From an uncultured virus (IMG/VR IMGVR_UViG_3300039099_000002) (lineage: Duplodnaviria > Heunggongvirae > Uroviricota > Caudoviricetes), in the IMG/VR virus record IMGVR_UViG_3300039099_000002: 64,000 nt of DNA; one strand, written 5' to 3'. Below are positions 1 through 64,000 of this stretch, in pieces. The position numbers and the translations under genes were made by a program. Below the pieces are notes generated by a model. It worked only from the letters and a program-made list of their open reading frames with translations, did not search any database and was not told the origin of the DNA. Each line of letters opens with the position of its first letter. Position 1 is the stretch's first letter.

Positions 1-229
1 CGTAGGAAGATATGGCTTCTTCATACCTGCCTAAATTGTCTAGGGAAATGCCCCGGTTGTACCAAGCTTCGTGATAATCAGGTTTAAATTCCACAGCTTT
101 GTCGTAGGAAGATATGGCTTCTTCATACCTGCCTAAATTGTCTAGGGAAATGCCCCGGTTGTACCAAGCTTCGTGATAATCAGGTTTAAATTCCACAGCT
201 TTGTCGTAGGAAGATATGGCTTCTTCATA
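1..229. repeat. Identical 102-bp tandem repeat (34-aa TPR units), about 2.25 copies visible
   Basis: cgtaggaagatatggcttcttcata starts at 1, 103 and 205. Confidence 0.95.
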
Positions 230-952
230 ATTTTTTCTAACTCTTTGCAAATAACCTAATTCAAAAAATAATTCAGCTTTTTGTTCATTATCTATTTCAT
301 GTTCAATAATATCTATAATTTCTAAGATTTTCTGATTTGTTTCTTCATTGGTTAAATTTGCATATTTCTCATAAGTTCCTTCTTGAATAATCCTTGTAGC
401 TTCTTGTTCTAGAGTTTTTGAATCTAAAAGAAAATCAAATAAACCAGAACGCCAATCAAAGAAATCGGGGGCGCGGTGAATAAAATATTTAATTGCAAAC
501 TGCGGTAATAAAAATACAAAACAAATATTAAAACTATCTCTAAACCGTTCTCGTTGTTGGTTGATATTAATTAAAAACGGTGGTACACTTTCCTGACTAT
601 AATGATGAGTTTCTTTGCTACTCCAACCTGCTAAAGTTTTGGCTTCTTCGTATTTATAGAATGAAGACTCTAAGCCTGTAATAAATAATATATTGATATT
701 GTTTTTGTTAGGCAATTTATCAACTATTGCATATAAATTCGTCACATCTTTATCTAATTTGATAACTTCTATGTTTTGATCATGAATATCTGCTTTCACT
801 TGACTAATTAATTGTTCACCTTCAGCAGGAGAACAACGCACAAATAATATACTAAAGCCGTCTGTAAACTGAAGTGTACGAATAAAGGCTTGGTATTCTT
901 CATCTTTCTTTATTGGTAAATCTTGATCCCAATCAGTGAGTTTAAGAGGCAT
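1..952 (-). CDS. TPR-repeat protein, cyanobacterial host-like; runs off the left edge
   Basis: Translated by hand from ATG at 952: MPLKLTDWDQDLP...APDFFDWRSG..., then YEEAISSYDKAVEFKPDYHEAWYNRGISLDNLGR repeats. Absent from the ORF track because there is no stop in the window. Confidence 0.85.
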   Translation of the reverse strand, partial: MPLKLTDWDQDLPIKKDEEYQAFIRTLQFTDGFSILFVRCSPAEGEQLISQVKADIHDQNIEVIKLDKDVTNLYAIVDKLPNKNNINILFITGLESSFYKYEEAKTLAGWSSKETHHYSQESVPPFLININQQRERFRDSFNICFVFLLPQFAIKYFIHRAPDFFDWRSGLFDFLLDSKTLEQEATRIIQEGTYEKYANLTNEETNQKILEIIDIIEHEIDNEQKAELFFELGYLQRVRKNYEEAISSYDKAVEFKPDYHEAWYNRGISLDNLGRYEEAISSYDKAVEFKPDYHEAWYNRGISLDNLGRYEEAISSY

Positions 953-1115
953 AATTTTAGAGGATTTTTTAATAAAATTGTTATTAATAGTTCTGCAAAT
1001 TCACCGTCAACACTAAAAAATTCCTTTTTTCCATCTGAATCTTCGCCAACCATCTTAATTTCTGGTCTATAAAGGTAATGCTATACACCTCATCTTCGTA
1101 TTGAAATGTCACAAT

Positions 1116-1247
1116 CTAAGGTTTAATATCTAAAATGGTATGACAGCTATCAACCTCTTTGCGAATAAAACCCTTTATGTTCTTATTTTTTGCTAGATCA
1201 ATCAACTCGCAAACATTTAGCGTTTTCTGGGTTTTTGTAGTTGTCAT
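1116..1247 (-). CDS. Small hypothetical protein, possibly truncated by an in-frame TAG
   Basis: ATG at 1247 follows an AC-rich leader and the promoter at 1283-1311. The frame stays open about 40 codons past the TAG. Confidence 0.4.
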   Translation of the reverse strand: MTTTKTQKTLNVCELIDLAKNKNIKGFIRKEVDSCHTILDIKP

Positions 1248-1282
1248 TGTTTGGTGTTTTTGTGTTTGTTTTCTATACATTA

Positions 1283-1311
1283 ATATTACTATGATTAACA
1301 AATAAAGTCAA
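1283..1311 (-). promoter_or_regulatory. Conserved sigma70-type promoter TTGACT-N17-TAATAT
   Basis: One of at least 14 copies of a family that also shares spacer sequence. Confidence 0.75.
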
Positions 1312-1383
1312 GCATTATTTTTGGTTATTTTATAATCATAAATCTTATAATATACATATTAATTTCATGAGACTTATTTTGAC

Positions 1384-1617
1384 ATGAATCAAACTTGCTC
1401 TAAATGTAATTATTGGGAAAGTGAAAGCGCAATAGAGTCTAATAATGTCAGATTTGCTACGTGTGGTAATCCAAAAATAAAATATAACAACACCGACAGA
1501 AATTTGCCAAATAATTGTTCTGGTGAAGAATTATTTTATGAAGATAGTGATGGGTTCGCTGCACCACCTTGGATGGGGGAATTATTTGGCTGTGTCCACT
1601 GGGAAGCAAAATCTTAA
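1384..1617 (+). CDS. Small Cys-rich hypothetical phage protein
   Basis: ORF with N-terminal CxxC and C-terminal FGCVHWE. Confidence 0.6.
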   Translation: MNQTCSKCNYWESESAIESNNVRFATCGNPKIKYNNTDRNLPNNCSGEELFYEDSDGFAAPPWMGELFGCVHWEAKS

Positions 1618-1722
1618 ATCCGACGAGATAATCCCTAAAAAATGCCGTCAATGTCAAATTAAAAAATAGGTATGAGAACTAATTTTTTCTCATACCTATC
1701 AAATTTATCTCAATACTTAAAA

Positions 1723-3537
1723 TTATAAGCTACTTTTTGATATTGAATGGCTAATAATTTGTGGCTGGATTGTGGTTTTTCCCATGTAAGAATTGTCGTC
1801 AAGTTTAAAAACAACATCCAACATTTCTGGAAGCGGAAAATATCGTGCATAGCTCCACGCAACGCACCTGATTTCGTGGTATATACCATCAACAACCTGG
1901 GACAGTGTAATACTGGCGTGCGTTTTATCTCTCCCCATTAACTCTTGCTTGACAACCTTGACATTTTTAGCTAAAAATACAGGCTCAGGGTTGCCAATGC
2001 CAACAGGTGCGAGTATTTTGCTTTCGACAAAAATCTGGGGTATTTCTGCAAAGTTTATCTCTGTATCTACCCTGTAAAGAGGTTTCACGTCTTCCTCTCT
2101 GATGCACCCATTGGCAAAATTTATCAATCCTTGTCGCAAAGCATCATAGTTGTCAAAATTTAATGAACCACCACCGGCGAGTGGGTGTCCGCCAAATTTT
2201 ATAAATAAATCGCTGTTGGCTCTCATTGCATCCCCAACAGAAAATTCTGGTATCCCTCTGGCAGAAAATTTTATCTGTTTATCTTTTTCCACTATCACGC
2301 CCACAAATGCTGGCACACCGTAATTCTCGACCAACTTAGAAGCAACCAGTCCCACAACACCAGGATGCCAATTTTCAGCAATCAGAAAAAGCACTTTATC
2401 CTGTTTTAAGGCTTGCTTGAATTTAAATTCAACTTGGGCGATCGCCTGTTCTGTTGTACTTTTTGACAACATCTGTCGTTCATAGTTGCAAGCCGCGCAC
2501 TTAATTGCCAACTCCTTAGCAATTTGCGGATCGTCCGTGGTTAGTAATTCCACAATAATTTTAGGATCGCCAATCCTACCAATGGCATTGATCATTGGGG
2601 CGATTTTAAAACCAATATCAGCGGTCGAGACTGAATTACTGTTTCTGATTTGAGACTGGGCAATTAGAGCCGCAACGCCTGGGATACCACAATTACCTAT
2701 GTTTTTCATCCCTCGCCGCACCCACCGACGATTTATCCCAGTCAATGTGGCCATATCGGCAATAGTGCCAAGTGCGGCCAGGGTGATTGCTTGAACGATA
2801 AAATCCTTTTTTCCTAAATCCAATGCAACTGCTGCTGCCAGAATATATGCCACACCAACACCCGCTAAATTTTCATATATTGAATCCTCTGGCAGCAATC
2901 TAGGGTTTAAGATCGCATCGGCATTTGGTAAAATTTCTGGAATTTCGTGGTGGTCGGTGATTATTAGTTTTACACCCAGTTCTTTGCACTTGTCGGCAGA
3001 TGTTACAGAGGTTATGCCGTTGTCTACCGTGATAATCAGTTTTACTCCATCCAATGCCAATTTCTCAACAATAGCCGGGTTGATGGCATAACCTTCTGCT
3101 ATGCGGTCTGGTATTTGATAATTAATATCAGCATTTAAGCTTTTAAAAGTTCTGATTAGAAGTGCCGTGGATGTCATTCCATCCGCATCATAGTCACCGA
3201 CAATAGCAATCTTCTCTTTGTTATTTATCGCGTTTATGATTAATTCCTTTGCTGTAGCTAAGTCCTTAAAATGCAATTCGGGGTTATCAACCTGAGTTTT
3301 TTCTGGATCAGCGAACAAATAAAATTGTTCTTTATTAGTAATACCCCTATTGTTTAGCAACTGCCAAAATTTGTCGCTATATGTTGATACATTTTCTGTT
3401 CCAGAGTTTAGCCGATAAAGATGTAATAACCTATGGTCAGGGGCTTTAGCAGAAACAACAACAGGAATCTCATTTTGTGTTTCTGAAGCTAAATCAAATA
3501 ATGGTAATGTTGTCTGAATGCTTTTAGAGTTTGACAT
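1723..3537 (-). CDS. recJ: Single-stranded-DNA exonuclease RecJ (DHH family)
   Basis: GDYDADG, TVDNG, TDHH, GTIADM, INAIGR, WHPGVVGLVAS and GGHPLAGG motifs. Confidence 0.95.
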   Translation of the reverse strand: MSNSKSIQTTLPLFDLASETQNEIPVVVSAKAPDHRLLHLYRLNSGTENVSTYSDKFWQLLNNRGITNKEQFYLFADPEKTQVDNPELHFKDLATAKELIINAINNKEKIAIVGDYDADGMTSTALLIRTFKSLNADINYQIPDRIAEGYAINPAIVEKLALDGVKLIITVDNGITSVTSADKCKELGVKLIITDHHEIPEILPNADAILNPRLLPEDSIYENLAGVGVAYILAAAVALDLGKKDFIVQAITLAALGTIADMATLTGINRRWVRRGMKNIGNCGIPGVAALIAQSQIRNSNSVSTADIGFKIAPMINAIGRIGDPKIIVELLTTDDPQIAKELAIKCAACNYERQMLSKSTTEQAIAQVEFKFKQALKQDKVLFLIAENWHPGVVGLVASKLVENYGVPAFVGVIVEKDKQIKFSARGIPEFSVGDAMRANSDLFIKFGGHPLAGGGSLNFDNYDALRQGLINFANGCIREEDVKPLYRVDTEINFAEIPQIFVESKILAPVGIGNPEPVFLAKNVKVVKQELMGRDKTHASITLSQVVDGIYHEIRCVAWSYARYFPLPEMLDVVFKLDDNSYMGKTTIQPQIISHSISKSSL

Positions 3538-3665
3538 TTGTATTTTCGCGTGTTTTTATAGTTTTTGCAGACTCATATATTATACATTGTTTACAGACAA
3601 AGCACAATAGGGTTTGTTGTAATATTTCAAAAACAAGCGAAAATTATTAACTATAGTTTTGGTAT

Positions 3666-3917
3666 TTATCCGAACAAAACCTTTGAGATGTGATCTATTT
3701 GGATTTTTTTGCCTATAGCTATTCCGCACTCAATAGCATTAAGATGAGCATTCACAATCGTTGGTATATGCTTAACTGGAAAGTCTTTAGGCAATGTTAG
3801 CTCAATATCACCGTCTTCAGTGGATATATCAATGTTTTCATAATTATTGACCATGTAATACTTGTGATTATCTTTTCCGTAAGTTCCAATAAACCACCTT
3901 TCTATTTCTGATTTCAT
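3666..3917 (-). CDS. Hypothetical protein driven by the element A outward promoter
   Basis: Likely start ATG 3917 (MKSEIERWF), just downstream of promoter 3949-3977. Confidence 0.6.
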   Translation of the reverse strand: MKSEIERWFIGTYGKDNHKYYMVNNYENIDISTEDGDIELTLPKDFPVKHIPTIVNAHLNAIECGIAIGKKIQIDHISKVLFG

Positions 3918-3948
3918 TACTAACCTCTTCTTTTCTCTACTTAAATAT

Positions 3949-4805
3949 ATATTACTGCGGACAACCAATAAAGTAAAGCGCATTTTTAATTTATTTTTGT
4001 ATTACAGACGTATTACAAGAATTTTAGACATAGGTGCGTACTTGCATAATTTTTTGATTTTAATCAAAAATAAAATTGGGAAGATGATCACTTTCTTATA
4101 GGAAAATGCCCTTTTTTCTTTGCATCTTCCCTTTACTTTTGACACACCTTATGTTATAATCCGCCACAGATTTTTTAACGAGAGAATGCGGGTTTGAGGC
4201 GTGTTACAAGATTTTGATTTTATCGGCGTTAGTCCAGGCTGGGAACGAATGCTTGGTTTATGGTTTTGGGGATGGCTGCGGGGAAATATTACCAAAACAC
4301 AAAACCCTTGCTGTGCGGGGATTACAATATGTTTTTTATCGCCAAGGGTGGACAGATTTTAGGTTTTTAGCTGGTGGCACGGGCGTTGTTAGGGCGTTGG
4401 TGCAAATGGTTGGTTTGCGGCTTGGGGGACGGCTGCGGGGAGCGATCGCTAAAAACACAAAACCCTTGCTGTGCGGATATTGCAATATGTTTTTTGTCGC
4501 CAAGGCTGGACAGATTTTAGGTTTTTAAGCCGGTGGCACGGGCGTTGTTAGGGCGTTGGTACAAATGTTTGGGTTGTGGGGGACGGCTGCGGGAAATATT
4601 ACCAAAAGCTGAAACCATTACTGTGCGGGGATTGCAATATGTTTTTACCACCAAAGTTGAGCAGATTTTAGGTTTTCTAGCCGATGACACGGGGCGTTGT
4701 TAGGGTGTTGGTGCAAATGTTTGGTTTATAGTTTTGGGTCGGCTGCGGGGGAAATATTACCAAAACACAAAACCCTTGCTGTGCGGGGATTACAATATGT
4801 TTTTC
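3949..4805 (+). repeat. Dispersed element copy A: outward promoter, conserved head and about 4 tandem 152-158 bp units
   Basis: Head near-identical to copies B-G. The unit marker caatatgtttt occurs at about 4325, 4483, 4635 and 4793. Confidence 0.95.
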
Positions 4806-4820
4806 TCCCAAAAGACATAA

Positions 4821-4859
4821 ACAAGCAGCACCATAAAATTAATTTATGGTGCTGCTTGT
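4821..4859. terminator. 17-bp-stem palindrome, probable bidirectional terminator
   Basis: acaagcagcaccataaa / tttatggtgctgcttgt, between array A and a convergent gene. Confidence 0.7.
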
Positions 4860-4874
4860 AATTCTTGCTTATTA

Positions 4875-5711
4875 CTAACCTTCAAAGTCTGGATTGACCC
4901 ACGCTCCTCTAACTCGAACTGGCTTAATATCTTTTCTTCCTTCCCCACAGGGCTGCAATCTCCAATGATGCGAACGATAGTGCTTTGATTTTTTTGCCGT
5001 TTCCTTTTGTCCTTCTCCCCTCTCGGTTATCCTGTTGTTGGTTTTTTCGTTGCCTAACCATCTTGGAAATCTATATTCTGATGGTTTTGCCATACCAAAT
5101 CCCCTTGATTGTGTCGGGCTTTTCATTTCTTGCTGGATCTCTGGATAATATTGCAACAATAATATTGACTGCAAAACAATATTTCTAACTAAAAACGCTG
5201 CATCCTTTTCAAGTCCTGACAGAATAAATGGCGATCGCTTTATAGTTCCATCCCACCTGATGCCCTTACCAGAAAAAAGTAATGTGTTATTTGAGTCGAA
5301 GCACCCCCAAAAAATTAAATACTTGTATTCGTTGTTTTCGCTGTTCTTGACATCATTTTCGACTATATCAACTATTAAATAGTCAATAAATCCGTTCCCC
5401 ACTGGTGATTTTATTGTGGATTCTGGGAAACATAGCAAATACGTTGGTACGCCCAAGTCAATGTTTTTAAACAGCGAAATATTATCACCAACATCAGTTT
5501 CTAACATCTCTTCAATTAGCGATCGGCGCACACAATAAACTGGATAACCGATAAACCATTTTTCATACAAGTAAGCAAGGTTTTTACCAACATTTATGTC
5601 ATTTGTTAAATCGCAAGGTTTTTGTGCGGACAACAATGATATTTTGTCTGAGTGGTCTAAAAAGTTCGCCCATTTTATATAATCCTGTGGCAATTTGTAT
5701 GGCTTTATCAT
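4875..5711 (-). CDS. Hypothetical phage protein
   Basis: 278-aa ORF with AC-rich leader and C-terminal HYRSHHWRLQPCG...WV motif seen in phage proteins. Confidence 0.75.
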   Translation of the reverse strand: MIKPYKLPQDYIKWANFLDHSDKISLLSAQKPCDLTNDINVGKNLAYLYEKWFIGYPVYCVRRSLIEEMLETDVGDNISLFKNIDLGVPTYLLCFPESTIKSPVGNGFIDYLIVDIVENDVKNSENNEYKYLIFWGCFDSNNTLLFSGKGIRWDGTIKRSPFILSGLEKDAAFLVRNIVLQSILLLQYYPEIQQEMKSPTQSRGFGMAKPSEYRFPRWLGNEKTNNRITERGEGQKETAKKSKHYRSHHWRLQPCGEGRKDIKPVRVRGAWVNPDFEG

Positions 5712-6173
5712 TGTATTTTTGTATTGTGTTTTTACTGTGTCTTGTTTTGCTTTTTATACATAAACTTCTTGTCCGTCGTCTAAGTACAAAAGTCTACTTT
5801 GTTCCATGATTTTACCATATTGATTTTACAAAATCAATATGGTATTTATATTGATTAAATATTGCTAAAATTGGAATCGCGCATCTTAATTGAAAGTCCA
5901 AGTGCAAAAAAATAAAAACATGGACACAAAATTTGTGCCGTTTCGCAAAATAAAATATGTTGCTTGCGAGTTGTGCGCTTTTGCGAATATTTGCAGCAAC
6001 TCACAACAATAAATGTAGACGCGAGCCATAAAATATAATTTATGCTTTTTGATGTGTCGCAACTGATTTTTAATTTATAGAATTATCCAGAAAAAAAATA
6101 TTTTTTTAAAATAAATAGCAACAGAATGATATACAATATATTTTGAACACAGTTTAATCTATTTAGAATTTTT

Positions 6174-6671
6174 ATGAAAAGATCCACACAGGCTGGGAAA
6201 ATTCAGACATTGTTTATCAATGGACAATACAACGAGACAACAGCAAAGGCTCTGATTGAGCAAAATATTCTTGAGTACAAAAACTCAAAAGGGAAAAAAC
6301 CGCCAACAAGATATATTTTAAAAAGAGTATATAATATAACGCCAAGCGGTAACAATAAAAAATACCAAACCGCCTTAGATGAATTAGAATATTTAACGGG
6401 AATCTCATGGAGAAGAATATCTTCGGCAAGTGCTTCACTTCGAGAACAATGTTATTTAAAACAAGGTTTTTTAGTTCTTGGCAACAACTCAATCAACCTG
6501 AAACTAATCAATATGATTATTTCAAACGACATTAATTTAGTCCTGATTGTCGATAAAATTATTTACGACAACTGGGGTGAAGATGATATTTTTCTAAGCA
6601 AAGGTGCAGACTGCAAACTAAACTCATGCGATCGCGCAATGATGGCAAGAATTAAAAGTTTGCTGTTATAA
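6174..6671 (+). CDS. Hypothetical protein
   Basis: 165-aa ORF. Confidence 0.6.
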   Translation: MKRSTQAGKIQTLFINGQYNETTAKALIEQNILEYKNSKGKKPPTRYILKRVYNITPSGNNKKYQTALDELEYLTGISWRRISSASASLREQCYLKQGFLVLGNNSINLKLINMIISNDINLVLIVDKIIYDNWGEDDIFLSKGADCKLNSCDRAMMARIKSLLL

Positions 6672-6821
6672 TAGTCGGTGGTAGTTAAGAATCTAGAGAC
6701 ACTTTGATAATGGTGAAAAATTTCACCATTATTTTTGCCCTGTTTGTGATATTGATTCAATATTAAATAAATATTAGATACACAAAAACAATATATTGGT
6801 TTTAATTAGTGGCGATTGTCC

Positions 6822-7120
6822 GCCAAGAGGAAAGCGGTAGCGTTGGGAGCTTCGCGTCTTCAGACCGAAGGGGAAAACGCACACGGGCGAATTGATTCGC
6901 CTTCAATATTGTGTTATAATTAAGTTGTCAGTACAAGACATAAAAACCTACCGGGGGACTCTCGGAAAGTATACGCTTGTCAGATATGATTTCGCCCTTT
7001 GGGCAAACGAAGTCAGGGCAAGAACCCAATATTAAGGCAATGTCTGAAACTGGGATAACTGAGGGACATAGACTGAACCCCTCTATAGAATCTGCGTCTC
7101 TTTAGAGCGCAGAGTGTCAA
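6822..7120 (+). mobile_element. Non-autonomous IS200/IS605 (TnpB-type) mini-element with omega-RNA-like body; left boundary approximate
   Basis: Left-end-like gtcttcagac hairpin; internal promoter TTGATT-N17-TATAAT (6892-6920); taccgggggactctcggaaagtatacgcttg resembles a tnpB 3' region; right end agaatctgcgtctctttagagcgcagagtgTCAA; no transposase or TnpB ORF. Confidence 0.75.
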
Positions 7121-7179
7121 ACCCCGCCAACTCAACAGAACTTAACCAAACTTGAGCCTGATAATTGGGGTCAGAAAGC

Positions 7180-7425
7180 CTAGTCTTGCGGCTTATTTTC
7201 TTCTACTAGAGGTTCAATATTCGGCTGATTTTTGCTTTGCTCAAACCAAGCAACGCAAGATTCTAATACCGAATAAGCAACCCAACCACTATCTGTTAAT
7301 TGGGATTGAGTTCTTACATTGTGTGCGTTTCTTGTCTTGGCTATACCTTGTATTAATTCTTCTTGTGTTAAAGTAACACCTTCAGAATTTGTGTACTCAT
7401 TGGGAATCTCAATCTTGATAAGCAT
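7180..7425 (-). CDS. Small protein coupled to the tail-fibre gene (possible assembly chaperone)
   Basis: Start overlaps the stop of 7425-8807. Confidence 0.55.
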   Translation of the reverse strand: MLIKIEIPNEYTNSEGVTLTQEELIQGIAKTRNAHNVRTQSQLTDSGWVAYSVLESCVAWFEQSKNQPNIEPLVEENKPQD

Positions 7426-8807
7426 TAGTAGGAAACCTCGTTAAATTGTAATGTACAGTTGACTCTAATAGTTGTGGATGATTGTCCGGTAAATTCTACT
7501 TTTAAACAACCATTAGTTGTGTCCGCAGAAATAGTAACAACCCAAGAACTTGCACCGCTATCTTGGGATATCAAAGTAGTCGTAACTAAACCCACTAAAA
7601 AAGTAGCAGCAGCATTAGCACCTCTTTTTATTAATCCTTTAAACTCCCAGCAAGAAGAATTGCCACCATTTGTTATTGCCGCTACTATTCTACCACTAAA
7701 AGCTAAAGTAGAATTGTTGCTTAAAGTTAGCTGGTTGGTTGTACCTGGTGCATTTGCGTCAGAAGTTAATGTCGTTATTGTGGCATTTGTTGTTTGCTTT
7801 CCTAATACTAGAAAACCTGCTTGGTATTTATCTTGTAGTATGTTTTGTGGGAGTAATAGCACTCCAGATATACTTCTACTATTACTATTTGAAAAAACAA
7901 CCGAATCTATACCATTAGATGTAGCGTTTTCTTCCAAAGCTATACTATTGCTACCACTAGCTGTACTATTTTTCCCTACCAGAAATGAGTTACCGCCACT
8001 AGCTACTTGAGACGCTAAAAGCCTTTGTAGCTGTAAATCAATAGCTCTAGTTCCTCGCGCATTACCTCCAGTAGCGGTATTGTCAGGGGTTTGGGTTACT
8101 AACGCGCCTGTATTACTGGGGGAAATTATTAAATTTGTATCCCAAGGCGACCTGATTCCCTTACTACATTCAATTATCTGTTTACTAAAAGTGACACCGT
8201 TTGAGTATCTGAAACTAGAAAGAGAGTAAAATGAAGTAACAGTGGTATCAATACTGGAAGTATTTAAAGGTGTAAATTCATTATCTGGTGAATTGAAAAC
8301 GAATTTAACTGTATAAGGATACCCACCATTACCTTGCCCTGCAAGCCTAAAAAATATTTTGTAGATGCTAATATCATATTTCACTTCTAACCAGCACCCC
8401 TCATGTCCGTAAAAACCAACTTCTTCCTGAGCATCTAGTCTTTGCCAAGAACCTGTAAATCCTGTAGCATAATGCCAGTGAAGATTATATATTTTCGCGC
8501 CTCTATACTCGCGGAAAATTTGTATTTGTACAAAATCTGATACTCCTGAAAATGATCCTAACTCAATTACCGTGTTAGAAACGTTAGGCATAGTGCCAGA
8601 AACGTAGCTCACTTTTGATTGGCTATACCATGTATCACCATTCCAGTAAAAATCTGTTCCATTAGCAGAGTTATACCATCTATCTCTAGCCACTAAACCA
8701 CTACCATCAGGTCTAGTAGTTGGTTTAGTGCTTTGATTTATATAACACACATTATTAATTAAAGCCCCATTTGGAATAATGCTGGGGGACACGTAAATCA
8801 TTCCCAT
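7425..8807 (-). CDS. Tail fibre / virion structural protein
   Basis: Thr/Ser/Asn/Gly-rich beta-strand protein with a ASGGNSF...ASGSNS adhesin-like stretch. Confidence 0.65.
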   Translation of the reverse strand: MGMIYVSPSIIPNGALINNVCYINQSTKPTTRPDGSGLVARDRWYNSANGTDFYWNGDTWYSQSKVSYVSGTMPNVSNTVIELGSFSGVSDFVQIQIFREYRGAKIYNLHWHYATGFTGSWQRLDAQEEVGFYGHEGCWLEVKYDISIYKIFFRLAGQGNGGYPYTVKFVFNSPDNEFTPLNTSSIDTTVTSFYSLSSFRYSNGVTFSKQIIECSKGIRSPWDTNLIISPSNTGALVTQTPDNTATGGNARGTRAIDLQLQRLLASQVASGGNSFLVGKNSTASGSNSIALEENATSNGIDSVVFSNSNSRSISGVLLLPQNILQDKYQAGFLVLGKQTTNATITTLTSDANAPGTTNQLTLSNNSTLAFSGRIVAAITNGGNSSCWEFKGLIKRGANAAATFLVGLVTTTLISQDSGASSWVVTISADTTNGCLKVEFTGQSSTTIRVNCTLQFNEVSY

Positions 8808-9457
8808 TATTTATACCTCACTTCTGCATAAATTGGAGTTATTGGTGCTATTGTTGAACTGTCAGCAAGTCCAGTTACACAAGCAATAGAAATACCTGTA
8901 GAAAACACTTCTTGAGGAATCAACGAAGCTTCAAGAAAGTTAATGCCTGGATTACTAGCACTACCGCCAGGGACAGCTTGAGTTAGCAAAACAGGAGAAA
9001 TACCCACAGTTACGTTAGTTGCCAAATTGTAAAACTTTACATACACAGTTACAGAGTTAGTATTGATAAAGTTCCACCCCATAACCAAGCCGTCAGAAGC
9101 TTTTACCTGTACAGCAGTATTAGTTAATGTTGGATTTCTGCTAGTTAAGTATCCTGACTCGGCGGCTAAATCTACAGGGATTCTTCCATTAACTGAAATT
9201 GGTATTTCGTTTCTCAATAAAGAAAAAATGGAAAATAAAATTCCCAATAGTGTTTTTGGTGAATTATTGTTATAACTACCAGAACTAATTTCCTCCAAAA
9301 ATGGGGCTGGTACTTCACTTTCTTGAACTTCTTCAACAAAATTATCAGACAGCAACGCACTAATCTCTTCTGGAGTTGCATAAATGTGTTCTCCGAAAGT
9401 GAAATATCTATTGTTGTACGACACTTTTCCACGAATAACTTTATAAAAATTTGACAT
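8807..9457 (-). CDS. Probable virion-associated protein
   Basis: Coupled to the tail-fibre gene; beta-rich C-terminal domain (GWNFIN...YVKFYN). Confidence 0.55.
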   Translation of the reverse strand: MSNFYKVIRGKVSYNNRYFTFGEHIYATPEEISALLSDNFVEEVQESEVPAPFLEEISSGSYNNNSPKTLLGILFSIFSLLRNEIPISVNGRIPVDLAAESGYLTSRNPTLTNTAVQVKASDGLVMGWNFINTNSVTVYVKFYNLATNVTVGISPVLLTQAVPGGSASNPGINFLEASLIPQEVFSTGISIACVTGLADSSTIAPITPIYAEVRYK

Positions 9458-9696
9458 ATCTTAATTCTTTTATTTTGGCATATTCTTTTAGTCTAAACCA
9501 TCTGTGATTATTTTAACAGATGCCGACGAGGAGCTTTAGCGTCTTTCTACACAAAATTGCACTATTATATTTAATTATCACCACGAAAGACATATTTAAA
9601 AACCCTGCACTAAGTTTTACGAAGTGCAGGGTTTTTATGTAATTAGGAGTATTCCATCAAGTACACTATACACGATAATTGTGTGCGCCACAATTA

Positions 9697-10212
9697 TCAA
9701 TCTCTTGTCAAATTATTTTTGACTTCTTTGATAATTGAATCGTCAGGAATCCACAATCCCTGGTGTCCTTTTATGGGGATAGGCTTTGTTAAGCGATTAG
9801 TGTTTGATAATTCCCAAGCATATCTTCCTGCTTGCCAATTACCGCATAGCCACTCCAAGAGAGGTGGTCTTTCTCCATTTATAAAAGCATCATCATTGTC
9901 TCCATTGTTAGCTGTCATTTGATCACAATTAGTTAAGTCAACCACACAAAGAACTTTACCCAATGGCAAATACTCTGTGTAAGTTGTGTTTACGCCAAGA
10001 AAATCCAACCTCCTCCTATCAAAAGCCCCTATATCAGTTAAATCAAAAATTTTGTTAATTAATTCGCTGTTTGGTACATATTTCTTTTTAGTAGAGCAGA
10101 TTAAAAGCTTGCCTCTATATTTTGTACTCCATGATCTCGTCTCACGTTTTTTAATCTCCAATGCAATAAGAGATGCCCAGGGTTGGTGCAGAGAAATTGC
10201 TTTGTATTCCAT
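9697..10212 (-). CDS. ASCH-domain protein
   Basis: KAISLHQPWASLIALEIKKRETRSWST.YRG and KGHQGLW motifs. Confidence 0.9.
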   Translation of the reverse strand: MEYKAISLHQPWASLIALEIKKRETRSWSTKYRGKLLICSTKKKYVPNSELINKIFDLTDIGAFDRRRLDFLGVNTTYTEYLPLGKVLCVVDLTNCDQMTANNGDNDDAFINGERPPLLEWLCGNWQAGRYAWELSNTNRLTKPIPIKGHQGLWIPDDSIIKEVKNNLTRD

Positions 10213-10532
10213 TTATTTAATCCTAATTCTGATTTGCGCTAAATTTAGACAAGTCGTTTCTACAATTGGCAGGGTTCTTCAGTTTCTTTTTTATAATCTA
10301 TATCAGTCGCTGCCATCAATTTGGCATTCATTAAACTCGTGTGCAGCAAATTCCCTGGTAAAGAAATCGAAGGCTTGAATTCTAAATCTGTAGCTTTTGT
10401 AGATTTTTCAAGAAGTTCTAATTCAGATTCGATAAGTTTTTTGCTTCTATCAATGCTTTTTTGTATTGTCTGATGTATTTTTGATCAATCATTTTTATAA
10501 TTTCCCTGTGCTGCTTACTAATTCCTGTGTTT

Positions 10533-10985
10533 ATAATACTATGGCTAACAAACAAAGTCAACCCTGCTTTCAAAATCATTTTTATATTACAAACGTATTA
10601 CAAGAATTTTAAATACAGGTGCGTGTTTGCATAATTTTTTGATTTTAATCGAAAATAAAGTTGGGAAGATGATCACTTTCTTATAGGAAACTGTCCTTTT
10701 TTCTTTGCATCTTCCCTTTACTTTTGACACGCCTTATGTTATACTCCGCCACAGATTTTTTAACGAGAGAATGCGGGTTTGAGGCGTGTTACAAGATTTT
10801 GATTTTGGCGACATTGGAAAAGGCTGGGTGCAAGTGTCTGTTTTGCCGGTTTGGAGACGGCTGCGGGGGAGCGATCGCCAAAGCTGCCAGCCTTACTGCG
10901 CGGGGATTGCAATATGTTTTTAGCAGTAAAACTGGGTATCCATTGGGCTTTCTGCCTATGGTGCGGGGCGTTGGCGAGGCGCAAA
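10533..10985 (+). repeat. Dispersed element copy B: promoter, head and about 1.5 units
   Basis: Same head as copy A; followed by an opposite-facing promoter-family copy at 11047-11075. Confidence 0.95.
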
Positions 10986-11034
10986 GGCTTCGTTGCGGGT
11001 TGATTAGGTTGGCACTCAGTAACATGGAAAATAT

Positions 11035-11382
11035 CTAAAAATAGGGTTGACTTTGGGTGTTATCCATAGTATATATGTCCTGCTCAATACATTCACTCAA
11101 TACTGTGGAGAGATAAACGGGGTATTCTGGCTTATCTTTGTTATACCTCTTCCATGTGTATATTTTATCGTTCGGGGAATATGGCAAAACATTATCCCAG
11201 GATTCGTAGAGGCTCAAGTCATCGTGGATGGTTTCAAAAACAGCGTTGATGCTGCTAATTATCCACTCTAAGGACGGTCTTTGTGAGTGGCGATAACAGG
11301 TTTTAGCCATTCTCAAAGAAAAATCAATCCATCTTTGATTTTTGATTTCTGTTTTTGTGTTCATATTTTTTGTTATTTGCAC
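11035..11382 (-). CDS. Hypothetical protein, C-terminus apparently replaced by promoter-motif DNA
   Basis: The last residues (YTMDNTQSQP) are the reverse complement of the promoter motif. Confidence 0.5.
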   Translation of the reverse strand: MQITKNMNTKTEIKNQRWIDFSLRMAKTCYRHSQRPSLEWIISSINAVFETIHDDLSLYESWDNVLPYSPNDKIYTWKRYNKDKPEYPVYLSTVLSECIEQDIYTMDNTQSQPYF

Positions 11383-11727
11383 ATAAATTTAATCACTAAA
11401 GTTCTGTATGTCTGACTTATGTTTGGGACATCTGAGAAATCCCCAAGTCTTGAAGACTAAAAACCATCAAAAAAAGTTTACTGATTAGCAGAATGTGATT
11501 CACAAAGGTTGTGAATCCCCTCAGTGTCTCCGGCTTCTTCTAAGGTATTCATCTGTGTCCAAAAGTCGTCAGACCGCTTTATAGCCTCTTGGGTTTGGGG
11601 TGGCAATTCAGAAACTAGGACTTCCTCATCTCTACCCCAAACAGACACAAATTCCGTTCTTACAATTTTAGCCCTTTTGTTTTCTCCTTCTTGTTGATTT
11701 TTTATAGTGAACCATTGGCTTTGCAGA

Positions 11728-11979
11728 CTAATAACTATCCAGTCCCATAACCTTCTTTTTTGGTTCTGGTCTTTCTGTTTTCCATTTTTTGATGCTGGTT
11801 TCGTAGAATTTTTGTCGAGGATTACTGTTCCAGGATGCTATCACGAAACCTATTTCAAGGTTGACTTCTAATATCCTGACTCTGTATAATGCGCGAATAC
11901 TTAATTCAGTGTTTCCAAGTTTTTGAGTTTCGACGCTGTAAACAAGCTGTCCTGGTTTTAGTTTTTTAATGTCTGCCAT
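11728..11979 (-). CDS. Hypothetical phage protein
   Basis: Follows promoter 12013-12041 and an AC-rich leader. Confidence 0.7.
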   Translation of the reverse strand: MADIKKLKPGQLVYSVETQKLGNTELSIRALYRVRILEVNLEIGFVIASWNSNPRQKFYETSIKKWKTERPEPKKKVMGLDSY

Positions 11980-12109
11980 GTTAGTTGATTTTTGTTTTTT
12001 CTTTATTCTTGTATAATACTATGGTTAACAAAAAAAGTCAACTACATTTTTTTAGTTTTTTCTGTGGATCTTTAAGCTAAATCCACAGATTCACGGCTAA
12101 ATCAAATTT

Positions 12110-12619
12110 TTAGAAGCCATCAATATGGCTGCGGCACAAAGCCCAGTCAATAATATCGGTGTGATTAAACGCGAGTTTTTCCTGCTTCCATCCATTCCTA
12201 GTTACTTCCATCCACTTAACTTCTGTGACCTCAGAGCTAGTTTTTAGTTCTGGGAGTTCTTCTACCTTGCAATTAACAATAAATCGCAGCGATACCGTCT
12301 CGTTTTCGCTCGGATTGGGGTCAGACATAACCGCATCTGGCTGAGGATTTATATTGAAACAAAAATCAGACAATTTTATGCCTAATTCCTCAAGAACCTC
12401 TCTTTCAGCAGCTTCATAAGCAGACTCGCCCCAATCTAGAAAACCGCAAGGAATACCCCAGTGTTCTGGATATAAATTTAATTCTTTTGAGCGTTTACCG
12501 AGTGGCACATAGGTCAACCCTTCGCACTTAAACAATGGGATAACCACCACCGCTACGCTGCGGGATATCCAGTAATTTTTGCCGTCTTCGCCTTTGATTT
12601 GAAAATTTGGAGTTGACAT
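12110..12619 (-). CDS. NUDIX hydrolase
   Basis: Nudix box GFLDWGESAYEAAEREVLEELGI. Confidence 0.92.
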   Translation of the reverse strand: MSTPNFQIKGEDGKNYWISRSVAVVVIPLFKCEGLTYVPLGKRSKELNLYPEHWGIPCGFLDWGESAYEAAEREVLEELGIKLSDFCFNINPQPDAVMSDPNPSENETVSLRFIVNCKVEELPELKTSSEVTEVKWMEVTRNGWKQEKLAFNHTDIIDWALCRSHIDGF

Positions 12620-12685
12620 ACATGAACAATTAAATTAACTATCTCGCCTTAATTTTAATAGTATGCATCTAATTCTATATTTGCA

Positions 12686-13120
12686 TCAAAATACAATCCC
12701 CCACAAAAACAGAATAAAATAATTTATTCTTAGCCGCCAAGCAGTAAACCAATGTTGATGATTATCAATTCCCCCGCGCTGTATCCAGATTTTATGATAA
12801 TGCAATGACCTGCGGCTTTTGCTGGTTCCATAACTATTTTGATGACACTCTTTGCAAATGGGAACAATATCAAACCCTGGAATCTCAAAACCAGAAATTG
12901 ATTTCACTGGCAAGTTCAGCAGCAACAACCCCAGCGTTCTCCTTAATAGCGATCGCCTGTAATGGAGATGGTGAACTATCTGTGCATCCCCATGAAAAGG
13001 GTTATTAGTGCAAAGCGGCTGCATTTTAGTTGTGTGCTTTACCTTCGAGTGCCAATTCTCGCTATATTTAAAGTGTTCCTGCTTTTTGCTCCCTCGCGCA
13101 TTTGTTGTTTCTCGTTTCAC
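12686..13120 (-). CDS. HNH-like endonuclease
   Basis: C...VHHLHY...VPICKECH pattern. Confidence 0.55.
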   Translation of the reverse strand: MKRETTNARGSKKQEHFKYSENWHSKVKHTTKMQPLCTNNPFHGDAQIVHHLHYRRSLLRRTLGLLLLNLPVKSISGFEIPGFDIVPICKECHQNSYGTSKSRRSLHYHKIWIQRGGIDNHQHWFTAWRLRINYFILFLWGIVF

Positions 13121-13212
13121 AATATTTACCCTACATTAATGTTTGATAATTTAATATATCATGTATATTGTGAAATTTTAATGATTCTTATATAAAAGCA
13201 GCGTCTGGTATG

Positions 13213-13605
13213 CTAGATAAACAGACTAGGATCAACCTTAAAGTGTGCGGACAGAGCCTTTGCTTGTTTTTTGGAGATGTCGCGCTTACCGCTTAATATT
13301 TCTGAAATTACTCCACTGCTAGAACCAGTGATTCTCGCCAAATCTGCTTGACTATTCCCACTAGAATCCATGATGTGCTTTAGGATTGCTTGGGGAGTTG
13401 ATTCGTCGTCCATTGGATAGTTTTTTGTCTCATAATCCTCAACAAGAAAAACTACTAACTTGCTTAACGCCCTTTCTTCGGGTGTTAAATCATTTTTGAA
13501 TACAAGTCTCTCGGCTATTTTTAGTAGCCTTTCGTATTCTTCCTCGGTTTCGATTACTTGGGGCGCACTCTCTGCCAGTAACTGACTGTATTTTGTGTTG
13601 TCCAT
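13213..13605 (-). CDS. HigA-like HTH antitoxin / transcriptional regulator (orphan)
   Basis: PQVIETEEEYER...SQADLARITGSSSGVISEILSGKRDISK; probable start ATG 13605; no adjacent toxin gene. Confidence 0.85.
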   Translation of the reverse strand: MDNTKYSQLLAESAPQVIETEEEYERLLKIAERLVFKNDLTPEERALSKLVVFLVEDYETKNYPMDDESTPQAILKHIMDSSGNSQADLARITGSSSGVISEILSGKRDISKKQAKALSAHFKVDPSLFI

Positions 13606-13739
13606 ATTCTCACCAACAAATTTTATTTTATAGTAAAAAAATAATGACATCCGTTTTTAATAAGTGTCATTATTTACCAATTGCAAAGTAGTGCCTCAAT
13701 AATAGCACGATGATACGTTTTACTATTATTGAGGCGTTT

Positions 13740-14468
13740 TTACTCTAAGGTATTACCAGTTAAAAACGCGATCGCTCTTGATAGATCGTCGGGTTTGTCC
13801 GTGAAGAACTCCAACTTGAACTGTCCAGTTTCAGTTGAGACAACGTTGACAGACCCTTTTCTCATGGCGTTTTCAGTGTCAATTTCAAATGACATCCCGT
13901 CGCCAGAAACATCCGCGTTGGCTGCAATTGCCAAGGACTCAATCACCGATTTTACTTTCTCAATTTTTGCCCAAACTCTATCTCTTTCGGTTTTTGACTC
14001 GTCATAGAGGTCAGCGTATTCGGGGAAATATTTATAGATTGCGGATGCGATCACTTTCTCGCCCCTGCCTAATGCAATCTTGATCGTTTTAACTTTCCGC
14101 TTTTTGTCTGCGCCCTTGTCGATGTAATCTGTCAACAGTCTTCCGCAGGGAAGTTTTTCTTCTGGGGAAATAGTAACTGTAACATCGCCATCTGTTGTAA
14201 ACGATGGGATTGAAAGCTCAAAAACATACTTTTTAAAAACACGAAACCCTTGTTGTGTCGTGGTAAAAGCAATTTCAGATTTCCCGCACTGAGTGAGAAC
14301 CACATTACCTGTAACAACAAATTCAGGATCTACATTTTGCTGGATTTCTTCAGCAATTCTTTTAACTAAAAATTCTAGATTATCCGGGTCCAGTCCTAAA
14401 TCAATACCTTCTTGTCTGGTGTAGATTTGCTCCCAGAGCGGATTTGTTTTTGCGGTTTTAGTTGCCAT
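13740..14468 (-). CDS. Hypothetical protein
   Basis: 242-aa ORF with AC-rich leader. Confidence 0.75.
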   Translation of the reverse strand: MATKTAKTNPLWEQIYTRQEGIDLGLDPDNLEFLVKRIAEEIQQNVDPEFVVTGNVVLTQCGKSEIAFTTTQQGFRVFKKYVFELSIPSFTTDGDVTVTISPEEKLPCGRLLTDYIDKGADKKRKVKTIKIALGRGEKVIASAIYKYFPEYADLYDESKTERDRVWAKIEKVKSVIESLAIAANADVSGDGMSFEIDTENAMRKGSVNVVSTETGQFKLEFFTDKPDDLSRAIAFLTGNTLE

Positions 14469-14892
14469 TGTTTTGCGTTTTTAATGTTTTATTGTCTATA
14501 TATAATATACTATTTTTTAGAAATAAAAGCAAGTCATTTTTTAAAATATTTTACCAATTTTAAAAAGAAATTACTAAATTCTACAAGGCTGTTTTGCGGA
14601 TAAAAATTATTTTAGCTTGGGGTTAAACTTTGTGTGCTTCTAGCTTCAATAGATTGTTTTTTATTATGCGGCTAAAAGTGCGATGCTTACCAAGGTTTCA
14701 AAAAATGTTTCTTTTTTGGTAGCGTTTCATAAAAAATAGGGCGTTCCTCTAAATTTGAAAAAAGGCTCTCTTGGAAGCAATACCCTCTAAATGCATCTCT
14801 AAAGTACATTTTTAATTCGTCACGTGGGGTGCTTATAGGCGATCGCCTATAAGCACAAAAAAAGACCCGTCGTAACAACGAGTCTTTCTGAA

Positions 14893-15282
14893 CTAGGTGG
14901 TTCGTCTTGCTGGTCTAAGAAGTGCAGATTGATAGGTGGTTCGTCTTGCTGGTCTAAGAAGTGCAGATTGAAGCGCAGCTTCTTTTTCCGATGAAATCCA
15001 TCCATCTCTTTCTAGATCAGATAGATCCCTGAAATTCGTGTTGATCACCCACGTTCGATCTGGAATGTCGAACGTGGACAATCCTTTTTGCCCAACCATG
15101 TCTTGTGACAGGACGAAGAACCCAAACTTCTTCCTCCAAGTCGTCAGTCCACACTTGGACAAAACCTCCACTTCCCACCCATTTAATCGGGCTTGCTCTA
15201 GTTTGAGGTTTTTATTCCGTTCAAGATCCGCCAACGCGGATTCAACTCGCTGTCTATTAAAATAGTATTTATTGATTGTCAT
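14893..15282 (-). CDS. Hypothetical protein driven by the element C outward promoter
   Basis: 129-aa ORF with a duplicated C-terminal QSALLRPARRTT. Confidence 0.65.
   Translation of the reverse strand: MTINKYYFNRQRVESALADLERNKNLKLEQARLNGWEVEVLSKCGLTTWRKKFGFFVLSQDMVGQKGLSTFDIPDRTWVINTNFRDLSDLERDGWISSEKEAALQSALLRPARRTTYQSALLRPARRTT
14894..14971. repeat. Perfect 39-bp tandem duplication
   Basis: taggtggttcgtcttgctggtctaagaagtgcagattga x2. Confidence 0.95.
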
Positions 15283-15324
15283 TTTTTCTCGCTTGTTTTG
15301 TGTTTTGTTTTTTCTACTTCACTT

Positions 15325-15867
15325 ATAATACTGTGGTTAACAAATAAAGTCAAGCGGTATTTGAAAATCATTTTGTATATTACAGGCGTATTACAGGTTT
15401 TTTATCTAGGTGCGTACTTGCATAATATTTTTATAAAAAAGGAAAAAATATTTGGGAAGATGTGCATTGTTTCTTTAAGGAAATGCCATTTTTATTTCAC
15501 ATCTTCCCTTGACTTTGGTACGCTCACTATGATATAATCCGCCCCAAATTTTTAACAGTAAAATAGGGGTTTGAGGCGTGTTACAAGATTTTAGTTTTAT
15601 GGGGCATTATCCAAAACTGGGAACGAATATCCGCTTTATGATTTTGGGAATGTCTCCCCGCAGCCGACCCAAAGACAGAAGCCTTGTTATGTGGGGATTA
15701 CAATATGTTTTTGTAACAAGACTGGGCATCCGTCGGGCTTTTTTGCCGATGGTGCTGGGCGTTGACGTGGTGTGAGTACAAATGCTCGTTTTATAATTTT
15801 GGTGCGGCTGCGGGGGAAATATCGCTAAAACACAAAAGCCTTGCTGTGGCTAGATTGCAATATGTTC
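15325..15867 (+). repeat. Dispersed element copy C (most diverged head) with 2 units; the core of unit 1 is inverted
   Basis: gggaagatgtg/cacatcttccc inverted repeat; ccccgcagccgaccc at 15656-15670 is the reverse complement of the usual core. Confidence 0.9.
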
Positions 15868-16025
15868 TACCGACAAAAAACCCCAACTTCTGCCTGTGAA
15901 TGCAGCTTTGTTTGTTGTTTTGATAATTTCATTTTGCTTGTTTTTTGTGTTTAAAGTTTGTCAACTATAAACACAAAAGTAGCGTGTGATAGTTGATTAT
16001 TTTATGTTTTAAACCAAACTTTATT

Positions 16026-16505
16026 TTATCTGTTTTTCAGATAAAATTCTATAGATTCATCTCCTATGAAATGAATGGGTATGCCGTGCTTGTGAATATT
16101 TTTTTGAACTTTTCTTAGTTCGCTCAAATATTCTGGATAGTAGCGCAGATAGTTAAATAACTTACTATCATCGTATATTACCGACAAAGGAACTGATTGA
16201 TCAGAATCACAAATGCTATTAAAAATTGGACTGTAACAATAGGGGTTTTTAGTTAATAAAACCTCGTACACCCAAAGCAGGGTGTCATAATTTTGTATCA
16301 CTTTATTGTTGTCAGTAACATGAATGTCGAAAGATGGCGTGTTTTTAATTATTTTTTCAAGCAAATGCTCTCCTGTGGTTACAGTATTCTTGTTTTCGGG
16401 ATGTCTTTCTAGGGAATCAAAAAGACTTATTAATTCTCTCAATTCGTAGGCTGTTAGCTTTGTTAGTTTCATTTTTGGTTTGGGGTTTTTATTATGTTTG
16501 TGCAA
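16026..16505 (-). CDS. Hypothetical protein
   Basis: ORF; probable start at MKLTKL. Confidence 0.6.
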   Translation of the reverse strand: MHKHNKNPKPKMKLTKLTAYELRELISLFDSLERHPENKNTVTTGEHLLEKIIKNTPSFDIHVTDNNKVIQNYDTLLWVYEVLLTKNPYCYSPIFNSICDSDQSVPLSVIYDDSKLFNYLRYYPEYLSELRKVQKNIHKHGIPIHFIGDESIEFYLKNR

Positions 16506-16526
16506 TGCTACGGCTAAAAAATAAAT

Positions 16527-16775
16527 TTAACCGCTGTTTTTATTTCCAATCAGACCAGAAGAAATCGTCATACTTGCCAGTCCCAGCTTCGTATGGAACA
16601 AAAACGGAATTGCTCTCTTTAATAAATTCTGGAAACCAAGCTGATTCATTCCTTGCTTAACGCATTGATCATTAGCAGCATAAAATGTAAATGGCGTGTA
16701 GCCATTCAAGCAGTCTAATAAATCGGAAACAAAATCATTAGTTGGGCTTTTTCTTTTGATTGAAATTAGTTCCAT
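16527..16775 (-). CDS. Hypothetical protein
   Basis: ORF with AC-rich leader. Confidence 0.5.
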   Translation of the reverse strand: MELISIKRKSPTNDFVSDLLDCLNGYTPFTFYAANDQCVKQGMNQLGFQNLLKRAIPFLFHTKLGLASMTISSGLIGNKNSG

Positions 16776-16863
16776 TTTTGTTTGTTTTTTGGTTTGAGTA
16801 TTTATCTCTTTGTTTAGTAAGCAATACAGTAACTCATTAGTTATTGTATTGCTTAATTGCTGC

Positions 16864-17082
16864 CTACTTTTGAGGTCTAAAGTCTTCGCTTTGTTTCCTA
16901 AGTTCGGCTATTAGCTCGACAGACTCGTTAACATAAAAAGCTACTGGTTCTGCAACTCCAGCTACATACACAAACAAAATTTCCGTCCTTATTTCCCACA
17001 TTACTATAGATTTAATTCGGATTCCATACTCGGCAGTGTGGTTCTTTTCGGTGGTTTCCAGATTTGCAAATGGCTTAGTCAT
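16864..17082 (-). CDS. Hypothetical protein driven by the element D outward promoter
   Basis: Leader nearly identical to that of the 14893-15282 gene. Confidence 0.65.
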   Translation of the reverse strand: MTKPFANLETTEKNHTAEYGIRIKSIVMWEIRTEILFVYVAGVAEPVAFYVNESVELIAELRKQSEDFRPQK

Positions 17083-17126
17083 CTTTTTCTCGCTTGTTTT
17101 GTATTTTGTTTTTCTTTACTGAATAT

Positions 17127-17744
17127 ATATTACTATGGTTAACAAATAAAGTCAAGCGCATTTTTGATTTATTTTTATATTACAAACGTATTACAGAAAT
17201 TTTGGATATAGGTGCGTACTTGCATAATTTTTTGATTTTAATCAAAAATAAAATTGGGAAGATGATCACTTTCTTATAGGAAACTGCCCTTTTTTCTTTG
17301 TATCTTCCCTTTACTTTTGACACACCTTATGTTATAATCCGCCACAGATTTTTTAACGAGAGAATGCGGGTTTGAGGCGTGTTACAAGATTTTGATTTTA
17401 TCGACGTTAGTCCAGGCTGAGAACGAATGTCTGTTTTGCCGGTTTGGAGACGGCTGCGGGGGAATATTGCCAAAACACAAAACCCTTGCTGTGCGGATAT
17501 TGCAATATGTTTTTTGTCGCCAAGGCTGGACAGATTTTAGGTTTTTAGCTGGTGGCACGGGCGTTGTCAGGGTGTTGGTGCAAATGGTTGGTTTATGACT
17601 TTGAGGACGGCTGCGGGGGAGCGATCGCTAAAAACACGAAACCCTTGCTGTGCGGGGATTACAATATGTTTTTGTCGCCAAGGGTGGCATCCGTCGGGCT
17701 TTTTTACCGATGGTGCTGGGCGTTGACGTGGTGTGAGTACAAAT
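17127..17744 (+). repeat. Dispersed element copy D: promoter, head and about 2.5 units, ending at GTACAAAT
   Basis: Head near-identical to copy A; abuts a partial promoter motif at 17745-17770. Confidence 0.95.
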
Positions 17745-17827
17745 CTACGGCTAACAACAAAAGTCAACCCTTGTTTTATTTTTTAATGCAGTAATTAAGC
17801 TTTTACTGCATTACTTGATTGATTGGT

Positions 17828-19705
17828 TTACCCTATGAAATACTCGTCGTTATTTACCGCTGTCAACCTATCAACTTCGTCTGTTACCCAGCGTTGACTA
17901 TACCCACAAAATTCGGCAACCTTGGCGCATAACTCGTATGCCTCTGATATATTTCTAAAACATTCTGTGTTTATTTTCCGGTTTTGCCCAACCCACGCTT
18001 TGAAAGTATTGCCAGGGCGTTCGTTGTGTTCCAACAAAAAACCCATAATATAAAACAAGTGATCTTCACTTGGTGTCCAGCGGTAACCCTTCTCAATCTT
18101 CTGTCCCCGCACCCATTGAATAAATGCCGCAGTCACTTTAAACGGCTTACCTTCTTTAGTGGTGCATTTTTTACACGCCCAATACAACTCTTCGTAGTCT
18201 GGGGAAAAATTACCAAGCTGCTCAAACGCCCATTGATAATTTCTGCTTTCCTGAATGAGATTTATAAATCTCTCACTCAAACTTGTCTCAATTAACTGAA
18301 GCTCAATTTTCTTGTTCTGTCTAACTTTTTTGCGATCGCTCCCACCCTTCTTTGGCTCTGGTTCAGGCTTCGATAAATCAAACTCAAAGCCACAGTGTGG
18401 GCAGTATTCTTCTAGTTTGGGAATATCAGCCCGTCCACAGCCCCAAGCACCGTTAATGTCTTTCTCACCCTCTGGGCATCGCTTGCTGGTGGGTTTTGCT
18501 TTCTTAATCCCGTCCAATGTCCAGAGGTGTGGATCGTCAGGCATACCATGTTCATCTATAATTCCTGCGTGATCCAAATATATGGCTTTTTTAGTGCCAC
18601 TTATCTTGACACCCCTTGCTCGTCCCCGTCTTTGGTTGGCTTTTGTGATCCGTTTTGTTGGTGATGCTAATTGCACACAACCCACCGATATTGAAGGTAG
18701 TTCTAAAATCTCGCAGTATGTTTCGAGATCGAACCCCTCGGTGAGAACGTCACAGTTGCACAATATGTGTGCCTCACCAGAGATAAATTTACGCAGAGCC
18801 TCTTTACGCTCTGGTTGGCGCATTTTGCCATCAATATGAACCGCAGGGATACCAGCCTGGTTGTATTCGGCAGCTATCTCCTTGGAGTGGATAACGCCAC
18901 CGGCAAACACAATCGTCGGCAGATTCCCGTACTGATTCCTAACCCGCTTAACCCATGTAGCCACGAGTTCGCCTCGCAGTTCCTTGGTGTTGATCTTGTT
19001 TTGCAGCTTTTCTGCAACATAATCACCGTTATAGACTGGCACATCCTCAAGATCGGGAGGTGTTGTCGCATAATAAACGATTTCTGGCAGAAACCCTTTA
19101 GTTATTAATTCTGCATGGGAAACCCCACATAAAATAGTGTCAAATATTCCCTTGAAGGTTTTTCCATAAGGGGGTTCAGGTGTGGCCGTGAAACCTATCT
19201 TGTAAGCTTTTGGCAAGTTTGCAAACAAGTCTACAAAACTGTTTGAGGTTGCCAAGTGGCATTCATCAATAATAATTAGCTGAAAGTCAAATGGTAGCCT
19301 GTCCGCTTTCCATTGTTCCCAATTTTGGGCGACGGACTGAATCATAGAAACTTGAATCGGTCTGAATGGTGTGAATGGCCAAGTCCCGCTATTTGGTCCT
19401 TGAATAACCCCGATATCACTTTTATCTATACCAGCCGTAATTAAATGTTGGCGGATCTGTTTGATTATCTCGCCTCTATGTGACAGGAATAATATCTTTG
19501 ACCCACTTAACCACGCTTTTGTAATTATTTTGGCGATTATTTTGCCTTTACCGCCACCTGTGGCAAGCTGAACAATCACAGATTTTTTTCCAGACTTAAA
19601 TTGGTCTCTAACGCCTAAATACAAGTCTTTTTGATAATATCTCAAGTCAGATATTATTTCGCTTTCAGAAAGTTCTCGGATACTTTTTTGCACTACTGGT
19701 ATCAT
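17828..19705 (-). CDS. SF2 DEAD/DEAH-box helicase with C-terminal Zn ribbon
   Basis: LATGGGKG, IIIDECH, GFTATP, LTEGFD, QRRGR and CPHCG motifs. Confidence 0.92.
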   Translation of the reverse strand: MIPVVQKSIRELSESEIISDLRYYQKDLYLGVRDQFKSGKKSVIVQLATGGGKGKIIAKIITKAWLSGSKILFLSHRGEIIKQIRQHLITAGIDKSDIGVIQGPNSGTWPFTPFRPIQVSMIQSVAQNWEQWKADRLPFDFQLIIIDECHLATSNSFVDLFANLPKAYKIGFTATPEPPYGKTFKGIFDTILCGVSHAELITKGFLPEIVYYATTPPDLEDVPVYNGDYVAEKLQNKINTKELRGELVATWVKRVRNQYGNLPTIVFAGGVIHSKEIAAEYNQAGIPAVHIDGKMRQPERKEALRKFISGEAHILCNCDVLTEGFDLETYCEILELPSISVGCVQLASPTKRITKANQRRGRARGVKISGTKKAIYLDHAGIIDEHGMPDDPHLWTLDGIKKAKPTSKRCPEGEKDINGAWGCGRADIPKLEEYCPHCGFEFDLSKPEPEPKKGGSDRKKVRQNKKIELQLIETSLSERFINLIQESRNYQWAFEQLGNFSPDYEELYWACKKCTTKEGKPFKVTAAFIQWVRGQKIEKGYRWTPSEDHLFYIMGFLLEHNERPGNTFKAWVGQNRKINTECFRNISEAYELCAKVAEFCGYSQRWVTDEVDRLTAVNNDEYFIG

Positions 19706-19761
19706 TTTTTTGTGTTTTTTTTGTGTTTGTTTTTATTCTTGTTTTCTACAACAACTGTAAC

Positions 19762-19808
19762 ATATTGAAGCAATATTGTCAACAAAAACATCAATATCGC
19801 ATCAATAT
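19762..19808. promoter_or_regulatory. Paired 15-bp palindromic operators (ATATTR-N3-YAATAT type) around the helicase promoter
   Basis: Boxes at 19762 and 19794 (second has one mismatch) flank a minus-strand TTGACA at 19777-19782. Confidence 0.65.
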
Positions 19809-19904
19809 TATATTTATATTTGGTGGTGAAAACAAAAAAACGCTTGATATTTGCATCTAGCGTTTTTAGGTAGTAAATTGGTGCTGCAAATATTATAACA
19901 CATC

Positions 19905-20756
19905 TTACCATCCTCGGCTAACTATTGTGTCTCCATGACTATCTGTAGCTCCAATAGTAGCAATACTTTTCCCATTAATTTGTATATCTGTTGCGTTTAT
20001 CAAATTCATGTTTGATCCATTTAAATCAAGCTCGATGATACCACCATTTGAACCCCCAAATCTAAATCGCTGTCCTGAAGCGTTTTTAATTTCCCAATAT
20101 CCATTCGCTGCGATAAAAGTCGCGCCACCTTGCGACAATGTAATCTTTTCATTCCCTGTTATGTTGATTGTTTTTTTTGTTTTGATATCAACATTAAAGC
20201 TGCCATCAATTTTGATATTGCCTCCGCCTGAAGAGATAACTTCTATATCTCCTTGCGGAGCATTAATAACTATTTTTTCGCCATTACATTTAATTGTAAA
20301 ATCCCCCTCCACTATTATGTCTTTGTCTCCGCCAACCCCAATTTTACAATCACCAGCAATCAACCGTCGCTCGTCTCCGGGTATTTCTTGGGTATTATCA
20401 TTTACTGGGCTTGTTTGCGATAAGTCTGCTGGGTTTTTATTGTTCGTCAAAGTCCTCAGCAAAAAACCGTCACTCGAATTGCCCTCCACGAAACAAACTA
20501 GAACCGTCGTTCCTATCGGTGGTATTGGCTCGTCGCTGTAACTTGTACTGCGCCCAGCTTGAATCCAATAGCTTTGTCCTTGTCCACCCATAGCTTCCGT
20601 TGAAACCCTTATTCGGCGATCATTTGCAGGATCTTGATTGTCTGTAACTGTTGCCACCTGTATAGCGTGTGACCGCGTTACAAGCTCACGAATATATGGT
20701 AAAAGTTTTATTAAATCTGCGATCGCGCTCCAGTAATTTGCGGTTGGTCTTTGCAT
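19905..20756 (-). CDS. Baseplate assembly protein V / spike (gp5/VgrG-like OB fold)
   Basis: ATVTDNQDP...RIRV...PPIGTTVLVCFVEG followed by beta-helix-like repeats. Confidence 0.8.
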   Translation of the reverse strand: MQRPTANYWSAIADLIKLLPYIRELVTRSHAIQVATVTDNQDPANDRRIRVSTEAMGGQGQSYWIQAGRSTSYSDEPIPPIGTTVLVCFVEGNSSDGFLLRTLTNNKNPADLSQTSPVNDNTQEIPGDERRLIAGDCKIGVGGDKDIIVEGDFTIKCNGEKIVINAPQGDIEVISSGGGNIKIDGSFNVDIKTKKTINITGNEKITLSQGGATFIAANGYWEIKNASGQRFRFGGSNGGIIELDLNGSNMNLINATDIQINGKSIATIGATDSHGDTIVSRGW

Positions 20757-21085
20757 ATAATTTTATTTTTGATTTAAAAAATGCCAAAAGTCTTGATGTA
20801 GATTCCAACATACCAAAACTCCTGACATTAATCCAATATTGAGATTTGTAAATTCACGGGGAATTATTTATATTATATATTTAAATCTGCGAACAATTTT
20901 ATTATTTTATTTTCCCAGTCGCTTGACTTTATTTGTTGACCACAGTATTATAGAGCAAGGAAATCAAAAACAAAACGTGCGAGATTTTATGGTTTTCTGG
21001 ACGCAAGGAGTTCCAGATTATGAAGCCTCACAACAAATTAAAAATGGAAGTGAGCTTTACTAAATAACGATAAAAGGACAAAAAA

Positions 21086-21406
21086 ATGAATTCACAAGAA
21101 CCTTTTGAATGTGAAACTGAATCAGATAAATTGGCGCAGCTTTACATGAAACTAAACGCCACAAGTCAGCAAGACGCACTAAACAGAATCGCTGACCTAA
21201 AAACAATTAGTTCAAGCACAGAGGCTTCAATTAATGAAATACTAAATATTGACTTTCACATTGCTAGACGCGATCTGCGAAACAAATCTATTACTCAAAA
21301 ACTAACAATGCTTTCTATTATTGGAAAAAGATTGCGAACATTAACGGATGTTGCTAACTGTCCAGAAGTTTTGAGTTTTGAAGAATTGGCAACGCGTGAC
21401 AACTAA
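21086..21406 (+). CDS. Hypothetical protein
   Basis: Downstream of promoter 20923-20951. Confidence 0.6.
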   Translation: MNSQEPFECETESDKLAQLYMKLNATSQQDALNRIADLKTISSSTEASINEILNIDFHIARRDLRNKSITQKLTMLSIIGKRLRTLTDVANCPEVLSFEELATRDN

Positions 21407-21473
21407 ATCCAAAGCCTTAACAAATTAATTATTTGATGATTTGAAAATAATGCCAAATCATCAAATAATTAAT

Positions 21474-22268
21474 TTAATACATAAACTTGTTGCTGTTTTC
21501 AAATTTTGCCCGATAAATCGAGATATCAGTCCATCTTGTTAGTGGCGCAGAGCTACCACTAACAATCAACTCATTGGACTGCTGAAGAAACCAATCAGTG
21601 TTTACCTCAAAGCCAAAATGCTGAGAGGGAATATTCAGTTTTTCCGTGATATAGGCGACAGTTTTGCGCTGTAACCTGATCAAATTATCAACTGCACCAT
21701 AATTAAGCTTATTTAAAATTCCCCTGCCACCAGCAACGTGCAAAAATTCATCCTTTGCAATCATTTCGCTAACCCACAACAAGGAATGTCCGCCCAGCCG
21801 CAGAAGTATTGGCAGCGAACAGCCAAGGAACACGCCAACCTCTAAAGTTGATGACTTTTGCAAAGGATGCCCTCCCGCGCTTTTCCACTCTTCATTAATT
21901 AGTGCAGCCTCATTCCGATGCCAATCGGACACCGGATATGTTTGTAAAGCGTATTTAATTTGATGTGCGTGAACCGCCTCATCTTTTATAAATGCCTTGA
22001 GAAGTTTCCCAACAATTCCGTCCGTGGTTTTTTCATCAAGCTTCCTGATAAATTCACCAATATATGCACCAACCTCAACTTCTAGTACGTCTGCCAAAGA
22101 TAGCACCCTAGAAATTGTTTCAGAGATTCCAAAATCACCACCAAAGGTATATTCGTGCGCGTCGAGTTCTTGCGGTGTCCAGAAGTGCGGTGACCCATTT
22201 TCCTTGCATTTAAAATCATACAGATTTTGTAAACTTACACTATTCTTTTGCTGAGTTAAATTCATCAT
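21474..22268 (-). CDS. nrdB: Ribonucleotide reductase small (beta) subunit, ferritin-like, cyanophage type
   Basis: Metal ligands E...DEAVH...E...DEFLH; adjacent to the alpha subunit. Confidence 0.75.
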   Translation of the reverse strand: MMNLTQQKNSVSLQNLYDFKCKENGSPHFWTPQELDAHEYTFGGDFGISETISRVLSLADVLEVEVGAYIGEFIRKLDEKTTDGIVGKLLKAFIKDEAVHAHQIKYALQTYPVSDWHRNEAALINEEWKSAGGHPLQKSSTLEVGVFLGCSLPILLRLGGHSLLWVSEMIAKDEFLHVAGGRGILNKLNYGAVDNLIRLQRKTVAYITEKLNIPSQHFGFEVNTDWFLQQSNELIVSGSSAPLTRWTDISIYRAKFENSNKFMY

Positions 22269-22301
22269 TTTGTATCCGTGAGTTTCGTGTTTAAAAAATA
22301 A

Positions 22302-24062
22302 TTAGCCTTCGCCGCAAACCATACAAATTTCCTCTTCGCATTGGGCTGTCATTGCAATACCCTTATTTAAATACTCCTGATTTACACTATCTGCCATTTG
22401 ATAGTATGTTGTTGGCAATGGCGATCGCAATGTAAAATCCTCAAACCAGTCTTTGTCTATTCTACGGTGAATATCAAAACTACCCGCATGAGCCAGTCCA
22501 GTGTATTCAGCGAGAAGTTGAAATTCCTCCCACAAAAGCTGAATAGTATCATGCCCAACCTCGGACATAACCTCAACATCTCCATGCTCTGTAATTGCAT
22601 CTCCGTATACTTCTGATGCACGAACTTGTGTGCGAGAGTATGGTGGATTTATATTTCTGCAAGTTGTAAACCCATCAATATCCTTGTAATCCAAATAGAC
22701 ACGCTGGTTTGGTTCAATACTATAAATTCTTTCTAAATTAAATTCTCCGCCTATCTCAGCCCCCTTTTCATAAGCAGTTTTAAGCCATGACGCAATTTCT
22801 ACTCCCTTATAGCTGCCACCATTATCAAGATATTTGATAGTATCATTCAATCTTAACGCTCTCATGCTGTTGGCGCACTCTAGATAGGTTACGCCCTGCC
22901 TTCTTAGGAAATTAGCCCAACCTAACCAACCAACAGCAATCTGCCTGTCCTCGTTTGCCGGCAGATATAATTCTGGGTTTGCATTAACAGCATCTCGCCA
23001 AGAATAGTGAATTAAAGCAAGCAACTTGACAACGGCACATAATGCCTCTGGCAAATCTTCGGGCTTTTCAATTTGCCCAGCATTTACTGGGGACACCAAA
23101 CAAGAAGCCTTATCTTCTAAATAAATACCCATACAGACATTGGCATACAGACCAGGTGCTTTTATTTTTTCTAGCATCAAGGACTCGTTGTTAACTTTTT
23201 CTATCACCAAGTTCACCAATTTGGTGTTTGAAAATATCTCCGAAGAGTATCGGAGACCTTTTTTACTTCCGCCCAAAATTTTGCTTAATGGATAATTTAA
23301 ATACTCTTCAATATCTGGATTTGTGTAATCCATCGCGGTTGTTACAATCCCGCCCCGTTTTTTTGTCGTCCCACCACGAGCTAGAACTTTACAGATACCA
23401 TTTAAAAGCTGTAAAACGCTACCAACGTCGCCACTCTCAATACATTTAGCCAGCCACCGATATATTTCTATAAACCCTGTGTCTGTGCTGCCAAGCCCAA
23501 AAATACCCGTGCTGACAGTTTTGGTAGAGGTCTGCTCCCCAGCCTGTCTAATTGCAGACAAATCCAAAAATATTTGTTTGCCTAGCAAGGCTGCATCAAT
23601 AAAAGATCTCCAACTACCCTCAATTGAATCCATATCGTCACCGACAAAAATAATTGCAACATTTTTGTCGGAAGACATATTTTGCTTCTCTAAAATTTCT
23701 CCCCATTTTTGCTTATCTACATATACCTCCTTGTTCTCTTGAGACATTTTATCAATGTCTGGATGGCTTGGATCACAGTAAAAATTCCAAACTATAGGGA
23801 CAGCTTCCCAAAACACAACCTTTTCAGCACCAAACTGAATTTTAACTCCTGCACCTTTGCGGATGTAATATGATATTGCACTTACCATCGCGCCTAGACC
23901 TATTTTTTTGTCCCAAACACGAAGCATACAACTAGGGGCGTTAGTTTTATACTCTGGATTTAAAATAAAATCTTTAATTCTGCCTGTTGGGGCAACGTAC
24001 TGAGAGTCAAGCAGGGATTGAATTTCTGGCGAAACTCTTGTAGCATTTTTTGTGTCTGTCAT
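22302..24062 (-). CDS. nrdA: Ribonucleotide reductase large (alpha) subunit, cyanophage-like
   Basis: ARGG...GG, ANVCMGIYL...SCL, DRQIAVGWLGWAN, IEP and C-terminal CEEEICMVC; probable start ATG 24062. Confidence 0.8.
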   Translation of the reverse strand: MTDTKNATRVSPEIQSLLDSQYVAPTGRIKDFILNPEYKTNAPSCMLRVWDKKIGLGAMVSAISYYIRKGAGVKIQFGAEKVVFWEAVPIVWNFYCDPSHPDIDKMSQENKEVYVDKQKWGEILEKQNMSSDKNVAIIFVGDDMDSIEGSWRSFIDAALLGKQIFLDLSAIRQAGEQTSTKTVSTGIFGLGSTDTGFIEIYRWLAKCIESGDVGSVLQLLNGICKVLARGGTTKKRGGIVTTAMDYTNPDIEEYLNYPLSKILGGSKKGLRYSSEIFSNTKLVNLVIEKVNNESLMLEKIKAPGLYANVCMGIYLEDKASCLVSPVNAGQIEKPEDLPEALCAVVKLLALIHYSWRDAVNANPELYLPANEDRQIAVGWLGWANFLRRQGVTYLECANSMRALRLNDTIKYLDNGGSYKGVEIASWLKTAYEKGAEIGGEFNLERIYSIEPNQRVYLDYKDIDGFTTCRNINPPYSRTQVRASEVYGDAITEHGDVEVMSEVGHDTIQLLWEEFQLLAEYTGLAHAGSFDIHRRIDKDWFEDFTLRSPLPTTYYQMADSVNQEYLNKGIAMTAQCEEEICMVCGEG

Positions 24063-24240
24063 TGGAATTGAAAAATGGTTATCAAACAATTATATTGTAA
24101 AATTGAAAATTTATTTTTAAGGACTTCAAAAACCAAAGCGAAGATTCACTATATATTTTTTGAAAAATATATAGTGAATCTTCTATAAAAATGGAATAAT
24201 ATTATTTTGTAGCTCAATTATACGACCAAAGGAGAAAATA

Positions 24241-25086
24241 ATGCTAACAGATGCTGAAACAGAACAAAGCGAAGAGGTACAAAGCGAAGAGGCAAAAGAC
24301 GAATTACTTACAGAAGAGTGGAGTGAATTATTGCGGAAAAAAAACCACAAAACAAAAATAGCTACGACAATTTCACAAATTATTAATGATCCACATTTTC
24401 CAGAAAAAAGGATAGAAGGAGCTTATCCCGATCTTAAAGATAGTGAGGTAGAAATTAAATATCAAACTTTTGCGAAAAAATGGTCGGGAATTAGGCAAGA
24501 AAAAAAATATGGGAGAACAACTGTCCCGCCAAGTGAGGCAAAAGGTTTAACCCTTGATGATTTTGCGGCATTAACTGGCGACTTTCTTGGGAAGAAAGGA
24601 CTAAACAGGGATGTTATTAATCGCGTTTTACATAGTGGTGACAGCAGTGTTAAAACAAGACACAGAACGGCAAATGAGAAAGCCATTAAAATATTAAGTA
24701 ATTTTACAAAAGATTACACTTTCGATCAAATTCTGAATATGGCTAAAGAGGCGATCGCTGAATCCAAAAAAAATGAAGCCGAAAGAATAAACAATCCGCA
24801 TGAAACTGATCCAATAGAATATCCAATAAAAGAATCTGGATTAAAGCTGCGCGATGTAGTTAACAGATACATAAAAAGACATGGACATGATCACCTACTT
24901 TCTGAAATTATGAAAATTTCAGGATACGAAGAGGAGTCAAAAGCTAAAGCTCTCGCTTTTAATTTGTTGTCTGGGTCTGATCCACATATTGCGACCGTTG
25001 TCATCCTCTCACGAGAGATGGAAATACCAGGAGAAAAAATGATCGAAATTGTTAGGAGGTCTTTTATGCCAAACATTAATATATAA
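24241..25086 (+). CDS. Hypothetical protein, possibly HTH DNA-binding
   Basis: 281-aa ORF preceded by aggag; LTLDDFAALTG...RDVINRV resembles an HTH. Confidence 0.6.
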   Translation: MLTDAETEQSEEVQSEEAKDELLTEEWSELLRKKNHKTKIATTISQIINDPHFPEKRIEGAYPDLKDSEVEIKYQTFAKKWSGIRQEKKYGRTTVPPSEAKGLTLDDFAALTGDFLGKKGLNRDVINRVLHSGDSSVKTRHRTANEKAIKILSNFTKDYTFDQILNMAKEAIAESKKNEAERINNPHETDPIEYPIKESGLKLRDVVNRYIKRHGHDHLLSEIMKISGYEEESKAKALAFNLLSGSDPHIATVVILSREMEIPGEKMIEIVRRSFMPNINI

Positions 25087-25228
25087 ACATTATTTATATA
25101 ATAACATATATTTTGCCGTATAAAATATATGTTATTAGTTTATTTATCTTGCCAAATCCAAATATTGCTGCTATTATAGAAATGTGGAGACACACACAAA
25201 AACAAAACTCAAAAAACGCACAAAAAAT

Positions 25229-26254
25229 ATGGTTGCCTCAAATACAGCAATAAACACAGCAGCAGCAGAAAATGAATTTGGATTTGACGAATCATTCGAG
25301 AGTAAGAGAAATGAAGGTCATCCCTTTGCTCAACTAATAAACCCATCTATGCCTATCTCAGACGAAGAAGGCAATTCAAGACTTCAACCATACGGACTTG
25401 CAATACGGCTAGACAACGCAGAAAAGGTTGGATTGACGAGCACGAGCCTAACAGAGAATGGCTGGGAAGAAGTGGACTATAAGTTCACTAGTGGATCAGA
25501 AAAACTCTGGATGACTCGGAAACCGCGCTTTGTTATAGTAAAGAAAACACCAGTCTTTGTGCTTGACAAAAGTACCAAGCGGACTGTTGGAAAATTTGAT
25601 GAAAAGGTGTACAACAACCTGCTTCACAAGACTTTCACTGAAGCATTCATTCTAATACTCGGCAAGAACAACGAATTGCTTCATTCAATCCCAGAGGGTG
25701 ACGAATTTGATCCAGAATCCGAAGAAGCCTTACCAATGCCCTTAAAAATAAAATTAGGTGGCGCAGGGGGAACGAGGTTTGGGGTCTCTTACAAATCATA
25801 CGACAAAGAACTGAAGCTTGAGAAAGGCTTTATAGCTGAACTAGAACTTGCCTACGCCCAACTTCGTGGCGAAAAGAAACCCAAGAAAATGAACTCAATC
25901 TGGTACGCACACGGCATCTTTGCGCCGACAATTACTAGCAAACCAGCGGGGACACCCCCAAACGTAAAGGATGTGTGCGACTTTTCAAAATATGAAGTCC
26001 CTACCCCAGAAAAATTGGGGCAGAATCTAATCAAAGCCAAAACCGAGCTATCAAAGCTTATAATTGCGAGCCACAATAAGTACGAGCAATACACTCCGAA
26101 AATAGGATCAACAAATCTAGACATCTTAGATGATGTCGAAGAGTTTGGTACTGCAACATCTGGGCGACCGAAAGTCCCAGCATCTGCATACATGGCTGGC
26201 ACACAAGTAACAGCAAAAATTGAAGTAAGCGATGCTGATATGCCTCCATACTAA
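25229..26254 (+). CDS. DUF5895-like protein of cyanobacterial plasmids (possible ssDNA-binding or annealing protein)
   Basis: PFAQLINP...QPYGLAIRLDNAEKVG; acidic tail ending DADMPPY; probable start ATG 25229. Confidence 0.65.
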   Translation: MVASNTAINTAAAENEFGFDESFESKRNEGHPFAQLINPSMPISDEEGNSRLQPYGLAIRLDNAEKVGLTSTSLTENGWEEVDYKFTSGSEKLWMTRKPRFVIVKKTPVFVLDKSTKRTVGKFDEKVYNNLLHKTFTEAFILILGKNNELLHSIPEGDEFDPESEEALPMPLKIKLGGAGGTRFGVSYKSYDKELKLEKGFIAELELAYAQLRGEKKPKKMNSIWYAHGIFAPTITSKPAGTPPNVKDVCDFSKYEVPTPEKLGQNLIKAKTELSKLIIASHNKYEQYTPKIGSTNLDILDDVEEFGTATSGRPKVPASAYMAGTQVTAKIEVSDADMPPY

Positions 26255-26466
26255 AGGCTAAACCAAAAGTGCCAAGGTTATGTTGTATAACCCTGGCACT
26301 AAAAAAACACAAAAAACACAAATACAGCAAAACAAACTTACTGACATCTGGCTTTAATTAACTATATCAATAATCCACCAAGAAAGCTATAACCACAGCA
26401 GGATTTTTAGATATAAAATTGTGCGTTTGCACGATAAACACAAAAACCAAAACACAAACAAAAACA

Positions 26467-27969
26467 ATGACTATATTACCAAACTCAATTGCTGAGTTAA
26501 GCGAATCAGATTTTAGCCTACCAAAATACACTTCTCCAGTAGAAAGACTTGTTAGCCCTAATGGTATGCTCCTAACAAAAGAGCAAACATCTGCGGTAGA
26601 GGTTCTTGTGAACTGGGCTATCCAGGCAATGGTTATCCCCAGAGAAGTCCCTGTCCGAGACAGATCAATTAGGCTTGAAGGCGTTCCTGGGGCTGGAAAA
26701 TCAACGATCATAATGACCTTCGTAAGAGAACTTACGAATATAAAAAAGTGTGTAATTGCTGCCACAGCACCAACGCACAAAGCGAAGCGTGTCCTGATAG
26801 ACCTCGCGGTTGAAAATGCGATGTGGGATTTGAAAATCTCAACACTACAGTCCCAGCTAGGTCTTAAAACAGCCCTTGATGACATGGGCGAGGACGAATT
26901 TTTCTTTGACAACCGCAAACGCAAGATTCAAGAAAACGATATTGTCCTCGCGGACGAGGGGTCAATGATCAACCCAACGCAATGGTCATACCTGAACAAC
27001 ATCCCCGACTGCCCACCAATGATAATTTCGTGCGATCGCAGCCAACTAAAACCTGTAGAATCAAGCGAGAAGTCACCAATATTCTTTGAAGTTAAGCGTG
27101 CAGTCTTCTTAACTAAAGCAATGCGTTACACAGGCGTAATAGGTGAGTATGTCGAAGCATTGCGGAAGAGCAAGACATTTGTAAATCCCATACCATTTGC
27201 GGATGGGGAGAATTTGATTGTATGCAACAGAGACAAATGGCTTAATATGCTTGTTGACGAATTTTCCAACAACGAGACACCAAGTGCAAGAGCTTTGGCA
27301 TTCACAAACAAGGGTGTTAAGTTTGTAAATAATTTTGTTCACTACGAATCAGGATTGAGAAAACACAATCTTAGTTATGCTGGGGTAAATGCACCAATAG
27401 TCGAAATACCCCAATACGAAAACGGTATCTACATCATATTTAAAAAAGCCATCAATGAGTGGGATAAACTAGAAGGCAAGCGCGTTGTGCGCGTTCACAA
27501 CAGTACCGAAGCAAAAATAACGGAAGCGTACAAGACGGTTCACAATGATTACAATGCTTGGTTTCTAAGCATGGAGTGGTACGATGTTACTGTTCATGGG
27601 CATATTATCCCTATGTCGTACCAGGGATACTGCTTGGATGACTCAAGCATGAAAAACTTTAACGGCGACTTAGAGGTTCTCAGGCAGCAGATATCAGAAT
27701 ATCTCCACGTTGAATACAGCCCAATAAAAACGGCTTTGAAAAGGGATATAGCCAGACATAGGGATATGTTCATAAATTGGGACAAGGGCGAGTTGTCAGC
27801 CCTCACATATACCTACGCTTCCACAATTCACACTGCCCAAGGAAGTGGATGGAAGTCTGCTTACGCTTTACTCCCAGATATCGTCAAATGTAGCGATGGC
27901 TCGACACTACAGGAATTGATATATACCTGCATGACAAGAGCAAAAGAGAAACTAATTGTAATGATTTAA
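26467..27969 (+). CDS. RecD/Dda-like SF1B helicase
   Basis: GVPGAGKS, TAPTHKA, DEGSM, DRSQL, AFTNK, YASTIHTAQGS and YTCMTRA motifs. Confidence 0.9.
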   Translation: MTILPNSIAELSESDFSLPKYTSPVERLVSPNGMLLTKEQTSAVEVLVNWAIQAMVIPREVPVRDRSIRLEGVPGAGKSTIIMTFVRELTNIKKCVIAATAPTHKAKRVLIDLAVENAMWDLKISTLQSQLGLKTALDDMGEDEFFFDNRKRKIQENDIVLADEGSMINPTQWSYLNNIPDCPPMIISCDRSQLKPVESSEKSPIFFEVKRAVFLTKAMRYTGVIGEYVEALRKSKTFVNPIPFADGENLIVCNRDKWLNMLVDEFSNNETPSARALAFTNKGVKFVNNFVHYESGLRKHNLSYAGVNAPIVEIPQYENGIYIIFKKAINEWDKLEGKRVVRVHNSTEAKITEAYKTVHNDYNAWFLSMEWYDVTVHGHIIPMSYQGYCLDDSSMKNFNGDLEVLRQQISEYLHVEYSPIKTALKRDIARHRDMFINWDKGELSALTYTYASTIHTAQGSGWKSAYALLPDIVKCSDGSTLQELIYTCMTRAKEKLIVMI

Positions 27970-28055
27970 AGCTATTCTACACAGTGCCTTTGTCTGGGCT
28001 GTGTAGAATATTTTGTTTTGTTAATTTTATCTTCAAACGTTGACATTAGCTATTC

Positions 28056-28439
28056 TTAATTAAGCTCTAGTTCTTCGTCTTGTTTGTATGAATCTGGCTT
28101 AGATGCTAAAAGTGATAGTAAAATCTCCCTATTTTCCTCAAAAGCAGCCGACAAATTGCGGCCAGGAGCGAAATATGGGACTATTTTTTGAGGGACATTA
28201 ACTTTCTCTTGGGTTTTTGGATTTTTACAGACTTTACCCTCGGTAAATTTATGATCAAAACTTCCAAACCCATGAATAGTAACTGTATTTCCTGCGGACA
28301 ACTCCGCAATAAATGCACTAAAAATTTCATCAAAAACTAGCTTAACTGTAGTTTGAGGTAGTTTCGTACTTTTTGCAACGTTTGAAATTATACGCGATTT
28401 AGAAACCTTGCCCACGCCTAACTTTTTCTTTCTTGGCAT
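28056..28439 (-). CDS. HU/IHF-family DNA-binding protein
   Basis: VTIHGFGSF...KNPKTQEKVNVP...PYFAPGRNL. Confidence 0.9.
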   Translation of the reverse strand: MPRKKKLGVGKVSKSRIISNVAKSTKLPQTTVKLVFDEIFSAFIAELSAGNTVTIHGFGSFDHKFTEGKVCKNPKTQEKVNVPQKIVPYFAPGRNLSAAFEENREILLSLLASKPDSYKQDEELELN

Positions 28440-28791
28440 ACTGATAGAGTTCGCAACATTAATGCGATATTGTTTTAGTCAATAATAATAATAGCATATA
28501 TATCAAGTTAATATCGGTAATCGCTGAAGCCCGCCTATAAAACAATTTCAAAAAATTACTTTGTAATCATTGTATTACATTGACTATTTTGCCCAAAAGT
28601 GTGGTTTAATAGAATTGTTATATAAAATAAACATGAATATGGTTTTATACAGCAGAACATTCAAAGCAAAAACACAAAAAAAAGAAACAAACATGAAAAG
28701 CACAACTACACACCATCAGTAAATCTCATCACCATTATTAAATCTTGCTAAACACTACAAAAAACACAAAGCACAAAAAAAGTAGAAAAAT

Positions 28792-31700
28792 ATGGGGAAC
28801 TTTACTAGCATCGGCAAAAACTGCCCAATATGCAACGGAAGAAAAAAACGCTGCTCCACTTTAAGCGATTCACTTTCGCAAGTAATCCAATATCACTGTA
28901 GAGAAAATATTGAGCTACCAAACTACAAAAATCTCGGTCTTTCATCCATCGGCTTCTATATGTATAGTCCGATAGATATTGATGGCGAACAAAATCAATA
29001 CAAAAACACAGAAGAATATATTCCAACAATCTCCCAAGAGGAACGCCAAAAAGCGCGAGAAGTAGCAGAAAAAGAAGCATTTCTTGCTGAGGAATATCAT
29101 AAAAACAGAATTTCACAACAATTAAGCCCAAAACAGAGGCACATTGAGTACGCAAAAATGCTCAAATCAATGAGCATAAGTGACATACATAAAGGACACC
29201 TAAACGGAACAAGAGGTTTTTTACACGAACAAATAGAAATCAATGGATACAGATCGGTTGGCAAATTTGAAGCCGTAGATCCATCTATATCCCCAAAAAC
29301 TCCTGGTATTTTTGTAAACTACCTGGGAGAAACGGTAATAAATTATGGCGGGAGGGGGATTCTCCTTCCTGTACGCGACCTAGATCAAAACATCGTCGCA
29401 TTTCAAATTCGCAATACCGAAACACAGAAAGACAAAAATAAAAGTGGCGAAGACTTCGGCAAGTACCTATGGTCGGGATACCCACAAACACTTAAAACAG
29501 GCGCTGAAAATAAGCGTCTGTTTTATCCAAGCATACATTTACCAGAGAATGGTGAAAAACCTCTTCATATCGCAAATCCGCACAACCTTAAAGATGTTGA
29601 AATGCTATATCTGGCAGAAGGTGTATTAAAGCCAGATATAGCAGCATACAGATTTGAGCAGGCCATTGTAGGTTCTCCTGGCGGATCGTGGTACTCCTCA
29701 CCAGAACAACTTTTTGCAGCTATCAACTACTTTAACACAAGAAATGTTGTTTTGTATGCTGATGCAGGGGCGATTATAAATTCTAATGTGATCACGATCT
29801 ACAATCGGGTCAGACAATTACTTGAGAATGAGGGGATTGACTTTAAAATCGCATGGTGGGGTCAAATTGCGAAAACTGAAAGCAAATTTTTACAAAGTGG
29901 TCCACAATTTTCTGACATTGACGAGCTTGACGGATTCCATCCAGGATTTGGTCACAGTAAGCCAGACTTTGAAAAAATCCAATATCTAACATGGGATCAA
30001 TGGATAGATTTGGCGTATTCAGAAGAAATTATCGCCAAAAGACCCAAAAAAGATTTTAAAACTAATTTTGTAAAAGAATCAGAGGCAAGAGAAAGCCTAC
30101 AGGAACTTATAGATGGCGTAAACGGAACAAAAAACAAGGCGAAATGGTGGGAAAATTACAAAAACCTCACCCAAAGAAAAAAACCAATCTTTGCTGCGGA
30201 AAAACCAGACAACATTGAATTGCCAGTATTTGATCAATCAATTATTGACGATTTTGCATTCGGATCAGAATTTGAGGAAGACAGAAATTTTACCCCAAGG
30301 CAAGATGATGAGAGTGAATCATCTTGCCATGAAGAACAAAAAGGAAAAAATACGGCAGAAAACAATGCCGTAAACTTTGACATATCTGACAAGAAAAAAT
30401 TCAATACCTGGAAGCGCAGAATTGAGTACACACCAACCCATGAGTTCAACGATCCATACGTAAGCATTGATCGCAAAATAGAGGCAAACAGCATCTACAC
30501 AATTAATTCTGGATTAGGGACAGGGAAAACTTGGTGGGCTTTAGAAATGCTCAAAGAAATGGATGCGCCATTCCTCTACGTCACCTTCAGAAATTCCCTT
30601 TGTGAGCAATTCATCGAACAGTGCAAAAAAAGAGGCATTGAATGCTCACACGGGAACGAAAGCGGCTTCAAATACCAAAATGACACACAAGTTTTCCAGG
30701 GCATGGCATTCTGCATTGACTCTTTACACAAGGTTTCCCTACCAAATCTTGACGGCAAAATCATAATCGTGGATGAGTCGTTCAGCACGATACAGGAGAT
30801 GATGACCAAGAAAAGCCTAGAGAAAGGCAGAGTTAGGCTGCTTGAATTTTTCAAGGAATCTCTTAAAAAATGTGCTGCCGCAATCTTCATGGATGGTCAC
30901 TTAACAGACAGCCTTGCTGACTATGTACATCAACTCGCGCCAGAGAAAAAAATAATCAAATACAAAAATAACTTTCAAGGAAGAAAGTTTGATATCACTT
31001 TTGTTAATGGATCTTACGACGACATAGCCAGCGACTATTACACCCAAGAAGAAATAAACGCTGGCACGAGTGAAAACGGCGAGAAAATTAAAATAAAGGT
31101 GCGCGATCGCTCACCTGTTCTAAATGCAATCAACAACTCAATTGGTAATATCTGTATTGCAACAGATAGCTTAAACCAATCAATGTCCCTAAACCAAAGG
31201 CTAAAAGACCAGGGAAGATTCGGGCTTGTTGTAAACAGCATCAGCTACAGGGAAAACTGGCTTTTATGCGCTGCCGATCCAGAGTCATCGGTGCAAAACT
31301 TCATCAAAGATGTAGACGGGTTTATTGAAAAATACAAACTCGAATACCTGATTTACACCCCAACAGCAGAGGCAGGGATAGACATCTCTATCCACAAACG
31401 CATACCTAACTACTTCACTCACCAATACTGCCTATTCTTTAACGTAATTGGTACATTTGGACAATCGCAAATGATCGCTCGATTGCGTGACCCAGAATGC
31501 CCACGAACAGTTTGGCTGTACCCACACCCAATGGGTACAGACTACGAGTACACAGGATGCTCAACCAAAGAGTATAGAAACATATTCCTGACGCAACAAA
31601 AAGCATACTTAATTCAGATGCGAAAGGATGCTGAACTTCAAGGGACACCAATCAACGAAGTACAAATGCTTGTTGAAGCTTCAAAAAAAGTTGTTGAAAC

Positions 31701-32973
31701 AAGCACTTTTGAAGAGATTCACTCAACATTATGCTCCGATTTAATTTTAAAAATTAAATATGAGAAAAGTGAACCTCGCGGGTGCTTGTTAAACATTCTA
31801 AAAAGCTCTGGACATAAAATTTTAGAGGTAGCACTTTTAGAGTCCAAGCAAGCTACAGAACTCAATAAAGAGGCTTCTGATAATTTCAAAAAAGAAGAAT
31901 CCGCAAATATAGCACAAGCAGAGGTGCTAGACTCCAAACAATATGATCTGGAATCGGCAAAAATAAATATATCAAGCGCGACAAGATACAATCTTGAGAA
32001 AACTGGCATCAACTTCATAGTTCCAGGTATTACAGACAAATCTATATGGGATGCAGATTTTGTCTATCACGTAAAATATGGCGACAGGGCATTTTTAAGA
32101 GGGCAAAATAGATTCTACCTCTTCAACAACCAAGATGCCTTGATGAAGTATGAATTGAATAGACATAAAAACAACGTTTCCTATGCAATATTTAGCAACA
32201 AATACGAAAGCGTGACATTTGATGTAAACAATCAATATACACAAATCAGGCTCTTACAGGAAAGCAACATCTCTTGGTTTTTAAATCCAGATAACAATTG
32301 GTATGTAAAAAATGAATGGTTTGATGATTTTAATGGCACAAAATTTATTAATAAAAGCAATGACCCAGTAGCACAAAAAGTATTTGATTTCTTGATATTT
32401 TTCAACAAAAATTTAGAAATTTTTGGTAAGCAATTCCCAATCAAGAAAACAGCAAAATCAAAAAACCCCGCATCGGCAGCCACAAAACAAATCATAAAAA
32501 TTATTCAATGGCTGGGGCTAAAAGTCAAATCCAAGAAATCAAGCGGATTTAAATACTCGATTGATCTGCAATCTTTCAGCCCATATCACCAAGCTTGCCA
32601 AGATTGCCTCAAGGTCAAGTATAGCGATATCAAAGTACAAACAATACCCGACACAATTATTGAGAAGGGAGCGACGGTGTTCAACCTAGAGGTTGAACCC
32701 GCAAAAGAGCCGGACAAAGACTACAAATACACTTATCCATACGAGGTATTTAAGGCTTTAGAGGTGGTATGGCAAGATCAATACAGCATTTACGCCATAC
32801 TCCAACAATCAATGCCAGCGGTAGTTTCTGCACTAGTTTCCATACCCAACAGCTTCTACGGCACGACATCAGCGAACTATCTGAAAGATATCATTACCTG
32901 GGGTAACAAAAATCTAGCGAAGCCTGACGAGAAAGTGACGATAATAGAGAACGAAAAAGTCCCAATTGCTTAA
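28792..32973 (+). CDS. Primase-helicase replication initiator resembling cyanobacterial plasmid CyRepA1 proteins
   Basis: N-terminal CPIC Zn finger; TOPRIM-like LAEGVLKP...YADAG...WWGQ...DIDEL; helicase SGLGTGKT, IIVDE, PTAEAGIDI and QMIARLR. Confidence 0.8.
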   Translation: MGNFTSIGKNCPICNGRKKRCSTLSDSLSQVIQYHCRENIELPNYKNLGLSSIGFYMYSPIDIDGEQNQYKNTEEYIPTISQEERQKAREVAEKEAFLAEEYHKNRISQQLSPKQRHIEYAKMLKSMSISDIHKGHLNGTRGFLHEQIEINGYRSVGKFEAVDPSISPKTPGIFVNYLGETVINYGGRGILLPVRDLDQNIVAFQIRNTETQKDKNKSGEDFGKYLWSGYPQTLKTGAENKRLFYPSIHLPENGEKPLHIANPHNLKDVEMLYLAEGVLKPDIAAYRFEQAIVGSPGGSWYSSPEQLFAAINYFNTRNVVLYADAGAIINSNVITIYNRVRQLLENEGIDFKIAWWGQIAKTESKFLQSGPQFSDIDELDGFHPGFGHSKPDFEKIQYLTWDQWIDLAYSEEIIAKRPKKDFKTNFVKESEARESLQELIDGVNGTKNKAKWWENYKNLTQRKKPIFAAEKPDNIELPVFDQSIIDDFAFGSEFEEDRNFTPRQDDESESSCHEEQKGKNTAENNAVNFDISDKKKFNTWKRRIEYTPTHEFNDPYVSIDRKIEANSIYTINSGLGTGKTWWALEMLKEMDAPFLYVTFRNSLCEQFIEQCKKRGIECSHGNESGFKYQNDTQVFQGMAFCIDSLHKVSLPNLDGKIIIVDESFSTIQEMMTKKSLEKGRVRLLEFFKESLKKCAAAIFMDGHLTDSLADYVHQLAPEKKIIKYKNNFQGRKFDITFVNGSYDDIASDYYTQEEINAGTSENGEKIKIKVRDRSPVLNAINNSIGNICIATDSLNQSMSLNQRLKDQGRFGLVVNSISYRENWLLCAADPESSVQNFIKDVDGFIEKYKLEYLIYTPTAEAGIDISIHKRIPNYFTHQYCLFFNVIGTFGQSQMIARLRDPECPRTVWLYPHPMGTDYEYTGCSTKEYRNIFLTQQKAYLIQMRKDAELQGTPINEVQMLVEASKKVVETSTFEEIHSTLCSDLILKIKYEKSEPRGCLLNILKSSGHKILEVALLESKQATELNKEASDNFKKEESANIAQAEVLDSKQYDLESAKINISSATRYNLEKTGINFIVPGITDKSIWDADFVYHVKYGDRAFLRGQNRFYLFNNQDALMKYELNRHKNNVSYAIFSNKYESVTFDVNNQYTQIRLLQESNISWFLNPDNNWYVKNEWFDDFNGTKFINKSNDPVAQKVFDFLIFFNKNLEIFGKQFPIKKTAKSKNPASAATKQIIKIIQWLGLKVKSKKSSGFKYSIDLQSFSPYHQACQDCLKVKYSDIKVQTIPDTIIEKGATVFNLEVEPAKEPDKDYKYTYPYEVFKALEVVWQDQYSIYAILQQSMPAVVSALVSIPNSFYGTTSANYLKDIITWGNKNLAKPDEKVTIIENEKVPIA

Positions 32974-33165
32974 GCGGTTGATATTGATCAACCGCTGGCA
33001 AAACTAACCAAAATAGACACAGATTTAACGTCTGTGTCTATTTTGGTGGGAATTTTTGGCAGAATTATAGCAAAAACCTCGATTTTTTCATTTTGTGTGC
33101 TTGTTTAGGCACAAGCAAAAGCAATGTAATACATTTGTAGTTTTAGACTAGTCGCACATAAGAGG

Positions 33166-33297
33166 CTGAAACCCCTATTCTCTCGTTAAAAAATCTGTGG
33201 CGGATTATAACATAAGGCGTGTCAAAAGTAAAGGGAAGATGCAAAGAAAAAAGGGCAGTTTCCTATAAGAAAGTGATCATCTTCCCAACTTTATTTT
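33166..33297 (-). repeat. Dispersed element copy E: head only, reverse orientation, about 200 bp after the rep gene
   Basis: Reverse complement of gggaagatgatcactttcttataggaaactgcc...ttataatccgccacagattttttaacgagagaat. Confidence 0.92.
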
Positions 33298-33515
33298 ATT
33301 TTTTTGATAAATAGCTGTCGCCAATCATGTAGTACAAAACCATCGTTCCGTGAAGCTATCGCCCCAGTTTTGGGGTGTGTGAGGCGATCGCCCCCAAGTT
33401 GGGTAAACTATAAAGCCGTCAAATTATGCGCCAACGACGAGCGAACACCCCGACACAACTTTTTGACAATATGTAAAACAATGCTATACTGTTAGAGACA
33501 AAAGAAAATAGTATT

Positions 33516-33881
33516 ATGCAGAAAATTAAGACAATACCGTTATCAGAAATCAGGAATAGTCTGCCTAAATTCAGAAGACAGGTTCAACTTGGCAACATTA
33601 TCATCTTGCCTACTTTCTACGGGGATGTTGTGGGAGTATTTGTAAATTTGTCGTCCGCCGAAAATCTATCTATTAAGACTTCGACACAATTGTCAATAGG
33701 CGAGTTTCGGACTAATATTACCCAGTGCTGGGAAAGGCTGCAAGCTGAACTTGATTGCTTCTACCTAACAAGCCATTTGCGAATGGTGATGGCCTTTGTC
33801 TCGCCAAAGTACATCTCAGATTTAAGAATAGATTTGCCAATAAATATACTGGATTGTGGATTGTCAGTAACTCAGCCCTAA
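33516..33881 (+). CDS. Hypothetical protein with two Phd/YefM-like repeats; the last codons derive from the transposon end
   Basis: IPLSEIRNSL and LSIGEFRTNI repeats. Confidence 0.55.
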   Translation: MQKIKTIPLSEIRNSLPKFRRQVQLGNIIILPTFYGDVVGVFVNLSSAENLSIKTSTQLSIGEFRTNITQCWERLQAELDCFYLTSHLRMVMAFVSPKYISDLRIDLPINILDCGLSVTQP

Positions 33882-33946
33882 AGGGACTGAGCTTGTAAGA
33901 AATTCCAGGCTGTACTGTCCAAATTATGATTTCGTCAACTACTACG
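33863..33946 (+). mobile_element. Left end / 5' part of an IscB-IsrB omega (HEARO-like) RNA
   Basis: GTCAGTAACTCAGCCCTAAAGGGACTGAGCTTG...CAGGC..TACTGTCCA...CTACG architecture. Confidence 0.7.
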
Positions 33947-34233
33947 CCTCCCTATTGTAGAGGTTGTGTTCACTTGACTTCAATAATGAGCAAAATTTAA
34001 AGTTATGCTCATTATTGAAGCTTTATGCCATTTCCGCTATCCCAATTTGTGAAGATGACGGTTCATGCAAACTTGTTGAAGATTGAAATAATTATTAATC
34101 TATAGTTAAAATTAACTACTCTCTTTACAGATATGTAGAGAAATATGAGCGCAGTTGATGAAATAAAAGCTTGACTTTATTATCAACTTTGAGTTAATAT
34201 TGTGAAAGACAGAAAACACAAAAAACACAAAAA

Positions 34234-34944
34234 ATGACAACAACAAATCAAGACAAGTCCAAAATTGTAGCAAGAATTAAAAAGTTACTAAAGCTTTCGC
34301 AGTCTTCAAATGAAAATGAGGCTCTTCGCGCAGCTTTAAAAGCCCAAGAACTTTTAGTTTTTCATAACATATCGCTTTCTGATATTGACAACGAAGATAA
34401 TAATGTAATTGAACATAAAGTTGAGGCATTTGGGAATATCCCAATGTGGAAGAAAGCACTGCTGTTTGCGATCGCGTCATCAAATTTTTGTGTACCAATC
34501 GTTAAATCTTTGGGTGAAAAAAGAAAGTGTGTTTTTTTTGTTGGTAAACCAGCAAACTCTATTATTAGTGAAATACTGTATTCGTATCTAAGAAATGAAA
34601 TAGAGAGGCTTGCTAGACTTTTGGTAGACAAATCTCATACATACAAAACAAATTTCATGCTTGGGTGTGCAATTAGAGTATCTCAACGATTACAAGAAGA
34701 ATTAAAACAACAAGAAGAAAACGGTATACACTCTGGCACCGACTGTGTCTCTGCAATTGTAGTATCTTCGTTGCACAAAAAAAATACTGCTGAGATTGAG
34801 GTTTATTTAGAAAGTAAAAAAGTAAAAAAAGGCAGGAAAAACAAACCACAAATAAAAGATACTGCTTCCGCGATCGCATACAGAGACGGGTTTGATGCTG
34901 GTGATAAAATAAATTTAAATAAGCAGATAAAAGGAGCGGAATAA
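34234..34944 (+). CDS. DUF2786-domain protein
   Basis: IVARIKKLLKLSQSSNENEALRAALKAQELL. Confidence 0.85.
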   Translation: MTTTNQDKSKIVARIKKLLKLSQSSNENEALRAALKAQELLVFHNISLSDIDNEDNNVIEHKVEAFGNIPMWKKALLFAIASSNFCVPIVKSLGEKRKCVFFVGKPANSIISEILYSYLRNEIERLARLLVDKSHTYKTNFMLGCAIRVSQRLQEELKQQEENGIHSGTDCVSAIVVSSLHKKNTAEIEVYLESKKVKKGRKNKPQIKDTASAIAYRDGFDAGDKINLNKQIKGAE

Positions 34945-35048
34945 TGATGGAGAAAATATACAAGAATTAGCTAAAGCCAGAGAATTTTTTAATTGCTTCC
35001 TCGCTGCAAGATAGTCTTAGTTTTCTGTATCTTGGTGATTTTCAAGAA

Positions 35049-35315
35049 TTGGGATTTGGCGATGAATTTGTTGATAATCGGTGTATTTCAGTCTGTATTG
35101 AGTCTGATCTATTTGTCTACAACATAGATTTTGACAAATATAACTATGACAATGATGGCGAGAACAGCATTACTAGCGATGAAGCGGACGCTTTAGCAGA
35201 AAAGGAGCTTGATAATATTTGCGATGCGGTAATAAATATTATCACAAGAATTATTAATGAGCATCATAAAAATAATCCGGCAAAATTTGTGCAGATATGC
35301 CTAGCTGTTATATAA
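35049..35315 (+). CDS. Hypothetical protein or remnant
   Basis: Acidic ORF with a TTG start. Confidence 0.4.
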   Translation: MGFGDEFVDNRCISVCIESDLFVYNIDFDKYNYDNDGENSITSDEADALAEKELDNICDAVINIITRIINEHHKNNPAKFVQICLAVI

Positions 35316-35624
35316 TAGTGTTTTGCAGTCATTTCTTTAGGTGGCACACCCATCGTGCCACCTATTTTTAATTAACATTGTGATATGGGCAGTCGCTGGT
35401 CAGAAAAATAAATTCAAATATTTGAGGACAATATCGGCTTTCTTCCTCTTGAAAAAATAGTTTTAGCCCCTAAAAAAGTGGGTTCACAAGAACAAGAGAG
35501 ATTGAGCCGATTTTCCTCTTAGATTATTTTTCACCCAACAGACTAAGCAAGTTCCAAACATCTATTAAAAAAGTTTTTACATCTTTTAAAATTGCAAAAA
35601 CAATAAAATGCTTGGAAGTTTCCG

Positions 35625-35861
35625 CTACTTTCCCAAGACTTCAACCACAAGCCATTTACGATCAAAGCTATCAATAACTTTTTTCGCGTCCACTTTCATA
35701 CCCTGTAGTCTGCAAACTACCTCTAATCTATCTGTAAGGCGGATATGTTTGTTGCTATAAAAATCTGCTTTAGGTAAGTGAATGAATGTTTTTTCTAGTC
35801 CGCTTTTTAATTGAGAGATAGTTTCCTTAATTAAAATTGTTTGGTCTTCGATGTTTGACAT
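35625..35861 (-). CDS. Hypothetical protein
   Basis: ORF with AC-rich leader. Confidence 0.6.
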   Translation of the reverse strand: MSNIEDQTILIKETISQLKSGLEKTFIHLPKADFYSNKHIRLTDRLEVVCRLQGMKVDAKKVIDSFDRKWLVVEVLGK

Positions 35862-35956
35862 AATTGTGTTTTTTGGTTTTTATTATTTTATAACAAAAGT
35901 GGAACTATGTACACTAATTTTATGATATTATTAATTGATAATTATTAACAACATCT

Positions 35957-36880
35957 ATGAACAATCGAAAAATTGACAATTCCAAAATAAAGGTTTTAAA
36001 TCTTTTTCAATATCAAGGACGCTCAAAAAGCCCACTAAGATATCCTGGTGGAAAGCAGAGGGTTATCAAGTACCTAAAAGAGTGTTTCCCCAAGGAGTAT
36101 AAAGAATATCGTGAGCCGTTTTTAGGTGGTGGTTCTGTATTTCTTGAGGTGAAATCACAGCAAAAATGTGACAAATTTTGGGTAAACGATTTAAACAAAG
36201 AGGTTTATTTTTTTTGGCAACAGGTTCAATCAAATCTCTCTGCACTTGTTGATCGGGTCGCCAGCATTAAAAAAGAATCACACAATAGAGATGGGCGATC
36301 GCTTTGGATAGATTTGGTGTATTCTAATCCCCAAAAAAGCGGATTCATTGATATCGAGAAATTGACACCACTGGAACGCGCTGCTAGATTTTTTGTTTTA
36401 AATAGGACTACTTTTAGTGGAACAATAGAGTGTGGCGGATATTCTCAATATGCATTTGACAAAAGATTCACGGACTCGTCCGTCGAGCGATTAGCGCAGA
36501 TGTCTGGGACTTTTAATGAAGCGCAGATTACCTGTGTTGATTATAGCGAAATGCTTTTAGATGGTGGCAGCGATGTGTTTACATTTTTAGATCCGCCATA
36601 CCACAAAAACAAAAATAGCCGTCTTTACGGGCGTAAGGGCGGATTACTACATTTATTATTTAATCACGCCTTACTGGCGGAGAATTTGAAAAAATGTCAA
36701 CATCAGTGGCTTCTTACTTGTGACGACTGCAAAACTATTAGAGACTTATTTAGTTTTGCGAATATAAAAGAATTTGAGATCCGCTACTCAATTAATAATG
36801 TGGACAAGCAATTTATAACCCCAAACAGAGAGCTTTTAATTTCAAACTACGATTTCACTTGTATGTATTTAATGTCATAA
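35957..36880 (+). CDS. Dam-family (D12 class) DNA adenine methyltransferase, orphan
   Basis: SPLRYPGGK, EPFLGGGSV, NDLN and FLDPPY motifs. Confidence 0.92.
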   Translation: MNNRKIDNSKIKVLNLFQYQGRSKSPLRYPGGKQRVIKYLKECFPKEYKEYREPFLGGGSVFLEVKSQQKCDKFWVNDLNKEVYFFWQQVQSNLSALVDRVASIKKESHNRDGRSLWIDLVYSNPQKSGFIDIEKLTPLERAARFFVLNRTTFSGTIECGGYSQYAFDKRFTDSSVERLAQMSGTFNEAQITCVDYSEMLLDGGSDVFTFLDPPYHKNKNSRLYGRKGGLLHLLFNHALLAENLKKCQHQWLLTCDDCKTIRDLFSFANIKEFEIRYSINNVDKQFITPNRELLISNYDFTCMYLMS

Positions 36881-36918
36881 AAAACAGCGATCGCGTAGCA
36901 CTGTGCGATCGCTGTTTT
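36881..36918. terminator. Bidirectional terminator hairpin built from two HIP1 sites
   Basis: aaaacagcgatcgc...gcgatcgctgtttt. Confidence 0.7.
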
Positions 36919-37066
36919 GTTTACAGGTCAAAATTTTAAAAATAGATCGGTAATATAAGTCCTAGCTAGTCTCACCTTGTGACGAGGGGCGATTATCGAG
37001 TGGGTTTCCGATTTCGTGTTTGCGTTCCATCCTCCCTTGGGGATTGAACCCAACCTCTAGAACTTA
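36881..37066 (-). ncRNA. Candidate ~185-nt ncRNA containing a tRNA-like T-arm
   Basis: Promoter TTGACA-N17-TATTAT (37101-37073); TTGGG-TTCAATC-CCCAA at 37053-37037; terminator at 36881-36918; only a 22-codon ORF. Confidence 0.4.
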
Positions 37067-37197
37067 ATATCTATAATACTGCGGCACACTATATTTGTCA
37101 ATTATTAAATTATTTTTATTAAATAATCGCTTGACTTTTTTTGTTAACCATAGTATTATAGACATATAAACAAAAACACAAAAAACACAAAAATACA

Positions 37198-37674
37198 ATG
37201 ACCACTACAACAACAGTAAAAACCAAAAAAGCGGTAGTAAGAATTGGCGGAGCGATTGAAAAGACATTTAATGAAGCGTACGAAGCGGCTTGGTTTGCGA
37301 GATTTTTGATTACAAACGGCACGAAAAGAGAAAACATAAAAGTTAGTTGGGAATACGCAACAACGCCCCAAAAGGCAATAACAAATGGGCTAAACGTTAC
37401 CCAAGACGTTGATGGCAGAGAAATATATAAAACCCTGCTCAGAGCGTTCGCTGATTATTACGTCCAAATTGATTTGACAGACCTAGATCACAAAAATATT
37501 TGGTATAAAGAGTACGACTTGAAAACCAACGAGCGCATCGGCTTTGAAAGCCTCAGAACTGCAACAGAGCTAAATCCAGGCGAAGGTAGACCAACTAATT
37601 CACACAGAGCGATAATGTCTCAGGCAAAATGGGATATATACGAATCAGTGGGCAAAATGCTGGCGAATATCTAA
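37198..37674 (+). CDS. Hypothetical protein
   Basis: Follows promoter 37131-37159 and an AC-rich leader. Confidence 0.75.
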   Translation: MTTTTTVKTKKAVVRIGGAIEKTFNEAYEAAWFARFLITNGTKRENIKVSWEYATTPQKAITNGLNVTQDVDGREIYKTLLRAFADYYVQIDLTDLDHKNIWYKEYDLKTNERIGFESLRTATELNPGEGRPTNSHRAIMSQAKWDIYESVGKMLANI

Positions 37675-37865
37675 ATATCAATTAGCAGGGAATACAAATA
37701 AAAATTTTCCCTACCAATAAAAACAATCTATGAAATATTTACACGACAACGCTGAAGACCTGTTCTCTATAGCGATCGCCGCAATCAATGGGCAGATAGA
37801 CGAATCCTTTATTCCGCTGTTTATTCGCATTACAATTTCGTTGTTTTAGATAAGGGAAAACCAAA

Positions 37866-37912
37866 ATATTAACTTAATATTGCTTGACAAAATATCAATA
37901 TTGAGTTAATAT
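37866..37912 (+). promoter_or_regulatory. Promoter TTGACA-N17-TAATAT with paired palindromic operators
   Basis: Boxes at 37866 and 37898. Confidence 0.7.
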
Positions 37913-37950
37913 AGTTATATAAACAAAAAAACGCAAAAACAAAAAAACGT

Positions 37951-38469
37951 ATGACACACACAAAGAAAATGATTAATTACAGACCCGCTGGTACAAACCT
38001 TTTCCTAGAAAAAACTGAGTCAATTGTAAACGCTGTAAATTGTCAGGGCATATCTGGTTCAGGCATAGCATATTTTGTTTCCATCAAGTTTCCCAAAGAA
38101 ACCAAAGTTTACGAAAGAATGTGCGCCGATAAGGCGATCGCGCCTGGGATTGTCGGTGTAATACCCGCGAAACCAACCGCAGGAAACCCAAACATCAAAT
38201 ACATTTTCGCGCTCCCCACAATCGGCACATTTCAAGAATTCAATAAGCTAGATTACGCAGGGAAATTGAACCTTGTAAAAATTGGCTTAGAGGATTTGAG
38301 ACGGGTGTTGCTAACCATGCCCGAATTAAAATCAATATCTATCCCTGCCCTTGGGTGCGGTGTAGCTGGGCTAAAATGGGGCGATGTGAAACCTATTATC
38401 GAGGAGTTTTTGAGCGATGTACCACAAGATGTATTTGTAATTGAACCCCGCGACAAGGGCAAGGAATAA
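37951..38469 (+). CDS. Macrodomain protein (DarG-like ADP-ribose hydrolase)
   Basis: IVNAVNCQGISGSGIA...FP; SISIPALGCGVAGLKW..VKPII. Confidence 0.88.
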   Translation: MTHTKKMINYRPAGTNLFLEKTESIVNAVNCQGISGSGIAYFVSIKFPKETKVYERMCADKAIAPGIVGVIPAKPTAGNPNIKYIFALPTIGTFQEFNKLDYAGKLNLVKIGLEDLRRVLLTMPELKSISIPALGCGVAGLKWGDVKPIIEEFLSDVPQDVFVIEPRDKGKE

Positions 38470-38563
38470 GAAACAGGTCTAATTATCAATGCGGTTAAAA
38501 CCGCGCGTGTCGTTTCCCTCTCGGCACTAAAGTGACTGAGTTTCACACTTACCAGGAGTTCTT
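38470..38563 (+). mobile_element. 3' remnant and right end of an IscB/IsrB-type element
   Basis: Coding-like remnant TGLIINAVKTARVVSLSALK*; hairpin ctcggcactaaagtgactgag mirrors the left-end hairpin; followed by ATGA. Confidence 0.65.
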
Positions 38564-39457
38564 ATGAAAACAATCATATCTCATCAAGACAATTTAAGCT
38601 TTTTAATTAACGCTGCCAAAAAAAATAGAATTGCGTCTGCATATCTATTCACCGGGCGCAAAGGTGTTGGTAAATTTACAGTTGCCAAATCTTTCGCCAA
38701 CACCCTAACAAAAAATCCAATGGCGGACATACATATTGTTGCTCCAACATACACAGAAGATGGTGAAATTTTAACTATTGAAGAGGCTTTTGAAAAAGGA
38801 TTAAATAAAAGAACAAAACCAGTTATTAGAATTGAGCAAATAAGGGATCTGGACGGTTTTATCTCTCGCAGACCTTTGGGCATCAGCAATAATTATGGTT
38901 TCCCATCCAAAAATATTGTCATAATTGATGACTGCCAAGAACTAAAGGAAGATAGCATGAACGCATTGCTTAAAAACCTAGAAGAGCCAGGCGCACACAC
39001 GGTTTTTATCCTCGTTGCTTCTGGCAAGGTTTCTGACACAATATCCTCAAGATGCCAAGTTTTAAATTTCAGCAGACTTTCAAAAGAAAATTTGCTGGAA
39101 ATTGCAAAAATTAATTTTTTAGACATCAATGATAATATTTTGAACATTTGTGACGGCAGTTATGGTGACGCGATCGCCATTAAAGCCGTACTAGAGGAAG
39201 TGCCGGAACAAATTATTTGTTCCGCTTCAACAATACCAACAAAAGTTATTGATTGCTTACAAATTGCAAGAGACATTTCTGCGCTTTCTAGTAGTCAACA
39301 AATCGTGCTAATGGAGTACGCGGTTAGCATGATTTGGATGACTTATTTCAACATGGGGTTTGTCACTATTTTTAACGACTCAATTAATAAGCTAAAAAGC
39401 GGAATGCAGTCGCGCTTAACTTTGGAGGCACTTTACCTAAGCCTATTGAATACATAA
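38564..39457 (+). CDS. holB: DNA polymerase III delta-prime subunit (clamp loader)
   Basis: AYLFTGRKGVGK, IRIEQIR, IIDD, NALLKNLEEP and TISSRCQ motifs. Confidence 0.88.
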   Translation: MKTIISHQDNLSFLINAAKKNRIASAYLFTGRKGVGKFTVAKSFANTLTKNPMADIHIVAPTYTEDGEILTIEEAFEKGLNKRTKPVIRIEQIRDLDGFISRRPLGISNNYGFPSKNIVIIDDCQELKEDSMNALLKNLEEPGAHTVFILVASGKVSDTISSRCQVLNFSRLSKENLLEIAKINFLDINDNILNICDGSYGDAIAIKAVLEEVPEQIICSASTIPTKVIDCLQIARDISALSSSQQIVLMEYAVSMIWMTYFNMGFVTIFNDSINKLKSGMQSRLTLEALYLSLLNT

Positions 39458-39461
39458 GAAT

Positions 39462-39656
39462 ATGGAGAATACTGAGACGACAGAAATATGCCTTATAATT
39501 TCTGATGTTGTGACACCAGAAAATGCAAATAACAAAATTTTAGAACACTTAGCGCAAAGTCCCAAGAGGATATTGGTAAGACCTGTTGACGAAAATAGGG
39601 TTGTTGTCACCGCAGAATACACACAAACACTTCAAGAAATAATTGAGTATTTTTAA
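39462..39656 (+). CDS. Small hypothetical protein
   Basis: Fills the gap between holB and holA. Confidence 0.55.
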   Translation: MENTETTEICLIISDVVTPENANNKILEHLAQSPKRILVRPVDENRVVVTAEYTQTLQEIIEYF

Positions 39657-39658
39657 TT

Positions 39659-40663
39659 ATGTCCAGAAAAACAGCAGAGCCAAAAGCGAAAAAAGAGTCA
39701 GCAAAAAAACCGCCGGCTAAAAAGCGAGATATAGGGGCAGATGGTGGTAAAATTTTTATTTTGTGGGGTAACGACGAGTTTTTAATAAACAAGAAAGTAA
39801 AAACATTTTCTGATTCGGTTTCTGATTTTAGGGAATTTAACTTCAATGAGGTTTCTGATATTTCGGATGGTTTAACAACCGCGCTAGAAGCACCATTTGG
39901 TTCTCTAAATAGAGTTGTTATTGTTAAGCAAACGATAAAAGCTGATGACATAGATTTGTTTGAGAGATACCTGCCAATCCCCAAAACATCAACATTGGTA
40001 ATTGTGTGCGACAGCAAGCCAGACGAGCGCACAAAAGTTATCAAACTCCTGAAAACTCAGGGCGAAATAATTGGGTATGAAATAATACCAAGTTGGAAAG
40101 AAGACGATATTCGGCGACATATTTTGAAGGTTTCGCAGCACCTTGAGATAAAAATATCCAGCGATGGTATTGACGCTCTAATGGCTGTCACAGGTTCGGA
40201 CACCTATCGCATTGTTTCCGAGCTTGAAAAGCTATTTATTTACAAAAACGGTGGGTTGATAGAAAAAGCGGACGTGATGGAAATGCTGCCAGACATATCT
40301 GGTAATATTTTCAAGTGCATTAGTGCGATCGCAGCAGGTGAAAAACAAAAGGCGTTGATTTTAATTGATGCGCTTTTTCAGGCAAATGAACATCCGTTGA
40401 AATTGCACGCAGCGATGGCTTCAACGATTAGGACGTGGCTGTTTGTAAAAGAGTTGATGGGTAAAACTGACAACATATCAATTGCGACTGAGGCGGGTAT
40501 AGGCAATCCACAAAGAGTCTATTTTCTATCTCAAGAGGTAAAAAATATTAAACTAGAATGGATTGTGAAATGCTTAATGGGATTAAGCGATCTTGAATTT
40601 AAACTCAAGCGTGGTGGTGGAGAATTAGACTTTAAAGTGTTTATTTCTGAAATGTCGCAATGA
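39659..40663 (+). CDS. holA: DNA polymerase III delta subunit
   Basis: LWGNDEFLI, PFG...RVV, KPDERTK, SELEKL, NEHPLKL and GIGNPQRVYFL motifs, typical of cyanobacterial HolA. Confidence 0.85.
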   Translation: MSRKTAEPKAKKESAKKPPAKKRDIGADGGKIFILWGNDEFLINKKVKTFSDSVSDFREFNFNEVSDISDGLTTALEAPFGSLNRVVIVKQTIKADDIDLFERYLPIPKTSTLVIVCDSKPDERTKVIKLLKTQGEIIGYEIIPSWKEDDIRRHILKVSQHLEIKISSDGIDALMAVTGSDTYRIVSELEKLFIYKNGGLIEKADVMEMLPDISGNIFKCISAIAAGEKQKALILIDALFQANEHPLKLHAAMASTIRTWLFVKELMGKTDNISIATEAGIGNPQRVYFLSQEVKNIKLEWIVKCLMGLSDLEFKLKRGGGELDFKVFISEMSQ

Positions 40664-40868
40664 CACCGCAGGAACATTTTACGAACCAGGTAAAATAAGT
40701 GCTGATGATTTGGCTAAACTAGAAGAATTGGGATGGAGGGAAGATTCTGATAGCTGGGGTCATCGCTGCTAAATCGCAAGCCAACCATAAAATTTTCTTC
40801 ATTTTCTCCCCTTATAAAGACTAAAAAACATTAGCTAATATGCAGTCATATTAGCTAATGTTTTTATT

Positions 40869-41219
40869 TTACTCGTCCAACTCCCAATCGTCTCCAAATA
40901 GCAAAGTTCCGATATACATCCCACGCTTTTGCATAAGACAAAGATATGCTTGTCTGATAATATTTCCAGACAATTCTAAAACAGGAAGATCAAGCCAAAG
41001 ATTAAACTCCTCTGAAGTAACTAACACCAATTGACTATCAATTGGTGGCTTTATTTTAGCGTCTGACTCTTCCTTCGATGTGTATATAGAGATATATATA
41101 TTCGCAGTTTTTGAATCAAAACCATATTGAATTGACGAAATTCGCAAATATCCTTGTTGGTACGATTCATTGCTGGTCGAACTAACAAAACTTGAGCCAT
41201 CTTTTAATACTAAAGCCAT
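40869..41219 (-). CDS. Hypothetical protein after the tail fibre (possible chaperone)
   Basis: Position in the tail operon. Confidence 0.55.
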   Translation of the reverse strand: MALVLKDGSSFVSSTSNESYQQGYLRISSIQYGFDSKTANIYISIYTSKEESDAKIKPPIDSQLVLVTSEEFNLWLDLPVLELSGNIIRQAYLCLMQKRGMYIGTLLFGDDWELDE

Positions 41220-41239
41220 AATATTCCTCTGTTTTTTGA

Positions 41240-44200
41240 TTATGCGATCGCTAATGCAGCCTGTTCTACGGCTTTTAATTCTGGTGTAGTCATGTAATTA
41301 TTATAGGCAGCCAAGAAACTCATATTCCCGATAAATGTGCGATCATTTACACCATCTCCGCCAATACATTGGTATCCCTGGCTGTTAACACGATTACCAA
41401 AGCCTCTGCCTGTGTAAGAAGGGTGTAGTTCCGATCCAATATTCACACTGTCTACTCTTAGTGACGCTTTCCCAGTATTAGGGTTAAAAGTTGCCGAAAC
41501 AACAGCCCAAGTCCCATTTTTTCCGTATTCTTTGAATAGATTATATTGCTGGTTATTCGCACCGTAATTCCCTAGTAATAAACTATTATAAACAAACCCA
41601 AACATAGCTAGATTCCCTAGCGTCAAAATGTATTGAAATACTCTTCCGTTCGTGCGATTAATAACCGCAACGCAGGTAAATCCACGAGATATGTCAATTG
41701 GGCTTGAATCAGGCAAAACAAGCCTTTTGTGATTGTCCGTAAACCTGATTGTCGGCAGACCTCTTCGCAAAGCAGTCCCATCCGATGTTGGATTTTGACC
41801 TGTGGGAGCAACAACGTCATTTCCGTATCCACTCTGATCATTCCAACGAGTGACAATATTCCCAGCGTCAACAATCACCCCAGTATCATGGCGTAGTAGC
41901 AATACAGGTCTGTAGACGTTTGCAAAAGTGGCTTGCGCTGGGGCTATTCGTGGTTCATCGCCTTTAACAATCATGTACTGAGGAATGGTTATTGTTTTAC
42001 CAGCGTCCGCAGAGTTACAGATTAAAGTTCCGGTAGATCCATTCACCACGATTTCGTTAATTGCTGGGACAATAGCATCATTGGTGCGGACTGTCGCTGG
42101 AGTTCCATAGCCTGATATTTGGGCAGAGATAGGAATAACTTCTACATCAAGCCATCTAAAAGAAGGATCTGGGTTAGAACCACCGGCAGAAGATTTGCTC
42201 ACTATTGCAGAATAAGGTTCTGCTGTAGAAATGGTAAGAGTTTCAGATACCGTTATTAATTCCGTTGGGCGCAAGTATGTTGATGCTTTAATTGATACAT
42301 TGTTGATATTGTCTTTTAGTACACCCAAGCAAACCACCTGAGTGTACCAATTCCCAGAAACAAAACCTAAATTACCCAATTCTGTGAAATTAATAGTTAG
42401 TCCATCAATCAAGGTTTCCGTTGCTGCATGAGTCGGCTTGCCAGTTCTAGTAGCTTGAACCCATGCCGTGCCATTCCATGTTGGATCTGCCGACACCCAG
42501 GACGAAGTCCCCGGATTCCAGTGGAATGTCTCCCACACAAAGGGATTAAATACATTGCTCGTGTTTATTCCTGCACCAGTAATTCCTGTTATTCTGTTTT
42601 CGTTTCCATATTTGTATATATAGTCACCGCTTTTATCCTTTTTCGATCCAAAAAATAGTCCATCGCCCAACCAGCAAACACTATCCCATATACTGTTGTA
42701 TCTACTGTCTACCTCTGTCTGGTGCTGAAATAGAGTTGTTTTCCCTTCTTTAATGAATTTACCCGACAAGAGATACCCATTCTCGTCCAATATCGGAGTA
42801 TCTCCTAGCAAGCCACTTGAATCGAAATCATTGCTGACAATCCATTCGCTAGTTGTTGTACCAAAAGTGAGAAGTATCCCTGAGTGTGTCCACGGAGGGG
42901 TGGGGATGCTTGCGCTATACCATTGTCCTTTAGGAGAGGAAACGAGATATTTGGGCGAAGCTTGCCGTAGCGACAAAGCATTTGTATTAGTTGCTCCAGC
43001 AACACCAAATCCGTATCCGTTGGCAATACCACCAGATAAAGTCCACCACCATACAAGCGCGTTGTTATTTGATTGAGTGCCGAATAGAGCTATTCTATTG
43101 GGTGCTGATTTGTCGGCAGTGATAAACCAAAGAGATCGATTGTCGCTTGAGTTGAGGTTTGATAGAGGGAATGTGAAAGTTAAATTTGTGTTCCAGTCTT
43201 GGCTATTTCGCAGGGTGAAAATTGCTCCATCCCAAAATAATGCGTACAGAATATTAGAGAATCCAGCACTAACACTTCGACACCCTGTAGTGACCAAATT
43301 AATAACTGCTGAGGAATTTCCAGGCGTTATTTCCCATAATCCGGTATTGTCACAGGCCGCATATATTTTCCCGGTCGCCAGAACAAATTCCACATGACGA
43401 AGTGCTGTGACAGGCAAGGAAGGTTGTGTGCTGGAGTCCCAATCCTGGTGATCTCCATTGACAAGATTTATTATGCTTATCCCTGTACTGTCATGTCTGA
43501 TAATTTGAGTTTTACTGTAGGCAATATCATGAGTTGTCTCTCCCGTGCCAGCATGATATCTGGGATAAGGCTTTCCGTTTGCAAGATTATTTTGGTGGGT
43601 AAAGATTGTTGCTAGTTCTATGTAATTAAAAGCATTGTCGTTGAAATGTGTCACTCTGCTTCTTTGGAAAACATAAGTAGCAGTACCTATAGAGCCAGAG
43701 TTTAGGATCTCAATTCTGTAAAGTTCGGGAAAATTATCCGCCCAAGAGCCTTGTATATTTGGTTTTCCACTGCCACTAGCCAAGTTGTTGCTATCTTGGA
43801 AAGGTAATGTGGCACTATTCCCATGTGAAAACATATTTTGGAACGGCGTGGATGTAGATTGATAATTAATGCTGCCAAATAGTTTACTTACAGTTCTCCC
43901 GGCGATTCGATCTCTTGACGGTTCTGCTTGATATCCAGTCCCTATCATCGTGTAATATCTGCCTACCGATTTTGTATTTGGCACTGAAGCGACAAAATCA
44001 TATCGAGCTGCACCATACGCCTGTGTATGAACTTCCTCAGAATCATCGCTAAATTTGCGTACACCATCCCCATATACAAAAAAGTTAAGGCAAGACTTAT
44101 TTGCCTCTTTAAAATTGCCATAAAGTAGCGGGAAAACAAAGTTGCGGATAGATGTATAAAAAGCTGAGTTCCACGAAAATCCATTCGCTCTATTTATGGC

Positions 44201-44857
44201 ATAAATCATGTCTTGGGAAATAGCAGGAACATTGTTATAGCCAGAGTAACTGCTAGGAAGCCTGATTCGGTAAGTAACGTCAATGATTTCATTCTTTTTC
44301 TGCTGGATGTTAGAGCCAATATCTATATAAGCCCATACAGCACCAGATGTTCCACTGTTAGCTTGAGCGGCTGTGTGATCAATTGCTGAAGCGATGTTAG
44401 TTAATGCTATCGTTCTGAAAAATCGGTCAAAAGCAATGTTGGAGGGATACAAAGATCCCACAAATCCCAGTCTTTGTGATATTGTTATTTCTTCAACTAT
44501 TCCATCATTATTGAAATCAATATAATTAGTTTTTGGACCAATGTTAATGGTATCCGTACTCGCAGTCCCAATAAAGTTACCAATCCAAAATAAACTACGC
44601 TTCCCATTCCCAGGTGCTTCTGTGGAAAAAGAAATATTAAGTGAGGTTAGCCAAGGCAATATTATTCCTCCATAACCAATGTATTCATTTGCGTATGTAC
44701 TATGTCTAGCGGTATAAGCTTCATTTATGAAACGATCAGTAATTGTATTTTCCTGTGTAATAGTTTGCCGAACCTCAAGAGTTTTAGCGTCTTTAATTTC
44801 TATTGTAAATTCGCCTTCTAATCCACCAAAATAATTAACAATTTGATTATTTTTCAT
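41240..44857 (-). CDS. Large tail/receptor-binding protein with C-terminal LamG/ConA-like domain
   Basis: 1205 aa; N-terminal GEFTIEI...QENTITD; C-terminal VTRWNDQSGYGN...IGG...FIGNMS.LAAYN. Confidence 0.75.
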   Translation of the reverse strand: MKNNQIVNYFGGLEGEFTIEIKDAKTLEVRQTITQENTITDRFINEAYTARHSTYANEYIGYGGIILPWLTSLNISFSTEAPGNGKRSLFWIGNFIGTASTDTINIGPKTNYIDFNNDGIVEEITISQRLGFVGSLYPSNIAFDRFFRTIALTNIASAIDHTAAQANSGTSGAVWAYIDIGSNIQQKKNEIIDVTYRIRLPSSYSGYNNVPAISQDMIYAINRANGFSWNSAFYTSIRNFVFPLLYGNFKEANKSCLNFFVYGDGVRKFSDDSEEVHTQAYGAARYDFVASVPNTKSVGRYYTMIGTGYQAEPSRDRIAGRTVSKLFGSINYQSTSTPFQNMFSHGNSATLPFQDSNNLASGSGKPNIQGSWADNFPELYRIEILNSGSIGTATYVFQRSRVTHFNDNAFNYIELATIFTHQNNLANGKPYPRYHAGTGETTHDIAYSKTQIIRHDSTGISIINLVNGDHQDWDSSTQPSLPVTALRHVEFVLATGKIYAACDNTGLWEITPGNSSAVINLVTTGCRSVSAGFSNILYALFWDGAIFTLRNSQDWNTNLTFTFPLSNLNSSDNRSLWFITADKSAPNRIALFGTQSNNNALVWWWTLSGGIANGYGFGVAGATNTNALSLRQASPKYLVSSPKGQWYSASIPTPPWTHSGILLTFGTTTSEWIVSNDFDSSGLLGDTPILDENGYLLSGKFIKEGKTTLFQHQTEVDSRYNSIWDSVCWLGDGLFFGSKKDKSGDYIYKYGNENRITGITGAGINTSNVFNPFVWETFHWNPGTSSWVSADPTWNGTAWVQATRTGKPTHAATETLIDGLTINFTELGNLGFVSGNWYTQVVCLGVLKDNINNVSIKASTYLRPTELITVSETLTISTAEPYSAIVSKSSAGGSNPDPSFRWLDVEVIPISAQISGYGTPATVRTNDAIVPAINEIVVNGSTGTLICNSADAGKTITIPQYMIVKGDEPRIAPAQATFANVYRPVLLLRHDTGVIVDAGNIVTRWNDQSGYGNDVVAPTGQNPTSDGTALRRGLPTIRFTDNHKRLVLPDSSPIDISRGFTCVAVINRTNGRVFQYILTLGNLAMFGFVYNSLLLGNYGANNQQYNLFKEYGKNGTWAVVSATFNPNTGKASLRVDSVNIGSELHPSYTGRGFGNRVNSQGYQCIGGDGVNDRTFIGNMSFLAAYNNYMTTPELKAVEQAALAIA

Positions 44858-44863
44858 GATTTT

Positions 44864-45616
44864 TTAGTTAAAAATTGTTCCTGCTGTAGACCAAGTATAC
44901 TGATTATTTGTTGTTGTTGTAGAGCTAATAAAGCTAGAGGTCTCTGCTATTTCGCCTAACGCATCTCTTTGAGAAATAGATGTAAAGAAGAAAACATCAT
45001 TATTTGTCGTTGTAGTCTCAACTGGAAAAATTGAAGCCTCAAGCAGCGGTGATTCATAGGATTGGGTTGAAATTCCCGTATAGAAATAAACATCAGAATT
45101 TATGATTGAATTAACTCCAGCAAAGATGGATGCTTCAGCAGCTAATCCAGACACAACACCCGCTCCTATGAATCCAAGATCGGAAGGAGCTTCGTAAATT
45201 GGACTTGTTTTTATTTCCTGGTTTACATAATTATCAGCCTTGAAATATCCGACCAATCTGTAATTAGCTTTTACTCCAAAAATCCTCCTAAATATCATAT
45301 CTGTAGAAGTGTGGTAAAGCTTGTATTCCCCATCTAAATTCGCCCACACCTCTACTTTTGTTAAAAATTGACTCAGAAGTGACGGCATTACGAAATATGC
45401 TGGTAGTTTTAGTGGGTCTGGCAAAACTATGATTGATGAATCAATTGCATCAATCCTTGGTAATGGATGTGAGCCAAGAATTAGCTGAGGTAATGCCATC
45501 GCATCTGGCGTAATTTCTAATAATTGATTTTGCAATATAGAAGGGACGGGCAAAGGCGCATAAAGTTTTTTATTGAAACCAATATCTGGGCGTTTCCACA
45601 AAAGATGTCTAAACAT
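44864..45616 (-). CDS. Probable virion/baseplate protein
   Basis: In an operon with tail genes. Confidence 0.55.
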   Translation of the reverse strand: MFRHLLWKRPDIGFNKKLYAPLPVPSILQNQLLEITPDAMALPQLILGSHPLPRIDAIDSSIIVLPDPLKLPAYFVMPSLLSQFLTKVEVWANLDGEYKLYHTSTDMIFRRIFGVKANYRLVGYFKADNYVNQEIKTSPIYEAPSDLGFIGAGVVSGLAAEASIFAGVNSIINSDVYFYTGISTQSYESPLLEASIFPVETTTTNNDVFFFTSISQRDALGEIAETSSFISSTTTTNNQYTWSTAGTIFN

Positions 45617-45618
45617 AA

Positions 45619-47076
45619 TCAGAAATCATTATTCATTACACAATACAAAATGTTGTCGCATGCAAACGAAGATATAATATCAACGCCATCAATCGTAAAT
45701 TCTGGAACTAATTTATTTGCAAACTTAAAAACACTTGGATCTAGTGTTAAGTTTCTGTCAAAACTATCTGAAAAAAACATAAAAATATAGCTCGCGCCTT
45801 GTACAAAATTTGTGCAAGTCAAGAAAGCATTAGAAAGATTTAAATTCACAATAAAGATATTGTTTTTGCCTAAATTTATGGACGTATTCGCTACTAGAGT
45901 GACGTTTACAATTGAAAATGGCGCAGAATTTAAAACTCCCAATACGTTTATTGTAAAATCATTACCGACAATGACACCACCAAGTGTTGATGTTGTGGCA
46001 ATTGGTATGTCTAAATTAATATTGTCCTGGATATAATTTATGTCAACGGCAGTTAAGCCAGTGGCATCAACATCAAGCCCGTCGCCGACAATGATACCAC
46101 CAAGTGCTGATGTTGTGGCAATTGGTATGTCTAAATTAATATTGTCCTGGATATAATTTATGTCAACGGCAGTTAAGCCAGTGGCATCAACATCAAGCCC
46201 GTCGCCGACAATGATACCACCAAGTGCTGATGTTGTGGCAATTGGTATGTCTAAATTAATATTGTCCTGGATATAATTTATGTCAACGGCAGTTAAGCCA
46301 GTGGCATCAACATCAAGCCCGTCGCCGACAATGACACCACCAAGTGTTGATGTTGTGGCAGGAACTAGGCCTCCACCTCCGTTGAATATTAAGTCAACGG
46401 GTATCCATTTTGAGCGATCGCTTGGTAATATGCCAACAATTCCATCATCTCTGCACACATAGCGGAAACCATTGTAAAGAACGGTATTTCCGACTCTGTA
46501 TAGCTGAGTCCCGCTATAGTTTGATGTTGGAATTACTATTTCTAACATTGTCGCTAAAAATGCGGGATCTTTTTTAAGAATGTCTGCCACTTGCTTTGCC
46601 GTTTGAGGAGTTCTATCGTTCCAAAATCCAGTTTTTTCTAGGTCTGCAAAATCAACAGAATTCTTGTTGGGTATGGCAGCATAAAAAACCGGTTCTACCT
46701 CTACCTCTTCTGTATTGGTTTTCTTGTTTAAATGTATACTTTCATTTGTCCAAACATATCCAACATAATATTCGTTTTCGTGAAGAATATACGGCAACTC
46801 GCCATCGTAACCATAGAAGTCACCATTGTCATAGTAAAAAGAGTTCGTGGTTGCTTTCTGAAAAATAGAAAAACTGTAAACCTGTTTTCTAGTTTCGGAT
46901 TCAGGAAGTTCTAGTGAAAATCTTCCATTTATAATTTCGGCATCAAACTGAAGGGGAAGTGAAACTTTTTTTGGAGACTGAACACCGGAAATTAGCGGCT
47001 GTAAAAGCTGAATTCTCAGAAAGCCGTTTATTGGATTTGACCCAGCATCTGCTATGTTTCCGCTTAAAAGTGTCAT
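45619..47076 (-). CDS. Tail-fibre-like protein with 40-aa internal repeats
   Basis: PIATTSALGGIIVGDGLDVDATG repeats; YRVGNTVLYNGFRY carbohydrate-binding-like motif. Confidence 0.7.
   Translation of the reverse strand: MTLLSGNIADAGSNPINGFLRIQLLQPLISGVQSPKKVSLPLQFDAEIINGRFSLELPESETRKQVYSFSIFQKATTNSFYYDNGDFYGYDGELPYILHENEYYVGYVWTNESIHLNKKTNTEEVEVEPVFYAAIPNKNSVDFADLEKTGFWNDRTPQTAKQVADILKKDPAFLATMLEIVIPTSNYSGTQLYRVGNTVLYNGFRYVCRDDGIVGILPSDRSKWIPVDLIFNGGGGLVPATTSTLGGVIVGDGLDVDATGLTAVDINYIQDNINLDIPIATTSALGGIIVGDGLDVDATGLTAVDINYIQDNINLDIPIATTSALGGIIVGDGLDVDATGLTAVDINYIQDNINLDIPIATTSTLGGVIVGNDFTINVLGVLNSAPFSIVNVTLVANTSINLGKNNIFIVNLNLSNAFLTCTNFVQGASYIFMFFSDSFDRNLTLDPSVFKFANKLVPEFTIDGVDIISSFACDNILYCVMNNDF
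45965..46360. repeat. 120-bp near-perfect tandem repeat, about 3.3 copies
   Basis: ccgacaatga...gtggca recurs at 45965, 46085, 46205 and 46325. Confidence 0.95.
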
Positions 47077-47127
47077 AAATATAAAATTATTTGTAAAATT
47101 ATTATATTATTTTAGCGCAAAATTATC

Positions 47128-47478
47128 ATGGTAGAAAGAGCAACACCAAAATATCCAATACAGGTTTCAAATGGCAGAATTATGCTTTCTACAGGAACAG
47201 ATATTGAGAAGGATGCCATATTTAGCGTACTGGAAACAAGACAATATGAGCGTGTTATGCGACCACTTTCCTATGGAACTAAAAGCTATATTTTCGATAC
47301 AACCTCTGCTACATCTGTAATACCCGCGAGGGTTGAGGTGGCACTGCGATCGCAAATACCAAACCTTAGTAAAATCCAGGTCACCGGAAGCTTTGATGAA
47401 AGTGGTGTTCAACAATTAAAAATTTATTGGGAGGACAAGGATTTTAGGAAAAACGATCTCAAGCTATCTGTCTCTTAG
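47128..47478 (+). CDS. gp25-like baseplate wedge protein
   Basis: YPIQV...SVLETRQYERVMRP.SYG motif. Confidence 0.8.
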   Translation: MVERATPKYPIQVSNGRIMLSTGTDIEKDAIFSVLETRQYERVMRPLSYGTKSYIFDTTSATSVIPARVEVALRSQIPNLSKIQVTGSFDESGVQQLKIYWEDKDFRKNDLKLSVS

Positions 47479-47482
47479 TTTC

Positions 47483-47821
47483 GTGTTACAGACGTATTAC
47501 AAGAGTTTTAAATACAGGCGTGTGTTTGCACAATATATTGATTTTAATCAAAAATAAAGTAAAGGGAAGATGATCACTTTCTTATAGGAAACTGCCCTTT
47601 TTTCTTTGTATCTTCCCTTTACTTTTGACACGCTTTATGTTATACTCCGCCACAGATTTTTCAACGAGAGAATGCGGGTTTGAGGCGTGTTACAAGATTC
47701 GTGTTTTGGCGGCATTGTGACAGGTTGGAAGCGAATGCCAGTTTTGTGGTTTTGGGGACGGCGTTGGGGAGAATGCAACTAAAACCGGAAACCTTGCTGT
47801 GCGGGGATTACAATATGTTTC
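47483..47821 (+). repeat. Dispersed element copy F: head and 1 unit, no left promoter; rightward promoter at 47894-47922
   Basis: Same head sequence as the other copies. Confidence 0.92.
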
Positions 47822-47954
47822 TAGCCTGTGTGGATATATCGGCACACCAAATTTTTAGCGTGATCGCAACATAAAAATATTTTTCAGAAACACTTGACTT
47901 TTGTTGTTAGCCATAGTATTATATTTACAGAAACAAACACAGAAAGAGAGAAAT

Positions 47955-48178
47955 ATGGTAGGCAAAAAATCACAAAAGTAACCCAAGAGAATTATGACAC
48001 CGTGTGGGAAAAGCTAGAGGTTGGCGACATTATTACATGGAGCAAACAGTTTGCGTTCCATGATATGAAATTCCACTGTAGGAGAATTACGGACGACAAA
48101 AAAAGCTGTATGCAGACTGGCACAACAGGCAGTAAGTCGGCAGTAATATGTTTAGTAAAAGAGAAAAAAGCGGCTTAA
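47955..48178 (+). pseudogene. Small gene with an apparent frameshift in an A-run just after the ATG
   Basis: ATG 47955 is out of frame with the long ORF; one extra A would restore MVGKKITKV. Confidence 0.4.
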
Positions 48179-48290
48179 CCTTTATGTAAAAGTCAAGCTG
48201 TATTTCACAAATTAATTTATAAAATACAGCTTGACTTTTATTGTTGTCCACAGTAATATAGATGCAGTAGAAAAAAACAAAAAAACGAAA

Positions 48291-48569
48291 ATGAGTAAAA
48301 CACAAATTACGCACGAAGATGCTACAACGGAATTGTTAAGGGGGAAACAAATAATAGTAAAAATTCACGATGGTGAATTTAAATACAAATTTGTGACAGG
48401 CTCTAGCGACACTTCATACTTAGAGATAATTTCTCCCAATGGCAGCTTATTTAGTAAACGGGCTATCGAAAGGACTGATCTTCCTAAGAGAATGGAAGAA
48501 GCAAATTCTCTTCCTCACGTTACATTTTGGACAAAAGATATAGTTGTACAAGAAGCGGAGAAATTATGA
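48291..48569 (+). CDS. Hypothetical protein
   Basis: Follows promoter 48231-48259 and an A/C-rich leader. Confidence 0.65.
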   Translation: MSKTQITHEDATTELLRGKQIIVKIHDGEFKYKFVTGSSDTSYLEIISPNGSLFSKRAIERTDLPKRMEEANSLPHVTFWTKDIVVQEAEKL

Positions 48570-48805
48570 AAAAAACAAGGCGACAATTAACGCCTCAAGA
48601 ACATAGACTTAGGGAGTATGTATTGGTTTTAAAAGACTTGCAGACTTTAGTAAATATGGAGTTAGAAAATTTTTATGAAATTCCAACAACTAAAGACTTG
48701 TTGCCTCCATTAAAATCAGTTCCAGAAACTGCTCTAAGGTTAATAGTTGCATCGGAAAGATATAGAGGGTTTCTGGAAGCGCAAGAAGGGAAAGAAAGTC
48801 TCTGA
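48566..48805 (+). CDS. Hypothetical protein
   Basis: ATGA overlap with the upstream gene. Confidence 0.6.
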   Translation: MKKTRRQLTPQEHRLREYVLVLKDLQTLVNMELENFYEIPTTKDLLPPLKSVPETALRLIVASERYRGFLEAQEGKESL

Positions 48806-49052
48806 TTCTCTGTAATAATTTCGATAGCAGCATTAAAAAGCTGGCAAGCTGATTTAACAGTTTTTAACTGGTCAGCCTCACACACAATAATAATCCCACA
48901 CGCAGGTATTTTAGATTGAATCCCCATAGACTCAAGTGCTTTAACTATCGCTAGAGCATTGGTGTATGAACCTGCGGAAATAAAAACAATTTACGTACAT
49001 ATATTTTAATGTAGTATAACGTTATTATAATAGCGTTATACTACATTAAAAT

Positions 49053-50624
49053 ATGAAAACAATAACCCCTAACTTTGACCATTTTACGCAACTAAACAAG
49101 CTTCAGAAGAATTGTGATGTTTATATTAAAAATAATTATCAAACCGTAAAAGACCCGCAAACAGAAGAGAAAAAGCTTCTTTATGAAAGTTCATTGTATG
49201 AGTTTTTTAAGGCATCTTGGCACGTAATTGAGCCAGGGAAAGACATATATTTAAATTGGCATCAAGAGGCTATATGCGAATACTTAGAGTATTTTAACAA
49301 AGGGCATATTAATAAATTATTAATAAATATAGCACCAAGACACCTTAAAAGCATTATTGTTACGATTAATTTTCCTGTTTGGGAATGGTTATCAGATCCC
49401 ACGCTTAGATATTTGTGCTTGTCATACTCATCAAGATTGAGCGTGAAGCATAATTTGAAGCGCAGAACGATCATTAGATCAAACTGGTTTCAGAGTTTGT
49501 GGGGACACAAATTCGAGTTAAGTGGCGACAACAACCTTAAAACTGAATTTTCCAACAACTTCCAGGGTCAAATGTTTGCCTCATCGTTTGGAGGAACTGT
49601 TCTTGGGGAAGGGGGCGATCGCATTATTGTTGATGACCCTCATCACCCCGAAGAATTGGAATCTGACAATGTGCGCGAAGGAACTGTCTCTGAGTTTGAT
49701 GATGTCGTCGGAACGCGGCTTAATGACCCCAACAAAGGGGGAATTATAACGGTTATGCAAAGATTACACGATAAAGATATTTCAGGGCATACGTTGGCAG
49801 AAATCGGGGGATACACCCACTTATGCTTACCAACTATAGCCGAGGAAGACCAGCGGATTATATTCCCAATGTCTGGCAGGTATGTTGACAGAAAAAAAGG
49901 AACTCTTTTACATGAGGAGCGTTTTGGTTGGTCAAAAGTCAAAGATGCTCAAAAAGTCCTTGGTTCTTACAAGTTCGCAGGTAGACATCAACAGCGACCA
50001 GTCCCTGCTTCCGGTGGTATTGTTTCGCCAGAATGGATTGTAAGGTACAAAAACTTACCGGCATTAAAAAGAATTATACAAAGTTGGGACACAGCCCAAA
50101 AAGACAAAACAGAGAACGACAATTGGGCTTGCACAACCTGGGGTGAAAGCTATGATCGAGACTATTATTTAATTCACAGTTTTATTGGAAAATTTGATTA
50201 TGTGAAGGGCAAAAGAGCATTCTGTAGTTTGTACGAGTCCTTCTTGCCGGATGTCATTTTGATAGAAGATAAATCTACTGGCTCAAGCCTTATTCAAGAG
50301 GCAAGAAAACCTATAATTTTAGATGGTGGGGAAAAAATAATCAAAATTGACTCCTGGATAGTTGGCATAATTCCCAAACAAAACAAAGAAGTTAGAATGG
50401 AGGTCGAGGCTACAGCTTACGAGAACAAGCGTGTACATCATCCGTATGATTCTCCCTGGTTAGCAGAATACGAGAGGGATTTATTTAATTTTCCCAAGGG
50501 AGTAAAAGACAGTATTGATAGTACAAGTCAGTTTTTGGGCTGGGTTCGCCAAAATATCCGCGATGGTGTTGCCAACGCAAGTTCAGAAAGCGAAACCGAG
50601 AACATTCTGCAAATGTTGAGATAA
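49053..50624 (+). CDS. terL: Terminase large subunit
   Basis: LLINIAPRHLKS, IIVDDPH, VMQRLH, QQRP, QSWDTA, IEDKSTG and FPKG.KDSIDS motifs. Confidence 0.93.
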   Translation: MKTITPNFDHFTQLNKLQKNCDVYIKNNYQTVKDPQTEEKKLLYESSLYEFFKASWHVIEPGKDIYLNWHQEAICEYLEYFNKGHINKLLINIAPRHLKSIIVTINFPVWEWLSDPTLRYLCLSYSSRLSVKHNLKRRTIIRSNWFQSLWGHKFELSGDNNLKTEFSNNFQGQMFASSFGGTVLGEGGDRIIVDDPHHPEELESDNVREGTVSEFDDVVGTRLNDPNKGGIITVMQRLHDKDISGHTLAEIGGYTHLCLPTIAEEDQRIIFPMSGRYVDRKKGTLLHEERFGWSKVKDAQKVLGSYKFAGRHQQRPVPASGGIVSPEWIVRYKNLPALKRIIQSWDTAQKDKTENDNWACTTWGESYDRDYYLIHSFIGKFDYVKGKRAFCSLYESFLPDVILIEDKSTGSSLIQEARKPIILDGGEKIIKIDSWIVGIIPKQNKEVRMEVEATAYENKRVHHPYDSPWLAEYERDLFNFPKGVKDSIDSTSQFLGWVRQNIRDGVANASSESETENILQMLR

Positions 50625-50688
50625 AAAATAATCGTGAATTAAATTTAATTCACGATTATTGTATAATCAGCTATTTTATTGTAGATAA

Positions 50689-51129
50689 TTAATACAGAAA
50701 ATGTATAGAGCATTGGATAACCTCAATGCCTAAAACACTTTTAACTTTCAAAATCTTGGTGAAACTAGAATTAGCATATCCATTAGCCTCATCACGCTGC
50801 ACCTGTTGTTCCTTCACATTTAAAAGTTCTGCTAATTGTCCCTGAGTTAAACCACGAAAAATCCGGGCTTTAATAAGTGCTTCTGGTAATTCTTCTAAAG
50901 ACTTACATTCCAACCTATCTATTTTCCTTGATTTGAGGTTTTCATATTCCTCCACTTGTTCTAATAGTTCTTCTATTTCACCATTAAGTGAACCTAGATA
51001 TGATTGATGTCGTAACTTTTCATTTTCATTATCTTGTGGGGGTACTTTTTTTTCCAGATTTTCTGTTGCTGATTGAAATTTTTTAATCTGAGATTTAGCA
51101 ATCATGTATTGGCGTTCATTTAAGATCAT
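50689..51129 (-). CDS. XRE-family HTH regulator / antitoxin-like protein
   Basis: MILNERQY...LPEALIKARIFRGLTQGQLAELLNVKEQQVQRDEA. Confidence 0.85.
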   Translation of the reverse strand: MILNERQYMIAKSQIKKFQSATENLEKKVPPQDNENEKLRHQSYLGSLNGEIEELLEQVEEYENLKSRKIDRLECKSLEELPEALIKARIFRGLTQGQLAELLNVKEQQVQRDEANGYANSSFTKILKVKSVLGIEVIQCSIHFLY

Positions 51130-51392
51130 GGTTAGCGTCCTTAGTTAGTATTTGTTCTGTATAGAGATATCATGCTTTAACAATTACCATTGTTCAAGCG
51201 GAAGACTGTAATCTAGAGTTTCAAGCCCGTTATGCCAAGGAACTGTTTTAAAGTTTTGCAGAATAGCACTGATCTTTTCATTTCTTGTGAGTTCTTTGCT
51301 TTTTGGTGCTGACATATATTTTTGTTTTTGCTTGTGTTTTTTGCTTCTTTATATAGCATATACCACTGGATAACAAAAGTCAACAAAATACT

Positions 51393-51833
51393 TTATGCAC
51401 TGTTCTCGTTCATTGACAAATTTTTGATTGATTTTATGCAATTTTCAGCATAAGAAGAATCATAAAGTTTTCCTGCTGGTATTCTTACGACAACAAAGCC
51501 ATTACGAGCAAACAAAGAGTTGCGTATAGCATCCTTAACTTCGTCTTGATGGTATGCAGCACCATCAATTTCAACGACTATTTTTTTAGCACCAAAGATT
51601 AAAAAATCTGCCTCTCTGAACGCAAAAGATCCGTCACGTTGTTGAAGCTGCATTCTTACGTTTACGCCAAATACAAAACCAGCGTCTCGCAGCATTTCGG
51701 CAAACTTTACCTCTGCGGGTGAACGGAATATAAAAAAGGAGGTTAGGTCATTCTTATCAAAGCCTCCTTGTTCTACAATTTGTTGTGATTTTAATTCGAG
51801 TGTTTCTCTGGTTTCGTGTATTGTGTTGTTCAT
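51393..51833 (-). CDS. DUF559/Vsr-like PD-(D/E)xK endonuclease
   Basis: SPAE...ADFL...VEIDGAAYH...D..RN...GFVVVRI. Confidence 0.8.
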   Translation of the reverse strand: MNNTIHETRETLELKSQQIVEQGGFDKNDLTSFFIFRSPAEVKFAEMLRDAGFVFGVNVRMQLQQRDGSFAFREADFLIFGAKKIVVEIDGAAYHQDEVKDAIRNSLFARNGFVVVRIPAGKLYDSSYAENCIKSIKNLSMNENSA

Positions 51834-52650
51834 TTTGTTATTTGTTAAGATAACAATATCTTAACATAATTATTTAAAACTCATTACACTCAAAAACAGA
51901 ATATTTTCTTTTGGTAGCTGAACTTTTCCCAATTATACCCAAGGGGTCGCAAATTTTCTTGAACATAGAAATTTCTACCCCTATAAACAACACTGCAATC
52001 AAATTCTTGTATTGGCATTTTTGCTCACCCGCTTTTCATGTCTTTATTTTACCACAAGCAAAATATTAAGTCAATATTGTTGCAATATTAATTTAGTGTG
52101 ATATAATATTGATGTAGGGAAAAATTAAATTAGGAGAATTACAGTGCTTTGAATAAACATTCTGCGAAAAGTCTTAAACAAACCAAAAAATGTTGCTGTG
52201 GCGACAAATAAAGTTAGTTCTGGTAAACATTTAAAACAATTCAATGACGGCATTGATTTATTTTACCAAAGTGTCAATTGTCCACCAGAAGACACAGCCA
52301 CGAAAGACGGCTGGCTGTGCGCCGAAAGAATATGGAAAATAAAAAACGACTTACTTCTGGATAGTCGTAAAAAATTTAATTTGGTTTAGTGGTAATTGGA
52401 CATTACTCAAATGCCCTAATTAATTTTATAAAACTATGGAAACGGAAACTTTCATTTACCAAGATTATCTAATCGAGTTGTCATATTGCAATATGGCAAT
52501 TTTTACCATTCTAAAGTTTTCAAAGGTGGTAAAAAATATGATTCCTGTCAGTCAGAAGACAAAGAAGATTGTTTGAGACAAGCAAAGAGTATTGTCGAGT
52601 TTTCAATTGAGTGCGATGCAATTAATTGTCAGGAATATTGCCTAAAAAAT

Positions 52651-53259
52651 ATGTCACTACAACTTTCTTTATTTAGTTTAAGCAACGTGGTCGAACACCC
52701 GCATTACATCTACTATCCAGATTTTTTAGATACTAATACGGCAACCAATTTTTTCATGGAGTTTGTTGATTTAGATTGGCGACAAAATCAAATGTACATT
52801 AATCAAAAAATGATTGATGTACCAAGAAAAGAGTGTCTTTATGGTGATACAGATACATCATACAAATACGCAAACATTGAGATGAGAGCAAAGACATGGA
52901 ATCCACCACTTTTATCTTTGCGAAGCAAAATAATGGAGGTATTTGACTACAAATTTAACATCGTGTTTGGCAACCTTTACAACGACGGGAACAGTAGTAT
53001 TGGTTGGCACAGCGATGATGACAGCCGGATGGGTGTAGATCCGGCGATCGCATCAGTTTCTTTTGGTGCTATTCGCAAATTTAGTTTTATGGAAAAAGAG
53101 AGTAGGCAGACTGAAAGTTTGTGGTTAGAACATGGGTCTTTGTTGATTATGAAAGAAGGTTGCCAACGGACACATTTACACTCACTACCGAAAACAAAAA
53201 AGATTATTGGGCAGCGAGTGAATCTGACCTTTAGATCCTTTTGGTGGATTCAGCCATGA
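52651..53259 (+). CDS. AlkB-family 2OG-Fe(II) dioxygenase
   Basis: NLYNDGNSSIGWHSDD, IASVSFGA.R.F, HSLPK and RVNLTFR motifs; probable start ATG 52651. Confidence 0.9.
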   Translation: MSLQLSLFSLSNVVEHPHYIYYPDFLDTNTATNFFMEFVDLDWRQNQMYINQKMIDVPRKECLYGDTDTSYKYANIEMRAKTWNPPLLSLRSKIMEVFDYKFNIVFGNLYNDGNSSIGWHSDDDSRMGVDPAIASVSFGAIRKFSFMEKESRQTESLWLEHGSLLIMKEGCQRTHLHSLPKTKKIIGQRVNLTFRSFWWIQP

Positions 53260-53281
53260 GAGTGTCAATTTGTAAAGTCAG

Positions 53282-53328
53282 ATATTAATGCAATATTGGT
53301 TGACATTAAATTAATATTGCATTAATAT
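53282..53328 (+). promoter_or_regulatory. Promoter TTGACA-N17-TAATAT with paired palindromic operators
   Basis: Boxes at 53282 and 53314. Confidence 0.7.
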
Positions 53329-53361
53329 CTTGAAAGAAGATAACAAAACAAAAACAACAAA

Positions 53362-53829
53362 ATGCGAACAACAATCATCAAGATGTACAACGAACTCACA
53401 CCCTCCTTACAAGGTGTTGTAAGTAAGATTTTAGAGGAAGCCGAGTCTTCATTTGGATCTTCAAACTATTTAACACTTGTAGCCAAAACTTTGATTAAAA
53501 ACTTAGTTGAAACAAACCCAGAAAATACCCTCGTCCAAGGAATATTTGTTTCTTCAATTCCTGACGACATTACAAATGAGGAGCTAGATTGGGAGACAAC
53601 ATTTGCTTATATGAAAAAAAGAAAAAACATTTTTGACGATTTTTGTTTTTCTGTTTTTAAGCCAATTATTGAATATCTCCTTGGCATTAAAATAGAAAAA
53701 AGTTTAAATGAAGACCAGAAAAAAGCTCTTGGCACTGCGATCGCTGTTGCTGCCATTATTCATTTTTCAAATTTAAGAGTTGAGATAAAAGATAAATGGC
53801 ATATTTCCCCACACTTAGAAGAAAAATAA
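53362..53829 (+). CDS. Hypothetical protein
   Basis: ORF after the operator-bearing promoter. Confidence 0.7.
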   Translation: MRTTIIKMYNELTPSLQGVVSKILEEAESSFGSSNYLTLVAKTLIKNLVETNPENTLVQGIFVSSIPDDITNEELDWETTFAYMKKRKNIFDDFCFSVFKPIIEYLLGIKIEKSLNEDQKKALGTAIAVAAIIHFSNLRVEIKDKWHISPHLEEK

Positions 53830-53917
53830 GTACATTATTTTGCCAATAAAGCACTGACAAAAAGTAATATCCTCAAAAAACAGAATTTTTTGAGGATATT
53901 ACTTTTTTATAAAAAAA

Positions 53918-54397
53918 TTATTGCTTGCCAGAAAGCAGCCAAGGGATTAATCTTGGTAATTCTTGGTCTTCGTATATACCTGCTGTATCACTCAGAAGAG
54001 ATGGGCTATAAAGATCAGAAGTAGCAGTAGTAAGACTTTCTATTGCTTCTCTTGAAAAACCTCTTAATGCTGGGATACTGTCAAGCTTTACCAGCAAATC
54101 TTTTGCTCCTGATATTTTTGTACTTGTTTTGTCAAACAGTGGTCGTGCAAATTTTAGTATTTCTCTTTCAAATGGGATTTTTATCCGCTTTGGTTTTTGG
54201 TCTAATTTTAGCTCTGCTTTACCAAAATAATCTTCTCCATATTCATCTGGGTTTAAGTCAACAATCTCTTTAAACCTTGTTACATTTTCGCCAGGGAAAA
54301 CATTTGCAGCTATGTCGTTAACTCCTTTTTCTGTGGTTACAGTAATATACCCATCCTCGTCTGGGTTGTAGTCTTGACTAAAAACATCAGCATTCAT
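53918..54397 (-). CDS. Hypothetical protein, possibly LysM/tail-X-like
   Basis: DIAANVFPG...FKEIVDLNP...IKIP; probable start ATG 54397. Confidence 0.45.
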   Translation of the reverse strand: MNADVFSQDYNPDEDGYITVTTEKGVNDIAANVFPGENVTRFKEIVDLNPDEYGEDYFGKAELKLDQKPKRIKIPFEREILKFARPLFDKTSTKISGAKDLLVKLDSIPALRGFSREAIESLTTATSDLYSPSLLSDTAGIYEDQELPRLIPWLLSGKQ

Positions 54398-54468
54398 AAT
54401 TAATCTCGTGATAAATCTTACTAATATCAATTATAATTTTGTTTTAGTCCTTGTATTAGAAAAATAAG

Positions 54469-55887
54469 ATGCAAAAAATTACAAACATTGAGTATGGCGT
54501 AAAAATACCAGTCAATAAAGTTCACCCAAATCCTTGGAATCCAAACGAAACGACCGACAGGCAACAAGAGGCAATTCAAGAATCGCTTGATGACTTTGGG
54601 CAGGTTCTTGAAGTCTTGGTCCGTCCACACCCCACTATTAATGATGCTTATCAAATAATTGATGGGGAGCATCGTTATATGGAAATGTCTCAAGATGGCG
54701 TTATTGTCGCCAATATTTTATACGGCATAAGCGACATAGATGCCAAAAGGCTGACAATTGTGATGAACCAAACGAGGGGTAAACCAGACAAAGAAAAGGA
54801 GGCTGTGCTTTTAGCTGAAATTAAAAACATCCAGCCAGAAACCTTTGGTAACGCGCTACCTTACACGCCAGACGAACTTGATGAACTAATAGCGATCGCG
54901 TCCAAAAACCCAGATAGTGTCAACTATAAAAATGATGACGACAATAGCGAAGGAGATGGAGATGGCGACGGGAATGGCGAAGGAGATGGAGATGGCGATG
55001 AAGATGAAGCACCTGCGGCAGATGCTGTTCAAATTAGGGTCAAGCTTGGCGATTTGGTTCTTATGGGTGAACACAGATTAGTCTGCGGTGACTGTACAAA
55101 CAGAAAAAATATCGCTCTTTTGATGAATGGGAATAAGGCCGCAATGTGTTTTACAGATCCACCATACAACGTTGATTATGACCCAGAATCTCGTGGTGGA
55201 GAATTAACAGAAAGACAAATAAATGCTCCGCTTGGGAAAATCAAAAACGACAGTATGTCGGATGTAGAATTTCGCAAATTCTTAGATAAAGTCTACGCAT
55301 CTATAGACAGATGTATGATTGAAGGAGGACCAATATATATATGTCATGCAGACACTATGGGTCATCATTTTAGGAATGCTTTTGTTGCCCAACCCTGGAA
55401 ATTGCAATCATGCTTAATTTGGATGAAAACATCTATGATTATGGGACGCGCTGACTATCAGTGGAAACACGAGCCGATACTTTATGGATGGAAAGAAGGT
55501 GCAGCGCATATATGGCACGGAGACAGAAAACAGACAACTATTGTTGAATGTGCAACAACTCATTTAGATAAGAAAAATTGTGACACCGATGGATATGTGC
55601 ATCCAACACAAAAGCCAACACCACTGGTTAAATATTTCCTAGAAAATTCTAGTCAGATAGGCGATTTAGTTCTTGATTTGTTTGGCGGAAGCGGGACAAC
55701 ACTAATTGCTTGCGATGAGCTTAATAGAGTTTGCTACACGACAGAATTGGACGAGCGTTTCGCCAATGTTATCGCCACCAGATGGGAAAATTTCAACGGA
55801 GGAAAAATCAAAATTATTAGAGATGGTGTTGATATTGGTGACGGTTCTACATCAGAAGAAATATCTGAGGATCAAGTGGGATTTTAG
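54469..55887 (+). CDS. ParB-like N-terminal domain fused to an N6/N4 DNA methyltransferase
   Basis: PNPWNPN...IIDGEHR; HRLVCGD, FTDPPYN, HPTQKP and LDLFGGSGTT motifs. Confidence 0.92.
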   Translation: MQKITNIEYGVKIPVNKVHPNPWNPNETTDRQQEAIQESLDDFGQVLEVLVRPHPTINDAYQIIDGEHRYMEMSQDGVIVANILYGISDIDAKRLTIVMNQTRGKPDKEKEAVLLAEIKNIQPETFGNALPYTPDELDELIAIASKNPDSVNYKNDDDNSEGDGDGDGNGEGDGDGDEDEAPAADAVQIRVKLGDLVLMGEHRLVCGDCTNRKNIALLMNGNKAAMCFTDPPYNVDYDPESRGGELTERQINAPLGKIKNDSMSDVEFRKFLDKVYASIDRCMIEGGPIYICHADTMGHHFRNAFVAQPWKLQSCLIWMKTSMIMGRADYQWKHEPILYGWKEGAAHIWHGDRKQTTIVECATTHLDKKNCDTDGYVHPTQKPTPLVKYFLENSSQIGDLVLDLFGGSGTTLIACDELNRVCYTTELDERFANVIATRWENFNGGKIKIIRDGVDIGDGSTSEEISEDQVGF

Positions 55888-55971
55888 AGTTTTGTTGTCT
55901 AAAATTAAATATTTGACAAAAAATATATTATACTTTTAACTTGGATGTATAGTATATTTTTTCTTTTTAAA

Positions 55972-56754
55972 ATGTCCACAAAACCAAATAAAGAAGTATC
56001 ATTTGCTGCTATTGAGTCTGTATGCCCAAGGATGAAAGAGGAAAGCTTGAGGGCATACATAGCTTTTACGGATTACATTTATTACAATTGCAACAACTCT
56101 GAGTTGCAAAGAATTTATGCCAACACAAAACCTGGCGAATCTTTGCCACCAACAAAAGCTATGTCAACAATTCAGACATGGAGTTTAAAATTTAATTGGC
56201 AAAAAAGAAAAGAAGAATGGCTAAGGCATAAGCTCAATCAACGCGAAGAAGCGATGTTGCTACATTGGGAAGAACACAGGGACAGGATTTTAAACAGTAG
56301 CAGAACTTTACTTGATAAAGCCGAGCAAATGCTAAAACAGCCAATTGTTCGGTCCACGGCCGAACAAGACGGCAAAACAATAATTATAGAACCTTCTAGA
56401 TGGGGGTTTAGAGATGCAGCAACTTTTATGGAAGTTTCTACAAAGTTAACTAGGGAGGCTGTCGGTGACGACATTTGGGCTAAAGACTTGTTGCGACGTA
56501 AAGGGTATCATGTGTTTGAGCCTGGAATGGGCGACATTGCTATCGCTCTCAATTCTTTAGTCGCTGCAAAGATAATTCCATACGAAATAGTGCCAAGAAT
56601 TATAAATGCCATCAAAGAATCGGAGATGGCGATGTCAGAAAAAATACAAAATGCTTTTAATATGGTTATAGAAGACGAGTATTACAAAGAGGTGGGTGTA
56701 GCTCCTGATGTTGATAACGATGAAGAATCTGACAGCACAGTAGATGTTGATTAA
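55972..56754 (+). CDS. Possible terminase small subunit
   Basis: EES..AY.AF..Y...WS.KFNW..R pattern; lies after the ParB-methyltransferase gene. Confidence 0.45.
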   Translation: MSTKPNKEVSFAAIESVCPRMKEESLRAYIAFTDYIYYNCNNSELQRIYANTKPGESLPPTKAMSTIQTWSLKFNWQKRKEEWLRHKLNQREEAMLLHWEEHRDRILNSSRTLLDKAEQMLKQPIVRSTAEQDGKTIIIEPSRWGFRDAATFMEVSTKLTREAVGDDIWAKDLLRRKGYHVFEPGMGDIAIALNSLVAAKIIPYEIVPRIINAIKESEMAMSEKIQNAFNMVIEDEYYKEVGVAPDVDNDEESDSTVDVD

Positions 56755-56865
56755 GCCCCGGTAACTGAAAATCGCCGCTACACAAACAAATTCCGCCCGC
56801 GCAGACTAACCAAAAATCAAGAATTTGATTTTGTCTGTGTAGACGGGATTTCTAACCACCAGTTT
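56753..56865. repeat. Cyanobacterial REP/MITE-like palindromic remnant
   Basis: ctacacaaacaaa...tttgtctgtgtag imperfect inverted repeat. Confidence 0.45.
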
Positions 56866-56899
56866 AACTTGTATAATCAACCGATTTATTCATTTTTAA

Positions 56900-57241
56900 T
56901 TATGGGTTTTGGGCTGGTGTCTTTTTTTCTTTCAGTTTTTCTACTTCCTCTTGTAAAAGTCGGTAGCGATTTTCTACGGTGTTTTCTTCCTTTTCTGGTT
57001 TAGTTCTAGGGACTCTACCAATTTCCATTTCCCGTTTTTCTAACCAGACTGCATTTCTAACTTTTTCATAGTCAAGATACCACTCACGGATAGCTTCTGC
57101 AACTACTTCCGAAGGTTCAGTTTCTATACCAGCGATAGTTTTTTGTAATTCTGTGATAGCATCTAAAGAAACGTCCGAAAAAACATAATCTTGGTTTCTC
57201 ACGACTTCGGTAAATGCTTGGATAATTTGATTAGCTTCCAT
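56900..57241 (-). CDS. Hypothetical protein, cyanobacterial host-like, under the element G outward promoter
   Basis: 113-aa ORF without the AC-rich phage leader; followed by a host-type repeat. Confidence 0.6.
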   Translation of the reverse strand: MEANQIIQAFTEVVRNQDYVFSDVSLDAITELQKTIAGIETEPSEVVAEAIREWYLDYEKVRNAVWLEKREMEIGRVPRTKPEKEENTVENRYRLLQEEVEKLKEKKTPAQNP

Positions 57242-57279
57242 AGGTTTAGTTTGTGAATTGATTAATCTTTACTAAATAT

Positions 57280-57740
57280 ATAATACTATGGCTAACACAT
57301 AAAGTCAAGCGCATTTTTAATTTATTTTCATATTACAGGCGTATTACAAGAATTTTGGATACAGGCGTGTGCTTGCACAATATATTGATCAAAATCAAAA
57401 ATAAAATTGGGAAGATGATCACTTTCTTATAGGAAACTGCCCTTTTTTCTTTGCATCTTCCCTTTACTTTTGGTACGCCTTATGTTATACTCCGCTTCAG
57501 TTTTTTCAACGAGAGAATGTGGGTTTGAGGCGTGTTACAAGATTGGGATTTTATCGGCGTTAGTCTAGGTTGTGGACAAATGTTTGTTTGGTGGTTTTGG
57601 GGACGGCTGCGGGGAGCGATCGCTAAAAACACAAAACCCTTGCTGTGCGGATATTGCAATATGTTTTTTGTCGCCAAGGTTGGGCAGACTTTAGATTTTT
57701 TAGCCGACGGTACGGGCGTTGACGGGATGCTGGTACAAAT
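57280..57740 (+). repeat. Dispersed element copy G: promoter, head and one 159-bp unit ending at GTACAAAT
   Basis: acaaat at 57576 and 57735. Confidence 0.95.
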
Positions 57741-58438
57741 ATGAAAGTGGCACTGGAGCAAAGGATAATGGAACAAATTATTTCGTTTTAGCTAGTATTG
57801 CTATCTATGAAAAAGATTACTCAAAAAATTATGAAGAAATTTCCGCGCTCAAACGAAGTATTGTTAAAACAAAATAACCTGAAGATTGGGAGTTAAAAGG
57901 TAACGAACTTTGTAAAGGGAAGGAAATCTTTAAAGACTGAAACTTTGAAGCTCGTGTTCGTACATTTGTAACTATATCAGAAACTTTGAATAAAATCCCA
58001 TGCCATATATCTTCTATTATAGTCAATAAAAAATTACTATATGAAAATAGAGAATTGTTGAAAGATGATATTACACTTTACCGTTTTACCTTCTACCGTT
58101 TATTAAAAGAATTAGATAGTTTTCTGAAATCCTCCAATGAAAGTGGAATTTTATTTTTGGACTCACGTTCAACACACAGTACAGGTAGACAACATGATCG
58201 TTTGGTCAGGGCTTACAGAGAGTGGGTAAAATCACGAAAACATGATTGTAATTTTGTAGAACAGCCCTGGTTAGGTGCTTCACAATTTTATGTAGGTCTA
58301 CAATTAGCAGATTACGTTGCTTACTTGATTAGTTTGAAGACACAAAATATGCAAAAAGATGATCGTAATTTTGGATTTTTAGAAGCTTTCGATATTTTAA
58401 AGGATAAAATTCATTTAGTTGAAATTCCTGAAAACTAG
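57741..58438 (+). pseudogene. DUF3800-family gene, 5'-truncated, with two in-frame stops
   Basis: Reads (D)ESGTG...YFVLAS...K*PEDWELKG...D*NF...LFLD...GLQLADYVAY. Confidence 0.75.
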
Positions 58439-58593
58439 AACATTTAATGGCGAACCCACGACTGCATTAGCCGTGGGTTCATCCCTTGATAGACGATTAC
58501 AAGACCGTCTCGACCCAATTAGGGGCGTTAATTAGATAAAAATAGAAAATTTGTCCGTTTTCTTGTCTGTTGTTTTGTCAAGTAAGCGTTTTG

Positions 58594-58655
58594 ACAGGCG
58601 CACGGCGTTTCAACCGCACCATACCTTCCCGTGCAGTTCGGGATACCTTGTCAGA
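58594..58655 (-). ncRNA. Candidate small structured RNA associated with the DUF3800 gene
   Basis: GC-rich segment closed by gacaagg/cctgtc, preceded on the minus strand by TGcTATTAT. Confidence 0.35.
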
Positions 58656-58724
58656 GTCTATATTTATAATAGCATAATTTTTTATTTTTTGTATATTTTT
58701 TTTGTATATCTATCAATTTATATC

Positions 58725-59680
58725 CTAAACCATAGACTTTTTGACTAGCGTTTGTAAACTGACAGGAAGACTGAGGATATTTAAACTTAATTGTTGCCAA
58801 GAAGATTTAGTAAATTCAATATTTCTTTTACCAATTCTTTGACATACCCATTCTACACAAGCAGAAACAATTGCATTACCAAATATAAAGCATATTGATC
58901 GTAAATTCTCGCTATTCGACACCAATCATCAGGAAAACCCATCAATCTAGCATATTCAATATTAGTTAAACGCCGAAATTTATCACCTATTTGATAACGT
59001 TCATAATGTCTTGAGGTCGAAGCAGTTAATGTTGATGCAATTCCATTAACTCCAAATATTGTATAACCTAATCTTGCGCCTCCATCTTGATTATATAATA
59101 ATTCTACACCATGACAATAACGATGTACAGCTTTACTTTGCTTAATTCTTTCTAAGGTATCAGATGTAAAATCAAATTGAGTATCTACCATTAAATCATC
59201 TTGGAGAATATCTTTTAATTTTTGTCTAGGTTTGATATCCGGTAAGGTAGAAAGATTCAAAGTTAACATTTTATTTTTATAAGCAATTCCCCAATTGTAA
59301 TTCTTACCTTTATTTTCAACTATAGGCATCATATCTTTTTCTAGTAACTCTTCTATATTTTCTAAATCAGTTAAATCTGGTTAAGTTAAGAAAACTGATG
59401 TATTTTGTAAAAGTTGAGAATTTATATGCACTGAATTTAACTTAGTCCCAAAAATAAAAATCCTGTCTCTATTTTGAGGAATACCAAAGCTAATAGGACT
59501 AATAATTCTCCATTCTATAAAATAATCTAATTCTGACAGTGCATTTAAAATCACTCGAAAATGATAGCCATTTTCCATTGTTAAAAGTCTTTTGACATTT
59601 TCTAAGAAAAAATATTTCGGTTGTTTTTTATCTATTATTTCTACAATACGCTCAAATAAATTTCCTCTCACACAATCTCT
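58725..59680 (-). pseudogene. C5 cytosine methyltransferase (Dcm-type) pseudogene, 5'-truncated
   Basis: RGNLF, FLENVK, PQNRDRIFI, RRLT.IEYARLMGFPDDW and FGNAI motifs; stop at 59381-59383, frameshift near 58885; motifs I-IV missing. Confidence 0.88.
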
Positions 59681-59683
59681 CAC

Positions 59684-60253
59684 ACAAATGTTTGTTTGGT
59701 GGTTTTGGGGACGGCTGCGGGGAGCGATCGCTAAAAACACAAAACTCTTACTGTGCGGGGATTGCAATATGTTTTTTGTCGCCAAGGCTGGACAGATTTT
59801 AGGTTTTTAAGCTGGTAACACGGGCGTTGTTAGGGTGTTGGTGCAAATGTTTGGTTTATGACTTTGAGAGCGGCTGCGGGGGAAATATTACCAAAAGCTG
59901 AAACTCTTACTGTGCGGGGATTGCAATATGTTTTTTGTCGCCAAGGCTGGACAGATTTTAGGTTTTTAAGCTGGTAACACGGGCGTTGTTAGGGTGTTGG
60001 TGCAAATGTTTGGTTTATGACTTTGAGAGCGGCTGCGGGGGAAATATTACCAAAAGCTGAAACTCTTACTGTGCGGGGATTGCAATATGTTTTTTGTCGC
60101 CAAGGCTGGACAGATTTTAGGTTTTTAAGCCGGTGGCACGGGCGTTGTTAGGGTGCTGGGGCAAGTGTCTGTTTTGCGGTTTTGGGTCGGCTGTGGGGTA
60201 GCGATCGCAAAAACACAAAACCCTTGCTATATGGGGATTGCAATATGTTTTTG
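59684..60253 (+). repeat. Array block H, continuation of G: about 3.6 units with a 159-bp period
   Basis: aaactcttactgtgcgggg at 59742, 59901 and 60060; long identical stretches. Confidence 0.95.
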
Positions 60254-60291
60254 CCGCTAAAAAATTCCAACGAACACAATTTTTGGCAACA

Positions 60292-60340
60292 AACAATAAT
60301 CCCGCTTCATGATGCAATATCATGAAGCGGGATTATTGTT
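60292..60340. terminator. Long palindrome after array H
   Basis: aacaataatcccgcttcatgat / atcatgaagcgggattattgtt. Confidence 0.7.
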
Positions 60341-60416
60341 TCCGATTTTTCTAGATTAAATATGGGAGAGGTTGTGAGCGATCGCCAGCAGTCAAGACAC
60401 GCTCACAAACAGCTTA

Positions 60417-60740
60417 CTACACTTCGTCAAACTCTATAATTCTTTTGCTGTGATTGTATCTTCCCGTGTATCCTGTGTAAGGTTTAGACCTTATAACTCC
60501 AAACTCTACAATTGTTATATTGCGAAGTTCAAAAGCACCAAGAGACTTGATAAATCCTCTGATTTTTGTAATGTTTGGTGATTCAAGCGATATATACAGT
60601 TCTAGAAATAGGTCTTTTTGTTGTTCGGTGTAATTATCCCACCATGAATCAGCGACAGCGAGGAATTTATTATTTTTTCTTTCCTTGCATATAAACATTC
60701 TTTCGTATTGCGGCTGCTCAGTTTTTGTTTGCGTTTTCAT
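60417..60740 (-). CDS. Hypothetical protein
   Basis: ATG 60740 follows promoter 60772-60800. Confidence 0.65.
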   Translation of the reverse strand: MKTQTKTEQPQYERMFICKERKNNKFLAVADSWWDNYTEQQKDLFLELYISLESPNITKIRGFIKSLGAFELRNITIVEFGVIRSKPYTGYTGRYNHSKRIIEFDEV

Positions 60741-61023
60741 TGTTTTTTTGTGCTTGTTTTTCTGTATGTCAATAATACTATGGCTAACAAAATAAGTCAA
60801 GCCCTATTTTTAAGCTGTATTCCCACTGGAAAAAAGCTTTTTATTGATGTAGGCAATTCAATTTGGGGCAGAAATAAGCAACTAAAATCTTTATAAATTG
60901 ATAATTTACTTTATGTTGAGATGGAATTATCAATCTGTAGGCTAAAAATAATTGTTTTGCTTGCATATTATATATAACTATGGTATAATAGTTATAACAA
61001 AAAACACCATATCTATTTTAAAG

Positions 61024-62181
61024 ATGAAATTAATCTGTCCTCAAAGTGATCTAAGTAGCAATATCTCTCTTGTCAGTCGTGCAGTCCCAACCAGACCAAC
61101 TCACCCTGTTCTTGCCAACATCTTATTGCAAGCAGATGCGGAAACTAATCAAGTTAGTTTAACAGCCTTTGACCTCAGTTTAGGTATCCGTACCAGTTTT
61201 ACTGCCAAGGTGATAGAAGGTGGCACAATTGCCCTTCCTGCAAAAATCCTCTTAGATATCATCTCACGCTTACCAGAAGGCGAAATTACCCTCGATGACC
61301 AATCAGGAGATAATACTGGAGAAGGTATAATTGTTACCATTAAACCTAAAAGCGGCAAATACCAAGTACGCGCAATGAGTGCAGAAGAATTTCCCGAATT
61401 GCCAGTCCTGGGGAAGGATGAAGTCATTGCACTAACAACCGCTGCACTAATTGAAGGACTAAAAGGGACTTTATTCGCTACCAGTTCAGACAAAACTAAA
61501 CAAGTCCTGACAGGTGTACATTTAACCCTAAAACAAGACACTTTAGAATTTGCAGCCACCGATGGACACCGTTTAGCCGTGCTGGAAACCAACAATGAGC
61601 GTCCTGTAGAAGGGAGTGAACAGGTAGAAGTGACAGTACCCGCAAGAGCATTACGGGAATTACAACGGATGTTAGGACATAGTTCCGCCTCGGAAGATAC
61701 TGTAGCGGTATACTTAGATCAAGGTCAAGTAGTCTTTGCTTGGCAAAATCAACAGTTAACAAGCCGCACTTTAGAAGGACAATATCCAGCCTATCGGCAA
61801 TTAATTCCTCGTCAATTTGAACGCCAAGTTACATTAGAAAGAAAGCAATTTATCAGCACCTTAGAACGAATTGCTGTATTAGCATTAGCAGATCAGAAAA
61901 ACAATATTGTCAAAGTTAGCATTGATAATGCCAATCAAGAAGTTACTTTATCTTGTGAAGCCCAAGATGTGGGTAGTGGTACAGAATCAATGCCAGCACA
62001 AATATCTGGAGAAGATATAGACATTGCTTTTAATGTCAAATATCTAATAGAAGGTTTGAAAGAATTACCATCTTCAGAAATTCAAATGCACTTAAATCAA
62101 AGTTTAACTCCAGTAATTTTTACGCCTTTGGGTGGCTCAAAAATGACATATTTAGCTATGCCAGTACAAATAAGAGATTAG
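61024..62181 (+). CDS. dnaN: DNA polymerase III beta sliding clamp, Nostocales host-like
   Basis: MKLICPQSDLSSNISLVSRAVP, AATDGHRL, LEGQYPAY, IAFNVKY and YLAMPVQ motifs; start ATG 61024. Confidence 0.96.
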   Translation: MKLICPQSDLSSNISLVSRAVPTRPTHPVLANILLQADAETNQVSLTAFDLSLGIRTSFTAKVIEGGTIALPAKILLDIISRLPEGEITLDDQSGDNTGEGIIVTIKPKSGKYQVRAMSAEEFPELPVLGKDEVIALTTAALIEGLKGTLFATSSDKTKQVLTGVHLTLKQDTLEFAATDGHRLAVLETNNERPVEGSEQVEVTVPARALRELQRMLGHSSASEDTVAVYLDQGQVVFAWQNQQLTSRTLEGQYPAYRQLIPRQFERQVTLERKQFISTLERIAVLALADQKNNIVKVSIDNANQEVTLSCEAQDVGSGTESMPAQISGEDIDIAFNVKYLIEGLKELPSSEIQMHLNQSLTPVIFTPLGGSKMTYLAMPVQIRD

Positions 62182-62277
62182 TGTTTATCAATCTCGATGA
62201 TTATTTATTGCAATCATCGAGATTGATAAAGATGATCACAAAAGATTGGTCAAAAAAGCCGAGAAAAGGAGAATAGC

Positions 62278-62571
62278 GTGTTAAAAACATTCATAAAAAG
62301 ACCTGTAAAAGTGCAAGCTATACAATTTACTGCTGAAAACAAGGACGCTGTATATTCTTGGGCGAGAACAGTTCAGTCCAATGTCTACCATGATCGAGAC
62401 ATCGAAGAAAGCCCCATTCTAAGGATACCAACTCTTGAGGGAGAAATGGTGTGTTCAATTGGCGACTATCTAATAGTTGAGCCATTCCCAACGGATTGGC
62501 GGAAGCTATACCCTTGCAAAAAATCAATATTTGAACAAAGCTATGATATTGCCGAAAGCAGCATCCAATGA
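62278..62571 (+). CDS. Conserved small phage protein
   Basis: KRPVKVQAIQF...IPTLEGEM...GDYLI...YPCK..IFEQSY. Confidence 0.75.
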   Translation: MLKTFIKRPVKVQAIQFTAENKDAVYSWARTVQSNVYHDRDIEESPILRIPTLEGEMVCSIGDYLIVEPFPTDWRKLYPCKKSIFEQSYDIAESSIQ

Positions 62572-62702
62572 TCGCTGTATTGCTGACCAAAAAAAAGAGC
62601 ATTAATTTAATGCTCTTTTTTTATTATTAGTATTGCCCGATATTATAATGCTGATTCATTTCTAGTGTCTTTACTAGCCAGCAATTCGTATGGGTCAAAA
62701 AT

Positions 62703-63023
62703 TTATTCGTCTTCGTAATACTCCTCCTCGTCGCAATGGCAAAATATATCGCCGTATCCGCCCAAGCTATACCCTATATCTCTGTATAGCTTTTGGTAGA
62801 CTTCGCTACTTTCTGTATATCCCGAATTTTGTAGGTCTATAATCAATTTGTTTACCCCAACCTCGTCAGCCATTTTTATAACTTCTGGGTTTTCTTCCCA
62901 CCTTAAAACATTGTATTCGTCTAGAATAATTTTATGATCGTGGTGTTTTTCGTTATCAAGAATCTCTGCGTATCATTCAATTTTATAAACTTCGTCGCGG
63001 GTTACGTAATTTTTGCTAGTCAT
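62703..63023 (-). pseudogene. 107-codon gene with an in-frame TGA at codon 17
   Basis: MTSKNYVTRDEVYKIE*YAEILDNE...EEEYYEDE; follows promoter 63063-63091. Confidence 0.6.
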
Positions 63024-63211
63024 TGTTTTTTGTTTGGTGTTTTGTTTATTTTCTATATATCTATAATACTATGGCTAACAAAAAAAGTCAACCCTATTTT
63101 GAAACTATTTTTTGCGCTTTTGTAGCCAAGTAATTAATTGGTTTTTAACCAAAAATAACCACACTGAAAACAGGGATTCAGTGTGGTTATTTAATTAAAG
63201 CTGTGCTTGCT

Positions 63212-63688
63212 TTACAGTGAATCTTTATTTTCAATGAACCACTTAGCACTGGTGGTCTTAGTCAACGTTTCAGGAATTTCTCCGTTGGCTTTGTTGAATT
63301 TAGCGATCGCTTTTTCCCGGATAGATAAAGCCCAGTCAATTTGTTTTTGACTGCCTTCTAGCTCTGGTAATGTATTTGCTTGTTCGCCAACTATTAATGC
63401 GCTCAGATTTTGGGATTCTTCCACAACCTCGCCATTAGCAATTTTCAAATAACCTTTCACAAGTTTCGTGTTGTCTGCGCCACCAGCTTCAACAAAACGG
63501 TAAATACCGTCGGGAAGATTGTCAATCCTTATCTGCACTGTGTGGCATTTATTGCGGTGCGCCCTTTCTTGGTTTTCTTCATCTATGGGAGTCCCATAAT
63601 CATTATGGTGAAAGGTTTTGCCCTCTTCTACAAGATAGGCATTGATTGCTTTCATTCTGCAGGACGTTAGCTGAACGTATTTTTCCAT
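63212..63688 (-). CDS. Hypothetical phage protein
   Basis: C-terminal LPELEGSQKQIDWALSIR...SAKWFIE motif. Confidence 0.75.
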   Translation of the reverse strand: MEKYVQLTSCRMKAINAYLVEEGKTFHHNDYGTPIDEENQERAHRNKCHTVQIRIDNLPDGIYRFVEAGGADNTKLVKGYLKIANGEVVEESQNLSALIVGEQANTLPELEGSQKQIDWALSIREKAIAKFNKANGEIPETLTKTTSAKWFIENKDSL

Positions 63689-64000
63689 TTTGTTTTTTGT
63701 GTTTTGATTTTTTTGCTTTTGGGTTTAGAGATCGCTGGCTGGAAACTATTTATTTTTCAAATTTTTTATCACCTTTGTGCAACGCGTAATCATCATCAAC
63801 CATTTCAAATTTAAATAAATCCTCTTCGTTTCTCGTGGCATTCAAAAACTCAATAATAAAGAATAGTTAACGTGCTGTAAAATTAGCAAGTCAGAGAAGC
63901 CACTAGGTGTGTTTAAGTATTTCGTCTTAATTATCTTCACAAATTGTCTTCTTGTATTTTAATTGGTAAGAACATCAAAATATAATTTTTGTTGGACAAT

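Follow-up and report, generated by a model that had tools for sequence, protein, structure and literature searches.

Two decayed ISC insertions, rather than one cargo-bearing transposon, probably underlie the transposon-like ends flanking a variable gene island in a phage genome

Introduction

The stretch of phage DNA analyzed here (64 kb; hereinafter the window) contains, between a 121-aa gene starting at position 33516 and holB, two sequences that resemble the left and right ends of IscB/IsrB-type transposons and are located 4.7 kb apart. This arrangement raises the question of whether the two sequences are the ends of one element or traces of separate events. An earlier note took the former view: a single IscB/IsrB element would have entered between the 33516 gene and holB, and counter-defence cargo of 4.6 kb would later have taken the place of its interior, with positions 33863 and 38563 representing the two ends of one transposon that lost the 3' part of the omega RNA and the nuclease gene. 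This proposal appears very improbable in light of the evidence presented below. The likely explanation is that two independent, decayed ISC insertions occurred at N|ATGA and that the 4.6 kb between them are native accessory DNA of the phage. The features of the region are as follows.

33516..33881, plus strand: 121-aa gene, no Pfam family; its last codons (L-SVTQP-stop) now come from the left-end relic
33863..33921, plus strand: E1, left-end relic of an IscB/mini-type ISC element, 59 nt, 5' part of the HEARO/omega RNA; GTCAGTAA terminus, hairpin 33871-33891, second small hairpin 33892-33909, 3' strand of P1 33913-33919
33922..34124, plus strand: segment of obscure origin, 203 nt, with a hairpin at 33978-34020 (21-bp arms)
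34171..34944, plus strand: promoter-leader cassette and DUF2786/DUF7168 gene (34234-34944; Pfam)
35049..35364, plus strand: small ORF of 88 aa (140 aa in L003) and terminator-like hairpin 35338-35364
35396..35955, minus strand: segment of about 560 nt with a 78-aa minus-strand ORF (35625-35861), missing from L003-type genomes
35957..36880, plus strand: D12-class N6-adenine DNA methyltransferase, Dam-like (PF02086, E 1.4e-38)
37131..37674, plus strand: promoter-leader cassette and 158-aa gene without assigned function (37198-37674)
37884..38469, plus strand: promoter-leader cassette and macro-domain gene (37951-38469; PF01661, E 2.6e-09)
38472..38563, plus strand: E2, solo right end of an IsrB-type ISC element, 92 nt; 20 leftover IsrB codons and stop 38473-38535, hairpins 38491-38504 and 38520-38540, AGGAG 38554-38558
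38564..39457, plus strand: holB (DNA polymerase III delta'); its ATGA served E2 as the N|ATGA target

Results

The left-end relic

The search with the HEARO model (RF02033) that the earlier note had suggested yielded a match at 33863-34026 that starts from model position 1 but, at 25.3 bits (cmscan, E 0.03), remains under the gathering score of 83, so that the window does not contain a full scaffold; no RNA family reaches its gathering score anywhere in the 64-kb window. A candidate non-coding RNA that had been suspected between the ends finds no RNA family to back it. The omega/HEARO-like 5' scaffold noticed at 33863 is nevertheless real, in the form of a 59-nt stub: 33863-33921 aligns with the 5' ends of cyanobacterial elements at up to 94.9% identity (E 7.6e-21), and left-end matches occur in 119 of the 121 fetched cyanobacterial loci. 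Given that none of these 119 loci is similar to the window beyond nt 59, the scaffold is reduced to a stub. Full-length viral relatives with the same GTCAGTAA-hairpin start (L019, L011, L016, and L005) score 101.8-153 bits with HEARO. The GTCAGTAA start at 33863, with its 5' GT(CA) and subterminal hairpin, recurs behind four unrelated left flanks; a DNA search of named phages with the left-end region produced no real match.

Folding of the 262 nt from 33863 to 34124 is somewhat more stable than that of shuffled sequences (z -3.2), and the stretch was considered as a candidate omega RNA, which was rejected because homology is absent past nt 59. At 33922..34124, sister genomes carry 769 other letters (joint 33891/34125), consisting of their own right-end copy and a 227-aa gene.

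The right-end relic

Over its full length, 38472-38563 is 87-90% identical to IsrB-type right ends (L017/L018, L239, L207, and L173), which confirms the matching right end with a coding remnant that had been described as running to 38563 ahead of ATGA. The frame 38473-38535 reads TGLIINAVKTARVVSLSALK* and corresponds to the C-terminal end of the IsrB of L017; these 20 C-terminal codons are all that is left of isrB. The right end, with its subterminal hairpins, is located directly 5' of the ATGA at 38564-38567, which is the holB start. Of 17 right-end rows, taken from viral contigs and from named phages, 13 are followed by ATGA, one by GTGA and three by neither. The earlier assignment to the IscB/IsrB family with ATGA as the target and TAM was right. 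In the named phage collection, a DNA search identified a 92-nt right-end match in Nodularia phages, where no HEARO match is found near the solo right end.

In an alignment of 38 right ends (of 56 distinct ends, 18 having been dropped by eye, mostly with hairpin indels), 97.4% of the cells in the hairpins pair, compared with 84.9% in shuffles, and 6 of the 13 pairs have changes on both sides. The pairing result favors a hairpin structure. Support for the end hairpins comes from covariation, not from thermodynamic folds: as ssDNA, the two ends fold undistinctively (z-scores -1.1 and -1.2).

Subtypes of the two ends

Both ends are of the ISC type of IS200/IS605 transposon, a group that targets N|ATGA and is common in filamentous cyanobacteria and cyanophages. 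For cyanobacterial ISC elements, N|ATGA and the 5'-GTCA terminus are described as verified by empty sites (Kapitonov et al. 2016, PMC4810608); the TAM of DtIsrB is reported as NTGA, with ATGA being cleaved (Hirano et al. 2022, PMC9581776). Similarity of the window's left end to IscB/mini-type elements extends through nt 58-59, whereas with all 6 IsrB-type elements it stops at nt 36-41; nt 1-14 of the right end, where the IsrB coding remnant begins, align in IsrB-type elements only. As judged by sequence, these alignments show the left-end stub to be IscB/mini-type and the right-end relic to be IsrB-type.

Full-length relatives with the same ends, which the earlier note had proposed to look for as a parent, do exist and carry a HEARO RNA together with either an RRXRR-only ORF (L017, IsrB) or an RRXRR plus HNH ORF (L019 and L011, IscB). 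The two ends in the window come from the same ISC group, yet one is IscB/mini-type and the other IsrB-type, which goes part of the way towards the origin from different element families that had been named as fatal to the reading as one element. In 47 cyanobacterial loci, the spans from left to right end are 321-466 nt (37 loci), 1,358-1,428 nt (5), and 1,522-1,628 nt (5), in a survey that used 2.5-kb flanks and to which elements with several kilobases of cargo are invisible.

Genes between the relics

Pfam recovers the genes previously noticed between the ends, as DUF2786 plus DUF7168, a D12 methyltransferase (the earlier Dam methyltransferase), and a macro domain. The claim that there is no nuclease between the ends holds as well, none of the 57 window ORFs scanned with Pfam containing RRXRR, HNH or Y1 transposase domains; tRNA and tmRNA are likewise missing from the window, and no IsrB match was detected in a 138-kb sister contig (83% complete). 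The window thus contains neither part of a functional OMEGA system (nuclease and cognate omega RNA), and neither relic can act alone, in a window without a nuclease, a complete omega RNA or a transposase.

For the A/C-rich leader motif, the window has 22 occurrences where 0.65 would be expected, 19 of them outside the region. The interior genes carry these phage-wide promoter-leader cassettes and look like the phage's own genes rather than transposon cargo, which speaks against a single element with a replaced interior. The 34171..34944 segment is only 91-92% identical to sister phages, and a joint 35383/35956 in contigs of the sequencing runs X5 and X14 represents an allele without the segment of about 560 nt.

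Sister alleles at holB

A contig from run X7 (depth 250.8) runs from 38471 through 14 letters and a copy of 33863-33903 to 38564, and a 2,025-nt contig from run X13 covers 36484-38471, followed by the same 14 letters and a variant left end. The solo-right-end allele is also present in X7 (record 28, depth 398.9), so that the allele with its own left end accounts for about 40% of the depth at holB, whereas the window-type left end at 33863 is on one contig at depth 629.7, which is also the depth of its flanks; these depths in X7 speak against a single element. Furthermore, there are holB forms of 336 aa in which an IsrB C-terminal segment is fused to MKTIISHQ (P0001 and six more among the 15 listed of a 20-member cluster, on contigs of up to 168,672 nt); by manual count, 34 of 38 residues of this N-terminal segment are identical to the L017 IsrB. 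Given the X7 and X13 contigs and the IsrB-holB fusions, the right end at holB is paired with a left end of its own, located in the sister alleles directly after the macro gene. The full E2 allele is known from its junctions alone, not from its interior. The 14-letter flank had 77 matches in IMG/VR, none related to the phage, and 48 metagenome matches, again none related, were obtained when it was extended to the empty and filled forms.

Sister alleles at the 33516 gene

In two near-identical sister phage contigs (L003/L004), the flanks of which share 99.8% identity with the window, the left-end hairpin comes after the 33516 gene and has its own right-end copy within about 40 nt, succeeded by ATGA and the 227-aa gene, which is missing from the window. 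The left end of type 33863 therefore has a separate right end directly after it in sister phages. Because the left end of L003 differs from that of the window at 5 of 6 boundary bases, E1 may represent separate insertion events in two lineages. P0065, a close homologue of the 33516 gene with the ending DCGL*, and P0067, which is an 85% homologue of the 227-aa gene, are each on a 1,531-nt Logan contig; that they share one contig is inferred solely from the equal size.

Relatives with 65-79% identity are found on contigs of 120,546 and 129,019 nt, and the 33516 gene and holB may conceivably have been adjacent at an earlier time. Among named phages, there are no relatives of the 33516 gene and only distant ones of holB; searches of IMG/VR with holB and the 33516 gene, as single proteins and as alignments, returned only the same two near-identical contigs and one weak unrelated match, and an alignment of holB against metagenome contigs found no relative.

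One element or two

The reading as one element draws on the same strand and left-to-right order of two ends of the same N|ATGA group, and on the flanks, which when joined (GGA TT|A TGA) yield the predicted stop, ...CGL* overlapping the ATG. This corresponds to what is, by comparison with homologues, the native end of the 33516 gene, ...DCGL*, found in 3 of 4 uninserted homologues (P0040, P0041, and P0065; P0042 ends otherwise). However, this neat junction does not discriminate between the readings because any joint of a left flank and a right flank in this family restores N|ATGA; it is automatic and no evidence for a single element. The in-frame TGA on joining the flanks is equally compatible with the composite considered below. 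The empty allele of a single element would read GGATT|ATGAAAACA; the 17-nt word across this junction had 7 matches in IMG/VR, none similar to the window. With separate partner ends in sister alleles, the mismatch of subtypes and the phage-wide cassettes, an OMEGA element with its interior swapped for cargo is contradicted, and the single-element reading is largely refuted.

In the sequence of events that we infer instead for two insertions, an IscB- or mini-type E1 would have inserted into the TTATGA stop/start overlap that ended the 33516 gene, the original downstream partner of which was most likely the 227-aa gene, not holB. A deletion would then have left the first 59 nt of E1, so that the remnant now encodes the last codons and stop of the 33516 gene. 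An IsrB-type E2 would have inserted between the macro gene and holB, directly before the holB ATGA; in the window, deletion appears to have removed the left end, the omega RNA and almost all of isrB, along with 14 nt of native upstream sequence. The 92-nt solo right end would be the remnant, with AGGAG now at the position where holB would need a ribosome-binding site. Transposition presumably went through ssDNA and was carried out by a Y1 transposase of the host. The intervening 4.6 kb would be a variable island prone to recombination, made up of transcription units that have the phage's promoter-leader cassettes.

Even if the relics are of separate origin, they now form a same-strand end pair, and a host Y1 transposase (TnpA) could conceivably excise the 4.7-kb cassette and move it to other N|ATGA junctions, which we regard as a most remote prospect. 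Hairpin 33871-33891 of the left end has remained intact, as have both hairpins of the right end; a sister phage has a Y1 transposase remnant adjoining a right end of the same family, and ISC elements are described as mobilised in trans (PMC4810608). However, 59 nt of left end may not suffice for the transposase, all 47 cyanobacterial spans are at most 1.63 kb (in a search seeing only 2.5 kb), and the 17-nt word has no match related to the phage. The joint 33862-38564 is also absent among the five joints listed for four runs, which is not counted as evidence because contigs drop rare forms. If such movement occurred, dead OMEGA elements would become a shuttle for phage counter-defence genes, here the island of methyltransferase and macrodomain.

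As an addition to the preferred scenario of two insertions, the solo right end might have been kept because it serves holB by supplying the Shine-Dalgarno AGGAG with a 5-nt spacer, an idea that we advance tentatively and consider rather unlikely; its hairpins may also stabilise or insulate the holB transcript. The native 14 letters in sister alleles have GAGGAAG directly before the ATG and are gone from the window. Other right ends likewise abut start codons: before a GTG-started ORF that is open past 415 aa at the locus end (L012/L044, solo), before the tape-measure gene of Nodularia phages (solo), and before the 227-aa gene (the first right end of L003); many right-end termini have GAGG, AGGAG or AGGTG 5-8 nt upstream of ATGA. 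Nevertheless, T-runs without a Shine-Dalgarno-like motif terminate many right ends in cyanobacterial genomes, and retention might be mere chance.

Implications

The main outcome is a correction, an apparent transposon with cargo being probably two unrelated relics. On this account, ISC elements insert exactly where stop and start codons overlap and at start codons in compact phage operons, and decay into differing alleles that coexist within natural phage populations, and their right ends can remain where a ribosome-binding site is required. These observations should be of use in annotating cyanophage genomes and in weighing comparable finds.

Comparison with known systems

The left-end stub aligns with HEARO RF02033, the omega RNA of IscB/IsrB OMEGA systems, as far as the return strand, taking in the first helix and both small hairpins, whereas the window sequence after nt 59 is unrelated to every element copy found. 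Among described elements, ISC1-1_MA of Microcystis aeruginosa NIES-843 (PMC4810608) is similar, by its published description rather than by sequence alignment, in the 5'-GTCA terminus, the subterminal imperfect hairpins at both ends, the insertion directly 5' of ATGA without target duplication, the cyanobacterial hosts, and the non-autonomous character, with IscB/IsrB only; unlike it, the window has relics of 59 and 92 nt from what are probably two insertions, without an ORF or complete RNA, in a phage genome. Elements with the IsrB nickase, such as DtIsrB (PMC9581776), resemble the right-end relic in that the latter retains the 20 C-terminal codons of a protein with RRXRR but no HNH, such as that of L017; unlike these elements, the window has no isrB gene, and no IsrB activity is possible from the locus for this reason. 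There is also a similarity to PATE-like miniature derivatives of IS200/IS605: L003/L004 carry at the E1 site a mini-element of about 100 nt composed of a left and a right end, and 37 of the 47 cyanobacterial pairs of ends span 321-466 nt, whereas 4.7 kb and a difference in subtype separate the relics in the window. Taken against these systems, the two sequences are unexceptional decayed remnants of an element family already known and not a new kind of system.

Two ISC ends in a probable cyanobacterial phage

The window appears to come from a large, uncultured phage that infects filamentous cyanobacteria. It encodes a 1,393-aa primase-helicase-like protein, the delta', delta and beta subunits of DNA polymerase III, RecJ and several DNA methyltransferases, and it contains long ORFs that resemble tail-fibre genes. 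Two sister phage contigs of 42 kb and 138 kb in IMG/VR (L003/L004) are 99-99.8% identical to it across most of the region considered here.

Main features of the region
33516..33881 (+), 121-aa ORF (33516 gene)
33863-33921, left-end relic (E1)
37951-38469, macro-domain gene
38472-38563, right-end relic (E2)
38564, ATG of holB

At Rfam gathering thresholds, the whole 64-kb window gave 0 matches; a permissive scan of 33300-38900 placed HEARO, the omega RNA (RF02033), at 33863-34026 from model position 1 with 25.3 bits (E 0.03), the gathering score of this family being 83 bits. This weak score gains support from the direct similarity of the left end to cyanobacterial elements. An exact-pattern scan for the left-end hairpin found 21 stretches in IMG/VR, and the pattern search yielded 121 loci, all cyanobacterial (Anabaena, Dolichospermum, Aphanizomenon, Nostoc, Microcoleus and other genera; approximately 170 stretches are estimated in total), 119 of which match window 33863-33921 with up to 94.9% identity. 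Similarity beyond nucleotide 59 is absent from all matching loci among the 121 compared. Full-length viral relatives that start with the GTCAGTAA hairpin, like the window, have HEARO scores of 153 (L019), 149.5 (L011), 129.7 (L016) and 101.8 bits (L005); the score of another locus, L017, is 43.9 bits. Four unrelated upstream flanks set the left boundary at 33862|33863, and the last codons of the 33516 gene (L-SVTQP-stop) now come from the relic. When the 33862 flank is joined to the holB flank, the junction reads GGA TT|A TGA. The C-terminus is ...DCGL* in two homologues of the 33516 gene (P0040 and P0041, 69-72% identity) and in P0065, a close member of its cluster, which bears out the native stop predicted in the earlier note (the C-terminus of a further homologue, P0042, differs) and indicates that the left end inserted into a TTATGA stop/start overlap.

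Along its entire length, the right-end relic (38472-38563) is similar to IsrB-type right ends, with 90% identity to L017 and L018 and 87-88% to L239, L207 and L173. Read in frame, it gives TGLIINAVKTARVVSLSALK*, the C-terminus of the L017 protein, which is an IsrB because the RRXRR domain is present and HNH is absent; the L019 and L011 proteins contain both domains and are IscB. Across 17 rows of viral contigs and named phages, ATGA lies at, or no more than 4 nt from, the extrapolated right end in 13, GTGA in one, and neither in three. The two right-end hairpins covary (pairing in 97.4% of cells vs 84.9% in shuffles, with two-sided changes in 6 of the 13 pairs) in an alignment of 38 right ends out of 56 distinct ones, the other 18 having been dropped by eye, mostly with indels, a selection that favours structure. 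AGGAG is located within the relic, 5 nt upstream of the holB ATG.

The matches of the left end to 119 of 121 loci and of the right end to IsrB-type elements confirm that two transposon ends bracket this region. The two ends, compared at the sequence level, belong to different subtypes: the left end matches through nucleotides 58-59 in five of eight IscB-type elements and in many mini elements, vs only to nucleotides 36-41 in all six IsrB-type elements, whereas nucleotides 1-14 of the window right end, where the IsrB coding remnant begins, align with IsrB-type elements alone.

Separate partner ends in sister alleles

In L003 and L004, a copy of the right end follows the left-end hairpin at the 33516 gene within approximately 40 nt, and is itself followed by ATGA and a 227-aa gene that is missing from the window; contigs of two sequencing runs, X5 and X14, have the same form. 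Homologues of the 227-aa gene start with MTT (ATGAC...). One of these (P0067, 85%) and the DCGL*-ending P0065 are each encoded on a single 1,531-nt Logan contig, probably the same one given the identical lengths, which would then represent the empty E1 site. Between L003 and the window left end, 5 of 6 boundary bases differ, some of them within the 33516 gene, and one of the two lineages may have undergone re-insertion or conversion of E1. The E1 site of L003 (3276-3370) is occupied by a mini-element of about 100 nt, whose left-end hairpin is lengthened into a perfect palindrome of 16 bp, which pairs with the opening bases of the neighbouring right end (DNA fold z -6.75); this looks like either palindrome homogenisation or a distinct insertion.

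For the holB site, Logan contigs of four runs, each from a different study, were compared over 32900-39600. One X7 contig (depth 250.8) extends from the 3' end of the macro-domain gene to 38471, continues with 14 other letters and a copy of 33863-33903, and returns to the window at 38564. The window-type solo right end is present in this run too (record 28, 38428-38514, depth 398.9), and the left end at 33863 is on one contig with a depth of 629.7, equal to that of its flanks (record 23). A 2,025-nt contig of run X13 covers 36484-38471, followed by the same 14 letters and a variant left end. Among the 15 listed of 20 cluster members, holB forms of 336 aa are represented by P0001 and six more (P0046, P0048, P0049, P0053, P0055, P0056), on contigs of up to 168,672 nt. 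Of their first 38 residues, 34 are identical to the L017 IsrB (manual count), with MKTIISHQ following directly. In this allele, which lacks the right end, the residual IsrB frame continues in frame into holB, so that gene prediction yields a delta' of 336 aa, 39 aa of which are an extension derived from IsrB, a putative fusion. Given the left end of its own in X7 and X13 and the IsrB-fused holB, a complete IsrB element (E2) probably once resided between the macro-domain gene and holB.

The interior island and other features of the phage

Three interior genes are preceded by a TTGAC(T/A)-N17-18-TA(A/T)TAT promoter and an A/C-rich leader. Leaders of the AACACAAAAAACACAAAA type occur 22 times in the window vs 0.65 expected, and 19 of these lie elsewhere in the window, such as upstream of the primase-helicase gene.

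Examples of the promoter-leader cassette
34171-34233, cassette
37131-37197, cassette
37884-37950, cassette
26306-26323, cassette
28754-28780, cassette
19708-19727 (-), cassette

Compared with L003 and L004, the DUF2786 segment is swapped (91-92% identity), a 560-nt indel is found, and the 227-aa gene is present or absent, as is typical of an accessory island undergoing recombination. The interior thus looks native to the phage. The earlier note had proposed a single IscB/IsrB element, 33863..38567, with 4.7 kb of counter-defence cargo, the removal of which rebuilds an ATGA-coupled operon; this reading is contradicted by the separate partner ends in the sister alleles, the subtype mismatch and the native-looking interior.

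Three further features of the window were observed. An intergenic repeat of ~132 nt, in which a T-rich tail comes after a GGGAAGATG...CATCTTCCC hairpin, is present in seven copies that are 77-96% identical, and the 138-kb sister contig contains additional copies; contig depth on the repeat is approximately 10x that of its flanks.

Copies of the ~132-nt repeat
33166-33297, repeat
4067-4198, repeat
10652-10783, repeat
15430-15575, repeat
17245-17376, repeat
47550-47684, repeat
57383-57529, repeat

At 58853-59785 (-), neighbouring ORFs of 159 and 134 aa correspond to successive stretches of the C-5 cytosine DNA methylase family PF00145 (profile positions 172-294 and 87-165, respectively), and the pair resembles a dcm-like gene that has been split or interrupted. 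At 45962-46360, copies shifted by ~120 nt within a 485-aa ORF (45619-47076), to which the sister contigs align in several registers, suggest that a structural gene here contains a variable tandem repeat.

Other copies of the element family

A left end followed by a same-strand right end was found in 47 cyanobacterial loci, with spans of 321-466 nt (37 loci, mini, no ORF), 1,358-1,428 nt (five, IsrB type) and 1,522-1,628 nt (five, IscB type), as measured within the 2.5 kb fetched flank, beyond the reach of which any bigger cargo would lie. The ORF-less minis among loci L177-L258, consisting of a left end, an RNA-length spacer and a right end, outnumber protein-coding copies 37 to 10 and may be omega-RNA-only elements.

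In the 138-kb sister contig, four copies resemble the right end (two of them at this locus, one at 126.1 kb and one at 70.2 kb), and no match to IsrB was obtained. The 126.1-kb copy precedes a GTG-started ORF, and in Nodularia phages a solo right end immediately precedes the tape-measure gene; accordingly, solo right ends adjoining start codons are common. The ORF behind the 126-kb copy (L044, 1357-2601) opens with GTGA, not ATGA, and has a sub-threshold match to an ADP-ribosyltransferase family (E 0.0055, 16.5 bits; cut-off 23.4). Near 70.2 kb (L043, 1047-1316), the C-terminal 58 aa of a Y1 (IS200-like) transposase (PF01797, E 3.7e-12) survive, and directly after them come a right end belonging to the same family and ATGA, a third kind of relic in this phage.

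Decay of the elements and relation to known systems

The two ends are members of the ISC family that entered two separate N|ATGA sites and decayed to relics of 59 and 92 nt. Insertion would have proceeded by ssDNA transposition with a Y1 transposase of the host. In OMEGA systems, elements with intact nucleases are retained by an RNA-guided mechanism, and such retention may have operated here as long as the nucleases stayed intact. One E2 allele would subsequently have lost its right end. From the window allele, the left end and the omega RNA would have gone, as would the 14 nt and isrB apart from 20 codons, leaving a right end that could now serve as the ribosome-binding site of holB.

Cyanobacterial ISC elements, according to Kapitonov et al. 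(2016; PMC4810608), have a 5'-GTCA terminus, insert at N|ATGA, which empty sites verified, and depend on Y1 transposases for mobilisation in trans. For DtIsrB, Hirano et al. (2022; PMC9581776) report NTGA as the target-adjacent motif, with ATGA being cleaved. By these descriptions, both the assignment to IscB/IsrB elements in the earlier note and its statement on ATGA as the target-adjacent motif hold, and the finding is of modest significance, both ends being relics of an already known element family.
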